Below are positions 1 through 43,019 of a DNA stretch of 43,019 bases, one piece after another. How positions within the stretch are numbered: the first letter of the stretch is position 1; every line of letters starts with the position of its first letter. Under the pieces are notes generated by a model. That model was given only the letters and a program-made list of their open reading frames with translations, was not told the origin of the DNA and ran no database searches. The stretch comes from a virus. Taxonomy: Duplodnaviria > Caudoviricetes. Location: positions 1 through 43,019 of IMG/VR virus record IMGVR_UViG_3300049893_001226; one strand, 5' to 3'. Made by a program: the position numbers and the translations under genes.

Positions 1-168
1 ATCACTAAATTTGACATTTGGGTCGTCCTTTTCCTTCTTTAGCAATTTCGCTAAAGTATCACCTTTATTTTCACTGCCCTTTTCGGGTTGAGCGACTGGT
101 GAAGAGTTTTCCACTTCAAGAGGTTGGGCTGTGGCCGTCTCCATTGGTGCTGTTGCTGTTGCTTCCAT
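1..168 (-). CDS. Scaffold protein N-terminus (partial, variant copy of 40729-41949)
   Basis: Translates MEATATAPMETATAQPLEVENSSPVAQPEKGSENKGDTLAKLLKK..., runs off the window edge. Confidence 0.85.
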   Translation of the reverse strand, partial: MEATATAPMETATAQPLEVENSSPVAQPEKGSENKGDTLAKLLKKEKDDPNVKFSD

Positions 169-1238
169 TATTTTCCGCCTTTTACGGTTGGGAGTGTTGT
201 TTCAGAGGTAGGCATTATGCCATCTCCAAAGCCATAGGTTGGGCAGTTAATGGTCCTGTCGTGGCCTGTGCCTCATTCGAGGCAATTTCTTGTGTCTTAG
301 CCATTTGGTCAAGTTGTTTGCCTTGCATGTCCATCTCTTGGCCTTGTAGGGCCATTTGTTGTTCTTGTTGCTGGGCTTGCTGTTCTTGTGCCTTGGCTTG
401 TTTAATAATCGTGCTGTGCTCTTCCATCAAGTCTTTCATTTCTTGTGGGGCATCGGTAAGATGTAAAAGGTACTGTGTTAAGAAAGTGGCAAGTACTGGG
501 TCTTGCTGTACTGACGCACCTTGGAGTAGTTCGGAAATCTGTTTTCTTACTTTATCCCGTACGGTTGGGGACTTCCAAGAATCCTCGAAAGTAATATCGT
601 AATAGTCGCCATCCTCAAAAGTGTTTTCTTGTCTATGGTTTCCAAATTCATCCTGTACGATTTTGTTAATCTCAATCCATTGTGGGCTGTTTTTGTCTTT
701 TTGCTCTAAAACTCTGATTACTTCGTTTGCAGTCCAATATTTCTGCCAATAGGCTTTCCAAAGTTTCGCTCTGGTAATAAGAAAGTTCATGTAATTAGTG
801 ATGAAAACTTGGCTTTGTACTGAGCTTTGTTGAATCCGTTGCTCGTTTAATATCCCTGAGGTAGCGCCTTCTGAAAGTCCCTGCATTGAGGGGGGGGTGC
901 TTGAGGTTTCTTGCCTGAAAGAGTTTGCAAAGTTTATTAAGGTGTCTGCATCAATTGAGCTTCGACCTTGTTCAATTAATTCAACACCGCTTCCTTGTGG
1001 GGCACCTTTTCTCTTTTTGAAAGATCGGCCACCGTCAGCATGGTTATTTATTACATCGTCGATTTCTGTCTCGTCAAAATGATCTCGACTTACTACATGG
1101 CTCTGTCCTGCGCTTGTCTTGGCTTGGTGTAGTTTGTTGACAAGTAGTGAATTAGTTAAGCGTAAACTGTCAATTTGGTGCTCTACATGCCCGCTTGGTT
1201 CGCCGTTTAAGTCCTCATCGACCAATTCAACCAAAGGA
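1..1238. repeat. Terminal redundancy copy 1 (imperfect direct repeat of 41782-43019)
   Basis: Colinear with 41782-43019 without visible gaps; many substitutions, last ~105 nt identical; implies a unit genome of 41,781 bp. Confidence 0.95.
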
Positions 1239-2212
1239 AACATTATCTTCTTTGTGGCTGGGTCTCTTAGTTGGCAGTGGTATTCACCATTAAAAAGAAA
1301 TTCCCCTGAAAGTTGGGGGCATGCTATGGCAAGGTAAAGGTACTCTTCAGCCTCTGCGTTAAGTTGCATTGCTGGGTAGTCTTCTTTGATTGCTTCTCGT
1401 TCTTTATACTGTAGATCGTAGCCTAATTGGGTTTCTTCGCCATTGGTTACGCCATACCAGCGTTTCTTTTTAACTCGGTAGAATCTTTCAATTACCTTGT
1501 AGCGTCCGTTCCTGTAGTTTTCGCTCTCATGGGTTCTGTCTGCATAAATCTTAGTGTCTTGGTAGTCGCTTGTTTCATCACCTTTGTCCAATAATCCTAG
1601 GACCATAGCTTCTTTGTCTGGGAAAGCGTCGGCTATTTGGTTAGCCGTTAACCATGATACACGGTCGATAAATTCGCAATCTGAATTAGTGACTAGATCT
1701 TTTCTGTTGGGGTCTGGATAGATTGCGTAGTTGTTTTGATTTTTTACTACAATTCGAGGCTTGCGTCCAGGTGTTATAATAATATAGGATTCTTGCCAAG
1801 CGTTACCGCCTGCCCATGCTGACCTTATTAATCCAGGGTCGTAATACTTGACCCTAGTTTGATCGGCTGTCAGGTGGTACATTGCCGTATAAATGTCGGA
1901 TTTATTCTGATCTAAGGGCTCTGTGGGGGCTGGCTTAATATCATATCTGTTTTGAATTAAAGCACCAACAAAGGTTCTCTCTGAGGGTTTTAAATAGTTA
2001 AAGGTTACTAAGGCCTTATGTTTTGATTCTGCTGTTTGCTGTTCTTCCTCTGTCCAGTGATTACCCCTAACAAAATCGTCGCACCTTTCCCTTTTCTCCA
2101 TGTAAGGAGTCCAAAAACGCACAACATCGTCGTGAGAGTCGATTAATTGGGTAGCATCTTTGCAATTATGTAAAGAATCTGGGGAATAGAGGGGGCTTTT
2201 AGTATTATCCAC
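215..2212 (-). CDS. Portal protein (P22-like)
   Basis: 665 aa, GTG start; G.HW motif, TFNYLKP, EGATSG..NEQR.QQS, Gln-rich helical C-terminus; lies between TerL and scaffold/capsid. Confidence 0.88.
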   Translation of the reverse strand: MDNTKSPLYSPDSLHNCKDATQLIDSHDDVVRFWTPYMEKRERCDDFVRGNHWTEEEQQTAESKHKALVTFNYLKPSERTFVGALIQNRYDIKPAPTEPLDQNKSDIYTAMYHLTADQTRVKYYDPGLIRSAWAGGNAWQESYIIITPGRKPRIVVKNQNNYAIYPDPNRKDLVTNSDCEFIDRVSWLTANQIADAFPDKEAMVLGLLDKGDETSDYQDTKIYADRTHESENYRNGRYKVIERFYRVKKKRWYGVTNGEETQLGYDLQYKEREAIKEDYPAMQLNAEAEEYLYLAIACPQLSGEFLFNGEYHCQLRDPATKKIMFPLVELVDEDLNGEPSGHVEHQIDSLRLTNSLLVNKLHQAKTSAGQSHVVSRDHFDETEIDDVINNHADGGRSFKKRKGAPQGSGVELIEQGRSSIDADTLINFANSFRQETSSTPPSMQGLSEGATSGILNEQRIQQSSVQSQVFITNYMNFLITRAKLWKAYWQKYWTANEVIRVLEQKDKNSPQWIEINKIVQDEFGNHRQENTFEDGDYYDITFEDSWKSPTVRDKVRKQISELLQGASVQQDPVLATFLTQYLLHLTDAPQEMKDLMEEHSTIIKQAKAQEQQAQQQEQQMALQGQEMDMQGKQLDQMAKTQEIASNEAQATTGPLTAQPMALEMA

Positions 2213-2262
2213 CCCCCCAAGTTATATCAAATTAACTCAATATGATATAGTCAACTTTAGCA

Positions 2263-2475
2263 TTAATTTGAAAATAGCTCTGGCCAAATAGTGTTTAAGC
2301 TCTCCCTTGACCTATTATCAGGTAGCGCTCTAGGTGGGTCAGCTTCCCAGTTTCGGTAGGTTGACATGCTAACCCCAAACAATCTACTCGCCTTCTCTTG
2401 GCTTAAAGGTCTGCCTAGTTGGTCGGTTTTACTTGCTCTTACTGATCTTAGTTTTTCACTGAAAGTTAGGCTCAT
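2263..2475 (-). CDS. Cro/CI-type (XRE) helix-turn-helix protein
   Basis: 70 aa, LSQEKASRLFGVSMSTYRNWE motif. Confidence 0.8.
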   Translation of the reverse strand: MSLTFSEKLRSVRASKTDQLGRPLSQEKASRLFGVSMSTYRNWEADPPRALPDNRSRESLNTIWPELFSN

Positions 2476-4201
2476 ACATTAACCTTTCTTCGCTTGCTTT
2501 GCGAAAGCTGTGCATATTTGTCCCGTAGGGGTCTGTAATCGTGCCATAGGACAGATATTTCTCATAGAGTTCTTTTGCCTTTTCGTACTTGTTTTGGAAG
2601 TAGTAATATTCTGCTAATAAAAAGGTAGCGTCTGGTTTGTTGTTGTCAAATAGATAATCGTCTACATCGTGTTTCCAAAACTCTACCCCAGCCCATTGAT
2701 AGTGGGCTAACGCTATTGAGTATTTAATATGGTCGGCCTCCATGCCATCGGCAAGTTCCAAAGCTTTTTCATAATAGTCTAGTGCTGGCTCAAAATTCTC
2801 TTGGCTGTGGTATTCCTTCCCAAGCTGGTAAAACTTATTGCCTGAATCTTCCTCCAACTCAAGTAATCTTATATTCCTATCGCTTTTCTGTTTGTTTGCC
2901 TTTGGGTCACTATATCCAGTGTGTTCAATTTCTACACCGTCGGCTAAAACATAGGTAAGCCCTAATTCATTGGCTGTTTTTATGTAGTTTTCATGTACTC
3001 GGTTTTCCCACTTCAACCCATCAACTCTAGGAAATAATCTAGGCTGTTCCGCTGTGAATGTAGTCCCGTGGCCATGGTCTACTATCTTAAAACCAAAGTG
3101 ACATTTTTTCTTTGCTGTTAGTGGCCCTGGCTTGTCTATGATTGCCCTAATTAGCTCTCCCATGCCCTCGGGTATCTTATCATCGTCGTCTACCCATAAA
3201 ACCCAGTCACCAGTACATTTAGATAGAGAAAAGTTTCTAGCTTCTGCAAAGGAATCATTCCAAGGGGAGTGGTGTATTTTTATTCCTGTAAAATTTAATT
3301 CTAAGCTTTGTTGCTGTGTTGTTACGATTACTATTTCATCTGCAAATTTTAAACTTCGGCATAAATCCATTAACTTTTCGCTAATATCCCTTACAATCAT
3401 GCTAACACTTAATTTCACTGGCTTAATCGGTTGGGTGTTAATCATATCAAAACCCCACAAATCCACGGCTTCGGGTGGGTTGCCGTCAAACATCTTCATT
3501 AACTTTTCGATGTAGATATTTTCAGTTTGCTTAATTAACCTCTCACTATCGGGATTTTGTTTAAAGCTCTCGTGTCCATAGTGGTAAACATAAACGCCCG
3601 TTGCTATTACCATTTTATAGCCCAATAGAGACAATTTTAGGGAGTAGTCTAGGTCATCACACCCCAAGAATAAATCATTATCAAAACCGCCCAATTCGGT
3701 AAATACCTTCTTTGGGGTCATTAAAAAGAAACCGATTAGCATTTGGCTTTCAAGGTATCGGCCACCCATTCCCCTTAGTGCCATCACTGCGTTTTTCTTA
3801 TAATTGTCATATTGTTGCATGTGATTGCCCGCATTTTGCAATCCTGCCACAAAATTGGATATAGGCCCCACGGCTCCGATTTTATCAGATACTTCTAATC
3901 CCTTGGTCATTTCCTCGCACCAAAATTCACTTACTATCGTGTCGGGGTTAACAAAGATCAGAATGTCCCCTTTGGCGTATGTTGCTCCATAGTTTGCCCC
4001 TCCTGAATATCCTAGGTTCTTTTCGGGAAAATAAACCGTACATCCATTTAGTTTGGTGTCCATCTCTCGGCTGTTATCAACTATGATAATCTCGTAAGTA
4101 GACTTAGGCGGGTGTTTTTGGATTGATTTAATACAAGCCTCCAACTTATCGAAAGCCTTGTAAGCAACTATGATTATTGAGTATTTCATACCTTTAAACA
4201 T
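2456..4201 (-). CDS. Glycosyltransferase: two GT2 domains plus TPR repeats
   Basis: YSIIIVAY..IIVDN..NLGYSGGANYG..FVNPDT..GGFD..DDLDYS; second domain LSVSMIVRD..WNDSFAEARN..WVDDDD..RVHE; TPR-like FYQLG/FLLAE. Confidence 0.9.
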   Translation of the reverse strand: MFKGMKYSIIIVAYKAFDKLEACIKSIQKHPPKSTYEIIIVDNSREMDTKLNGCTVYFPEKNLGYSGGANYGATYAKGDILIFVNPDTIVSEFWCEEMTKGLEVSDKIGAVGPISNFVAGLQNAGNHMQQYDNYKKNAVMALRGMGGRYLESQMLIGFFLMTPKKVFTELGGFDNDLFLGCDDLDYSLKLSLLGYKMVIATGVYVYHYGHESFKQNPDSERLIKQTENIYIEKLMKMFDGNPPEAVDLWGFDMINTQPIKPVKLSVSMIVRDISEKLMDLCRSLKFADEIVIVTTQQQSLELNFTGIKIHHSPWNDSFAEARNFSLSKCTGDWVLWVDDDDKIPEGMGELIRAIIDKPGPLTAKKKCHFGFKIVDHGHGTTFTAEQPRLFPRVDGLKWENRVHENYIKTANELGLTYVLADGVEIEHTGYSDPKANKQKSDRNIRLLELEEDSGNKFYQLGKEYHSQENFEPALDYYEKALELADGMEADHIKYSIALAHYQWAGVEFWKHDVDDYLFDNNKPDATFLLAEYYYFQNKYEKAKELYEKYLSYGTITDPYGTNMHSFRKASEERLMYEPNFQ

Positions 4202-4749
4202 CCTATTCCGTACTTGTCACTAATTTCATACAAAACCGTAAACTTGTCTTTTAGCATCTCCCAAAGCTCTAGGGGGCCTTGGCATTCTGCAATGTCGTGA
4301 AACCATACGATAGTTCCCTTTTTTAAATAGGGCTGTACAAGTGCCCAGTCTAAGCGTACACCGCAAGGGCTGTGATCTCCATCGATACCGATTAGGTCGA
4401 ATTTTACATTCAGGTCACTCAGAAAGTTTTCTGCTTCTTCGGAGTGGCTGTCTCCCAAAAACTCTTTGGTCTCTGGCATGTTTGGTTTGTTTAACTCTCT
4501 CCAAACATTTCTCCTGGGGTGTTTGTTTATGTCTATAGAATAGAACTTTTCAAACCTTATTTTATCGTAAATAAACCTCTCAGCACCACCGCTAGCAGTT
4601 CCTATGCTTAGATAGGTTTTTATTGGATACTCTTGGAGTGTTTTAACCAACCCAGCAAATTCCTTGGGGTCTTGTTGGATGTGGTAGCCTCCTACATTTG
4701 GGCCAAAAATGGCATCGTCAAGTCCAGCGTCGATGATTTCCTGGATCAT
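4186..4749 (-). CDS. Class I SAM-dependent methyltransferase (Methyltransf_24-like)
   Basis: YLSIGTASGG, GDSHS, FDLIGIDGDHS, LKKGTIVWFHDI. Confidence 0.85.
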   Translation of the reverse strand: MIQEIIDAGLDDAIFGPNVGGYHIQQDPKEFAGLVKTLQEYPIKTYLSIGTASGGAERFIYDKIRFEKFYSIDINKHPRRNVWRELNKPNMPETKEFLGDSHSEEAENFLSDLNVKFDLIGIDGDHSPCGVRLDWALVQPYLKKGTIVWFHDIAECQGPLELWEMLKDKFTVLYEISDKYGIGCLKV

Positions 4750-5318
4750 AATTTAATCATCCCGCACCATTTACCCTGGTACACCTTGCCGTATCGGTTC
4801 CTTAACTCGTTAAAAAGTTTTTTGTCCGCCTCATTGGTAAAATTAATCAGTACGCACCCCTTAGGATTGATCTTGCATATACCGTAATTAGGTTTGGCTC
4901 CCTCTCCAAAAGTCTCTTGGGGTTCTTTGCCTCCAAGTATAAACTTCCAAAGCTCGCTGGGTTCTAGGGCATAGCGTCGGGAATCAATTGAGATAATATC
5001 ATATGATCTTACTATCTCCCGTAGGAATTTCTTTTCCTTGGCCTTGTCGTTTTGTACATCCATTAGGTCGATGTGGTTAATGTTTGTTTTTTCTGATAGA
5101 AACCTATGCCCTCCAGTCTTTGCACTGTCCAAAGCTAGGTAACTCCTACAATCAAACTGCCTCACCAATGATATAATTGACGCAATTTCCTCTGGGGCAT
5201 ATTGGATATTATAGCCCTTGGTTCTGTCTTTATAGCCATTTGCTACTGTGATGTATTTCTTATAAAGCTCTGGCCGTTCGATTCCAGCCTCTATTGCTTG
5301 CTCGATTAAGCCCGCCAT
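4746..5318 (-). CDS. Degenerate methyltransferase-like paralog of 4186-4749
   Basis: GYNIQYAPEE vs GYHIQQDPKE, YLALDSAKTGG, YDIISIDS, INPKGCVLI; canonical DGDH motif lost. Confidence 0.55.
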   Translation of the reverse strand: MAGLIEQAIEAGIERPELYKKYITVANGYKDRTKGYNIQYAPEEIASIISLVRQFDCRSYLALDSAKTGGHRFLSEKTNINHIDLMDVQNDKAKEKKFLREIVRSYDIISIDSRRYALEPSELWKFILGGKEPQETFGEGAKPNYGICKINPKGCVLINFTNEADKKLFNELRNRYGKVYQGKWCGMIKL

Positions 5319-5776
5319 ATTACCTTTCCTTTCAGTTTAGGGTCTTCCCATACTATCCTGATTATTTTCTTTACCTTGCCCCACCTGTACAAATTGATTA
5401 TCGTACACTCAATATTTGGCACGCCGTCCACCTCTTCTAAGCTCCCTGCAATATTCCAGCTCCACCCAAACCACTTGAAAATGATTACTTTTTGGCTCCA
5501 CTGCACAATTTGATATAATAATGGTGCAATACCTTTAAGTTCTTCATCGACTCGCTGGCTTATTTTGGCTAGTCGGTACTGGTTTTCAATCTGTAATCTC
5601 TTTTGCTCATCCCGTTCTTTGGTTAGTTCCTTAACTGCCTTAAACCCGTTTGCTCTAGCCTTCTCTCGGTTCATTCCTGTCTGGATATGGCCTTGACTGG
5701 TAAGGTGAGGAATAAGCCCTTTCATTTCCTTCAGAAACTTCTGAGGGTTCGGGGCGTTCTTGGTTGGTTCCATCAT
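5306..5776 (-). CDS. Hypothetical protein
   Basis: 156 aa ORF overlapping the TerL stop (ATGA coupling). Confidence 0.65.
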   Translation of the reverse strand: MMEPTKNAPNPQKFLKEMKGLIPHLTSQGHIQTGMNREKARANGFKAVKELTKERDEQKRLQIENQYRLAKISQRVDEELKGIAPLLYQIVQWSQKVIIFKWFGWSWNIAGSLEEVDGVPNIECTIINLYRWGKVKKIIRIVWEDPKLKGKVIWRA

Positions 5777-7269
5777 AGTAAACCGCTTTTCTTGGTTGGG
5801 AGTGTTCTTTTTGTTAAATATCCGTAATCCATCATTTCCATAGATTTATTTTCTGGCAATTTCTTTTTATAAACCTCTGTACACCATGTCATCATTAAAG
5901 CGTCGGCACAATCTGGGGAACTTAAACCCCTCTTTTTCATGTCTGCTTTCTTTTCGACTTGGATTAAATTCTTATCGTTGTATCCGTATTCTGCACCTGT
6001 CAAATCTTGGATTAGTTCGTTATCGTTTGGAAGTTCAATGCCAGCTTTTATAGCTTCATTCATCTTACCCCACATTTCAGCACGCTTGTTAAAATAGAGG
6101 TTTTTATTACTTGGCTCGGCTCCTGCGTGTACTTCAAAAATCAAACTCTCATCAACCAACTGTTTTAATCGGTCAACTACTCCACCGCCCACCCCGTCAC
6201 CGTCCACAAAAATAATATCTGGTCTTTCCTCTTTTGTGTACCTCGCAACTATGCTTGCTGATGCCATCAAGTCCAGTCCACGCCACTTTTTAAGCAAAGT
6301 AACTTTACGGCCTTGTCTCTTTACCAAAACATTCTGGTCATCTCCAAATCGGGCTATATCTACACCTAGAATAATCGGAAAACTTTCAAATCCTTCCGCC
6401 TTATAGGTTAGGCACCTTTCTACATCTTCACTTGAAATAAACTGGTTGTTTCCTGCCCTTGGGAATACTCCCTTAACCCTCACTCGTACAAAGTCCGAAT
6501 CTTCCCCGTAATCCTCGACCCATTGGCTAATTTTCTCTTTATTAGTGATCTTGACCGTTCGGCTGTCTACTGTGGTTCCTCGCCACCTGTGGGCCTGTGA
6601 CCCAAAGCACTCCCTGAAACTTCCCGTGTTTTTTGTAGGGTTACCAAACACAAACCATAATATTTGGGTGTGCTGATCTGTTAGGGCTCCTTCGGTAACT
6701 TCCCAGATCTCCCTGGGAATAGCTGAAGCCTCATCAAAGACTACTAAGATTCTTTTACCCTCATTATGTAACCCAGCAAAAGCCTCGGTATTGTTTAGGC
6801 TCCAAGGTATCATGTCAGCCCGCCAAGTCTTTTCCCTGTCGGGTTCTACGCTAAAAAGGCTCGTGGCCGTGTACTTAAAAAGGTGTTTGGCGTACCAACA
6901 AAGCCTATACCATTTGGCTAGTTCGCTCCAAGTTTTGGTTTTTAGCTGGTTTTCGGTGTTTGCAGTGACTACAATTTTGGTATCTTCAAAGGTTGTAATT
7001 GCCCAAAGAATTATCCAACTTACAGTACAACTTTTCCCTATTCCGTGACCTGATTTAATAGCGTCCTGAATGATCTGGGATTCTTTGCCTAAGTTATTCC
7101 TTAGATCTTCGCCTAGTTCTTTTAAAAACTTGGTTTGCCATTCGTCTGGGCCATCTCTGCCTGTAAGTTCACCCTCACCCCACTTGAAAGAATACATTAC
7201 CCATTTATAGGGGTCGTTAGTCATTCTCCCCAGGTCACCAATGAGTTCTCGGAGTAGATTAGGCTCCAC
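5773..7269 (-). CDS. terL: Terminase large subunit
   Basis: Walker A SGHGIGKS, Walker B VVFDEAS, GNP coupling motif, nuclease GVDIARFGDD and SPDCADAL. Confidence 0.95.
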   Translation of the reverse strand: MEPNLLRELIGDLGRMTNDPYKWVMYSFKWGEGELTGRDGPDEWQTKFLKELGEDLRNNLGKESQIIQDAIKSGHGIGKSCTVSWIILWAITTFEDTKIVVTANTENQLKTKTWSELAKWYRLCWYAKHLFKYTATSLFSVEPDREKTWRADMIPWSLNNTEAFAGLHNEGKRILVVFDEASAIPREIWEVTEGALTDQHTQILWFVFGNPTKNTGSFRECFGSQAHRWRGTTVDSRTVKITNKEKISQWVEDYGEDSDFVRVRVKGVFPRAGNNQFISSEDVERCLTYKAEGFESFPIILGVDIARFGDDQNVLVKRQGRKVTLLKKWRGLDLMASASIVARYTKEERPDIIFVDGDGVGGGVVDRLKQLVDESLIFEVHAGAEPSNKNLYFNKRAEMWGKMNEAIKAGIELPNDNELIQDLTGAEYGYNDKNLIQVEKKADMKKRGLSSPDCADALMMTWCTEVYKKKLPENKSMEMMDYGYLTKRTLPTKKSGLL

Positions 7270-7666
7270 GTTCCCTAGCTTTGCTTAGTTCGCTTGAAAT
7301 CGAAACTGTCCCCTCGTGTTTTAGTCTCTCAACAAATAAGGCTTCTGCCTTGCCTAGTAGTTCACTGGCTTTTAGCTGGTCTTTAAAGTCTGCCTTTTCC
7401 TCTGCACCTCTTAGGGCATTTGTCCAAAACTCTTTTAGCTCGGTTATGTCGGCAATTCGTTTGTTTGAAGCTTGTTCTGATCGTTCTTTGATATAGTTTG
7501 CGATAATAACATTTGATAACAGCCTCGAAGATTGTTCTTGTGCTGTATCCTCGGAGTATCCCGCTTTTATTGCTGATTGAGTACCATTGAATGTTTGTAG
7601 ATAAAAATCACAAAACTTCTTTTGTTTTTCAGTCATTTTCTGCGGTTTATTATCAGATTTGGCCAT
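7259..7666 (-). CDS. terS: Terminase small subunit
   Basis: MTEKQKKFCDFYL..NGTQSAIKAGYS..A..SRLL, KASELLGK; start placed at ATG 7666. Confidence 0.92.
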   Translation of the reverse strand: MAKSDNKPQKMTEKQKKFCDFYLQTFNGTQSAIKAGYSEDTAQEQSSRLLSNVIIANYIKERSEQASNKRIADITELKEFWTNALRGAEEKADFKDQLKASELLGKAEALFVERLKHEGTVSISSELSKARERGA

Positions 7667-7678
7667 ATCGTTAAAGTT

Positions 7679-7707
7679 AATATAAGTTATTTTGCTTGAC
7701 AACGCAA
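7679..7707 (-). promoter_or_regulatory. Putative sigma70-type promoter for terS
   Basis: TTGCGT-17 nt-TATATT on the minus strand. Confidence 0.45.
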
Positions 7708-7803
7708 GTAACTAATTTAAAGTGCTACATACTGCCCATTTGTGCAGGTAAACACTCACAAAGTATATAAAAGTTAAGGTAATTGTGTAGATAATGCACT
7801 TTT

Positions 7804-8010
7804 TCACAGTTTTATCTTTTCTTTTGGTGTTGACCATTGGCCCACGCCCAAAAAGTTGATCCTAGATGTCATGTATTCTTTTCCTCCGTAGTCAAAGGTA
7901 AAAGCGCTTATCATGGCATTTTGTGCTAGGCTTGCGGTCTTCTCTTTCCACACTTCTTCCAGGGTGTAGATGTAGTTAGCTTCTAGGCTGAGTGGTAGTG
8001 GGTAGGTCAT
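7804..8010 (-). CDS. Hypothetical protein
   Basis: 68 aa ORF starting 1 nt after the stop of the 8012-8170 ORF. Confidence 0.55.
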   Translation of the reverse strand: MTYPLPLSLEANYIYTLEEVWKEKTASLAQNAMISAFTFDYGGKEYMTSRINFLGVGQWSTPKEKIKL

Positions 8011-8011
8011 C

Positions 8012-8170
8012 TTAGGCCACCACTTCCAAGGCTACAATTTCGCCTGTAAAAGTTTGTTTGATTTCGTAAAACTCCCCACTGAACCCTTCGATAGTGTCTA
8101 GTGTAGCATCTTTGCATGAGGTCGAGTCTTTAAAAACCCTTATTGATCCGTAGTCGAGTGTGTTAATCAT
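8012..8170 (-). CDS. Small hypothetical protein (52 aa, not in ORF track)
   Basis: MINTLDYGSIRVFKDSTSCKDATLDTIEGFSGEFYEIKQTFTGEIVALEVVA; AAAGGA RBS; strong promoter upstream. Confidence 0.6.
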   Translation of the reverse strand: MINTLDYGSIRVFKDSTSCKDATLDTIEGFSGEFYEIKQTFTGEIVALEVVA

Positions 8171-8183
8171 TTCATTGTCCTTT

Positions 8184-8228
8184 GTTAAGTGATAATCCTA
8201 ATCTACGATAAAAAGTCTTACACGTCAA
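8184..8228 (-). promoter_or_regulatory. Sigma70-type promoter with TTATCACTTAAC leader
   Basis: TTGACG-17-TAGATT followed by TTATCACTTAAC, the same 12-mer as at 13121-13132. Confidence 0.7.
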
Positions 8229-8365
8229 GCCCCAAACAAATCTTTTTTAATCTTTTTTTTCACAGTACTCCAAAACAGTGTACAACCCCTGCAAAAATGT
8301 TCATGCCTTTTGTTGTATCGGCTCATTGTTATTACTTCAGGGTGTCCGCATAGAGGGCAAATCAT
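8225..8365 (-). CDS. Small zinc-ribbon protein (46 aa, not in ORF track)
   Basis: MICPLCGHPEVITMSRYNKRHEHFCRGCTLFWST...; two CxxC; ATGA overlap with the helicase stop. Confidence 0.6.
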   Translation of the reverse strand: MICPLCGHPEVITMSRYNKRHEHFCRGCTLFWSTVKKKIKKDLFGA

Positions 8366-10134
8366 TTCATCCTCGCAAGGTCGTAGTCGTGGAGTTGTTT
8401 GGCTGTGGCTCTGGTGTCATATCCCCTGTAAGCCTCATTGAAGCTTAAACTGGCCTCGCCTTTTTTTCCATAATATCTAAACTTCACTTTGTCAATAAAT
8501 ATTTTCACCGTGCCGTCTTCCTCTCTAAAAACAATCACTCCATTATCTGCTTTATTGTACCAGTGTGCTGAACCCGCAATATCGTAAAGGGTTGGCCGTT
8601 TATAGTTTCCCTTTTCGTCCTTGTATTGCTTTTGGGGGTGGGCAACTACCCATGTGGCTATCTTGTTATTTCGGCTAAAGGTTCTGATTTTTTTTAGGCT
8701 GTATCCAATGTGATCTGTTTCACTCATTCCCTTGGGTCTGTCGTATTCTAATTCGTTCCATGGATCAATCAAAAGCCCATTTACTTTCTTTTCTTTTGCC
8801 AAGGCTAAGATTTGGTCTAGGGTAATGTCATCCTTAGAGCAATCGACCAATTCAAAATGAGATTCTAAAAAACTACACGCCAAGTCTATATCTTTTTCGC
8901 TTGCTTTGTACAAATCCCGCTTTAAAAACTTTTCGGCAAGGACTCTCCAATGTACTTCTGGCGGGTAACTCTCTGGGGAGAAAATTAAAAACTTCCAATT
9001 ATGAAAGCTGGCAAGGTTGACAAAAAGGTGATCCACCCAAGTACTTTTACCGTGTGTTGGGATTCCTGTCACTATGGTCAATTGGTGGTCAGATACTCGG
9101 TAAAGACTACTCAACTCATCCCATCCAGTTTCTAAGCCTTTTTGGAAAATTCCCTTTGAAACTTCCAAAAGTTTTTTTTTCATCTCTGTCATTGGCACAG
9201 ATTTAATTGGTTCTTGTGGAACTGAATAGGTTACTAATTCGCCTTTTTTCCCGTAACCTTGTTTTTCAAGTTCATCACGCATTCTTTTAAAATCTTTGTT
9301 GTATTCCAAGTAACAAAGAACCGCCATTGGGCTATAACTTTTATTCGCCTCGAATATTGTACTTGTGGAAAATACATGTATGTTTTCACCTGTGGCCCCA
9401 TAGGTTGCGGATACATTCTTGTTTTTGTCTGGCCTTCTCAAATACTGTATTCCACCCCTTGGCCTCCCCAAAGTCCAACCATGTTTAAGCAATAGATTTA
9501 TTGAATCTTGGCCATTATGTTTCGCGTCGTAGTCATCGAGTACGCTAGTCCCACCCTTCAAATAAACCTTATGCTTTTCTTTTGGTACATCTTTGCTAAA
9601 TGCTCTGGCAGTATCCATCAAAAGAAAATATTGCTCGTCGGTAATCGTGGGCAAGTCTGTCAAGTCTCCCATTAGCCTTCTATAGCCTTTGGTTGGTGCG
9701 CAAACAAAATACCCACCCTGCTCCCTTGTCTCTATACATTCGCCAAGGCTAGGGTCATCTTTGCACAAACCAACATTCCCGTGATATTCCCCTTTTTCAT
9801 TTTTTGCAGTGGTTCTACCAACGATATGAATACCATTATTTACGGTTTTCTCGTAGTAAAGGCTTTCCATTAGTTCCTTGTCAACTGATCGCAAATAGTC
9901 TGTATATTCGTTTGTTAAACCGCTCTTATCGTTTTTTGTATCGATGTCAATACAGAAAATTCCATTTCCACAAACTACGCCAATTCCATGGTCAAAACTA
10001 AATGAGTCAAACTCCTCTTGTGTTGGTTGCTCAGTTTTCCACTTTAGCCAAGATTTTATTTTATGGGGTGCTTTGTCTTTTGTTGGGATTACAATTAGTC
10101 CAGCATCGTACAATCGTTTTGCTTCGTTTTTCAT
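8362..10134 (-). CDS. Bifunctional primase-polymerase domain fused to SF4 (DnaB/Twinkle-like) helicase
   Basis: GIGVVCG..CIDID..T.NNGIH..IETR..GGYFVCAPT; TGIPTHGKST, LLIDPWN, VVAHP, GSAHWYNKADNG, KVKFR. Confidence 0.88.
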   Translation of the reverse strand: MKNEAKRLYDAGLIVIPTKDKAPHKIKSWLKWKTEQPTQEEFDSFSFDHGIGVVCGNGIFCIDIDTKNDKSGLTNEYTDYLRSVDKELMESLYYEKTVNNGIHIVGRTTAKNEKGEYHGNVGLCKDDPSLGECIETREQGGYFVCAPTKGYRRLMGDLTDLPTITDEQYFLLMDTARAFSKDVPKEKHKVYLKGGTSVLDDYDAKHNGQDSINLLLKHGWTLGRPRGGIQYLRRPDKNKNVSATYGATGENIHVFSTSTIFEANKSYSPMAVLCYLEYNKDFKRMRDELEKQGYGKKGELVTYSVPQEPIKSVPMTEMKKKLLEVSKGIFQKGLETGWDELSSLYRVSDHQLTIVTGIPTHGKSTWVDHLFVNLASFHNWKFLIFSPESYPPEVHWRVLAEKFLKRDLYKASEKDIDLACSFLESHFELVDCSKDDITLDQILALAKEKKVNGLLIDPWNELEYDRPKGMSETDHIGYSLKKIRTFSRNNKIATWVVAHPQKQYKDEKGNYKRPTLYDIAGSAHWYNKADNGVIVFREEDGTVKIFIDKVKFRYYGKKGEASLSFNEAYRGYDTRATAKQLHDYDLARMK

Positions 10135-10934
10135 ACTTGGTTACCGTCCTTATCCAACATTGGGGAAATTCCTTTTTCTTTCAGGTGTTCAATGTATTTT
10201 TCATAACCAAGTTTTAAAAGCAATTCGTCATGTTCTTGCAAAATTAAAAATTCCTTTTGCTTCTTTGGTTCCTCAACTTTCTTTCCCCAGTCCTTCCAAA
10301 AATCCTTTTTTAAAAACCTCTCTGGGTCTTTGGCAAATTTGTGGTCAATTTGGTCTGAATAGTTTTTTACATTTTGGAGTAGGGTTTCGATTTGGTCCTC
10401 TGGTATCTTTTGGAAAAGTTCCCATGTTGCCACCTTACCAACTAGGTTAGGATTTCTCCTAGGGTATGAAGACCAAAATAAATTAAAATTGTGGGTATAT
10501 TGTCTTGTCTTGTCTTGTCCTGTAGTCAGGATAGAATCCTGCTTCTTCGGGATATAGTCGGGACAACATCCTGAATCTTCGTTTTCTTCCAAATTTGGGC
10601 AGTTTGAATCAATAATCCACCCAATTTCAGGGCTAGACATTCTTTTTATTGCTTTTTCGTACAAGTTGGCGGGAAAGCCTCCTATTAGTTCCATATCTTG
10701 GAAGGACAAGTCCCCGTCGCTGTCGGAAAGTATCCCGCGAACTGGCATTTTACTTGCCACCTCAACAATTGAAAGCCACATCCCAAAAATTTCAGGGCCG
10801 TCTTTCATTTTAGTTATTCTACGATATTTTTTATCGGCCGTGTCTGTGGGTATCGCTACCCACTTCATATCTTTACACTTTCGGGTATCGGCTTTTTCGT
10901 AGTGTTGATCCCAGTCTTTAATTGAGTATGTCAT
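10131..10934 (-). CDS. Putative replication initiator / replisome organiser
   Basis: N-terminal WVAIPT..FGMWL..GIL winged-helix-like region, disordered linker, C-terminal FNLFWSSYPR..PERFL; directly upstream of the helicase. Confidence 0.65.
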   Translation of the reverse strand: MTYSIKDWDQHYEKADTRKCKDMKWVAIPTDTADKKYRRITKMKDGPEIFGMWLSIVEVASKMPVRGILSDSDGDLSFQDMELIGGFPANLYEKAIKRMSSPEIGWIIDSNCPNLEENEDSGCCPDYIPKKQDSILTTGQDKTRQYTHNFNLFWSSYPRRNPNLVGKVATWELFQKIPEDQIETLLQNVKNYSDQIDHKFAKDPERFLKKDFWKDWGKKVEEPKKQKEFLILQEHDELLLKLGYEKYIEHLKEKGISPMLDKDGNQV

Positions 10935-11382
10935 TTTTAACACCTCCATGCTCTTCCATATATATTATGTCTGCTTTGCCCCTATATTCCTCCATAACCC
11001 CATAAAAGTCCCATTCGTTTGCACCGTGCATAACAGCATCAAAAACATAAGCCAAAATAAACGCCAATTCGTTTGGGTTCGCATGTTGTTGCCAATACTC
11101 ATAAAAATAATGGACACCAAAATTATTTGGTAATAAATGAAGAAACTCACTAAACTTAGTGTCTATCTCGTGCCTTTTTTTGTGGCAATCTTCGCAAAGA
11201 GTTATTAAGCAATCATCTGGGTACTCCCAAGGCTTTTTACCATCCGTGTAATACTTGTGATGTACATTTTGCATTTTATCTGTGTTGTTACAATCACAGC
11301 ACTTAAACCCATCGCGAGACATTATCTCAAGGCGTTTTTTCTGCCAAAGTGGGTGTTTTAATAAATCGGAGTAATTACTCAT
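10918..11382 (-). CDS. HNH endonuclease-domain protein
   Basis: WQKKRLEIMSRDGFKCCDC..NVHHKYY..LITLCEDCHKKRH. Confidence 0.85.
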   Translation of the reverse strand: MSNYSDLLKHPLWQKKRLEIMSRDGFKCCDCNNTDKMQNVHHKYYTDGKKPWEYPDDCLITLCEDCHKKRHEIDTKFSEFLHLLPNNFGVHYFYEYWQQHANPNELAFILAYVFDAVMHGANEWDFYGVMEEYRGKADIIYMEEHGGVKNDILN

Positions 11383-11385
11383 TTT

Positions 11386-11502
11386 TCTGTCGCTTTCTCT
11401 CTGTCTTAGGTTAATTACTGGGCTTGCCTACCAATTAAGGTGCGACAGAGACGGCTTGACGGTCGAAAGCGGTTTGCAAACGGTTTGACCTGCCCAGTAA
11501 CC
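11386..11502 (-). ncRNA. Structured 5' leader / candidate C4-like antisense RNA
   Basis: Closing stem GGTTACTGGGC/GCCCAGTAATT; internal TCTCTGTCGC complementary to GACAGAGA and GCGACAGA just upstream of ATG 11382. Confidence 0.55.
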
Positions 11503-11505
11503 TTA

Positions 11506-11534
11506 AATCTATACTTTTTTTCTCGGAGCGTCAA
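11506..11534 (-). promoter_or_regulatory. Sigma70-type promoter of the replication operon
   Basis: TTGACG-17-TAGATT. Confidence 0.7.
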
Positions 11535-11646
11535 GATGTATTTTCATCACTTCCAAGTTATCTTTTTTGTCATAAATTATTACTGATAGGGTATGATCGG
11601 ATCATTTAGGGATACAATCGTATCATATTGGGTATATTAGCGTTTT

Positions 11647-11693
11647 GTTGTGGAGTTATACGCCAACATTCGTATATATCGTAGTTATAGGCA
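11647..11693 (+). mobile_element. attI-like recombination site at the head of the cassette array
   Basis: Core GTTATAGGCA (11684-11693) is the exact reverse complement of TGCCTATAAC (12302-12311); no long hairpin; extra GTT boxes upstream (GTTGTGG 11647, GTTATAC 11655). Confidence 0.6.
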
Positions 11694-11696
11694 ACC

Positions 11697-12362
11697 CTAA
11701 AAGAGCCTCTGCTGTGAAATTGCCTCATTAAACCTTTTATCCATTGTTTGACAATAATTTTCATCAATTTCAAATCCGACAAACTCAAAGCCGTTTCTGT
11801 AACAAGCTATACGACTTGAACCACTACCCAAATGAGTATCTAATATTTTTGCACCAGCTTCAAGTTCAGCAAACTTTAAGCAAAATTCATATAGTGATAC
11901 AGGCTTTTGGGTTGGGTGTATTTTATTTGTTTCAGCAGTTACAACGTGTTTGCTATAAATCTTTGCAGGTTTTTGAATACTCGACCAAGCAAATTCACAC
12001 ATTGCACTACTAAAATCGTAAGGCTGTTTTTTATCCCATATTAAAAAGCCTTGTGATTTCGGCAAATCAAAGTAGTTCCCACCCCAAATGATTTGATTTT
12101 TGCTTACCCTAAAAAGTTCTGTAAAATATTGCATTTCAGGTATGCTCATATCCCAATTTTTCTTTTCTTGCTTTTGCCTAAAAGGGTTGCTTGATAAGCC
12201 TATTCCGTATGGAGGGTCTACCAAAGCCAAATCAAAGTATTTATCAGGGTAGTGTTTCATACCCTCTACACAATCCATATTATAAACAACCGAAGAAGGG
12301 CTGCCTATAACATTGCATTGGCAAAATGGGGGCTGATGTAATTCTATTAAGCTATTGTTCAT
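11697..12362 (-). CDS. DNA methyltransferase (N4-C/N6-A, beta class), cassette 1 gene
   Basis: MDCVEGM, LALVDPPYG, IIWGGNYF, HPTQKP, ILDTHLGSGSS, GFEID. Confidence 0.92.
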   Translation of the reverse strand: MNNSLIELHQPPFCQCNVIGSPSSVVYNMDCVEGMKHYPDKYFDLALVDPPYGIGLSSNPFRQKQEKKNWDMSIPEMQYFTELFRVSKNQIIWGGNYFDLPKSQGFLIWDKKQPYDFSSAMCEFAWSSIQKPAKIYSKHVVTAETNKIHPTQKPVSLYEFCLKFAELEAGAKILDTHLGSGSSRIACYRNGFEFVGFEIDENYCQTMDKRFNEAISQQRLF

Positions 12363-12435
12363 AATTCAACTTTTGTTTTTTAATTTGGCTGTGGTGCTAA
12401 AATGCCCCCACTTCGCCAATGCTTCAACGTTGTGC
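12305..12435 (+). mobile_element. attC-like site 1 (131 bp)
   Basis: CTATAAC-attGCATTGGCaaaaTGGGGGC...GCCCCCActtcGCCAATGCttcaac-GTTGTGC. Confidence 0.8.
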
Positions 12436-12441
12436 GTAATG

Positions 12442-12918
12442 CTAAGAAACAGCATCGTGCATAGGAATTGCCAATCCATCTCTAATCATATCCAACGCAT
12501 CAAAATGATGTTCTAACAATCTTTTTGTAACAACAAATGGTGCTCTATTATGCCAATATGCCGTTCCATAACTTTTATATTCTTTCCAATATGCTTTAAA
12601 ATTAGTGTATCCAAAAAAGCTGTTATGAAAAAAATCTTCTTCGCCGTTAAAATCAATTTTTAATGTCATAGCATCATCAATTGGTCTTAATATTGGCTTA
12701 CAAAATTCAAAGAAAAAATCTGCGTTTTCAGGCGTTAGAGTTTTTTCTCTAATTTCATTTGGATTTGGTGCGTTTTCAACAACATCACCCAATCGATATT
12801 GCCCTTTAATATTGTAAGGCAAATAAAATGATAATCTTTCTTCTTTTGTCATTGTTTTGATTATTAAAGCACTAGGCACAACAGCGGGTTTACAAAATTC
12901 TGTATTTTCTTGACTCAT
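12442..12918 (-). CDS. Hypothetical phage protein, cassette 2 gene
   Basis: 158 aa, YLPY..KPILRP..LLEHHFD..LAI pattern recalled from Bacteroidota phage proteins; AAGGAG RBS lies within the attC loop. Confidence 0.75.
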   Translation of the reverse strand: MSQENTEFCKPAVVPSALIIKTMTKEERLSFYLPYNIKGQYRLGDVVENAPNPNEIREKTLTPENADFFFEFCKPILRPIDDAMTLKIDFNGEEDFFHNSFFGYTNFKAYWKEYKSYGTAYWHNRAPFVVTKRLLEHHFDALDMIRDGLAIPMHDAVS

Positions 12919-12956
12919 AAATCTCCTTTAACTTCGTAAACCTGCAACCGTTAATA
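12876..12956 (+). mobile_element. attC-like site 2 (81 bp)
   Basis: GCACAAC-aGCGGGTTTACaaaaTT...AActtcGTAAACCTGCaacc-GTTAATA. Confidence 0.78.
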
Positions 12957-13024
12957 AAACCATTCCCAGAGTCACGGGCAAGCCTTACGGACAGTACCCG
13001 CTCACTCATCGAGACAATGATAAT

Positions 13025-13053
13025 AAACTACTTTAAAAAGTTTTAAAAGTCAA
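13025..13053 (-). promoter_or_regulatory. Leftward promoter reading into the cassette array
   Basis: TTGACT-17-TAGTTT on the minus strand. Confidence 0.6.
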
Positions 13054-13087
13054 GTCTAAAAATAAAATAATTATTTTAAAAAAAGTC

Positions 13088-13132
13088 TTGACAAGTAAAA
13101 TTAAATAGAGTAAATTAGACTTATCACTTAAC
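13088..13132 (+). promoter_or_regulatory. Rightward early promoter with TTATCACTTAAC leader
   Basis: TTGACA-17-TAAATT, AT-rich UP-like element upstream. Confidence 0.75.
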
Positions 13133-13144
13133 GAAAGAGACAAA

Positions 13145-13378
13145 ATGAAACAAACTTACTTTCAAAAATTAATCTGGGATACTTGTAAAATCGAATCTAT
13201 CGAATGCCCAGAGTCGATTATCGTAGCCCTAGACAGTAACGAGGGTTTAAAATTTGTGCTAGTTGACATCTGGCAGGAAGAATTTAAGAACGCCCAGCCT
13301 CTTTGTTTTTTCAAAGACGGCAAAGAAATTCAAGTGGGCCAGAGCTTCGAGCAACTTTTAGAAGAAATCGAGGCTTAA
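13145..13378 (+). CDS. Hypothetical early protein
   Basis: 77 aa, first ORF after the promoter. Confidence 0.7.
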   Translation: MKQTYFQKLIWDTCKIESIECPESIIVALDSNEGLKFVLVDIWQEEFKNAQPLCFFKDGKEIQVGQSFEQLLEEIEA

Positions 13379-13379
13379 G

Positions 13380-13664
13380 ATGAGCGGATGTTTTGGAAAC
13401 GACCCATACGACCAGTATTTAGAATCCTTGGTAAACGCCCATTGTGATGATTCTGGGGTTATGACAGATAAATACTACAGCGACCTGGTAGACTTTCTTA
13501 GCTGTAAAAAACCATCAAAAGAAATCGAATCAGATGTCTACAATAAATTGAAAGATGGCGAAGCTATTGTATATGAGGGTAAAGCTGGAATTTGCATGGA
13601 TGGTAAAATTAAGTTTTTTAAAACAATAGATTTAGACGAAATAATGGAAAGGCTTTCAAAATGA
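13380..13664 (+). CDS. Hypothetical protein
   Basis: 94 aa, tightly packed in the operon. Confidence 0.7.
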   Translation: MSGCFGNDPYDQYLESLVNAHCDDSGVMTDKYYSDLVDFLSCKKPSKEIESDVYNKLKDGEAIVYEGKAGICMDGKIKFFKTIDLDEIMERLSK

Positions 13665-14323
13665 AATTAGGACAGAAACTTTTAGAGATCCAAAAGGTGT
13701 GTAACTACTTCCAAAAGGACACTAAGGGGTATAACTTCACATACACCGCTGGAAGTACGATTCTGGCCACCGTACGGACAAAAATGGACGAGCTGGGGGT
13801 ATTGTGCTACCCCAAAATTTTGGACGCTAAAACGACCTTATTAGAGAAAATCTCAAAGGACGGCAAAAAGTCCAATGAGATACTAACAGAACTAAATATG
13901 GTTTTTGTTTGGAGGTGTGCGGAAACCGACGCTCAACTAGAAGTCCCTTGGTATGGTCAAGGGCTTAAAGATACCGAGCAGGGTATAGGCAACGCTTTAA
14001 CCTATGCCGAAAGATATTTTCTTTTGAAGTTCTTTAAAATCCCCACCGATTCAGATGATCCAGACGCTTTCTTGAAAAACCATAAGGTTGAGACCATGGA
14101 AGAAAAAACAGAGCGTGAGGCAAAAGAGTTGGCATTACAGGAAAAAGAAAAACTAAACTCTATGTACAACATAACAATGGAACGGATAAACAAAAACAAA
14201 ACCGCCTGGATCTCCCTACTTATTGACGAGGGTTTAATCACAAAAGGTCTAGAAGATCTAAAAAACAAAGAAAACCTAATCAATACATACAATAAACTTT
14301 CTAGCCTCGGTAAGAGGATATGA
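13661..14323 (+). CDS. ERF-family single-strand annealing protein
   Basis: KDTKGYNFTY, GIGNALTYAERYFLLKFFKIPTDSDDPDA. Confidence 0.88.
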   Translation: MKLGQKLLEIQKVCNYFQKDTKGYNFTYTAGSTILATVRTKMDELGVLCYPKILDAKTTLLEKISKDGKKSNEILTELNMVFVWRCAETDAQLEVPWYGQGLKDTEQGIGNALTYAERYFLLKFFKIPTDSDDPDAFLKNHKVETMEEKTEREAKELALQEKEKLNSMYNITMERINKNKTAWISLLIDEGLITKGLEDLKNKENLINTYNKLSSLGKRI

Positions 14324-14484
14324 AAGAAATATACTGCGATATATGCGGACGGCAAGTAATTACACTTGAGAAAAATTCAGTAATCCATACTGGGTTTAAA
14401 CTTAAGTGTAAAAAGTGCTTGAGCGAAAAGGAAAAGGCAGAGCTTCCAGAGGGGTTTAATTCTTTGTTTAAGAGGTTTACATGA
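14320..14484 (+). CDS. Small Zn-finger protein (54 aa, not in ORF track)
   Basis: MKEIYCDICG...LKCKKCLSE...; ATGA overlaps on both sides. Confidence 0.6.
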   Translation: MKEIYCDICGRQVITLEKNSVIHTGFKLKCKKCLSEKEKAELPEGFNSLFKRFT

Positions 14485-14648
14485 AGGTTTTAAAATACAT
14501 AATTGAAAACCCAATATCCTTTATATACAACTTTTCGACTTCAATAATATGCCTTCAACTTCTTTTTAGGGTCAAAATAACAAACGAATCAATAATGGCA
14601 ATGGTTATGCTTTCGTCAATGTATTTAGGGAGTAAAATAAATAAATGA
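14481..14648 (+). CDS. Small hydrophobic protein (55 aa, not in ORF track)
   Basis: MKVLKYIIENPISFIYNFSTSIICLQLLF...; ATGA-coupled. Confidence 0.5.
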   Translation: MKVLKYIIENPISFIYNFSTSIICLQLLFRVKITNESIMAMVMLSSMYLGSKINK

Positions 14649-15175
14649 AAAAACTAGAATACCCAGACTTCTCAAAAGTCCCCACCGTACAAGATCAAAT
14701 CGAGGGAATCAAAGCTATGAATGAGCGAATAAAAAGCCCCATGAAAACCTTCCAAGGTACATTCTCAAAGAACGGTAAGCCACAATGGGTAGACCCCGCG
14801 GGTGTAATCGAGGCGATGCGCTTTGATGGGGAGGGGGCTATACATATCGAGCAGTACGGGGTTAACAAAACGGTATATATGCAGGGATATTTTGAGGGTG
14901 TATTAGTTCCCAGTGTTCTTGAGTGCCTCCGCAATGCTGGTGAGTCCGCAATATGTACTAAAAACGATGCCAGGGCATGGATTAAACAAACATTCTTTTT
15001 AAGAAATACTTTCATGGTAAATGGTAGATTATTTTATGACACTTATTCGTTAAGCAATGTCGACTGGACTAAAAAGGAATTTTCAGACAAGATGGAATAT
15101 ATATGGCAATTCTTTATCGAAAACTATGATTGGACAATTCCACCGCCTGACCCAAAAAAAAGGAGTAAAAAATGA
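14645..15175 (+). CDS. Hypothetical protein, possibly NinB/Orf-like recombination accessory
   Basis: YFEGVLV..WIKQTF..SLS...KKEFS..ME.I..F......IPPP pattern; near ERF. Confidence 0.45.
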   Translation: MKKLEYPDFSKVPTVQDQIEGIKAMNERIKSPMKTFQGTFSKNGKPQWVDPAGVIEAMRFDGEGAIHIEQYGVNKTVYMQGYFEGVLVPSVLECLRNAGESAICTKNDARAWIKQTFFLRNTFMVNGRLFYDTYSLSNVDWTKKEFSDKMEYIWQFFIENYDWTIPPPDPKKRSKK

Positions 15176-15339
15176 TGGAAGAAAATTTTGATGGCATATT
15201 AAAAAGGTTGCAGTATTGGAGAACCCGCTCAGAATTGGCCGAGGCTTTTATCAGAGAAACCCCTTGCGATCCCGACACCACGCCAGAACAGGCGAACGCT
15301 TGGACGGCTTGGATGGACTTTATCAAGGACAACGAATGA
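15172..15339 (+). CDS. Small hypothetical protein (55 aa, not in ORF track)
   Basis: MMEENFDGILKRLQYWRTRSELAEAFIRETPCDPDTTPEQ...; AGGAG RBS; ATGA overlaps. Confidence 0.65.
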   Translation: MMEENFDGILKRLQYWRTRSELAEAFIRETPCDPDTTPEQANAWTAWMDFIKDNE

Positions 15340-15446
15340 GAAACTTTTTGCTTATTATGTTGGTTTCTGGGGCTTTAATGGCAAGTTATTGCTATCACTT
15401 ATGGACGGGACTAAAACAATTTAACGACTGCGAGGAAGAACTATGA
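15336..15446 (+). CDS. Small membrane peptide (36 aa)
   Basis: MRNFLLIMLVSGALMASYCYHLW..., ATGA-coupled on both sides. Confidence 0.5.
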   Translation: MRNFLLIMLVSGALMASYCYHLWTGLKQFNDCEEEL

Positions 15447-15745
15447 GAAAAACAATCACGCTAAAATTAACGCCTGAGCTTAGGGCAAGGCTGGAAAAGT
15501 ACTGCGAAAAGAATGATCGTTCGGCTAGTTGGGTGATTAAAAACCTAATCGATAGTGACGAGTATTTTTTACAAGATAAAATGGAGCCTAAAAAGTTTAA
15601 GGGAGTATCTGAAAAACTGACAATAAGCATACCAGCAGATAAAAACGAGGAACTTTTAGAAATACTTTCTTTTTGGGGGTTCAAGCTACAGGATTATTTA
15701 AGAACCCAAATCTACCACCTCACCAAAGGGAGAAAGTACAAATGA
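15443..15745 (+). CDS. Tandem ribbon-helix-helix DNA-binding protein
   Basis: TITLKLTPELRARLEKYC..RSASWVIKNLI and LTISIP..NEEL..QDYLRTQI. Confidence 0.7.
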   Translation: MRKTITLKLTPELRARLEKYCEKNDRSASWVIKNLIDSDEYFLQDKMEPKKFKGVSEKLTISIPADKNEELLEILSFWGFKLQDYLRTQIYHLTKGRKYK

Positions 15746-15749
15746 AAAC

Positions 15750-16463
15750 TTGGATATTCTGCTTAATGTTCTCAGCACTTGGTTACATGGTAGTTATAAA
15801 ATACATTGTGAGCGGTCTATGATGCACCCAATAATGAAAGCTTGGATTCTATCGGATTATGTATATTTTGATGAAGAAGTACATAACAAATTACCCATGG
15901 AATTGAAGTGGGTCGCAACGCTTCGCCACGGTTCTGATAGGTGCTTTATCTTTAAGGATAGCGAAAGTCTACACATAGTTTTTAGGGGGTCGGATGATTT
16001 TTGGGATTGGATATCAAATGCCGACGCTGGACTATGGGGCCAGGAACACGATTCAATTTCTGAAAGTTATGAGAGTTTTTCTGGTGACATATCTCATATC
16101 GCGAAACACCATTTAAATTTGGACTTTGGTATATATGGACACTCCCGAGGCGGTGCTATGGGGACATTTTGCGCTGAGCATTTATCTATAATCAAACCCT
16201 TATCTTGTATAACTTTTGGTGCGCCCGCAGTGTATCGAAAAGAAGGTCGAGATCATTATAATAGGTTACCCATAGACCATACAAATATCTTTGTCCGTGG
16301 GGACATTGTAGCTACATCCAAATTAATTCACCTGGCAGGGTTTAGGCATGTCGGGAAAGAGGTAGTTTTGCCAGCTTCTTTTTTAAACTTATTGGCTTAT
16401 TTTAGGGTAAAAGCACACCTTCGGGATACCCTGGATAAGGCAGTAAAAAAAAGATGGAAATAA
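15750..16463 (+). CDS. Class 3 lipase-family alpha/beta hydrolase
   Basis: IVFRGSD..DW..N, GHSRGGA nucleophile elbow, TFGAP, GDIV, FRHVG, C-terminal His; start codon uncertain. Confidence 0.85.
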   Translation: MDILLNVLSTWLHGSYKIHCERSMMHPIMKAWILSDYVYFDEEVHNKLPMELKWVATLRHGSDRCFIFKDSESLHIVFRGSDDFWDWISNADAGLWGQEHDSISESYESFSGDISHIAKHHLNLDFGIYGHSRGGAMGTFCAEHLSIIKPLSCITFGAPAVYRKEGRDHYNRLPIDHTNIFVRGDIVATSKLIHLAGFRHVGKEVVLPASFLNLLAYFRVKAHLRDTLDKAVKKRWK

Positions 16464-16475
16464 TTAAAATAAAAC

Positions 16476-16504
16476 TTGCTTTTTAAGACTTAATTGTTTA
16501 TTAT
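16476..16504 (+). promoter_or_regulatory. Putative sigma70 promoter
   Basis: TTGCTT-17-TATTAT. Confidence 0.5.
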
Positions 16505-16510
16505 ATGGGT

Positions 16511-16642
16511 ATGGATTTAGGTCAAAAGGCAGTCGAAGTTTACGAGATACTTCTTAAAACAGTAAGTATCGAACAAATAGTGAAAATCGCCCTGGAAGAT
16601 CAGTTTTATAGCGATCTGATAGAGCAAACAATAAAAGCTTAA
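16511..16642 (+). CDS. Small hypothetical protein (43 aa), possibly leaderless
   Basis: MDLGQKAVEVYEILLK...; ATG lies at about the predicted transcription start. Confidence 0.45.
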   Translation: MDLGQKAVEVYEILLKTVSIEQIVKIALEDQFYSDLIEQTIKA

Positions 16643-16662
16643 CAAACAAAAAAGGAAACGAA

Positions 16663-16947
16663 ATGAGCGAACCAATATACATCGGCAGCGGAAAAGAAAT
16701 AGTTACCAAATACGGTAACATTCTTAAAATAAGCTTTAACCGTGAGGATATCCAAAAGATGTCAGAAAACCTAAACGAAAAAGGCTGGATTAACCTAGTT
16801 GCGAGTAAAAGAAAAACACAAACCGTAGGCTCCCCAACTCATAGCATCAAACTAGACGATTGGAAACCCGAAGCTAAACCACAAACCCCAAAAGATGTAT
16901 CTAAAGACTTTGGAGCCGATCAACTACCCGACGGGTTGCCTTTCTGA
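16663..16947 (+). CDS. Putative single-stranded DNA-binding protein
   Basis: YIGSGK..GWINL..THSIKLD; SSB-type acidic tail DGLPF; AAGGA RBS. Confidence 0.55.
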   Translation: MSEPIYIGSGKEIVTKYGNILKISFNREDIQKMSENLNEKGWINLVASKRKTQTVGSPTHSIKLDDWKPEAKPQTPKDVSKDFGADQLPDGLPF

Positions 16948-17113
16948 TGGACGATATAATATATGATTATATAGGCTCAGGCAGGTCTATATAGCTAACA
17001 GAACACTCAAAAGACAGGATAAAAAACATGCTTTTGAGAAAATGGCCCGAATTTGTGGTTGACCAAAAACCAGAAATAAGAAAACCGCATCACCTGGACA
17101 AGTACAATAAAAA

Positions 17114-17380
17114 ATGATTACGAAGGAACGCAAACGGCTCCAAAGAATGGAGGCCAGAAAGCAAGGGCTTTGCAGCCAATGTTTTAAAGTTCCACCAGAA
17201 AAGGGTTTCAGACGGTGTAATGTATGTAAAAGAAAAGAAGCCGAGGCCCAGGAACGGCAAAGGAAAAAAAGAGAAAGTCTAGGTTTATGTCCCCACTGCG
17301 GGAGTAAATTTTTTAATGAAGGTTTTAAACACTGTACAAGAAATACAGGGTGCAGAAAGGGGTTATATGGAGTTAATTAG
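17114..17380 (+). CDS. Cys-rich basic Zn-finger protein
   Basis: Two GLCxxC..GF..C units. Confidence 0.65.
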   Translation: MITKERKRLQRMEARKQGLCSQCFKVPPEKGFRRCNVCKRKEAEAQERQRKKRESLGLCPHCGSKFFNEGFKHCTRNTGCRKGLYGVN

Positions 17381-18206
17381 TCGAAATATCCCGCTTAATT
17401 GCGAGATTGTAATTGGTGGGGATACTCACATCGGTTCAACTTTATGCTATGAGAAGGGCATCGCAAAACTTGTAAAGTATGTAAAGGAAAACAAAGATGT
17501 ATATATGATTCACATGGGCGACTGGATTGAGGCTATAGCAACCGATGACAAGCGATACCAGAGCGACACTACCAAAACACCCATACCTATGTTACAAGCC
17601 GACCAAGCCATAGAGTTATATTCAGGTATCTCAAAGAAGTTCCTGGTTGGTCTTTGTGGAAACCATGAATTTAAACTGCATAGATATGGAGACCTTGCCA
17701 AGTATATTTGTGATGGTGTTGGCGCACCTTATGGCGGGTATGTATGTAAACTATCCCTATACAATAAAGGCAATCTACTTTTTAAGGGATTTCTGGGCCA
17801 CGGTGGAAGTGGTGCACTAACTTCAAACGCAAAAGACTATGAGCAAGGCTTAGCTAACCTCAAAGCTAACCTTAAAAAGAAGCTGGTTAATAAGGCCTCT
17901 GACTGCCTTATAATGGGATATGGCCACTATCACCAATGCTTAGTAGTTAACCCCGCAGAGAGGCTAATAATAGGGGATGACGGCAAACAAATCACCCAAA
18001 ACTATTTAGGGGCTGGGGTAGGTACGGATAAGTATATTGAACCAGAAAGAAGATGGTATTTTTGCTCAGGGACTGCATTGAAAACCTTTGAGCTAGGAAC
18101 GGCCAGCTATTCGGAGCGGGCAGGATACGACCCAATTGAACTTATGTATATATCAATCAAAATCCGAAATGGAAAACCTGTATCTGTAGAAAGGAAATTC
18201 TACTAA
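17367..18206 (+). CDS. Calcineurin-like metallophosphoesterase
   Basis: GDTHIG, GDWIE, GNHE, GHG, GHYH motifs. Confidence 0.88.
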   Translation: MELISRNIPLNCEIVIGGDTHIGSTLCYEKGIAKLVKYVKENKDVYMIHMGDWIEAIATDDKRYQSDTTKTPIPMLQADQAIELYSGISKKFLVGLCGNHEFKLHRYGDLAKYICDGVGAPYGGYVCKLSLYNKGNLLFKGFLGHGGSGALTSNAKDYEQGLANLKANLKKKLVNKASDCLIMGYGHYHQCLVVNPAERLIIGDDGKQITQNYLGAGVGTDKYIEPERRWYFCSGTALKTFELGTASYSERAGYDPIELMYISIKIRNGKPVSVERKFY

Positions 18207-18688
18207 TGACCATAAAATATTATAAAAAAGACACTAGTGGTGGTGTAAGTCTTAAGAAGTTAAAGAAAGCAAAAAAACTTGAGGATATGAAGCCAGAATT
18301 TCAGGGGGAAGTTAAGGGATTTAGTAACCCCACATACATTGATGAATTTATGGCAATCTATGAGTCTTCAAAGTTTAAAAACAACGGCACAAAGCAACAA
18401 AGTGCAGTAGATTCGGTCCAAGACACCCTAAACGAAAGGGGTAAAAGGTACGGGGAATTTATCGGTAACGCTACTATTGCGCAAAAGATAAAAAAGGCCA
18501 TGCAAGAAAGTAAAAATTGGGAGCTGTTAGAACCTGACCAAAAAGAAGCCCTTGAAGTTACTGCATCAAAAATAGGTCGAATACTAAACGGTGATTTTAT
18601 GTATATAGATTCATGGCACGATATAGGCGGGTTCTCTCAGTTGGTTGTAAACCGTTTAAGAGGGGCACAAAATGAAAAGGTATCCTAA
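18206..18688 (+). CDS. DUF6378-like protein
   Basis: TLNERGKRYGEF..KIGRILNGD..YIDSWHDIGGF..LV. Confidence 0.7.
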   Translation: MTIKYYKKDTSGGVSLKKLKKAKKLEDMKPEFQGEVKGFSNPTYIDEFMAIYESSKFKNNGTKQQSAVDSVQDTLNERGKRYGEFIGNATIAQKIKKAMQESKNWELLEPDQKEALEVTASKIGRILNGDFMYIDSWHDIGGFSQLVVNRLRGAQNEKVS

Positions 18689-19028
18689 CTCAACAGCTTT
18701 TGATTACTTTAAAAAAAGATGCATTCACTGGAGTAATACATTCTGTCTAAATGGATGGTATGGGGATTACCATCTTGGAGATGTAGATGATGGATTCGCA
18801 GCCGATTGCTACGCTAACTGGGAACAAAAAATATTTTCAATAACTTTAAGTAAAAAATATACACACCTACCAAAAAAAGAATTAAATAGGCTTGCATTAC
18901 ACGAAACCATTCATATACTTTGTTCAGGAATTATGTTTATGGCTGTTCAAAGGGAATACAACGATAAAGATGTTAGGGCAGAAGAACATTTAATTGTCAG
19001 GATTTTGGAAAAGGTATTGTTGAAATGA
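18672..19028 (+). CDS. Small zincin-like metallopeptidase (HExxH)
   Basis: ALHETIH plus downstream EEH. Confidence 0.6.
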   Translation: MKRYPNSTAFDYFKKRCIHWSNTFCLNGWYGDYHLGDVDDGFAADCYANWEQKIFSITLSKKYTHLPKKELNRLALHETIHILCSGIMFMAVQREYNDKDVRAEEHLIVRILEKVLLK

Positions 19029-19474
19029 AAACAGACATTGCAGATAAACTAATAATCAAAGGGCTTTTAGCCAGAGGCTACCCTATTACAGGGATTGCCG
19101 ATAAGTTAAAAATCTCAAGGTCAAGGGCTGTAAAGTTAATGCTTACTGAGAAAGATTACCCTAGTTTAAAGCTACTTTCTAGGGTAAATGGGAATAATGC
19201 AGTGCAGGAGTGCTGGCCTGAAATCGTGTATATGTTGGAAAGGAACGCTAGTATCTATGAAGTGGCCGAAAAGTTAAGCCTAAGATATAGCGACCTTAAA
19301 GAACACCTTTTAAAAACAAAGTACAAGGAAAGACTGCAATTAAATTCTACATTTTCAATTCGACTAAAAAAGGATGTAAAAGAACTATTAATTGGTCAAT
19401 CACTTACCAAGGGTTATAGTTCTTTGGGTGGGTACATAACAGCAATTTTAACAAAACAGGCGAGGAACGGATGA
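19025..19474 (+). CDS. HTH-containing protein
   Basis: GYPITGIADKLKISRS and ASIYEVAEKLSL; RHH-like C-terminus. Confidence 0.55.
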   Translation: MKTDIADKLIIKGLLARGYPITGIADKLKISRSRAVKLMLTEKDYPSLKLLSRVNGNNAVQECWPEIVYMLERNASIYEVAEKLSLRYSDLKEHLLKTKYKERLQLNSTFSIRLKKDVKELLIGQSLTKGYSSLGGYITAILTKQARNG

Positions 19475-19824
19475 AACATATATTTTATTTTTTAGCCATA
19501 TTTCCTATACTTTGGGAGGCAACCAATATACAAGATGTTAAAAGAACCCATAATTTTATACTTAGCTTTAAAACGAAAGATAAAAAAAATCTTACGGCAA
19601 CACATTTAACTTTTTCTATTTTTGCTCTTTCATACGGCGTTTGGACTCTTTTGGGGTTATTAACTTTTCAATGGCCTGTATTTTTATTATTTTTTGCATT
19701 GTCTTTTATCCCAAAAGTAAACCTATTTACTAGGTTTGTAGATAGTATTATAAGCTTAATAATATTAGTATTCATAGTTTTAAACGCCTATCATTTTAAA
19801 ATAGATTTTACACAATTTTTCTAA
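19471..19824 (+). CDS. Multi-pass membrane protein
   Basis: 117 aa with 3-4 hydrophobic segments. Confidence 0.7.
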   Translation: MKHIFYFLAIFPILWEATNIQDVKRTHNFILSFKTKDKKNLTATHLTFSIFALSYGVWTLLGLLTFQWPVFLLFFALSFIPKVNLFTRFVDSIISLIILVFIVLNAYHFKIDFTQFF

Positions 19825-19835
19825 GGAGAATAACA

Positions 19836-20156
19836 ATGTTAGAGAATTTAAAAGAAGGGGACACCATAAAGATAGGTGAAAAAGAGTTTGAACATTTTAC
19901 AACAAAAGGTGTGGTTTTTTTAAAAAACAATTTAGGAAATGAAAAAGCCTTTGCCATGGAAACCTTAGGGTTCCTCGGAGCTGAGATAGTAAGGAAAGCA
20001 CCGCCTAAGAACTCACCAATAAGATATCGTTTTAATGGGGTTAATTATTATGGTGTGTATACTGGGAATGGTATTGTAAATAATATGCTGGTTATTCGTA
20101 TTGCCGACTCTTTTAAACACATTTGCGATTGGGAAGTACTGGAGATAGAAAAATGA
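19836..20156 (+). CDS. Hypothetical protein
   Basis: 106 aa, AAGGAG RBS. Confidence 0.7.
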   Translation: MLENLKEGDTIKIGEKEFEHFTTKGVVFLKNNLGNEKAFAMETLGFLGAEIVRKAPPKNSPIRYRFNGVNYYGVYTGNGIVNNMLVIRIADSFKHICDWEVLEIEK

Positions 20157-20554
20157 GAAAAATAAATAAAATTATTGTACATCACTCGGCAAGCAATGGT
20201 AAAACAACTACCCCAGAGGATATTTGGGATTGGCATAAAAGCAAAGGATATAAATTAATAGGGTATCATTACCTAGTCGATTACGACGGGATTTTACACC
20301 AAGGCCGAGACGAAAACATGGTAGGGGCACACTGCAAAGGTAAAAACCTAAACTCTCTGGGTGTGTGTGTAATTGGAAATTTTCAAATAGACTTTCCCTC
20401 AAAAAAACAAGCCGAAAAGCTTAGGGTACTTTTAACAGATCTTAAAAAGAAGTATCCCGACGCTAGTATAGAGGGCCATCTTGAAAACGCTAATACACTT
20501 TGTCCAGGTATAAACCTTATGCCATATCTTAAAGATTTAAGGGGTACTTTGTGA
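20153..20554 (+). CDS. Endolysin, N-acetylmuramoyl-L-alanine amidase (Amidase_2, T7 lysozyme-like)
   Basis: IIVHHS, IGYHY, GR...GAHC.G.N..SLGVC..GNF, GH...TLCPG. Confidence 0.92.
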   Translation: MRKINKIIVHHSASNGKTTTPEDIWDWHKSKGYKLIGYHYLVDYDGILHQGRDENMVGAHCKGKNLNSLGVCVIGNFQIDFPSKKQAEKLRVLLTDLKKKYPDASIEGHLENANTLCPGINLMPYLKDLRGTL

Positions 20555-20823
20555 GTGGCGGAGCTTTTGACTATAACCAGCATCGAATCAGAGAGATATA
20601 TCAAGAAATAGAAAAGGTGCTTTTAGAGCAAGGTAAAAAAAACGAGTGGGGGCATCACTACCCTATTTATTCAAAGCGAGTACAAAACAAGTTTAAAAAG
20701 GCCATCAAAGCCCTAAAAATAGCCGAGGTGTACGCCCAGCGTGTAGATTGGTTAATCTCTGGGGACGATGGCGACGAAAGCTTTTTAGAGCGTTTAAAAG
20801 AGGATTTGGAGGCGTTAAAATGA
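20551..20823 (+). CDS. Hypothetical phage protein
   Basis: MSGGAFDYNQ..YAQRVDWLISGDDG.ESF..RL. Confidence 0.7.
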   Translation: MSGGAFDYNQHRIREIYQEIEKVLLEQGKKNEWGHHYPIYSKRVQNKFKKAIKALKIAEVYAQRVDWLISGDDGDESFLERLKEDLEALK

Positions 20824-21020
20824 AGGTTATATTTGAAACCGACGATATTACTGAGGTCAAAAGACTATCCAAAGCGAACGATATGGCAAACTTTATCTGG
20901 GAGTTAGTACATAATGGTTGGCGGGATTTTAAGCATACTGACTACGACTATGAAAAAGCATGGGATAAGATAAACGAGCTTTTAATAAAATTTGGGATTG
21001 ATGTAAATGATTTGGAATAA
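20820..21020 (+). CDS. Hypothetical protein (66 aa)
   Basis: MKVIFETDD..; GGAGG RBS; ATGA overlap. Confidence 0.7.
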   Translation: MKVIFETDDITEVKRLSKANDMANFIWELVHNGWRDFKHTDYDYEKAWDKINELLIKFGIDVNDLE

Positions 21021-21024
21021 TAGC

Positions 21025-21050
21025 ATATAGACGAATGTTGGCGTATAACT
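21025..21050 (-). repeat. Inverted copy of the attI-like sequence at 11654-11679
   Basis: ACGAATGTTGGCGTATAACT (21031-21050) is the exact reverse complement of 11654-11673; 25/26 match over 21025-21050. Confidence 0.85.
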
Positions 21051-21063
21051 ATATTAGGAAATT

Positions 21064-21249
21064 ATGATAAAAACCCCTTGCTGTAAAGCCGATTACCACA
21101 AACTAGGACGGGCAAATTATAGGTGTGTGAAATGTGATGCCGATGTGACGATACATTTAGTTTTAATCAGTATGATTGAGGAAAATAATGCAGATAAAAA
21201 AGACAAAAAAGCCAAGGGTAAAAGAATCAACAATCCAAGACCAACTTGA
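21064..21249 (+). CDS. Small Cys-containing protein
   Basis: TPCCKA..YRCVKC; AGGA RBS. Confidence 0.5.
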   Translation: MIKTPCCKADYHKLGRANYRCVKCDADVTIHLVLISMIEENNADKKDKKAKGKRINNPRPT

Positions 21250-21568
21250 GCACTACCTTGATTTGAAGGGCATCACCTATGTAAGGTTTCCTGACTCGCT
21301 GTATCGTTATATTTTCGCTAACCCTATGATTCCAGTCTATGTTAAAAAACAGTGTAGCGACTATATGAAGGGGGTTCCTGACCTTATTATCCTTACACCT
21401 AACAAAGAGTATAACGACTGCCTTTTATTGGAAGTAAAGGCCAAAGATGGAAAGCTATCCCAAGGCCAAAAGAACTGGCAAAAAGGATTAAATGTTTATA
21501 CTGGCTATGGGTTCGAGGAATGCAAAGGTATCATAGATAAGTATATTGAAAGCGTAAATGTCCAGTAA
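21188..21568 (+). CDS. VRR-NUC family nuclease (probable resolvase)
   Basis: ESTIQ, KGVPDL, LEVK..GKLS..QK.W. Confidence 0.85.
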   Translation: MQIKKTKKPRVKESTIQDQLEHYLDLKGITYVRFPDSLYRYIFANPMIPVYVKKQCSDYMKGVPDLIILTPNKEYNDCLLLEVKAKDGKLSQGQKNWQKGLNVYTGYGFEECKGIIDKYIESVNVQ

Positions 21569-21680
21569 ATGATGATAAAAACTGGACAAATAATTTCACA
21601 AATACTTATATGTTTTTGTGAAAAATTTTGTTTAATTTTGTACGAAAACCTGGGCATTAAGTTGATAAATCGACCTTAAT

Positions 21681-22055
21681 TTATGATAAACAATACAGAA
21701 ACTCTATTTCAATACTTCTTTGTATGTTTTTGTAGTCATCCTTAACCGCAAAAATGCAGTTTGGATACTTATTAACCGACTGGATTTTATCATAAACTTC
21801 AAGGGCTTCATAAGTTTTATAATGGTCAACTGGGAAGGTGGCGGTTACAATTACTCTAGGGGTGTTTTTAAGGGCTTTATAGGCCGTTTCCCAGTCTATC
21901 CCACGTAATCGATGGGCAAAAATTAAAACGTCGTATTGGCCTATATCTGAGGCTGTAAAACTATTATATGTATCGTATAGGTCAGGCTTAAACTGACTAA
22001 ACAAGCTTTCGTAAACTTCTAACATTCCACGACTATCGACAATGGCGAGTTTCAT
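21681..22055 (-). CDS. Receiver(REC)-like domain protein, apparently without the phosphoacceptor Asp
   Basis: MKLAIVD, YDVLIFAHRL.GID, PRVIVT, late VK. Confidence 0.5.
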   Translation of the reverse strand: MKLAIVDSRGMLEVYESLFSQFKPDLYDTYNSFTASDIGQYDVLIFAHRLRGIDWETAYKALKNTPRVIVTATFPVDHYKTYEALEVYDKIQSVNKYPNCIFAVKDDYKNIQRSIEIEFLYCLS

Positions 22056-22357
22056 TTAAACACCAAATAAATAGTTCCTAGACCGACAAGTATAGACATA
22101 ATATACCCTATCATCGAAAAGATAGAGACTATAAAATCTTTATTTTGTAACATCGCTTTTTTAAAATTCATAATGTCTTCAATTTTCGCTTTGCAACACT
22201 CGATACTTTGGTTAAAGCTCTCAAACTCTTTTTCCCAGTTTTGAACTCTAATATCCGATGTATCTAAGTGGCTTTTTAAAAGTGCCTCTAACTGGCTAAG
22301 GTCTTTTTGTAAGTCCCTAACCAAATCAAAAAGCTTTTCGTGTGTATCGTCGGTCAT
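22052..22357 (-). CDS. Holin/XhlA-like protein (coiled coil plus C-terminal TM)
   Basis: Heptad-like N-terminus, single C-terminal hydrophobic helix, near the end of the late operon. Confidence 0.5.
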   Translation of the reverse strand: MTDDTHEKLFDLVRDLQKDLSQLEALLKSHLDTSDIRVQNWEKEFESFNQSIECCKAKIEDIMNFKKAMLQNKDFIVSIFSMIGYIMSILVGLGTIYLVFK

Positions 22358-22487
22358 GGGGAAATACCCAAAAGTGAGAGTCCATTTGCAATTAGGTTGT
22401 ATTTTTTAGTATATATTCCATAGGCAATAAGGATTAAGCCAAGTACTATAGTTACATTCTTCGGCTTTAAGTGTTTTTTAACTTTGT

Positions 22488-23708
22488 TCATACAAGTTCC
22501 TTCCACAAACCAGATGTGCTGATAGTTGCTGTGTTAACACTCTCGCCCGATAGCGTAAAAGTATCGCCTGGGCCCAAAATTATTTTATAATCCAAAAGGT
22601 TCTCAATTACTTTGTCATTCTTGCCTGCTAATGGTATAGATAATACAACTGTGCCACCCGTTACCGTGGTTCCTGCAGTGTCGTAGCTTACAACCGAGTT
22701 TGTGGCGTTTATATCGGTATAACTTGGCGAACCCCCCAAAGTAGCGTTTTTAACCAACCTCAAAACACCTAAATTATTAGCCGAATTTGCTTCGATTGCT
22801 ACAACTATTCTTTCAATTAAAATGTCTATAAAATTAGTTTTACTTGCGTAAGTAGTTTTGTTTTTAATCGTTACAATAGCTGTTTGTGTTGTTATAGAGC
22901 TTTTGGTTTGTATTCCAGTTGTATATTGTGGTTGTTGAATTTCGATAAACCCAGTTCTACCCTCCACAAAATAAGCATAAGAAGCACTTTTTACAATTAA
23001 ACTATTAGTAGTGGCTTTGTTATTAGCATACATAAAAAAATGAAAGTTAGGCATGTAAACTGAGGGGGATGTATATGTATTTGCATAGGGTATAGTGGCA
23101 ACCAATTCAATTTTACCAGTGCTGGGAGTTTCATAATAAACATACTGCGCCCCCCCTCCAAGATATTGAAACTGGATATAAAAAACATTTAGCTTTGTTT
23201 TATCTAGGGTTACACCACTTGCGCCCGTACCATCCAAGGGATCTGTCCAGCTTGCCAGGGGAGTAGTGGTTACGGCATCGTTTTGAAATCTGTGGAAACC
23301 AAATACAGTTCCAATATATCCTATCATATACCCGTTTTTAAAATCGGCTGTACTTCCTAATTCATCCGCAAGGCCAATTAATTGTGATGTACTCGCCACG
23401 GGTGCAGTAAATAAAGCCGTAAACCTAACTAATCCACCCTGTCCAGTTCTATACTTTGCGTGCTTGGTAGTTTGTAAAATAGCTTTACTTGCGGTTGTGG
23501 TTCCTGTAGTGCATACAGCCATTGCGTCGGCTTGCGTTACCGTACCGCTGGCAGTTACTGTATTTGTATTGATATCGGTATTGCTTACAGTATATTCAAA
23601 GCTACCTTGTAGAATAGGGGAAAGCTCGGCCATTATGGACTCACCAAAAGCACCTTTTTGGGAATTTAAAACATTTACATTTCTTAATAAACTCATGCCG
23701 CTACCCAC
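22488..23708 (-). CDS. Virion structural / fibre-associated beta-rich protein
   Basis: 406 aa, Thr/Ser/Gly-rich; YRTGQG, FQYLGGG; within the tail cluster. Confidence 0.55.
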   Translation of the reverse strand: MGSGMSLLRNVNVLNSQKGAFGESIMAELSPILQGSFEYTVSNTDINTNTVTASGTVTQADAMAVCTTGTTTASKAILQTTKHAKYRTGQGGLVRFTALFTAPVASTSQLIGLADELGSTADFKNGYMIGYIGTVFGFHRFQNDAVTTTPLASWTDPLDGTGASGVTLDKTKLNVFYIQFQYLGGGAQYVYYETPSTGKIELVATIPYANTYTSPSVYMPNFHFFMYANNKATTNSLIVKSASYAYFVEGRTGFIEIQQPQYTTGIQTKSSITTQTAIVTIKNKTTYASKTNFIDILIERIVVAIEANSANNLGVLRLVKNATLGGSPSYTDINATNSVVSYDTAGTTVTGGTVVLSIPLAGKNDKVIENLLDYKIILGPGDTFTLSGESVNTATISTSGLWKELV

Positions 23709-24052
23709 CTTGTTCCGTCGTATCTTAAAGATATATTTTCACCAATATATATTGGTTGAATTGCTGTACTTGTATAAATAGCTTTCCCGTTTGGGTTTAT
23801 CGTACATGCAAAAGTTGAATTAATACACGCTATATCATAATATTGCCCAGAAACTGGACTCACTGGCAAAGTTATTGCAACCGTATTGCTAGTTCCGTCA
23901 ATGGTTACATATCTATCTGAGGTTGTCATTGTGTAGTTTGCAGTCTTTACACTTACCCCAAACTCCCTATTTTGTAGAGAGTTCCAGTCCTTAGCCGATA
24001 CAAATTCAGCATAATTACTGTAAATGTGAGGTATGTTGTTTGAGCTACTCAT
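23693..24052 (-). CDS. Small tail-fibre-type domain protein
   Basis: VKTANYTMTTSD..ITLP..G..Y..L.YDGTRW. Confidence 0.6.
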   Translation of the reverse strand: MSSSNNIPHIYSNYAEFVSAKDWNSLQNREFGVSVKTANYTMTTSDRYVTIDGTSNTVAITLPVSPVSGQYYDIACINSTFACTINPNGKAIYTSTAIQPIYIGENISLRYDGTRWVAA

Positions 24053-25383
24053 AAACTGATAACTGGTTGCGTTACGGTCATTCTTTGGATTAACTCAGCT
24101 CCCGAACACACATTTGAAAGCTCGACCACGTTGCTATCACTTGACCCGCAATTATCCGCCCTTACCCCGCAATAATAAGTAGTCCCACCCTGTAGTAAAG
24201 TGATGGAATCGCCTTGTAAGTGTACAATAGTTGAAGTTACAGTACTTTTAACTCTCATCGCCAAATATGTAGAACTAAATGGATTAGTAGCGTTTCTTAT
24301 ATATATATCATAACTTGTAATTGTCCCAGTTCCCGCCGCCCATTCAACATAAAATTTATTGTTGCTTAGTATTTCAAATTTAGTTATCCCCGCAAAAGTA
24401 GGCGCAGCGGCTGAGGGTATTTCTGGATTTAACCCAGCATTTAAATACTGTATATTGGTCGCCTCGGCACTCATTCCACTCCTATAAACTGTGTTAATCA
24501 TTTCAGCCGCAACCGCTGGGGTAAAATCATCACCTGCCAGGCTTGTATATGGATCGCTTGCGCCATCAATAGAGTCACCTAGCGAGTATATTGCCGAGGT
24601 TGTGCCTCCAAATTTTGCAGTGTTATTGTAAAAATAGTTTTGATTCTCCCAAACCCAAGATGTTCCTGTAGCGTTTGTTTGTATTCCTGTGGTGTTATTT
24701 GTAATTGAACACCGTGTCACCTGGGCATTATAATTACTTCCGTTATCAATTCCTTTTCCGTTTCCGTCTATTACACAACCGTCGACATTAGTGCAATAAG
24801 CAATCCCATGAACTGAGTTATTATGTACAACACTATTAACAATTGAGGTCAAACCCATAGTTACTCCGCGAGCATTACCGATTACTTGACAATATCCGAT
24901 ATCACCGTTTCCATTTGCAATTATTCCATAGCCTGTGTTATTTGAGGCTTTGCAATTAAGGTATGTCCCATGGTCATTTTGATAAGCACCGCCTGCATTA
25001 TTTCTAAAACTACAGTTATACATCCCTCCATACGATCCAGGTCGTAGACCGTAAGTTGTGGCCCGTATAAATTCAATATGTCTATAATGGCAATAATTGT
25101 AAGTGTGCGCCTCTATACAATATGCCCTTAAATTGGCTGCGTCCAGTATCGCAAGTGATCCGTCAATAGCTCCCGTCGTGGCATTTACTCCGACAAATCT
25201 TTTAGAATTACCAGTTACATTTAAAACCGCTGTCAATGTAATAGTCTCAGCGGAAAAATAAAGAAACTCCCCAGCACCTACGGCCGCTTCCTGGGCTACA
25301 AAATCGGAAATAGGGGCACGATTGGCAAAACTTGTTCCCGCCAAAGTACCCGCACCCGCTTGACTAATCCACCTGTTAGACAT
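24049..25383 (-). CDS. Right-handed beta-helix protein with FN3-like C-terminus (tailspike-like)
   Basis: Repeated NC..xNN..GI rungs; C-terminal VEW..ITSYDIY..TYYCGVRA. Confidence 0.7.
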   Translation of the reverse strand: MSNRWISQAGAGTLAGTSFANRAPISDFVAQEAAVGAGEFLYFSAETITLTAVLNVTGNSKRFVGVNATTGAIDGSLAILDAANLRAYCIEAHTYNYCHYRHIEFIRATTYGLRPGSYGGMYNCSFRNNAGGAYQNDHGTYLNCKASNNTGYGIIANGNGDIGYCQVIGNARGVTMGLTSIVNSVVHNNSVHGIAYCTNVDGCVIDGNGKGIDNGSNYNAQVTRCSITNNTTGIQTNATGTSWVWENQNYFYNNTAKFGGTTSAIYSLGDSIDGASDPYTSLAGDDFTPAVAAEMINTVYRSGMSAEATNIQYLNAGLNPEIPSAAAPTFAGITKFEILSNNKFYVEWAAGTGTITSYDIYIRNATNPFSSTYLAMRVKSTVTSTIVHLQGDSITLLQGGTTYYCGVRADNCGSSDSNVVELSNVCSGAELIQRMTVTQPVISL

Positions 25384-25521
25384 CTTTTAACTCTTTTTTA
25401 AAAATTCTTAATTCATCTTTTGTAAGTATGTTTTGGTTATTTTTAAGTATATTGCTAATTTTATCTTTATCTGCCTTTTTTAAATTTTTAGGGTTTTTTA
25501 AAGGGTTTATTTTAACAACTC

Positions 25522-25812
25522 TCACTGTGCCCATCCTGGTAATATAATTTCTGTATAGTCGTACTCGTTTTGGTTATAAGAGCAGTTTTCATCAATTACC
25601 CATGTGTTTTTAATATCCACGCCGTTCAAATTGCAATTTAAAAAAGTTAAATCTGCGACATCGTTAAAAATCTTTGTATATGGCTTAGATCTGCTTAAAT
25701 TACAGCTAATAAAAACATCGCCTTCCTGGACTGTTGGAAGTACTTTTGAGTTTAAAATCTCGCCATTATGTATATAATCATTAAGGCCCCAATTCTCGCC
25801 GTGGTATATCAT
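25522..25812 (-). CDS. Hypothetical protein
   Basis: Start placed at ATG 25812 (ATGA overlap with the upstream stop). Confidence 0.6.
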   Translation of the reverse strand: MIYHGENWGLNDYIHNGEILNSKVLPTVQEGDVFISCNLSRSKPYTKIFNDVADLTFLNCNLNGVDIKNTWVIDENCSYNQNEYDYTEIILPGWAQ

Positions 25813-26498
25813 GTTTTTAGTACTCCTGTTAAAAATCCAGTACCTGAATAAGTAAACGTCCAAGTGTTCGTACCGTCCGCAATGGTTGAAATTCTATCGG
25901 AACTATCATATGTTTTTGTGATTGTTTTTAGTGTTGCCCCTACCAATTTAACCAGCCCGCCAGTTTCCAGTCCGCTTGTATAGGTATGGGTTAACTCATC
26001 GTATTTTAAAGTATGTAGCCCCGCGTCGGATATATGAGTATCTACCGCCGTGTGTGTAGTTGACCCACCGTTTGCAAAGGTTGTTAGTTCGGTATTATCT
26101 GCGCTTGTCAAGTGGTAGTATTCCCCAGCCGTACCACCCTGTAAATCAGATCTGTTATTATGCAATACTGAGGCATCCGTAAAATGTATTGAGGCATCCG
26201 CCCTGTGGCTAATTGAGGAAGTTCTTTCGCTATCTAGTTGGGTGTGTGTTGCGGTTCCGCCGTTTAAAAATATGACCGCCTCGGCGCTGTCTGCACTGGT
26301 TAAATGGTAATACTCCCCAGTTGTTCCGCCCTGTATGCCTGTGAGGTCATTGTGGGCAAGGGAAGCATGGGCAATGTATGATTTAAGAAGAAGTCTGGTC
26401 TGTTTAATATCATTATCAAGGGAGTCAAACCACTCTAGCCAGTTCTTTGTAAAGTACTCTCTGTAAGTGTCGAAAGGTGGGATAGATGGCCGTCTCAT
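25809..26498 (-). CDS. Virion protein with internal repeats
   Basis: Two HN....IQGGT.GEYYHLTSAD repeats and H..DA..H motifs typical of fibre shafts. Confidence 0.65.
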   Translation of the reverse strand: MRRPSIPPFDTYREYFTKNWLEWFDSLDNDIKQTRLLLKSYIAHASLAHNDLTGIQGGTTGEYYHLTSADSAEAVIFLNGGTATHTQLDSERTSSISHRADASIHFTDASVLHNNRSDLQGGTAGEYYHLTSADNTELTTFANGGSTTHTAVDTHISDAGLHTLKYDELTHTYTSGLETGGLVKLVGATLKTITKTYDSSDRISTIADGTNTWTFTYSGTGFLTGVLKT

Positions 26499-27874
26499 TC
26501 CTCACCTTTTTGCTGTTGGTATAACATCCAAGGGCCTACTGGGGCAAGTGCTTTTAATATGTTAGGGTCTTGGGGGTCGAATGTGCCTTGGTTTCCTGTG
26601 GCGGATTTTATTTGGGTGGGGCTAAAAGCGATAACAGTATTACCAAGTAATGAAGGCCCTGAACCGTTATCTTTTATATTTTTAATAATTACGCCATCGT
26701 ATTTATTAGATTTTTTAGCCTCTTGCGCAATTTCGTTTACATTGTATTTTTTATTTTTAAAGTCAACATCAAACCAAGAGCCACTTTTCCCGTCAACAAT
26801 TAAAGGGTTTTTTAAAGAAATGAAAGATGGTATTATATTAGCTTTTTCTTTATACTCTCCATTAACTGTTTTAGTGTATCCACCCGCCACACTTGGTTTA
26901 CTGCTAAAAAAATGCAATCCTTCACCAGCCTCTTTCCATCTTTTATTTCCCGCTTTTTTATTATCAAACTCATCAAAGTCAATATCCGTACCATGATAAA
27001 CCACTAAAGGCTTACCCTCTTCGTCTACCACCTTGCTATCACCAAACCAGTTTTTGAAATTGGGGTTGTCAGTTATTGATGGTTTTGGCCTATAAATGTA
27101 CTCTTCTCCCATAGGTTCATTCATGTCGTCTAAAATTTCGCTTGCCTTAACTTTTTCCTCTATTATGTGTCCATTTCCTGCGTAATCTTTGGCAAGTTGT
27201 TTGTTAGTTGTAACAAAATCTCCCTTATTTATTTTGCTTTGGTTTTTTGGGGCGCCCCTGTAAATAGTAATGGTTTCATTTGGGTTAATTTTCATTGTTT
27301 TGTCAAGTGTTGTAATATTTTCTCCCAAATCGGCGATATACCTAAGTTCTGGATTATATTTTGTGAAAACAGTTCCTGTTGGGTTTACGCTAGTTACAAT
27401 ATTTTTACCAACCTTTTTAAGCCCTCCCAAGGCTAATCCACCTACTGCCATAGCTTTACCTACTGGGAATAAATTCTCTGCGTCTAGTAGGTTCTCTAGG
27501 CCAAATCCAACCATTCCGGCGGGGCTTCCTTTAAAAGGGCTTTCGCTTATTCCACTTCCACTGTATTGCATTGGTTTGGTTTGGTCTGGGCTATACTCTT
27601 TTTGGCTCAATCCCAAATTACCCGCTATTTCTTTTCCGCTCACATCGGGTACTTCTTCGGTTACTGATTTTGCTAGTCCCTTAAAAAACTCCCAAGGCTT
27701 ACCTGTCTTTATTGCTTCGTTTGTGGCGTATCTAATCGGTTTGGCTGTGTTGTCATCAAGGGTCTTTAATGCACCTGAAAAACTACTTGGAAACATAGGT
27801 TCAAAGTCTCTGGTTGCTCCCAAAGATCGTTTGGTTTCCTCTAGTTTCCTTTTCTTGTAGTCTTCCATGCTCAT
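26495..27874 (-). CDS. Probable ejected protein with two ADP-ribosyltransferase-like domains (polyvalent-protein type)
   Basis: ITIYRG..GDFVT...A..YA..EEYIY, then NFKNWFGDSKVVDEEGKPLVVYHGT..FFS..NPL..YDGVII..IAFSPTQIKS. Confidence 0.72.
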   Translation of the reverse strand: MSMEDYKKRKLEETKRSLGATRDFEPMFPSSFSGALKTLDDNTAKPIRYATNEAIKTGKPWEFFKGLAKSVTEEVPDVSGKEIAGNLGLSQKEYSPDQTKPMQYSGSGISESPFKGSPAGMVGFGLENLLDAENLFPVGKAMAVGGLALGGLKKVGKNIVTSVNPTGTVFTKYNPELRYIADLGENITTLDKTMKINPNETITIYRGAPKNQSKINKGDFVTTNKQLAKDYAGNGHIIEEKVKASEILDDMNEPMGEEYIYRPKPSITDNPNFKNWFGDSKVVDEEGKPLVVYHGTDIDFDEFDNKKAGNKRWKEAGEGLHFFSSKPSVAGGYTKTVNGEYKEKANIIPSFISLKNPLIVDGKSGSWFDVDFKNKKYNVNEIAQEAKKSNKYDGVIIKNIKDNGSGPSLLGNTVIAFSPTQIKSATGNQGTFDPQDPNILKALAPVGPWMLYQQQKGEE

Positions 27875-29457
27875 TTTTTAATCCAGTTCTTTTCTTGGCT
27901 AGGGTCTCCACCTTTAAAGATATATCCGTCTTTTTCTTCCCCGCGTTTTGGTAGTCCCTCGGTAATATCTTTCCCTGCTTTAATAGCGTTTATTCCTGCC
28001 TCGGTTACTCCGATTTTCTTTAGAGTGTTTTCAAGTTGCCCTATTTTCTTTGGGTCGTTGGTTTCTCTTAGTTTCTTTGTAGCCCATGTAAGGACTTTTA
28101 CGGTCTTAGGCGAATCTTGTGTCTTTAATGCAACCCAATAAGCAATTCCTGGCCATCCACTTGATATTGTGGCCATACCGCCCGCCATATCCCGAACATT
28201 AAATGGTAAATTCCTATTTTTTACTGCGCTTCTGGCTTCGGCAACATTGTTAATAGGTATCAAATCGGACATTATCCTATTAAGGTCTTTTATTTCTCCC
28301 TCTGGAAGTTTTTGCTCTAAAGCTTTTTTTAGTTTTAATGCCATTCTTGAGGCTATTTGTGACCAAATTTTGGAATCTGCGGGTATTGAGGCTTTTAATG
28401 ATTCTGCCATGTGTTCCCAGCCACCTTCTGACCCCATCTTTTTTTTCAGGGTTTGAGCGTCGGCAATATTTACAAATCCATTAGGTGCTATTTCTGTTAT
28501 ATCGTCTTCGAGTTTTTTTAAAGCTTTTTTTAATTCTGGTAAATTCCCAAAAAATTTAGCTTTTTCCGCTGTTGTATTAAGTTCGTTATCTAGCTCCCTG
28601 TATAATTCATTTAAATTTACCCTTACCCCGCCGTCTTTACCTTCTTTAATTAATTGTTTTACTCTACTGTTTGCTTTCGCAATTAACTCGCCAGATTTTT
28701 TATATATTTCGTCTTCGCTTCCCTGTAAGTTATATTTAAAAACATTTGCCTTTTTATATCCCTGTCTTATGTTTGCTTTTGTAGGCTTTAAAATTACAGT
28801 TTGTAATCTGCCTGCTAGTTTTTCGGTTCCTTTAGATATATTTTCAGCTCCGACTTTTTCCAGACCTTTTTCTATTCGTCCCTTAATAACTTTTGGGGTA
28901 ACTCCACTAACTTCTTTAACTAACCCGCCTGTTTTTTGAATAGCGTTTTTTGCGTTTCCTGCACTAAATGAAGGACTATTTAAAGCACTTGCCCCTAAGT
29001 AATTGACCCCAGCTAAACCCTTTTGAAATAGGTTACTTTCTGGGTCTGTCATCATTTTTTTAGAGGCTTCTTGAACTGGTCTAAAAATACCAGTACTGGG
29101 GTCAGCTAAACCCTCTTCAAAATTTTGTAATCTATTACCCCTCTGTTGTCCTGGTAGTATTGGCTCCAAAGCACTTCCTAGCCATCGGCCAGTATAAGAC
29201 CCTAAATCTGATACTGTAGCCCAGGCCTTTTGAAATGGTTTTCCCTCTTCCTTGTCCATGGCCATCCTGGTAGGCAAAACCTGCTCCCATGCCGTCGGGC
29301 CTTGTTTCCATCGCTCTTTTGTTATTGGTTCGGCCTGTTTAGGTGTTTTAACGGTGTCCATTGTCAACCCCTCGGCCTCCATTAGACTATCGATATTAGA
29401 ATCGTCAACAATAAGCCCTTCGGCTTTCATTAGTTCGTCGATTTCTTCTTCGGTCAT
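27871..29457 (-). CDS. Internal virion / DNA ejection protein
   Basis: 528 aa helical, Lys/Gly/Ala-rich; position after the tail genes. Confidence 0.6.
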   Translation of the reverse strand: MTEEEIDELMKAEGLIVDDSNIDSLMEAEGLTMDTVKTPKQAEPITKERWKQGPTAWEQVLPTRMAMDKEEGKPFQKAWATVSDLGSYTGRWLGSALEPILPGQQRGNRLQNFEEGLADPSTGIFRPVQEASKKMMTDPESNLFQKGLAGVNYLGASALNSPSFSAGNAKNAIQKTGGLVKEVSGVTPKVIKGRIEKGLEKVGAENISKGTEKLAGRLQTVILKPTKANIRQGYKKANVFKYNLQGSEDEIYKKSGELIAKANSRVKQLIKEGKDGGVRVNLNELYRELDNELNTTAEKAKFFGNLPELKKALKKLEDDITEIAPNGFVNIADAQTLKKKMGSEGGWEHMAESLKASIPADSKIWSQIASRMALKLKKALEQKLPEGEIKDLNRIMSDLIPINNVAEARSAVKNRNLPFNVRDMAGGMATISSGWPGIAYWVALKTQDSPKTVKVLTWATKKLRETNDPKKIGQLENTLKKIGVTEAGINAIKAGKDITEGLPKRGEEKDGYIFKGGDPSQEKNWIKK

Positions 29458-30698
29458 TGTTTACCGCCAAGCTGATCTATAATTGATTTAGATTTAGGAT
29501 TGTTTGGGTTCTCCCTTGCCCAGTCTAGGAGTTTTTGTTTTCCTATGGTTAATCCCTTTATATCGGTGATTATTTGCTTTTTTCTTACCGCTTCTTGTGC
29601 AGTAACTGCCAGGGCATCGTCCAATTTAAGAAGAATCTCCCCAACTGAATCATAGTAGCTTTCAGGTGATTGGTTGGGATCTAAATTAGCAATGGTTGAC
29701 TTAATAGTATCCCACTCTTGATTTGACATTGCCCCAAAAGTTGCCCCTGCATCCTTCATTTCTTTTATTGCTATTGGCAAAAGTGAGTTTACAGCGTACT
29801 CTAATTTTGCTTTAATATCTGCTCCTGTAGAACCTGGCATTGAGGCCAATCCTTTTCCAAGTCCAGCGTTACCCCACAAATCTTCATTATCATATATATA
29901 TTTCACATCGTCTTTTATTCTTTCAAATTTTCTTGTGGTATTTCCAAGGGTCTGTACACTGGCCTGTAGGTTAGCGTCTTGTTCAGCAAATTTTCGCTTT
30001 GCTTGGTCTTTTCTAATACCCAATGCCCCTGATTTAATTTCTAAATCTCTTTCTTTTAGTGCTTGGTCTCTTTTTTTCATTTCACTTTGAACTAAAACCC
30101 TACTCATTGCGCCCTTGTTTCGTGCGTCGATTAGTCCTAGTTCTTGGTCGTAATTTAGGCCTTTTCTTATGCTTGGGTTAATATGGCCCGTGTTTATTCC
30201 AGCTAAATAAGCCTCTTCTTCTGTTAATCCCCTTCGTTTCATTTCTGGGGCCATTTCTGGCATTGTTGCATCGTTTGGAACTTCGGGTTCCATTTGTAGG
30301 CTTTGATTTGGTTTTAATAGATTAGGCTCCATGCTTTGCCCAACTTGCATTGTTCCGCCAACTGGGATTCTTCGCCCTGTGGGTACTTGTTGACCTGTGG
30401 GTTCTAGTTTACCCTCTTCGTGTAGTTTTAAATAAGATTGGAAAGCTTTATTTTCTTGATCTTTCTTGGCTTGTTCGGTTTTACTCAAAGCAATCTGCTG
30501 TTTCTGTAGCTCCTTTTGCATCTCCAAGGCTTCCGCTTTTTGCTGTGCCTCTAGTTCTGCCTGTCTCTGTGCAATTAAGGCCATCTTGCGCTTCTCTATC
30601 ATGTCTCGCATGCTTCCAAGTACTTCACCGCCTTGCATTAGGGCGTTTCCAGCTATCTGCCAAGCGTTTTCTGTAGGGGGTTGAAAAGGATAGGCCAT
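29454..30698 (-). CDS. Internal virion / DNA ejection protein (P22 gp20-like role)
   Basis: Coiled coils, GATFGAMSNQEW..I...LDP.QS motif. Confidence 0.65.
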   Translation of the reverse strand: MAYPFQPPTENAWQIAGNALMQGGEVLGSMRDMIEKRKMALIAQRQAELEAQQKAEALEMQKELQKQQIALSKTEQAKKDQENKAFQSYLKLHEEGKLEPTGQQVPTGRRIPVGGTMQVGQSMEPNLLKPNQSLQMEPEVPNDATMPEMAPEMKRRGLTEEEAYLAGINTGHINPSIRKGLNYDQELGLIDARNKGAMSRVLVQSEMKKRDQALKERDLEIKSGALGIRKDQAKRKFAEQDANLQASVQTLGNTTRKFERIKDDVKYIYDNEDLWGNAGLGKGLASMPGSTGADIKAKLEYAVNSLLPIAIKEMKDAGATFGAMSNQEWDTIKSTIANLDPNQSPESYYDSVGEILLKLDDALAVTAQEAVRKKQIITDIKGLTIGKQKLLDWARENPNNPKSKSIIDQLGGKQ

Positions 30699-31054
30699 TA
30701 CATGCCCACCCTTGAAGCGTAGTTTCCGTAAGAGCTTAAAGCCCTGTCTTCTTCGCCTTGGGCGTAGTTTCCGTATTTAAGGGCTTGGTCAAGTTCTAGC
30801 TGTCTTTCCTGTTTGGCTTCTTGCTGTCTCAATCGCTCTTGTTCCGCCTCCCACATTTTTCTTTGTAATTCGTATTGCTTTTCCATTGCTTGATTTTGTT
30901 TGTATGCTCCATAGGCTCCTAGTCCTATTCCTGCAATCGAGGCTATAGGGCTTGCAATACTTGCGAAAGTCTGGGCTCCTTGGGCGAAGGGGCTAAGTCC
31001 TTGGGCTGTGTTTTGGTAGTTAAAACCTTGGTATGTTGGGTCTGGTGTGAACAT
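30698..31054 (-). CDS. Small ejection/pilot protein (P22 gp7-like role)
   Basis: Gly/Ala hydrophobic stretch followed by a Gln-rich coiled coil. Confidence 0.55.
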   Translation of the reverse strand: MFTPDPTYQGFNYQNTAQGLSPFAQGAQTFASIASPIASIAGIGLGAYGAYKQNQAMEKQYELQRKMWEAEQERLRQQEAKQERQLELDQALKYGNYAQGEEDRALSSYGNYASRVGM

Positions 31055-31063
31055 TATTTGCTC

Positions 31064-32359
31064 CTATGCCTGCAGCTGTTGGGGGGTTATATCGCTTAGG
31101 TTGTTTCCTAAGCTTGTACCTACTCGCCTGTATATGTACTTCTTTTCGCCTGTTTTCGGGTTAATTAATTCGACGTAATCGGTGGTGTGTTTTTGTCCAT
31201 CTATTTTAAAATGACCCGCGGTGCCTAGTTTATAAGGTGTCCCCTCGATGTTTATCATGCCGTCAGGGTTGTTCTTTTTAAACTCCAATACTTCGGTGGA
31301 ATGTACTGGCACGGCTCCAACTGCATAGCTCTCCCACTCATTACTTGATTTTAAAGTATTTTCTTCTTCTGGTGTTAAAGGTTGTCCAAGTCTTTGTTTT
31401 TCTTCAATTGCCTGTAGTTCTCTGGCTGTAGTGGCATCTTCCAAAGGTTTGTTTTTGGCTTCGTCGCGTGCTATCATTCTATCCCTAACTAGCTTAATTC
31501 CTTCGGGTGTTTTTGGATCTATTCCAGTTGTGGCTCGTATCCATCCCTCGGCTTCGGCTTGTAGCTGTTGCATGTTGTCCATGCCTCTATAATTTTCGTT
31601 TATGGTTCCACCTTTATCTATAACATTCTGTAATGCTACGGCTGGGTTTATTCCACTTGCAACCTGCCTATTAAATTCCTGTCTCCCCTTTGTGTCTTGG
31701 ATTAGTGCAGAATATCGGCTAGTTTGTTGGTCTACGTACCCTCTTTCCCCTAGTGCCTTGGCAAATTCAGAATCTTCTAAACCGCTTGCTCTATTCATTG
31801 CCAATTCTGATTCGCTTCTTTGTACTGCGTTGGCTTGGTTCTGCTCGGCTAGGTTGGCACTATTTGCCCCTGCCTGCCCTTCCATCAATGCCCTTTGATA
31901 TTGTCTACTGCCTGCCCCAAATGGACTTTGAGCCATCATTTCTTGGGTTTGTTTTTGGGTCTGGTAATTCCTTCTTGACGCGTTTGTGTCGGCTGTGTTT
32001 TGGGCGTTTACGGCTACTGAGCTTGGTTTTAATAGATTATCAGTAACTCTTTGTTGGTATATTTTCCCTGCCTCTGTGATCATACCAGGGGTTTGTAGGC
32101 CGTTGTTTGGTTGTTGTATCTGTACGGCTTGGTTTGTTGGTGCTTGCCGTACAACCGTTTCTGGTTGCGCTTGTTTAGTTGTAATAGCATTTTGAAGGCC
32201 ACTTTGTAGCTGTTGTTTTAGTCTATCCGCATAACCTAATAATGGGTTTTTAATCCCTAAACCTATGTTATTGTTTTGTGGTTGGATTGGTGGTTTTGGG
32301 GCCGTTGAGTCCTCAATTTGCTTTTGTTCATTTCTTAATGTGTCAGTTCTAAATGCCAT
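31064..32359 (-). CDS. Internal virion protein
   Basis: 431 aa Gln-rich helical; GAGG RBS. Confidence 0.55.
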   Translation of the reverse strand: MAFRTDTLRNEQKQIEDSTAPKPPIQPQNNNIGLGIKNPLLGYADRLKQQLQSGLQNAITTKQAQPETVVRQAPTNQAVQIQQPNNGLQTPGMITEAGKIYQQRVTDNLLKPSSVAVNAQNTADTNASRRNYQTQKQTQEMMAQSPFGAGSRQYQRALMEGQAGANSANLAEQNQANAVQRSESELAMNRASGLEDSEFAKALGERGYVDQQTSRYSALIQDTKGRQEFNRQVASGINPAVALQNVIDKGGTINENYRGMDNMQQLQAEAEGWIRATTGIDPKTPEGIKLVRDRMIARDEAKNKPLEDATTARELQAIEEKQRLGQPLTPEEENTLKSSNEWESYAVGAVPVHSTEVLEFKKNNPDGMINIEGTPYKLGTAGHFKIDGQKHTTDYVELINPKTGEKKYIYRRVGTSLGNNLSDITPQQLQA

Positions 32360-32408
32360 TATTTACCTCTTCTTAAATATACTTTAAATTGTGTTGTTGG
32401 GGTTGACA

Positions 32409-35400
32409 TTAAGCTGTCTTCCTACTTATCTCTTGCCAGTAAGTGCCATCAAACCAAACATGTAAAACGGTGTCGGATGCGCAAACTAAATCCGCAGATC
32501 CTTGAAGTTTAAACATTCCCGCTTGTTTTGTCATTGTGTGCGTACCTGTACCTGCGTCTGTGTATGGTATATATGTTCCAGCAATAGCGTTGGCGAGTGA
32601 TGTCGCAACCCTAGAAGTAGTGCCAGACACTCTCACAATCCAGTAATCAGTTGCCAAACTTAACCCTGTTGGCAAAGTGGTTGTGGTGGTAAACCTAACT
32701 TTCTCTAAGGTCTGAAAGTCATCTGTATATGTTAATAAAAGACCTGAAGAACTAGACGCTGTGAATGTGTTTGCCATTGCTGTATTGTGTTTTACAGTAG
32801 GCGTACCAGAAAATTGCAATACAATATCTGTACCAGATTGCACTCCTGTACTTGTCATACCATTTATTTGTGTATTTCCAGTAACAACAAATTTATTTCC
32901 TTCGGCTGTCAGAACTAAATCGTTTGCAGCAGTTAGATTCGCACCCTTGCTCATTTCTACACGCCGAGGAAAACTTACATAATCTTTACCTGTAAGGATA
33001 TTCATTACTGATGTACCAGATACGGCTCTAAGATTAAAATCAAAACTAGAGCCTGTTAATGCTTGGGCTACAAATCCAGATATTAGAGTGCTATATATTT
33101 TCCCTGCACCACTACCATCAAGAAAATCTACTGTATATGGGTCTGCTATTTTTAGCGCTCTCCATACATTAGACGAAACATCCCATATTACCATGCACAC
33201 ATCATTAGTATTTAATACTAAATCCGTCCCGCTATGCGTTGTAAATTTATTGCCAGATGATGAGCGAGAACCGTTATTTGTTAAGGTTATAACAAAAGAT
33301 GATACATTGGATAAGAGTAAAAATCTGCCAGTCCTAGTTGACTCTATTCCAGATATTTTGGTTGTAGAATCAGGGTTTAACCTTATGAATGTACCATGGC
33401 CAATATCATAATTATCTAATAATAAAGTTCCTGTTCCGCTTGTTGTTGCCCCGATACCTGTTAAAGCCTCGGAAGCGTTAAAAATAGCCCCAGAATATTT
33501 AAGATGTATATATCCGCTTGCTGGCATTGGCGCACCTGGGGCCGTAGCTGACCCACCAAGAGTTGCGCATACTTCAACCAAATAACCAGTCGAAGCGCTT
33601 GTATTGCCTGTAATTAGAGTATCAGAAGCTGGGACATTACCTGTTCCACTAACATAAGGAATCCATCGATTAATTAGATTTTGTGAAGCCCCATTTGTAC
33701 TTGCGTTAATACCTGTTAAAGCCTCGTCAGCACCAAAGGGAACTTGGACATTTTCTAAGTGTAAAAATCCAGTGGCAGGCATCTCTTTTCCAGCTGTCAA
33801 ATAAGCCCCCGCAACGGTAGCAGTCAATCCTAAAAGCGTTCCTCTCGCCCCCGTATCAACACCGACAATCTCGGTTGAAGCTGAGGGTATGAAACTCCTA
33901 TGAACGGTATGTGTTCCTGTTCCAGCGTTTGTATAAGCAATGTATGTACCCGCTTTTAAATTAGCCCTAGAAGTTGCGATATAAAAGGAAGTTGAAACGG
34001 CGTCCTCATCATCGTCAACAAATATATAGTAGTCAGTATCTACCGCAAGCCCTGTAGGCAATGCCCCGCCACTATTGGTAAATCTTACTTTATCGTTTGT
34101 GGCGTAGGTTCCTGTGTAATCCCCTAAAAGCTTTCCAGTCTGTGTTGCACCACTTGTAAAAGTAACAGTACTTGATTGAGACTGCCCCCCGTCAAACGGA
34201 ATCCATAATTGATCTAATTCATAAGGGTTAAATCTAGGAAAGTATGTAGAACCCCTGTCACTTTCAAATACAGTTACATTGTTTTCATCGGTTAGGTTTA
34301 TTCTGGGTTGTTTACCCATGAATTTATAATCACCTTTGTAAGCATCAACATATTTCCCATACTGTTTTGATCCCGAAACAGTTAAAGTTCCACCAGGTCG
34401 AGAAAATATAATGTCAGCTTCGCCAATAGATTTGGCACTGCTTCCAATGGCTACTGAGGCGTTTGTGGTTACATTTATTAACTTTATAGATGAATCATAC
34501 CCAGGACAATCCCAAACATTATCAGTGGCTAGGGTAAATAGCCCGTAATCACCCGAAACTTGAGGGTCTCCTGCGTCTGGTCTTTGGACTACATTTCTAA
34601 TCTCACTTGGAGCATTGAAAGTAGTTCCAGCCTGTTTAAACGCCCAACGGTCTTCCATTCTCCAACCATTAATTATTAATTGGTCGTAGGATACAATGGC
34701 CCAAGGGATATCAGTAGAACTTGGAAGATTCCCAATATAGTTTGTATTTGATATTTCATCAGCCGATGCACTTCTACCATATACAACCCCAGCACTACCA
34801 GCACGGGTTGAAACTATTCCATTAATTATTAAACCACCAAGCCTTTGCCAAACATGGTGTTTATGTGCTCTAGTTGTGGGTGGGTCAAAGTAAAGATTAT
34901 TGCATACGCCAAATTCTAAGTTACCAGCATTTACAAAAAAACCGATTGATTCAAGCCCAGAAATATCCGTAAAATTTGTGTCGTCAATTAGCGAACCACC
35001 ATTAAAGCGCAAATTCTCGATGGATAGGTTCTCAAATTGTGCGGCGTTAGGGTCTTCTAAGTCTCCGTCAACATAAGAGCCAAGCACAAAACCTGCTTTT
35101 ATATATCCTACAAAAGAAAGGTTTCTCATAGAAATTCCACGATTATTATAAGTTGTTTCACTAATTGCGCCTCGGCCTGATCCTTCACAGTATAAGCCAA
35201 ATCCACAAAGATCATTAGAATGAAAAAAGATATTATCGATAGAAAAACACTTTGTATTTATTTCCTCTGTAGTCTTATTAACTTTTAAAACGGCTTTTGT
35301 AGCGTCTAAAGTACCAGTATATTTAAAGCCAACGGAAGCATTATAAGCGTTTGTGCCGTCTGGATTAATAAACCTAGTTCCTTGAATGTGTACGCCAAAA

Positions 35401-35984
35401 TTAGATACTTCTAATTGTGTTTCGGTTGCAAAGATAGAATCAATTTCTAAGGTGTCACCGTTTATCTGTCCATTCACAAAACGGCCAACATAGCTTAAAG
35501 CTTTTTGACATGCTGAGTAATCATTAGTTGACCCATTACCAACAGCTCCCCAAGCGTATGGGGTAACATTGGTTGCTTTTCCACTTCCGTTTACGGTTCC
35601 ACTTCCACTAAATATTTGAAATTTTGGGAAATAAATAGGGCTGTTAATAGTTAAAGTAAACCCAGCAAGGGCAATTATCCCCCCTTTTTTAAAGTCTAAA
35701 ATTACATTCTCTGGAATAGTTGTATCTGCTATAAGCGTAACAGTTCGGGAAATTACTAGGTTAGTATTGGTTGATCCTATCGCAGTCAAAGCAGTGGCTA
35801 GGTTAGTATATCGTTCTAAATATACGGTAGAATATCCACCTTCATAAATTACAGTTCCTGCCTCGGTTTTTCCTACTATTCGTTTGGTATCTTCGACAAT
35901 CATCATTTCACGAAGTTTTATCGCACTAACAGCGCCCGCTTCTGTGGTTCTTTGGGCATGTTTATATCGTTTCAAATCTGTCAT
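32409..35984 (-). CDS. Tail fibre / tailspike, 1191 aa, with beta-helix region and duplicated modules
   Basis: WGAVGNGSTND..ACQKA tailspike motif; duplicated VRFT..LPTGL..TDY..ATS.AN..AGTYI.YT.AGTGTHT; C-terminal DGTYWQEISR. Confidence 0.85.
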   Translation of the reverse strand: MTDLKRYKHAQRTTEAGAVSAIKLREMMIVEDTKRIVGKTEAGTVIYEGGYSTVYLERYTNLATALTAIGSTNTNLVISRTVTLIADTTIPENVILDFKKGGIIALAGFTLTINSPIYFPKFQIFSGSGTVNGSGKATNVTPYAWGAVGNGSTNDYSACQKALSYVGRFVNGQINGDTLEIDSIFATETQLEVSNFGVHIQGTRFINPDGTNAYNASVGFKYTGTLDATKAVLKVNKTTEEINTKCFSIDNIFFHSNDLCGFGLYCEGSGRGAISETTYNNRGISMRNLSFVGYIKAGFVLGSYVDGDLEDPNAAQFENLSIENLRFNGGSLIDDTNFTDISGLESIGFFVNAGNLEFGVCNNLYFDPPTTRAHKHHVWQRLGGLIINGIVSTRAGSAGVVYGRSASADEISNTNYIGNLPSSTDIPWAIVSYDQLIINGWRMEDRWAFKQAGTTFNAPSEIRNVVQRPDAGDPQVSGDYGLFTLATDNVWDCPGYDSSIKLINVTTNASVAIGSSAKSIGEADIIFSRPGGTLTVSGSKQYGKYVDAYKGDYKFMGKQPRINLTDENNVTVFESDRGSTYFPRFNPYELDQLWIPFDGGQSQSSTVTFTSGATQTGKLLGDYTGTYATNDKVRFTNSGGALPTGLAVDTDYYIFVDDDEDAVSTSFYIATSRANLKAGTYIAYTNAGTGTHTVHRSFIPSASTEIVGVDTGARGTLLGLTATVAGAYLTAGKEMPATGFLHLENVQVPFGADEALTGINASTNGASQNLINRWIPYVSGTGNVPASDTLITGNTSASTGYLVEVCATLGGSATAPGAPMPASGYIHLKYSGAIFNASEALTGIGATTSGTGTLLLDNYDIGHGTFIRLNPDSTTKISGIESTRTGRFLLLSNVSSFVITLTNNGSRSSSGNKFTTHSGTDLVLNTNDVCMVIWDVSSNVWRALKIADPYTVDFLDGSGAGKIYSTLISGFVAQALTGSSFDFNLRAVSGTSVMNILTGKDYVSFPRRVEMSKGANLTAANDLVLTAEGNKFVVTGNTQINGMTSTGVQSGTDIVLQFSGTPTVKHNTAMANTFTASSSSGLLLTYTDDFQTLEKVRFTTTTTLPTGLSLATDYWIVRVSGTTSRVATSLANAIAGTYIPYTDAGTGTHTMTKQAGMFKLQGSADLVCASDTVLHVWFDGTYWQEISRKTA

Positions 35985-38206
35985 GTAAGTCCTCCGTCTA
36001 TTTCTTCGGTTGTGGTGTCATCTAGCCCACCGTCTATTTCTTCTGTGGTGGTATCATCCAAACCACCGTCAATAATATTCTCTACAAATTCAGGCTCTTG
36101 GGTGTTTTCCTCATTGAAGGGGTCAAATCCACCAAAGCTTATCCCGTCCTCATCTATTACTACTCTAAGGTTTTTTCTCTTAATTACAGCGGGTGCGTAT
36201 GTGGTCAATCTATAATGAAGGTAATTCCCAACCAATTTACACCATTTATAAGCCCCAATGTCAGCGGGTGAAATGTAAAGCCTAAATATATCAGTTCTAC
36301 TTTCCCCTGTATATCCAAAAGAAGGTGTAAAATCGGTTTGTGTTGCGCTTGTAATCAAAGGCCATAGTCTACCGTTTAAATAAGGCGTTCCTGTTAGTGG
36401 ATAGGATAAAGTCGCCATTACTTCTAAATAAAAGTGTTCAATTATACTTTTACCTTCTTCGTGTCGGAATCTTGGGGTTATTTCCTCCAAAAATACTGCG
36501 TGGTCTATGGTTCCATCAATTAGGGAAACATCTGTGTTAACACCTTCCACTTCAATTTCAAGCATGTAATAATTTTTACTTGCTATTAACGCCTTAGTAT
36601 TGTTGGAATAAGTAACTACTAATTGGGCTGAATCTGTCAGATATTCGTATTCAGTCCAACCCCTACGGCTTGCCACATGCAAAGCGTACATTATGCCAGT
36701 ACCGTCGGAAATAATCAACTTTCCATTTATGTATATGAAAGAAGTATAGTCCCCAAATTCTTTATCTGAAATGGGTTTAGAAATATCTATTCCGTTTAAT
36801 CGGTCACTCCATTTATTAGTAAATATCTGGAATCCGTCGTTTGTAATTGCACATATACCAACCCCAGGGATGAAATTAGCTTTTCTCTTGTCTGCGATAC
36901 CTATGTGATGGTCTATAATTTGGAATTTCTGGTTTATATTTCCACCTGGGAGTATTCCTGTTTTACTTTCTTTAATCCCTACTAAATCACTACCCACGGA
37001 AAGCAATTTTATCATTCTTTGACCGTCTTGGTTTGTTGAAACTACATTTAATAGGTTGTATTGCTCGCAGTATTTTGTATCTGCAAAATTAGCATAATAG
37101 ATTAGGTTTTTGCTGTTTTGATCCAAAGCATCGTCGTTAACCCTTGAAAAAAAGATTTTCTTTTCATGGTAGCATCCTATTTCACATGCTGTGATGGGTT
37201 CTAATTCGATTCTTTCCTCGTTAACTAAAATTGAAAAAACACTATCAAGGTTATTAACCTCAATTGTGTATACACCTGCGGGTTTTCCAGCTTGACATCC
37301 TGCGTTTCCTATTGGTAAAGTAGATCCTGTCGCTACACTGGTGAGGCTCCCAGCTTCCATTTCGGCTCTGGTAATCAACGCCTCTTCATATAATTCATTT
37401 GGTATTCCTTGCGCATCGATTGGATTATTTGGATCAGTTAAGTCCATTGATGTGTTTTTACTTCTCCAAAACCTTAAGTGTGTCCAAGTAGTATCGGCCA
37501 ATTCAGTTGACTGAATAGTTACTTTAATTTTCTTGCTTGATATAAGGCCAGTTTGTGCTAGTATTCGCCCTGTAGTCACTCTATTAGGGGTGCTTGCTAG
37601 CTTTTCCCCTAATTCATTGAAATAACATAATTCTACCCCTACAGTATAGGTTCCTGAAATGACCCCAGCGTTTGCGGTTGTAATTGCACCTATTACGGGC
37701 GCGGTTAATCCCATTGATCGGCCAAAGAATAATTCTGTAGTTGAGTTGTATTCAATTACCTTATTGCCAGAGGGCGAAAATATAAACAATCTATCCCCTG
37801 TCAAAAACATATCGCTTTGGTCTGTTTCACCAATTGTAAAGGTTGTACTTGAAGCTGTCAATATCTCGACTGGGTTTTCTGTGTTGGTTAAATTCTGAGA
37901 ATAGAACTTATTTCCTTCTTGAGTGATTAAGTATTCGATAGTCCCAATATCCCAAACCAAACCATTTTGAATATCGGTAGTTCCTCTTTGTATCGGACTG
38001 GTTACGGCTCTTAAAAATTGACTACCTCGACGGCTTTTTAAAAAGTCTTCATCTTTGCTTGGCCCCTCGTAAATATCCCAGTTTTTTAATCTTCTTGATT
38101 CTGAAAGTGCTAAACTAAAATGTTCCCCAAATGTGTTTTGCCCAAGATACCTATTAATGGAAATATCTTTCTCATATACATTAGATCTTAGGCGTTTAGT
38201 CTTCAT
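35981..38206 (-). CDS. Tail nozzle / packaged-DNA stabilization protein (P22 gp10-like role)
   Basis: 741 aa beta-rich; position after the adaptor; L.SR.G near the N-terminus. Confidence 0.6.
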   Translation of the reverse strand: MKTKRLRSNVYEKDISINRYLGQNTFGEHFSLALSESRRLKNWDIYEGPSKDEDFLKSRRGSQFLRAVTSPIQRGTTDIQNGLVWDIGTIEYLITQEGNKFYSQNLTNTENPVEILTASSTTFTIGETDQSDMFLTGDRLFIFSPSGNKVIEYNSTTELFFGRSMGLTAPVIGAITTANAGVISGTYTVGVELCYFNELGEKLASTPNRVTTGRILAQTGLISSKKIKVTIQSTELADTTWTHLRFWRSKNTSMDLTDPNNPIDAQGIPNELYEEALITRAEMEAGSLTSVATGSTLPIGNAGCQAGKPAGVYTIEVNNLDSVFSILVNEERIELEPITACEIGCYHEKKIFFSRVNDDALDQNSKNLIYYANFADTKYCEQYNLLNVVSTNQDGQRMIKLLSVGSDLVGIKESKTGILPGGNINQKFQIIDHHIGIADKRKANFIPGVGICAITNDGFQIFTNKWSDRLNGIDISKPISDKEFGDYTSFIYINGKLIISDGTGIMYALHVASRRGWTEYEYLTDSAQLVVTYSNNTKALIASKNYYMLEIEVEGVNTDVSLIDGTIDHAVFLEEITPRFRHEEGKSIIEHFYLEVMATLSYPLTGTPYLNGRLWPLITSATQTDFTPSFGYTGESRTDIFRLYISPADIGAYKWCKLVGNYLHYRLTTYAPAVIKRKNLRVVIDEDGISFGGFDPFNEENTQEPEFVENIIDGGLDDTTTEEIDGGLDDTTTEEIDGGLT
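35987..36073 (-). repeat. Imperfect 36-nt coding tandem repeat (IDGGLDDTTTEE x2.5)
   Basis: Protein ends IIDGGLDDTTTEEIDGGLDDTTTEEIDGGLT; synonymous differences between units. Confidence 0.9.
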
Positions 38207-39072
38207 ATTAGGACGCTTGACCCCTGTCTAGGCCAAAGCTGGCGGTTTGTTACCTTACCCATTGGAGTATAAGGTTGCTCGCTTGATTCCCACCAGCCAC
38301 CCAATAAAGCCTTTACATCTTGCGGGTCTAAATCTTCCCCAAAGATTGCAATATCTGCCATTTTTTTACAAGCGTTGACAAATTGCATGTGATACCTAGA
38401 AGGAATCAATAATTTGCTATCTGAGGCTGTTTCTATATCAGTAATTGTCTCTGCATCTCGGTAATAAACCCACCTATACACGGCATTTACTGTAGGTTCT
38501 ACAATTAAAGTTATCTGCCTGTTTAAATTGTCTTCTCTGGCCTGTTCAAAAAATGTACTTGGGTCGAAGTTGTTACTTGCAAAATCATAATCGTTATTTT
38601 CATCGTTTCCAAAAATTCTATTATCGGTCTCTCTGGTAATTCCCCAGATTTTCCTAGTTGGTGGGCTTGTGGGTGCGTCGTATGGCCCAGTATATCCCGC
38701 AAAGTCGCTAACTGTTCCTGCCCCTGTGCCTGTGGTGATTGTAACCGCTTCACCGTCGGTAAATTCTGTCTCGTTTGTGTTTGTTACTGTCCAAACTCTT
38801 GTAGTATTGTTATACGATATTAAAACCCCTTCGGCTCCTGAGTCGGCTCCTACTACGGTTTTTCCCACATCTCCAGCAATTGCGCTAGTATATCCAGAGG
38901 ATTCAAAAGTAATCTCAAAATAAGGTGTAAAGGTTGACCATACAAGAAACATTTTGGAGTCATTATCAAAAGCCAATTTTTGCGTAGCATCGATTATTAA
39001 AATAACCTGCTCGGGTGATAATTTATACCTTATTGTGTTTTGTATGAAGCTCGCTATTTCTTGTAAGGTCAT
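38203..39072 (-). CDS. Head-tail adaptor protein with inserted beta domain
   Basis: MTLQEI start, YRWVYYR..LLIPSRYH; follows the capsid genes. Confidence 0.6.
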   Translation of the reverse strand: MTLQEIASFIQNTIRYKLSPEQVILIIDATQKLAFDNDSKMFLVWSTFTPYFEITFESSGYTSAIAGDVGKTVVGADSGAEGVLISYNNTTRVWTVTNTNETEFTDGEAVTITTGTGAGTVSDFAGYTGPYDAPTSPPTRKIWGITRETDNRIFGNDENNDYDFASNNFDPSTFFEQAREDNLNRQITLIVEPTVNAVYRWVYYRDAETITDIETASDSKLLIPSRYHMQFVNACKKMADIAIFGEDLDPQDVKALLGGWWESSEQPYTPMGKVTNRQLWPRQGSSVLI

Positions 39073-39086
39073 ATTTTTCCTTTAAT

Positions 39087-39107
39087 GAGGCCCCACTAGG
39101 AGGCCCC
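39087..39107 (-). terminator. Possible attenuating hairpin after the capsid genes
   Basis: GGGGCCTC-CTAGT-GGGGCCTC can pair with G:U; no good U-tract. Confidence 0.35.
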
Positions 39108-39112
39108 AAAGT

Positions 39113-39418
39113 TTAGGCCAAGCGTCCTTCAACGGTGGCAGTCACTTGGAGGGTTCCGTCGGCCAAAGGCGCGTCTGAAAGACCTCGTACATAAACTGTA
39201 ATTCCAGTTGTGGTAACTGACGCGTTTGCAATAGCTCCAGCGCGAGGGGCATTTGGGGCCCCTTGTAAGCTAGGTGCCACGGCATAGGCACGGTTAAAAG
39301 CTAGGTAAGCACTGAATCCAGTATTTGCAACGGAGGTTGTAGTTACATCCACTTTACAAATTTGACGGATTACAGCATTTTCCTTGCCTTCGATTGAATA
39401 TAATTGTGAGCTAGTCAT
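39113..39418 (-). CDS. Small virion protein (possible head decoration)
   Basis: 101 aa Ala/Thr/Val-rich, directly after the MCP. Confidence 0.55.
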   Translation of the reverse strand: MTSSQLYSIEGKENAVIRQICKVDVTTTSVANTGFSAYLAFNRAYAVAPSLQGAPNAPRAGAIANASVTTTGITVYVRGLSDAPLADGTLQVTATVEGRLA

Positions 39419-39432
39419 TATTTACCCCTTTC

Positions 39433-40713
39433 TTAGGCTATAATTGTGGCTGAGGTGGTAGCTGTCAATACTATTAAGCTTGTTTCATTTACTCGAGCGG
39501 TTGTAGGTGCTACGGTAGCGTCCAAGTCAAGGCGTTGGGTTCCACGGATACGGTGTCCGCAAATAGATTCTACAAACTTATAGTCTGCATCGTCTCGGAC
39601 TAAGTCCATTTCCATTACATCGGCAAGACCAATAGCTGATTTTCCAAGCAACATTGCGATTTCGCAAGTTCCTGTATTGTCACCTTTGGCAACTCGTGTT
39701 CGACCGTCTGAAAGTGGGCTAATATATTGGAAAGCTCCTGCGGTTGCGCCAGAGATATTAAACAAAGGTGCTCGCTGATCTACTATAATCATCATGCCCT
39801 TGTATACGCCTGCATAACCTGAGAACATTCTATCAAAACCCTTTTCAGTGTATTTTAGAAGGTCTTTCCATTGGTTAGTAGCGGTGTCGCTAGTAAGTTG
39901 GAACCATTGAGCGTCGGAAATTTTAAGTACATATTGTACTTCTCGGTTTCCTTCGCCTTCACCCATCATTCCACCAATAGGCACGATTTTTCGTGTAGCC
40001 AATAGGTGAATAGAATCAAGCAAGGTTACATTAAATACCGCACTAGTTCCCATTGCGGCCAAAGCATCAACGGCAGTTGCAAGAGCAGTAACAGCGGTTG
40101 CATAGGTTACATCCCAAGTGTTCTTGGTCAGTGCAGTACCATTCCACCAATAAGTATTGGGGTGAAGTACATCGACCAAGGGAGTTGAGATTTCGCTTCC
40201 ACGTTCTGAATCTTCCCAGTTGGTAGAATCAGATAGGAAAGGGTCACATCCAGCAATTACAGCTCTCTGATGGTCGTAATCTGTCTGTTCAACAAAATCG
40301 TCACCAATTTGAGCAACTGTAGCCTCTGCAACTGAATAAAATTCGTTCATTCGGCCCATTACGCTCTTGTCTGGTAAGGACTTAGGAACGCGCTGGTTAG
40401 TGAAATAAACGCTTACAGTCTTAGTTGTGGGTTTGGATTCTTTACCTTCTGCGCTGTTGTTGCCACCAATTACGGAGGCGCCAGTCTTTCGGATAGAAAG
40501 CATGGTTACGGAATATTGACCCATTTTTAACTCGTCAGTGATCTTTTGGACTACTGCCTTGGGTACTTGAGTATTCCCTGATTTGGGAACGGTTTGTGTG
40601 TACTCGTATCGGTTGCTTAGCTGATCCCAAACCGAATTTGGGAGATATTGTTTTATAGTCTTTCGAATCCATGATTGGACTCTTCCAGGTGCTACAATAT
40701 TTACTGATGCCAT
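39433..40713 (-). CDS. Major capsid protein
   Basis: 426 aa after the scaffold; GNNSAEGKE, QW..L..D..W, FSGYAGVYKGM, AMLLGKSA, DYKF (N4-gp56-like coat pattern). Confidence 0.82.
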   Translation of the reverse strand: MASVNIVAPGRVQSWIRKTIKQYLPNSVWDQLSNRYEYTQTVPKSGNTQVPKAVVQKITDELKMGQYSVTMLSIRKTGASVIGGNNSAEGKESKPTTKTVSVYFTNQRVPKSLPDKSVMGRMNEFYSVAEATVAQIGDDFVEQTDYDHQRAVIAGCDPFLSDSTNWEDSERGSEISTPLVDVLHPNTYWWNGTALTKNTWDVTYATAVTALATAVDALAAMGTSAVFNVTLLDSIHLLATRKIVPIGGMMGEGEGNREVQYVLKISDAQWFQLTSDTATNQWKDLLKYTEKGFDRMFSGYAGVYKGMMIIVDQRAPLFNISGATAGAFQYISPLSDGRTRVAKGDNTGTCEIAMLLGKSAIGLADVMEMDLVRDDADYKFVESICGHRIRGTQRLDLDATVAPTTARVNETSLIVLTATTSATIIA

Positions 40714-40728
40714 TTTCTTTACTCCTTG

Positions 40729-41949
40729 TTAAAACCCGAAGAACTTCCAAGCGCGTTTAGGAATCTTTTCCTTGATAGGATTTTCATCTTTGTCAAACCA
40801 CTCCTGTGGCATGAGTTTAGGGTCTTGTTCCATTGCTTCGAGGTCTTGATCTGTTATTGTTTTTAGTGTTCTTCCCTCATCACCTGTTTGAATGTCAGAT
40901 AGTGAAGGATTTGGTTTTCTGTTGTAGGCTTCTTTTAGTCCTTGTTGCTTGGCTTGTTGAATCAATAAGTCCGCATCACGGCCTTTCTTAATCAAAAGTG
41001 CAGTTTCAAGGGTTGTGCCTGATTCTTGTGCAATCTGAAACAACTCGTTAAAAACTTCTAGTTTCGGATTAGGCTCTCCCCTGTAGTATTGAGATATGGC
41101 TTCCCTTAAATTTGGTACACCTTTTAAACCCTCAATAGATTGGGAAACTTTCACCATCTCGTCAATTACTTGCATTTCTGCTTTAGTTTCTGCTGTCTGG
41201 GTTAAATAGCGTTCTCTTTCTCCTTCGATACTTTTAGTTTTACCTTCAAGTTCTTGGATTTTGTTATTTAACCGACGGATAACCGAATTAACGGCCTTGG
41301 CTGAGTCTGGATCTATGAAGTTTTCTTCGTCGATGTACTCTGCCATGTCTCCATCTTGTTTCTGGTTGGGTAATTTGTTACCTAGTCGCCTTTGCATTTC
41401 TGCTATTGCTTCAGGTACTCCTTTATTATAATCCTGCCATAGGGCCATTTCCGAGGCTTCACGCGCTTTAAAAGCTTCCAAGTCTTTGGTTACTTTTGCC
41501 ACTGCCTGAGCGTCTCTTCCGCCTACTAACTTTTTAAGACCTGCGATTTTTTCAATCAGTTCTTTTGCGTTTTTGGCTCCAACTTCTTTTAGTGCCTTTT
41601 CAAGATCGGGATCTACTTTGGATTGCTCCTCAGTTTCTTCCTCACTGTCTTCTACCTCAGTCCCCTCTACATCCTCAGAATCTTCCAATTCCTTAGCAAG
41701 TGGTTTCTCTTGGGTTTTGTTGGCTGGTTTGGTGGGCTTTATTTTACCCGCATAGTGATCATCCAGAATATCAAGTTCTGCATCACTAAATTTAACGTTT
41801 GGGTCGTCCTTTTCCTTCTTTAGCAATTTAGCTAAAGTAGCTCCTTTGTTTTCACTGGCCTTTTCGGTTTGAGTGATAGGGGCTGAGTTTTCCACTTCAA
41901 GAGGTTGGGCTGTGGCCGTCTCCATTGGTGCTGTTGCTGTTGCTTCCAT
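40729..41949 (-). CDS. Capsid scaffolding protein
   Basis: 406 aa, acidic and coiled-coil, between portal and MCP. Confidence 0.75.
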   Translation of the reverse strand: MEATATAPMETATAQPLEVENSAPITQTEKASENKGATLAKLLKKEKDDPNVKFSDAELDILDDHYAGKIKPTKPANKTQEKPLAKELEDSEDVEGTEVEDSEEETEEQSKVDPDLEKALKEVGAKNAKELIEKIAGLKKLVGGRDAQAVAKVTKDLEAFKAREASEMALWQDYNKGVPEAIAEMQRRLGNKLPNQKQDGDMAEYIDEENFIDPDSAKAVNSVIRRLNNKIQELEGKTKSIEGERERYLTQTAETKAEMQVIDEMVKVSQSIEGLKGVPNLREAISQYYRGEPNPKLEVFNELFQIAQESGTTLETALLIKKGRDADLLIQQAKQQGLKEAYNRKPNPSLSDIQTGDEGRTLKTITDQDLEAMEQDPKLMPQEWFDKDENPIKEKIPKRAWKFFGF

Positions 41950-43019
41950 TATTTTCCGCCTTTTACGGTTGGGAGTGTTGTTTCAGAGGTAGGCATTATG
42001 CCATCTCCAAAGCCATAGGTTGGACAGGTAATGGGCCTGTCGTGGCCTGTGCCTCATTCGAGGCAATTTCTTGAGTCTTAGCCATTTGGTCGAGTTGCTT
42101 ACCCTGCATGTCCATCTCTTGGCCTTGTAGGGCCATCTGTTGCTCTTGTTGCTGGGCTTGCTGTTCTTGTGCCTTGGCTTGTTTAATAATCGTGCTATGC
42201 TCTTCCATCAAGTCTTTCATTTCTTGTGGGGCATCGGTTAGATGTAAAAGGTATTGGGTTAAGAAGGTTGCAAGTACTGGGTCTTGTTGTACTGAAGCGC
42301 CTGCGAGTAGTTCGGAAATCTGCTTTCTTACCTTATCCCGTACTGTGGGAGACTTCCAAGAATCCTCAAAAGTTATATCGTAATAGTCGCCATCTTCAAA
42401 GGTGTTTTCTTGTCTGTGGTTCCCAAACTCATCTTGGACTATTTTGTTAATCTCAATCCATTGTGGGCTGTTTTTGTCTTTTTGCTCTAAAACTCTGATT
42501 ACTTCGTTTGCAGTCCAATATTTCTGCCAGTAAGCCTTCCAAAGCTTTGCCCTTGTGATAAGAAAATTCATGTAATTGGTAATGAAAACTTGGCTTTGAA
42601 CTGAGCTTTGTTGTATTCTCTGTTCGTTTAAAACACCTGAAGTTGCACCCTCAGAAAGTCCCTGCATTGAGGGGGGGGTGCTGGAAGTTTCTTGTCTGAA
42701 AGAATTTGCAAAGTTTATTAAAGTGTCTGCATCAATCGAGCTTCGACCTTGTTCAATTAGTTCAACGCCACTACCTGCGGGAGCACCTTTTCGCTTCTTA
42801 AAGCTACGGCCACCGTCGGCATGGTTATTTATTACATCGTCTATCTCTGTTTCGTCAAAATGATCTCTACTTACAACATGGCTCTGGCCTGCGCTTGTCT
42901 TGGCTTGGTGTAGCTTGTTGACAAGTAGTGAATTAGTTAAGCGTAAACTGTCAATTTGGTGCTCTACATGCCCGCTTGGTTCGCCGTTTAAGTCCTCATC
43001 GACCAATTCAACCAAAGGA
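41782..43019. repeat. Terminal redundancy copy 2
   Basis: Imperfect direct repeat of 1-1238. Confidence 0.95.
41996..43019 (-). CDS. Portal protein C-terminal half (partial, variant allele)
   Basis: Same protein as the 215-2212 C-terminus with 5 amino-acid differences. Confidence 0.9.
   Translation of the reverse strand, partial: PLVELVDEDLNGEPSGHVEHQIDSLRLTNSLLVNKLHQAKTSAGQSHVVSRDHFDETEIDDVINNHADGGRSFKKRKGAPAGSGVELIEQGRSSIDADTLINFANSFRQETSSTPPSMQGLSEGATSGVLNEQRIQQSSVQSQVFITNYMNFLITRAKLWKAYWQKYWTANEVIRVLEQKDKNSPQWIEINKIVQDEFGNHRQENTFEDGDYYDITFEDSWKSPTVRDKVRKQISELLAGASVQQDPVLATFLTQYLLHLTDAPQEMKDLMEEHSTIIKQAKAQEQQAQQQEQQMALQGQEMDMQGKQLDQMAKTQEIASNEAQATTGPLPVQPMALEMA

Follow-up and report, generated by a model that had tools for sequence, protein, structure and literature searches.

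We found that the genome of a tailed virus, here called the window (43,019 nt; IMG/VR record IMGVR_UViG_3300049893_001226, positions 1-43,019; Duplodnaviria; Caudoviricetes), carries an array of two gene cassettes and no tyrosine recombinase of its own. The best explanation is probably an integron-like system run in trans by an XerA/IntI-like tyrosine recombinase that lacks the I2 insert. In this system, cassettes move as GTT-bounded units, hairpins are joined to different genes at AAC, arrays adjoin I2-less recombinases, and the genes in phages are inverted.

The virus record is rated 100% complete. It is circularly permuted inside a P22-like portal gene and contains terminase, primase-helicase and ERF genes. 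The leftward replication module begins with the array, which lies immediately left of the point near 13000 where gene direction switches. At its left end is an AT-rich sequence (11655-11690, +; CGTATAT-N-A|GTT) that would serve as a double-stranded, attI-like docking site. Cassette 1 (11685-12429, +; 745 bp) is a mobile unit with the same ends at GTT cores in other phages. It holds an N6/N4 DNA methyltransferase gene of 221 aa (11697-12362, -; PF01555, E 1e-14) and the attC-like hairpin site 1 (12309-12431, +; 123 nt, AAC...GTT), recognized by motif geometry, fold and family covariation. Cassette 2 (12430-12950, +; 521 bp), whose gene body recurs in phage L364, holds gene 2 (12442-12852, -), which encodes 136 aa from a conserved ATG at 12852 or 158 aa from a hairpin ATG at 12918 and has no known family and no Pfam match. 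The attC-like hairpin site 2 (12880-12952, +; 73 nt) was recognized by motif geometry. With two sites and no enzyme in the genome, the arrangement resembles a CALIN in layout. Two points were absent from the original prediction: the left end of the array is the attI-like site, with no hairpin there, and both genes are on the minus strand, inverted relative to the integron convention, so that neither runs from its left core toward the attC as in an attC cassette, and in each the first in-frame ATG (12362 and 12918) falls within a hairpin.

Several other features of the window were observed. Left of the array, just upstream of an HNH-like gene, lie a 26-nt inverted repeat (11398-11451) and, within 11398-11498, the nested pair TTACTGGGC/GCCCAGTAA. 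A gene for an ADP-ribosyltransferase of polyvalent proteins (26495-27874, -; PF18760, E 2.5e-31) is located among virion genes, and its product is possibly delivered into the bacterial host. A glycosyltransferase gene with TPR repeats and a Methyltransf_24 gene (2456-5776, -) lie between terminase and portal, and a Lipase class 3 gene (15750-16463, +; PF01764) is found in the rightward accessory region.

The original prediction described two hairpins sharing the geometry AAC-10-CAAAAT...ACTTCG-13-GTT, and a search of both strands of the window located this motif only at 12309-12431 and 12880-12952. The match between each unit's own left and right cores (10/10 for 11684 versus 12302; 13/15 for 12429 versus 12868) was reproduced, as were all coordinates and counts, including the unit lengths of 745 and 521 bp with one gene each, and the AAAA/CTTC mismatches are indeed A·C on the plus strand and G·T on the minus strand. 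Like attC, the sites are imperfect hairpins bounded by AAC and GTT, with the bases flanking the 12429 core departing from GTTRRRY. Site 1 has an asymmetric spacer, two G·T wobbles on the bottom strand and an outer stem without a bulge. The spacers of 5 nt and 8 nt are within the range of attC spacers. In silico, the expected preference for a bottom-strand fold was seen for site 1 (bottom -20.1 kcal/mol, z -3.0; top -16.2, z -1.7) and not for site 2, which folds weakly and better as the top strand (bottom -5.2, z -0.3; top -7.1, z -2.0). A loose hairpin finder returned at least two sites in 4 of 100 shuffled windows; thus, the evidence from the window alone is modest, suggestive rather than decisive, and comparative data carry the case. 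No Rfam family matched the hairpins (a single match with E 0.57 was ignored), and a promoter and terminator scan gave 15 weak promoter matches against 6.9 expected, to which we gave no weight, and no terminator. A pattern search of viral contigs detected no true second copy of hairpin 2; one candidate, L587, was dismissed as a chance match because it does not have the AAC/GTT geometry.

In GTDB, an anchor-only pattern search yielded 127 stretches (about 210 estimated), most of them from Bacteroidota among the 80 matches listed, and in IMG/VR it yielded 125 (about 330 estimated). At stem positions left free by the pattern, pairing was 0.82 in 121 viral hits (0.45 with shuffled partners) and 0.75 in 132 genome hits (0.47 with shuffled partners), with several base-pair types per position; relatedness among the hits inflates these values, and the two mismatches were fixed by the search pattern. 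In the 121 viral hits, pairing keeps its register through positions 6-13 and 18-23 with no extrahelical base in that span, indicating that no base is extruded up to position 23, beyond which a bulge could still lie. In 38 units between consecutive sites, a unit's own left and right cores match at 6.24 of 9 positions, compared with 3.9 when cores are swapped. The Mucilaginibacter arboris chromosome has an array of 17 sites in 11 kb, and further long arrays were found in two MAGs, one of Sphingobacteriaceae and one of Bacillota. At L233 (G004) and L236 (G005), such long arrays occur together with an I2-less recombinase in genomes that use Shine-Dalgarno signals, one being a Bacillota MAG; the system is therefore not confined to Bacteroidota. 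In a Pelobium MAG (L238, 6700-8900), identical hairpin sites recur every 507 bp beside a recombinase fragment, representing either a tandemly amplified unit or an assembly artefact.

The absence of a tyrosine recombinase from the phage genome, as originally claimed, was confirmed by zero PF00589 matches in the complete record, and neither tblastn with four proteins nor an HMM profile of phage recombinases revealed a recombinase remnant in the window. In four of five array-bearing genomes, a tyrosine recombinase of 367-427 aa is found at the head of the array and is co-oriented with it. These enzymes score 185-212 bits against the TIGR02249 cut-off of 265, their best NCBIfam match being archaeal XerA, and no match above this cut-off exists in any of the five genomes. 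The alignment of an array-head enzyme with IntI4 (2A3V) falls into two pieces that skip about residues 207-245, the roughly 40 missing residues corresponding to I2. The chromosomal enzyme has an N-terminal extension of about 95 aa, the phage form is about 270 aa long and likewise lacks the I2 insert, and the catalytic R-K-H-R-H-Y residues are invariant in these recombinases. The original prediction was thus supported in its integron-like mobile cassettes, breakpoints at GTT cores and need for an enzyme in trans, but not in naming an integron integrase as that enzyme, since the arrays are headed by recombinases below the TIGR02249 cut-off and without I2.

The link between enzyme and sites is one of adjacency. 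In 80 metagenome loci of the long enzyme, 46 sites lie downstream on the same strand versus 2 on the opposite strand (21 of 38 loci with enough DNA). Among long chromosomal homologs, only 5 of 17 have a downstream same-strand site within 1.5 kb, and opposite-strand sites occur in 4. No site of family size was found downstream of the shorter homologs of 274-300 aa or of two XerD-like controls. For the phage form, 73 of 80 loci (seven were dropped as duplicates or for having no upstream DNA; near-duplicates remain) have 209 sites upstream on the opposite strand versus 6 on the same strand and 18 downstream, and an upstream opposite-strand site is present within 2 kb in 47 of 60. Only 6 of 83 viral loci found by pattern have a recombinase nearby (4 of 36 among those with full 5 kb flanks). 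We also noted 29 records (H1-H29), mainly from cultured Polaribacter and Cellulophaga phages, with recombinases 35-43% identical and annotated as integrase; these phages could be laboratory models if they have arrays. Two or three tandem repeats of about 45 bp are located between the chromosomal recombinase and the attI-like site at L234 (12310-12440) and L235 (12070-12150), and are possible, putative accessory binding sites.

In most phage recombinase loci, a conserved AT-rich site ending in GTT is found 30-60 nt from the recombinase start codon. A matrix built only from 58 such sites beside phage recombinases ranks 11684 fifth among the 1639 GTT positions of the window, and between first and fifth among 701 GTT[AG] positions with narrower settings. 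The window has a single CGTATAT-N3-6-AGTT (at 11671), a motif shared by 4 of the 58 recombinase-adjacent sites, and a similar CGTATAT motif is present at the heads of the chromosomal arrays at L234 and L235. The score is modest, and where loci have no recombinase, no more than 7-9 of the 31 left cores lie above the 95th percentile of controls. The sequence around 11684 is thus modestly suggestive of an attI-like target.

We then investigated the mobility of cassette 1. The cassette recurs in two of the 80 viral loci kept for the methyltransferase, L001 (97.8% identity) and L002 (89.8% identity), in both cases with unrelated flanks and with homology that, under strict scoring, stops at the GTT cores. 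A contig from run X4 spans 11684-12442 with yet another set of flanks, while a contig from run X9 has flanks identical to those of L001 and was therefore not counted as independent. In the recombinase-bearing phage L508, a cassette with the two ends of cassette 1 is located at the attI-like site, and relatives with recombinases 94-95% identical to that of L508 diverge exactly at that GTT. These two observations tie cassette 1 to the recombinase. Precise gain or loss had been predicted at G|TT; the junctions do fall at the GTT cores, where the three shared bases are the limit of resolution for a crossover. Searches for empty-site relatives of the window phage with the HNH-like neighbour (13 loci, 38-58% identity) and the primase-helicase (7 loci, 36-38% identity) gave distant phages only, and annotated phages showed only methyltransferase-level similarity (33 records, none covering 80%). 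Among the assembled contigs examined, which for run X1 came from about half of the run so that gaps in coverage carry no weight, no circle junction joined at the cores was seen. Run X1, which may be the source of the window, has a contig of the window phage whose end falls precisely at 11686, hinting at a branch at the left end of the array.

Hairpin 1 provides the start codon and the first 18 or so codons of the methyltransferase gene, the first in-frame ATG (12362) being inside the hairpin; the stretch from the AAC core to the enzyme's first conserved strand has no ATG, and most homologs align only from residue 24-31 or thereabouts. Near-identical copies of hairpin 1 are found in other phages. 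The enzyme would shield phage DNA from host restriction. Its C-terminal sequence Q-Q-R-L-F (11697-11714, -), which we take to resemble a beta-clamp binding motif, is retained in L001 and L002.

The gene body of cassette 2 (12427-12883) is 88.6% identical, from GTT to AAC, in phage L364, the sole viral homolog of gene 2, where it is followed by a different hairpin; this is the one observed case of the same gene with a different hairpin. All 11 homologs of gene 2 are 131-139 aa long, and the four retrieved all start at the inner ATG. Pairwise comparison of 142 viral sites gave 262 matches (at least 88% identity over at least 60 nt). In 104 pairs, the hairpin alone is shared, with 88-100% identity and unrelated DNA on either side, while five matches comprise gene and hairpin ending at GTT and one comprises a gene ending at AAC; the remainder are whole (3), other (1) or internal partial matches (148). 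The classes breaking at GTT and at AAC indicate that hairpins are modular at both ends. Judging from these sequence comparisons, hairpins appear to have been exchanged between genes with breaks at the AAC core, and exchange at this end is not predicted by the canonical integron model.

The orientation of the genes distinguishes phage from chromosomal arrays. At 95 viral sites, the gene is inverted in 84, forward in 1, absent in 9 and at an edge in 1, whereas in long chromosomal arrays 21 of 23 sites have a forward gene. Genome loci outside these arrays are mixed (23 forward, 20 inverted, 15 with no gene and 2 at an edge), and misbinned phage contigs may account for the inverted ones. At sites next to phage recombinases, inversion was seen in 48 of 59 and the forward orientation in none. 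A hairpin ATG with an open path to AAC is found in the frame of the gene in 49 of 69 cases, compared with 29 of 138 for the other frames, and this excess indicates that phage hairpins often supply the start codon. We propose that phage cargo would have to point in the direction of the replication operon around it, so that the genes would be read out of the hairpin, with the hairpin often giving the start codon.

Translation signals suggest that cassettes cross between host groups. A Shine-Dalgarno motif precedes 19 of 50 window genes (background 7.8%), compared with 22 of 731 genes in the other viral loci that bear sites and none of 9 genes in each of L001, L002 and L364. Bacteroidetes are reported to lack Shine-Dalgarno signals (PMC7797042). 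On the basis of this contrasting usage, it is probable that cassette 1 has moved between phages that infect different host groups. A weak pointer to the host comes from the capsid protein, whose only named homolog (68%) is on a Fibrobacterota MAG contig. In the loop of hairpin 2, AGGAG (12927-12923, -) lies 4 nt before the in-frame ATG at 12918, while a motif of this type precedes an in-frame hairpin ATG in only 1 of 56 cases in other viral loci. Weighing against a refitted Shine-Dalgarno start, this is a single case, its spacing is short for the window phage, and no comparable motif precedes the start of the methyltransferase.

As to mechanism, the enzyme would be supplied in trans by another phage or by the host. 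It would pair the double-stranded attI-like site (11684) with a folded bottom-strand hairpin and exchange one strand within GTT/AAC, as IntI does. Recombination between two hairpins would excise a circle, whose own matching cores would rebuild a site. Because the sites have no extrahelical bases and the enzyme has no I2, the folded top strand might also serve at AAC, where it would swap hairpins between genes. More tentatively, the I2-less recombinase may act on hairpins at both ends, so that any gene lying between GTT and AAC could gain or trade a hairpin and, in phages, the hairpin would be a swappable translation start. If so, this would be a route for making new cassettes, and a cassette from a Bacteroidota phage could be refitted with a Shine-Dalgarno start for another host group, as hairpin 2 suggests.

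Alternatively, the array might be an ordinary CALIN, with canonical attC sites and a host IntI acting in trans. This is unlikely, even though the AAC/GTT cores and matching cassette ends are present, IntI1 is active on 5 of 6 phage-borne attC sites with methyltransferases among the phage cassettes (PMC9892861), and IntI also uses degenerate attG targets (10.1101/2022.09.11.507474). The enzymes at the heads of these arrays are not IntI, the five genomes yield nothing over the TIGR02249 cut-off, the stems have no extrahelical base through position 23, and integrons are very rare in Bacteroidetes and Firmicutes by IntegronFinder 2.0 (PMC9024848). About equally improbable is that the hairpins are self-inserting MITE- or REP-like elements and that homologous recombination between copies shuffles the genes. 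The 104 pairs with only the hairpin in common (88-100% identity) agree with such insertion, and MITEs are common to Bacteroidota and their phages (PMC11602168). This model does not explain why the left core of a gene matches its own right core and not a duplicated target, why the arrays are polar, with a GTT beside a recombinase as their anchor, or why cassette 1 moves precisely with no hairpin at its left end. Unlike MITEs, the hairpins have no duplicated flanks, and their ends are asymmetric and tied to gene-specific cores.

The same enzyme could instead act on double-stranded or cruciform sites by two strand exchanges, like Xer or Cre, in place of a folded single strand that replication resolves. 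Archaeal XerA is its best NCBIfam match, and the extrahelical bases and I2, which block the second exchange in integrons (PMC4792948), are both missing here. We give this somewhat less credence than the two preceding accounts, since unrelated arms keep compensatory pairing across loops of 50-190 nt, which argues that the folded shape is conserved and not the duplex sequence. It is very unlikely that the hairpins are RNA structures regulating translation or termination, with mobility incidental. The phage mRNA strand is the more stable strand and often has the start codon, but the same asymmetry is on the template strand in chromosomal arrays, DNA breakpoints fall at the cores, and no Rfam family is matched. 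The precise DNA junctions largely refute RNA as the primary role, and the hairpins may have a secondary RNA role.

The window holds a real, mobile two-cassette array that is CALIN-like in its working and departs from integrons in its enzyme, its gene orientation and its lack of extrahelical bases. Integron chemistry is considered to depend on both the I2 insert and extrahelical bases. A widespread cassette system that has neither would extend integron-type shuffling to Bacteroidota, some Bacillota and phages, groups reported to be nearly integron-free, and would give phages a precise trade in methyltransferases and other accessory genes. There is no reliable model of cassette genesis (PMC4792948); hairpin exchange at the AAC end bears on this question and makes genesis testable. 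To these points the window adds a near-identical cassette common to phages with different translation signals. In the largely open-access literature covered, we found no account of I2-less cassette systems or of inverted phage cassettes.

Cassette arrays had been originally described as normally residing on chromosomes and plasmids, but phage CALINs were already published: Qi et al. 2023 (PMC9892861) reported 17, with methyltransferase cargo and the IntI1 activity mentioned above. The present array resembles integron cassettes and these phage CALINs in its one-gene units, imperfect AAC/GTT hairpins, matching ends, GTT breakpoints, absence of an enzyme in cis and methyltransferase cargo. It differs from integron cassettes in its inverted genes, often starting in the hairpin, in the two G·T wobbles that replace the extrahelical base, in the associated non-IntI enzyme and in an apparent hairpin exchange also at AAC. 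The six phage sites cloned in PMC9892861 are short and lack the CAAAA/CTTCG box, unlike the sites here; some other CALINs of that study could belong to the present site family. With regard to the 'integron-like' tyrosine recombinases and XerA of Smyshlyaev et al. 2021 (PMC8138268), that article calls the insertion essential for integron function and, in the passages covered, makes no connection between cassette arrays and members without the insertion. Isolated cassettes at attG (Loot et al., 10.1101/2022.09.11.507474) likewise occupy degenerate GTT sites remote from the integrase, an arrangement also seen in most phage loci here, but involve IntI and canonical attC. The chromosomal members of the family recall sedentary chromosomal integrons of the Vibrio type with homogeneous attC: their hairpins are nearly identical and form long, polar arrays next to a recombinase and an attI-like site. 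Their enzyme, however, points in the direction of the array and has an N-terminal extension and no I2.

Follow-up and report, generated by a model that had tools for sequence, protein, structure and literature searches.

Genomic setting of the array

The window, by which we mean the whole stretch of 43,019 nt analysed here (virus record IMGVR_UViG_3300049893_001226, Caudoviricetes), is rated 100% complete and by Pfam and PHROG annotation encodes a P22-like portal, a terminase, a primase-helicase, an ERF protein and an amidase. At the junction of its leftward and rightward gene blocks lie two minus-strand genes, an orphan N6/N4 DNA methyltransferase of 221 aa (PF01555; 11697..12362) and gene 2, whose full ORF of 158 aa spans 12442-12918. 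The first codons of both ORFs fall inside attC-like hairpins, which we call H2 and H3, and an attI-like docking site lies at the 3′ side of the genes. No tyrosine recombinase was detected in this phage, with no PF00589 match in the whole record and none by Pfam or PHROG, and the array is without the integrase gene found at a complete integron. Since a search for close relatives of the phage returned none, no empty docking site was seen; relatives of the left flank of the docking site were also looked for and not found.

Several features elsewhere in the genome were recorded. Positions 41996-43019 repeat the portal C-terminus of 215-1238, a terminal overlap of ~1 kb. A 52-base repeat (8178-8229 and 13087-13138, 73%) comprises two candidate promoters with a common downstream TTATCACTTAAC box and is perhaps an operator. 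Next to the docking site is a two-copy imperfect direct repeat (11584-11625), and the HNH and replication genes are preceded by a long folded leader (11408-11503; fold z −2.16 on the plus strand); the origin is possibly here. The A+T-rich inverted repeat of 53 bases at 21580-21632, between convergent gene blocks, is more plausibly a terminator than a site for cassettes. Genes for a TPR-containing glycosyltransferase and a methyltransferase-24 lie between portal and terminase (2456-5318), a class 3 lipase is encoded at 15750-16463, and an ART-PolyVal ADP-ribosyltransferase domain occurs among the late genes (26495-27874).

Two attC-like hairpins

H2 (12303..12435) has both cores (AAC 12309, GTT 12431), spacers of 3 and 6 bases and a 19-bp stem with zero bulged bases, while the shorter H3 (12876..12956; AAC 12880, GTT 12952) has a 16-bp stem and a loop that holds AAGGAG (12928-12923) and an in-frame ATG. 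These are the sole AAC..GTT unequal-spacer hairpins in the 43,019 bases according to a custom detector, which is distinct from IntegronFinder and HattCI. The H2 score was matched 0 times in 40 shuffled 7-kb regions, and H2 folds better on the bottom (gene) strand (z −2.76) than on the top (−1.45). H3 is weak by itself, with 0.075 matches per shuffled 7 kb and fold z values (0.01 bottom, −1.29 top) no better than those of shuffles; we accepted it because its cores pair and because the identity between the window and locus L081 starts and stops at the H3 and H2 cores. The ends of the cassette bodies pair at 13/14 bases for the methyltransferase and 12/14 for gene 2. The array has the AAC/GTT cores, hairpins, complementary cassette ends and better-folding bottom strand of attC sites, H3 being weak by energy alone, and it is without extrahelical bases on the L″ arm, as the 19- and 16-pair stems align bulge-free (arm labels L″, R′ and R″ follow the available text of PMC5027507).

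The initial annotation of this DNA was accurate in the coordinates of both hairpins, of the ORFs, of the ATGs at 12362 and 12918 and of the AAGGAG. The two ATGs are base 70 of 123 in H2 and base 35 of 73 in H3, both between the stems on the bottom strand. It had also noted that each stop codon (11697 and 12442) begins 13 bases away from the preceding core, counted from its G (11684 and 12429), which we find to be a feature of the class (25/60 cassettes).

Orientation and borders of the cassettes

Both window genes lie on the bottom strand of their hairpins. Core pairing across a gene is symmetric, so that pairing leaves the owner hairpin undecidable, and three other tests were used. In the aadA7 attC the bottom strand has the long spacer first (supplement portion of Qi et al. 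2023, PMC9892861), and among 69 phage cassettes from 121 loci, a set that includes window cassette 2 and one duplicated contig, 60 carry their ORF on the long-spacer-first strand, 2 on the other strand and 7 have no clear ORF. The textbook arrangement, a gene on the top strand that ends before its attC, is replaced by a bottom-strand gene in 60 of the 62 ORF-bearing cassettes. When 162 phage hairpins were compared, hairpin and downstream sequence were alike with a different upstream sequence in 15 pairs, and hairpin and upstream sequence were alike with a different downstream sequence in 0. Other pairs were alike downstream only (19), upstream only (6), in the hairpin only (44) or in all three (10); in some of the 19 downstream-only, or ‘head-swap’, cases the two hairpins have diverged within one family and no clear swap is seen. 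Spacer asymmetry, the 60/69 cassettes and the 15 versus 0 co-inherited pairs bear out the reversed orientation proposed in the initial annotation, on comparative evidence. In a Bacteroidota comparison the flanking genes are on the opposite strand (8 hairpins, 4 replicons), a set from which a few low-scoring matches were left out and in which one hairpin overlaps a long ORF call.

Cassette 1 (11685..12429), made up of the methyltransferase body and H2, recurs in other phages, being 97.8% identical over 762 bases in L001 and 89.8% identical in L002, and having both ends in L027. Its neighbours differ in all three loci and its borders fall at AAC triplets. Contigs of runs X2, X4, X8, X9 and X19 break at 11682-11684, that of X9 also at 12431, and the cassette 1 borders are identical in contigs of runs X2 and X9. 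These comparisons indicate that the cassette travels as one piece, bordered at the AAC triplet. Cassette 2 (12430..12950) combines a body in a common cassette frame (see below) with the unrelated H3, and its match in L081 extends between the two cores only.

Other arrangements were seen among the compared loci. Whole genes lie inside the arms of one hairpin in L012 (2322-2985), L003 (2915-3650) and L130 (5780-5972), with an ATG soon after the left arm and a stop directly before the right arm, possibly another route of ORF capture. A Persicobacter array (L141/L144, CP012852.1) has repeated insertions of an IS91-like gene pair, located just ahead of attC-like hairpins.

Candidate docking site and recombinase

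The attI-like docking site (11669..11686, plus strand) consists of TTCG and 11 bases, followed by G|TT at 11684/11685. Copies of the cassette in relatives lose identity at 11682-11684, i.e., at this motif. The CGTATATA-N5-GTT spacing of the left flank recurs directly beside the integrase of the cultured phage Leef_1, with looser versions in L001 and L002. By these comparisons the attI-like end is well placed at 11684, where it may serve for docking. A hairpin at the left site (11669-11686) was considered and dropped (fold z −0.59 and −0.04). The 7.5-kb contig of this phage in run X1, possibly the run of origin, ends exactly at the docking GTT, 11686 (49% of the run read), a weak hint of alternative alleles there.

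In L027 the methyltransferase cassette is followed, after ~50 bases, by a gene for a 276-aa tyrosine recombinase in the same direction. An integrase gene co-oriented with the cassette genes stands ~50 bases after the last core in L027/L122, G003, L128, L121 and the cultured Leef_1, and in G003 a run of 9 hairpins scoring at least 14 ends at the recombinase gene; in L124, L126 and L127 there is a core 5′ of the recombinase gene and no detected hairpin. The L027 recombinase scores 167.5 against TIGR02249 (cut-off 265) and 199.5 against NF040815 (cut-off 220), and ~40 residues of IntI4 have no counterpart in it (query 172-194 versus IntI4 176-240). Since both cut-offs are missed and these ~40 residues are absent, the recombinase of the relatives is judged to be XerA-like and not an IntI with the IntI-specific insertion. 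The position of the integrase in relatives and the docking motif agree with an earlier suggestion for this locus, that the attI-like end lies at the 3′ side of the genes, where new cassettes would be distal to the candidate promoter at 13053.

Candidate promoter and leader peptide

The sequence TTGACT-17-TAGTTT at 13053-13025 (minus strand) is a plausible candidate promoter for the array; it is unlisted by a consensus scanner and its −10 element matches the consensus at 3/6 positions. The pattern TTGAC-N18-TAnWnT has 5 matches, 4 of them ahead of operons, against a shuffle mean of 1.11 with 0/100 shuffles reaching 5, in a test that is partly circular as the pattern was drawn from the same sites. 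The genes point to the attI-like end, so a promoter there could not drive the cassettes, and the array departs from the classical placement of Pc at the attI end in having its candidate promoter beyond the last hairpin. A separate candidate promoter lies outside the array at 11506..11534 (minus strand) and would serve the HNH and replication genes.

It had been proposed that the leader peptide encoded by the hairpin arm, ending in (N/A)V(I/V)xS, could tag this cassette class across phage proteomes. This use of the peptide has to be given up, as the motif fits 1/21 leaders and three reading frames are used. The coding frame of hairpin-start cassettes is the GTT frame in 4/23, frame 2 in 16/23 and frame 1 in 3/23. 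Among the methyltransferase leaders the motif fits 3/15, all of one lineage, and in many hairpins the same arm reads QPxFCQCN, in a frame that closes after few codons. The leader motif arises as a by-product when the DNA cores are translated in one frame out of three.

Probable translation start of the methyltransferase

H2 contains codons 1-17 of the methyltransferase, and its GTT core is read as Val18. In a structure model (pLDDT 86), residues 24-27, which precede Met29, form a confidently predicted strand, solved enzymes align with the protein from residues 19-26, and there is no in-frame ATG, GTG or TTG between the core and Met29 in the window. We scored 64 distinct N-termini from 80 methyltransferase loci, with 3 skipped. 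All 15 hairpin-linked enzymes have an in-frame ATG inside the hairpin, and 9 of them have no ATG from the hairpin to a conserved Asp (4 have no ATG, GTG or TTG there). Among the 49 without a detected hairpin, an ATG stands 7 or more codons ahead of the conserved Asp in 46; of the remainder, one has a Met only beside this Asp and two have none. The Met at the MDC position is missing in 49/64 N-termini, L029, whose sole Met is at that position, being a counterexample. More generally, in cassettes without a start of their own the hairpin ATG is in the coding frame in 15/19 cases and in other frames in 3/38.

A start at MDCVE (~12278) was rejected on the N-termini of relatives, the alignment of solved enzymes and the model, because a core strand would be lost. 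The methyltransferase thus likely starts at ATG 12362 in the hairpin loop, as first annotated, with homology and modelling as the basis. The accompanying idea of a disordered, dispensable N-terminal extension survives in part: relatives without it are consistent with dispensability, whereas residues 11-20 (pLDDT 79, with a short strand) argue against disorder. The gene keeps an A-rich start without a Shine-Dalgarno site, and its expression in the host of this phage is putative.

Two further observations concern this enzyme family. The protein ends in QQRLF (11697-11714), and many of L001-L080 have similar Q-L-x-L-F tails, with or without a cassette. A cassette in L027 (721-1416) has window-like ends, head and methyltransferase termini around a different central (likely target-recognition) region, which we read as specificity swapping inside the cassette.

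Gene 2 and a shared cassette frame

Gene 2 matches only PHROG 10841, of unknown function, with no Pfam or NCBIfam match, unnamed matches in the atlas, a model of pLDDT 55 and no fold match at E 0.001. In 11/12 homologs (gene-caller starts) the protein starts at MTKEE, the very outcome that the initial annotation had named as contrary to its proposal, and a native start of gene 2 in the loop is abandoned in favour of a 136-aa form (12442..12852). Nor is an in-loop start the rule for the class: in 41/60 cassettes an ATG of the cassette's own follows the hairpin within 70 bases, and the in-loop start is a minority state among cassettes. The 30 A-rich bases ahead of the native start (12853..12882), which would be translated, as 10 codons, only from the upstream ATG, are by comparison the 5′ untranslated leader of a common frame and natively non-coding.

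Using the first 22 leader bases as a pattern, we found this frame at 18 viral loci, which gives 19 copies with the window. Independently of the pattern, a distance of 30 bases separates core and ATG in 18/19 copies (window included), and a TAG followed directly by an identical 13-base end is present in 16/19. The 19 copies encode 16 unrelated protein families (BLASTP, E 0.001), and in L021/L164 the leader holds an in-frame stop. In a profile of 13 copies, one per family, from which three copies without the adjacent stop and three family duplicates were dropped, agreement is 13/13 at the ATG and 7 just after it, and at the 3′ end it rises across the final 8 bases ahead of the stop. Two smaller frame groups occur among 123 cassettes. 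These comparisons indicate that unrelated ORFs occupy one frame and are swapped near start and stop. We note that the near-identical A-rich leader makes divergence beyond recognition unlikely, allowing that short proteins may hide remote homology.

The usual hairpin of the frame is of the type found in L081, to which 10/14 other detected frame hairpins are at least 0.78 similar. L081 carries the gene 2 body under this hairpin, which is unrelated to H3 and holds no in-frame ATG, and the hairpin after gene 2 there is not H2. The identity of H3 to the usual hairpin is 0.15, and relatives of H3 were looked for and not found. The AAGGAG and ATG 12918 of H3 are in frame with MTKEE. Shine-Dalgarno motifs precede 20/45 window ORFs (automatic calls) versus 3/111 in ten donor-type loci, and 0/60 in the frame-sharing loci; Bacteroidia ribosomes ignore Shine-Dalgarno sites and prefer upstream adenines, according to portions of PMC7797042. 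The sole named one of 72 capsid relatives comes from a Fibrobacterota assembly (68% identical). From this one binned capsid record and the Shine-Dalgarno statistics we infer a host outside Bacteroidia. H3 was presumably acquired by a head swap through exchange at the second core, an event described as rare for classical attC in portions of PMC5027507. The in-frame ATG of H3 could be due to chance, at ~1 in 3 for the frame, and an in-frame hairpin ATG also occurs in 2/18 frame-sharing loci, without a Shine-Dalgarno site.

Discussion

Based on these results, we consider it quite probable that a phage integron-like system accounts for the locus, an array of two cassettes and no integrase gene in which the hairpin travels at the 5′ end of its gene, with an XerA-like recombinase from outside likely inserting cassettes at 11684 and the methyltransferase likely starting in the loop. 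Starting from the orientation, borders and hairpin-gene co-inheritance described above, the integrase absence here and the integrase position in relatives, we propose the following steps. Hairpin and gene would move together when the folded bottom strand is exchanged at AA|C, and a rarer exchange at the other core (G|TT, gene strand) would swap hairpin heads between bodies and could be the source of H3 on gene 2. The ATG of H3, with its Shine-Dalgarno site, would be an added start in a Shine-Dalgarno-reading host, the native start of gene 2 remaining MTKEE. Transcription from near 13020 would leave newly inserted cassettes promoter-distal, and the orphan methyltransferase would shield the phage from host restriction.

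Classical logic could instead be read on the gene strand, such that each hairpin belongs to the upstream gene and merely lends a start codon to the next cassette. The symmetric core pairing across each gene is compatible with this, as are the gene 2 body under a different 5′ hairpin in L081 and the 19 pairs with the same body start and different hairpins. Yet hairpins were never co-inherited with upstream sequence (0 pairs, versus 15 with downstream), the hairpin after gene 2 in L081 is not H2, and spacer asymmetry and integrase position fit the reversed reading, so that we regard a classical owner as very unlikely. The hairpins might also act mainly as mRNA structures for translation control, with the common borders arising by homologous recombination between repeats; start codons in loops would suit such a role, and G-T wobbles favour the coding strand (294 versus 92). 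However, the strand bias recurs (14 versus 3) in bacterial arrays, in which the strand concerned does not code, the AAC triplet marks the borders although the flanks have otherwise no relation, and a dedicated recombinase gene abuts arrays, which together make this account highly improbable.

A different concern is that the array is inert baggage from a Bacteroidota phage, received as one block by homologous or illegitimate recombination, with hairpins that neither recombine nor start translation in the present host. The genome has no tyrosine recombinase, the A-rich starts of both cassettes are without a Shine-Dalgarno site in a phage that uses such sites, and a family-type site of phage P12002L was not recombined by IntI1 (text portions of PMC9892861). 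Against this stand two intact ORFs, a left border exactly in the attI-like motif, a combination of neighbours that is in no relative found and, as a weak hint from a run read by about half, the X1 contig end. We therefore hold inert baggage to be unlikely, if less so than the two accounts above, and keep to an integron-like array with 5′ hairpins.

Phage attC clusters are already published. The phage CALINs of Qi et al. 2023 (PMC9892861) are, like the array here, integrase-less attC-like sites in phages with cargo rich in orphan DNA methyltransferases, and the site of Polaribacter phage P12002L has the same 6/3 spacers as the window family, according to the text portions of that paper; P12002L_attC1 was there the one site of six not recombined by IntI1. 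The same portions describe no bottom-strand genes, in-site starts, XerA-like family integrase or reusable frames. Our array resembles an integron cassette array and, by the custom detector, would match what is described for phage CALINs, but differs from integron cassettes in the integrase type, the extrahelical bases and the gene orientation. In PMC7468147, methyltransferases and ‘integron gene cassette’ matches are listed among variable phage genes, with no sites described in its available portions. A search of the literature, mostly without subscription papers, returned no description of the reversed, translated layout or of frame reuse.

With classical integrons (IntI, attI, attC and Pc; strand selectivity in portions of PMC5027507) the system has in common the AAC/GTT cores, the folded bottom strand, the long-spacer-first asymmetry, the cassette closed by complementary cores and the docking site beside a recombinase gene. 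Unlike these, H2 and H3 have no extrahelical bases, the associated recombinase is without ~40 IntI4 residues, and the head swaps suggest that second-core exchange is not negligible. In ORF-11 and ORF-18 of attI1 (portions of PMC8876359) a recombination site likewise supplies translation signals to a cassette without them, but there the signal lies in attI and acts by translational coupling, whereas here it lies in the mobile hairpin and acts by in-frame fusion. Bacteroidota arrays with a recombinase annotated as xerA (‘site-specific tyrosine recombinase/integron integrase’) have the same hairpin type (59-125 bases, same asymmetry), a similar docking motif and a related recombinase (36-38% identity), and differ in that the array follows the integrase gene with flanking genes on the top strand, the textbook way (4 replicons). 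Insertion of cassettes off the platform at attG sites similarly yields small integrase-less clusters (portions of bioRxiv 10.1101/2022.09.11.507474); attG needs little beyond GWT, whereas the docking site here is like the longer motif beside family integrases.

What this locus chiefly adds is the reusable frame, together with a setting that likely spans phyla. We speculate, with clearly less than even confidence, that these phages load unrelated ORFs into a frame of hairpin, leader and stop-bearing 3′ end, the loaded part beginning directly behind the ATG and finishing a few bases short of the stop, and re-head them at the second core, which here would have put a Shine-Dalgarno start on a Bacteroidota-type gene for a host of another phylum. 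If true, cassette manufacture would be visible in this system, which would also act as a translation adapter across phyla. Little is known of how cassettes form de novo (PMC5371416), and one frame with 16 unrelated protein families and junctions defined to a few bases offers a testable handle on cassette genesis. If our view of the host holds, near-identical (97.8%) methyltransferase cassettes pass from phage to phage across host phyla and offer a path for anti-restriction genes.

The reversed layout would also provide natural recombination hairpins that encode protein. Since a large survey pipeline drops ORFs that overlap attC by >50 bases (PMC7370490), cassettes of the reversed type are probably undercounted. 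The same layout is present in the cultured Flavobacterium phage hemulen6-1 and Polaribacter phages P12002S and Leef_1, so that experiments are possible now.
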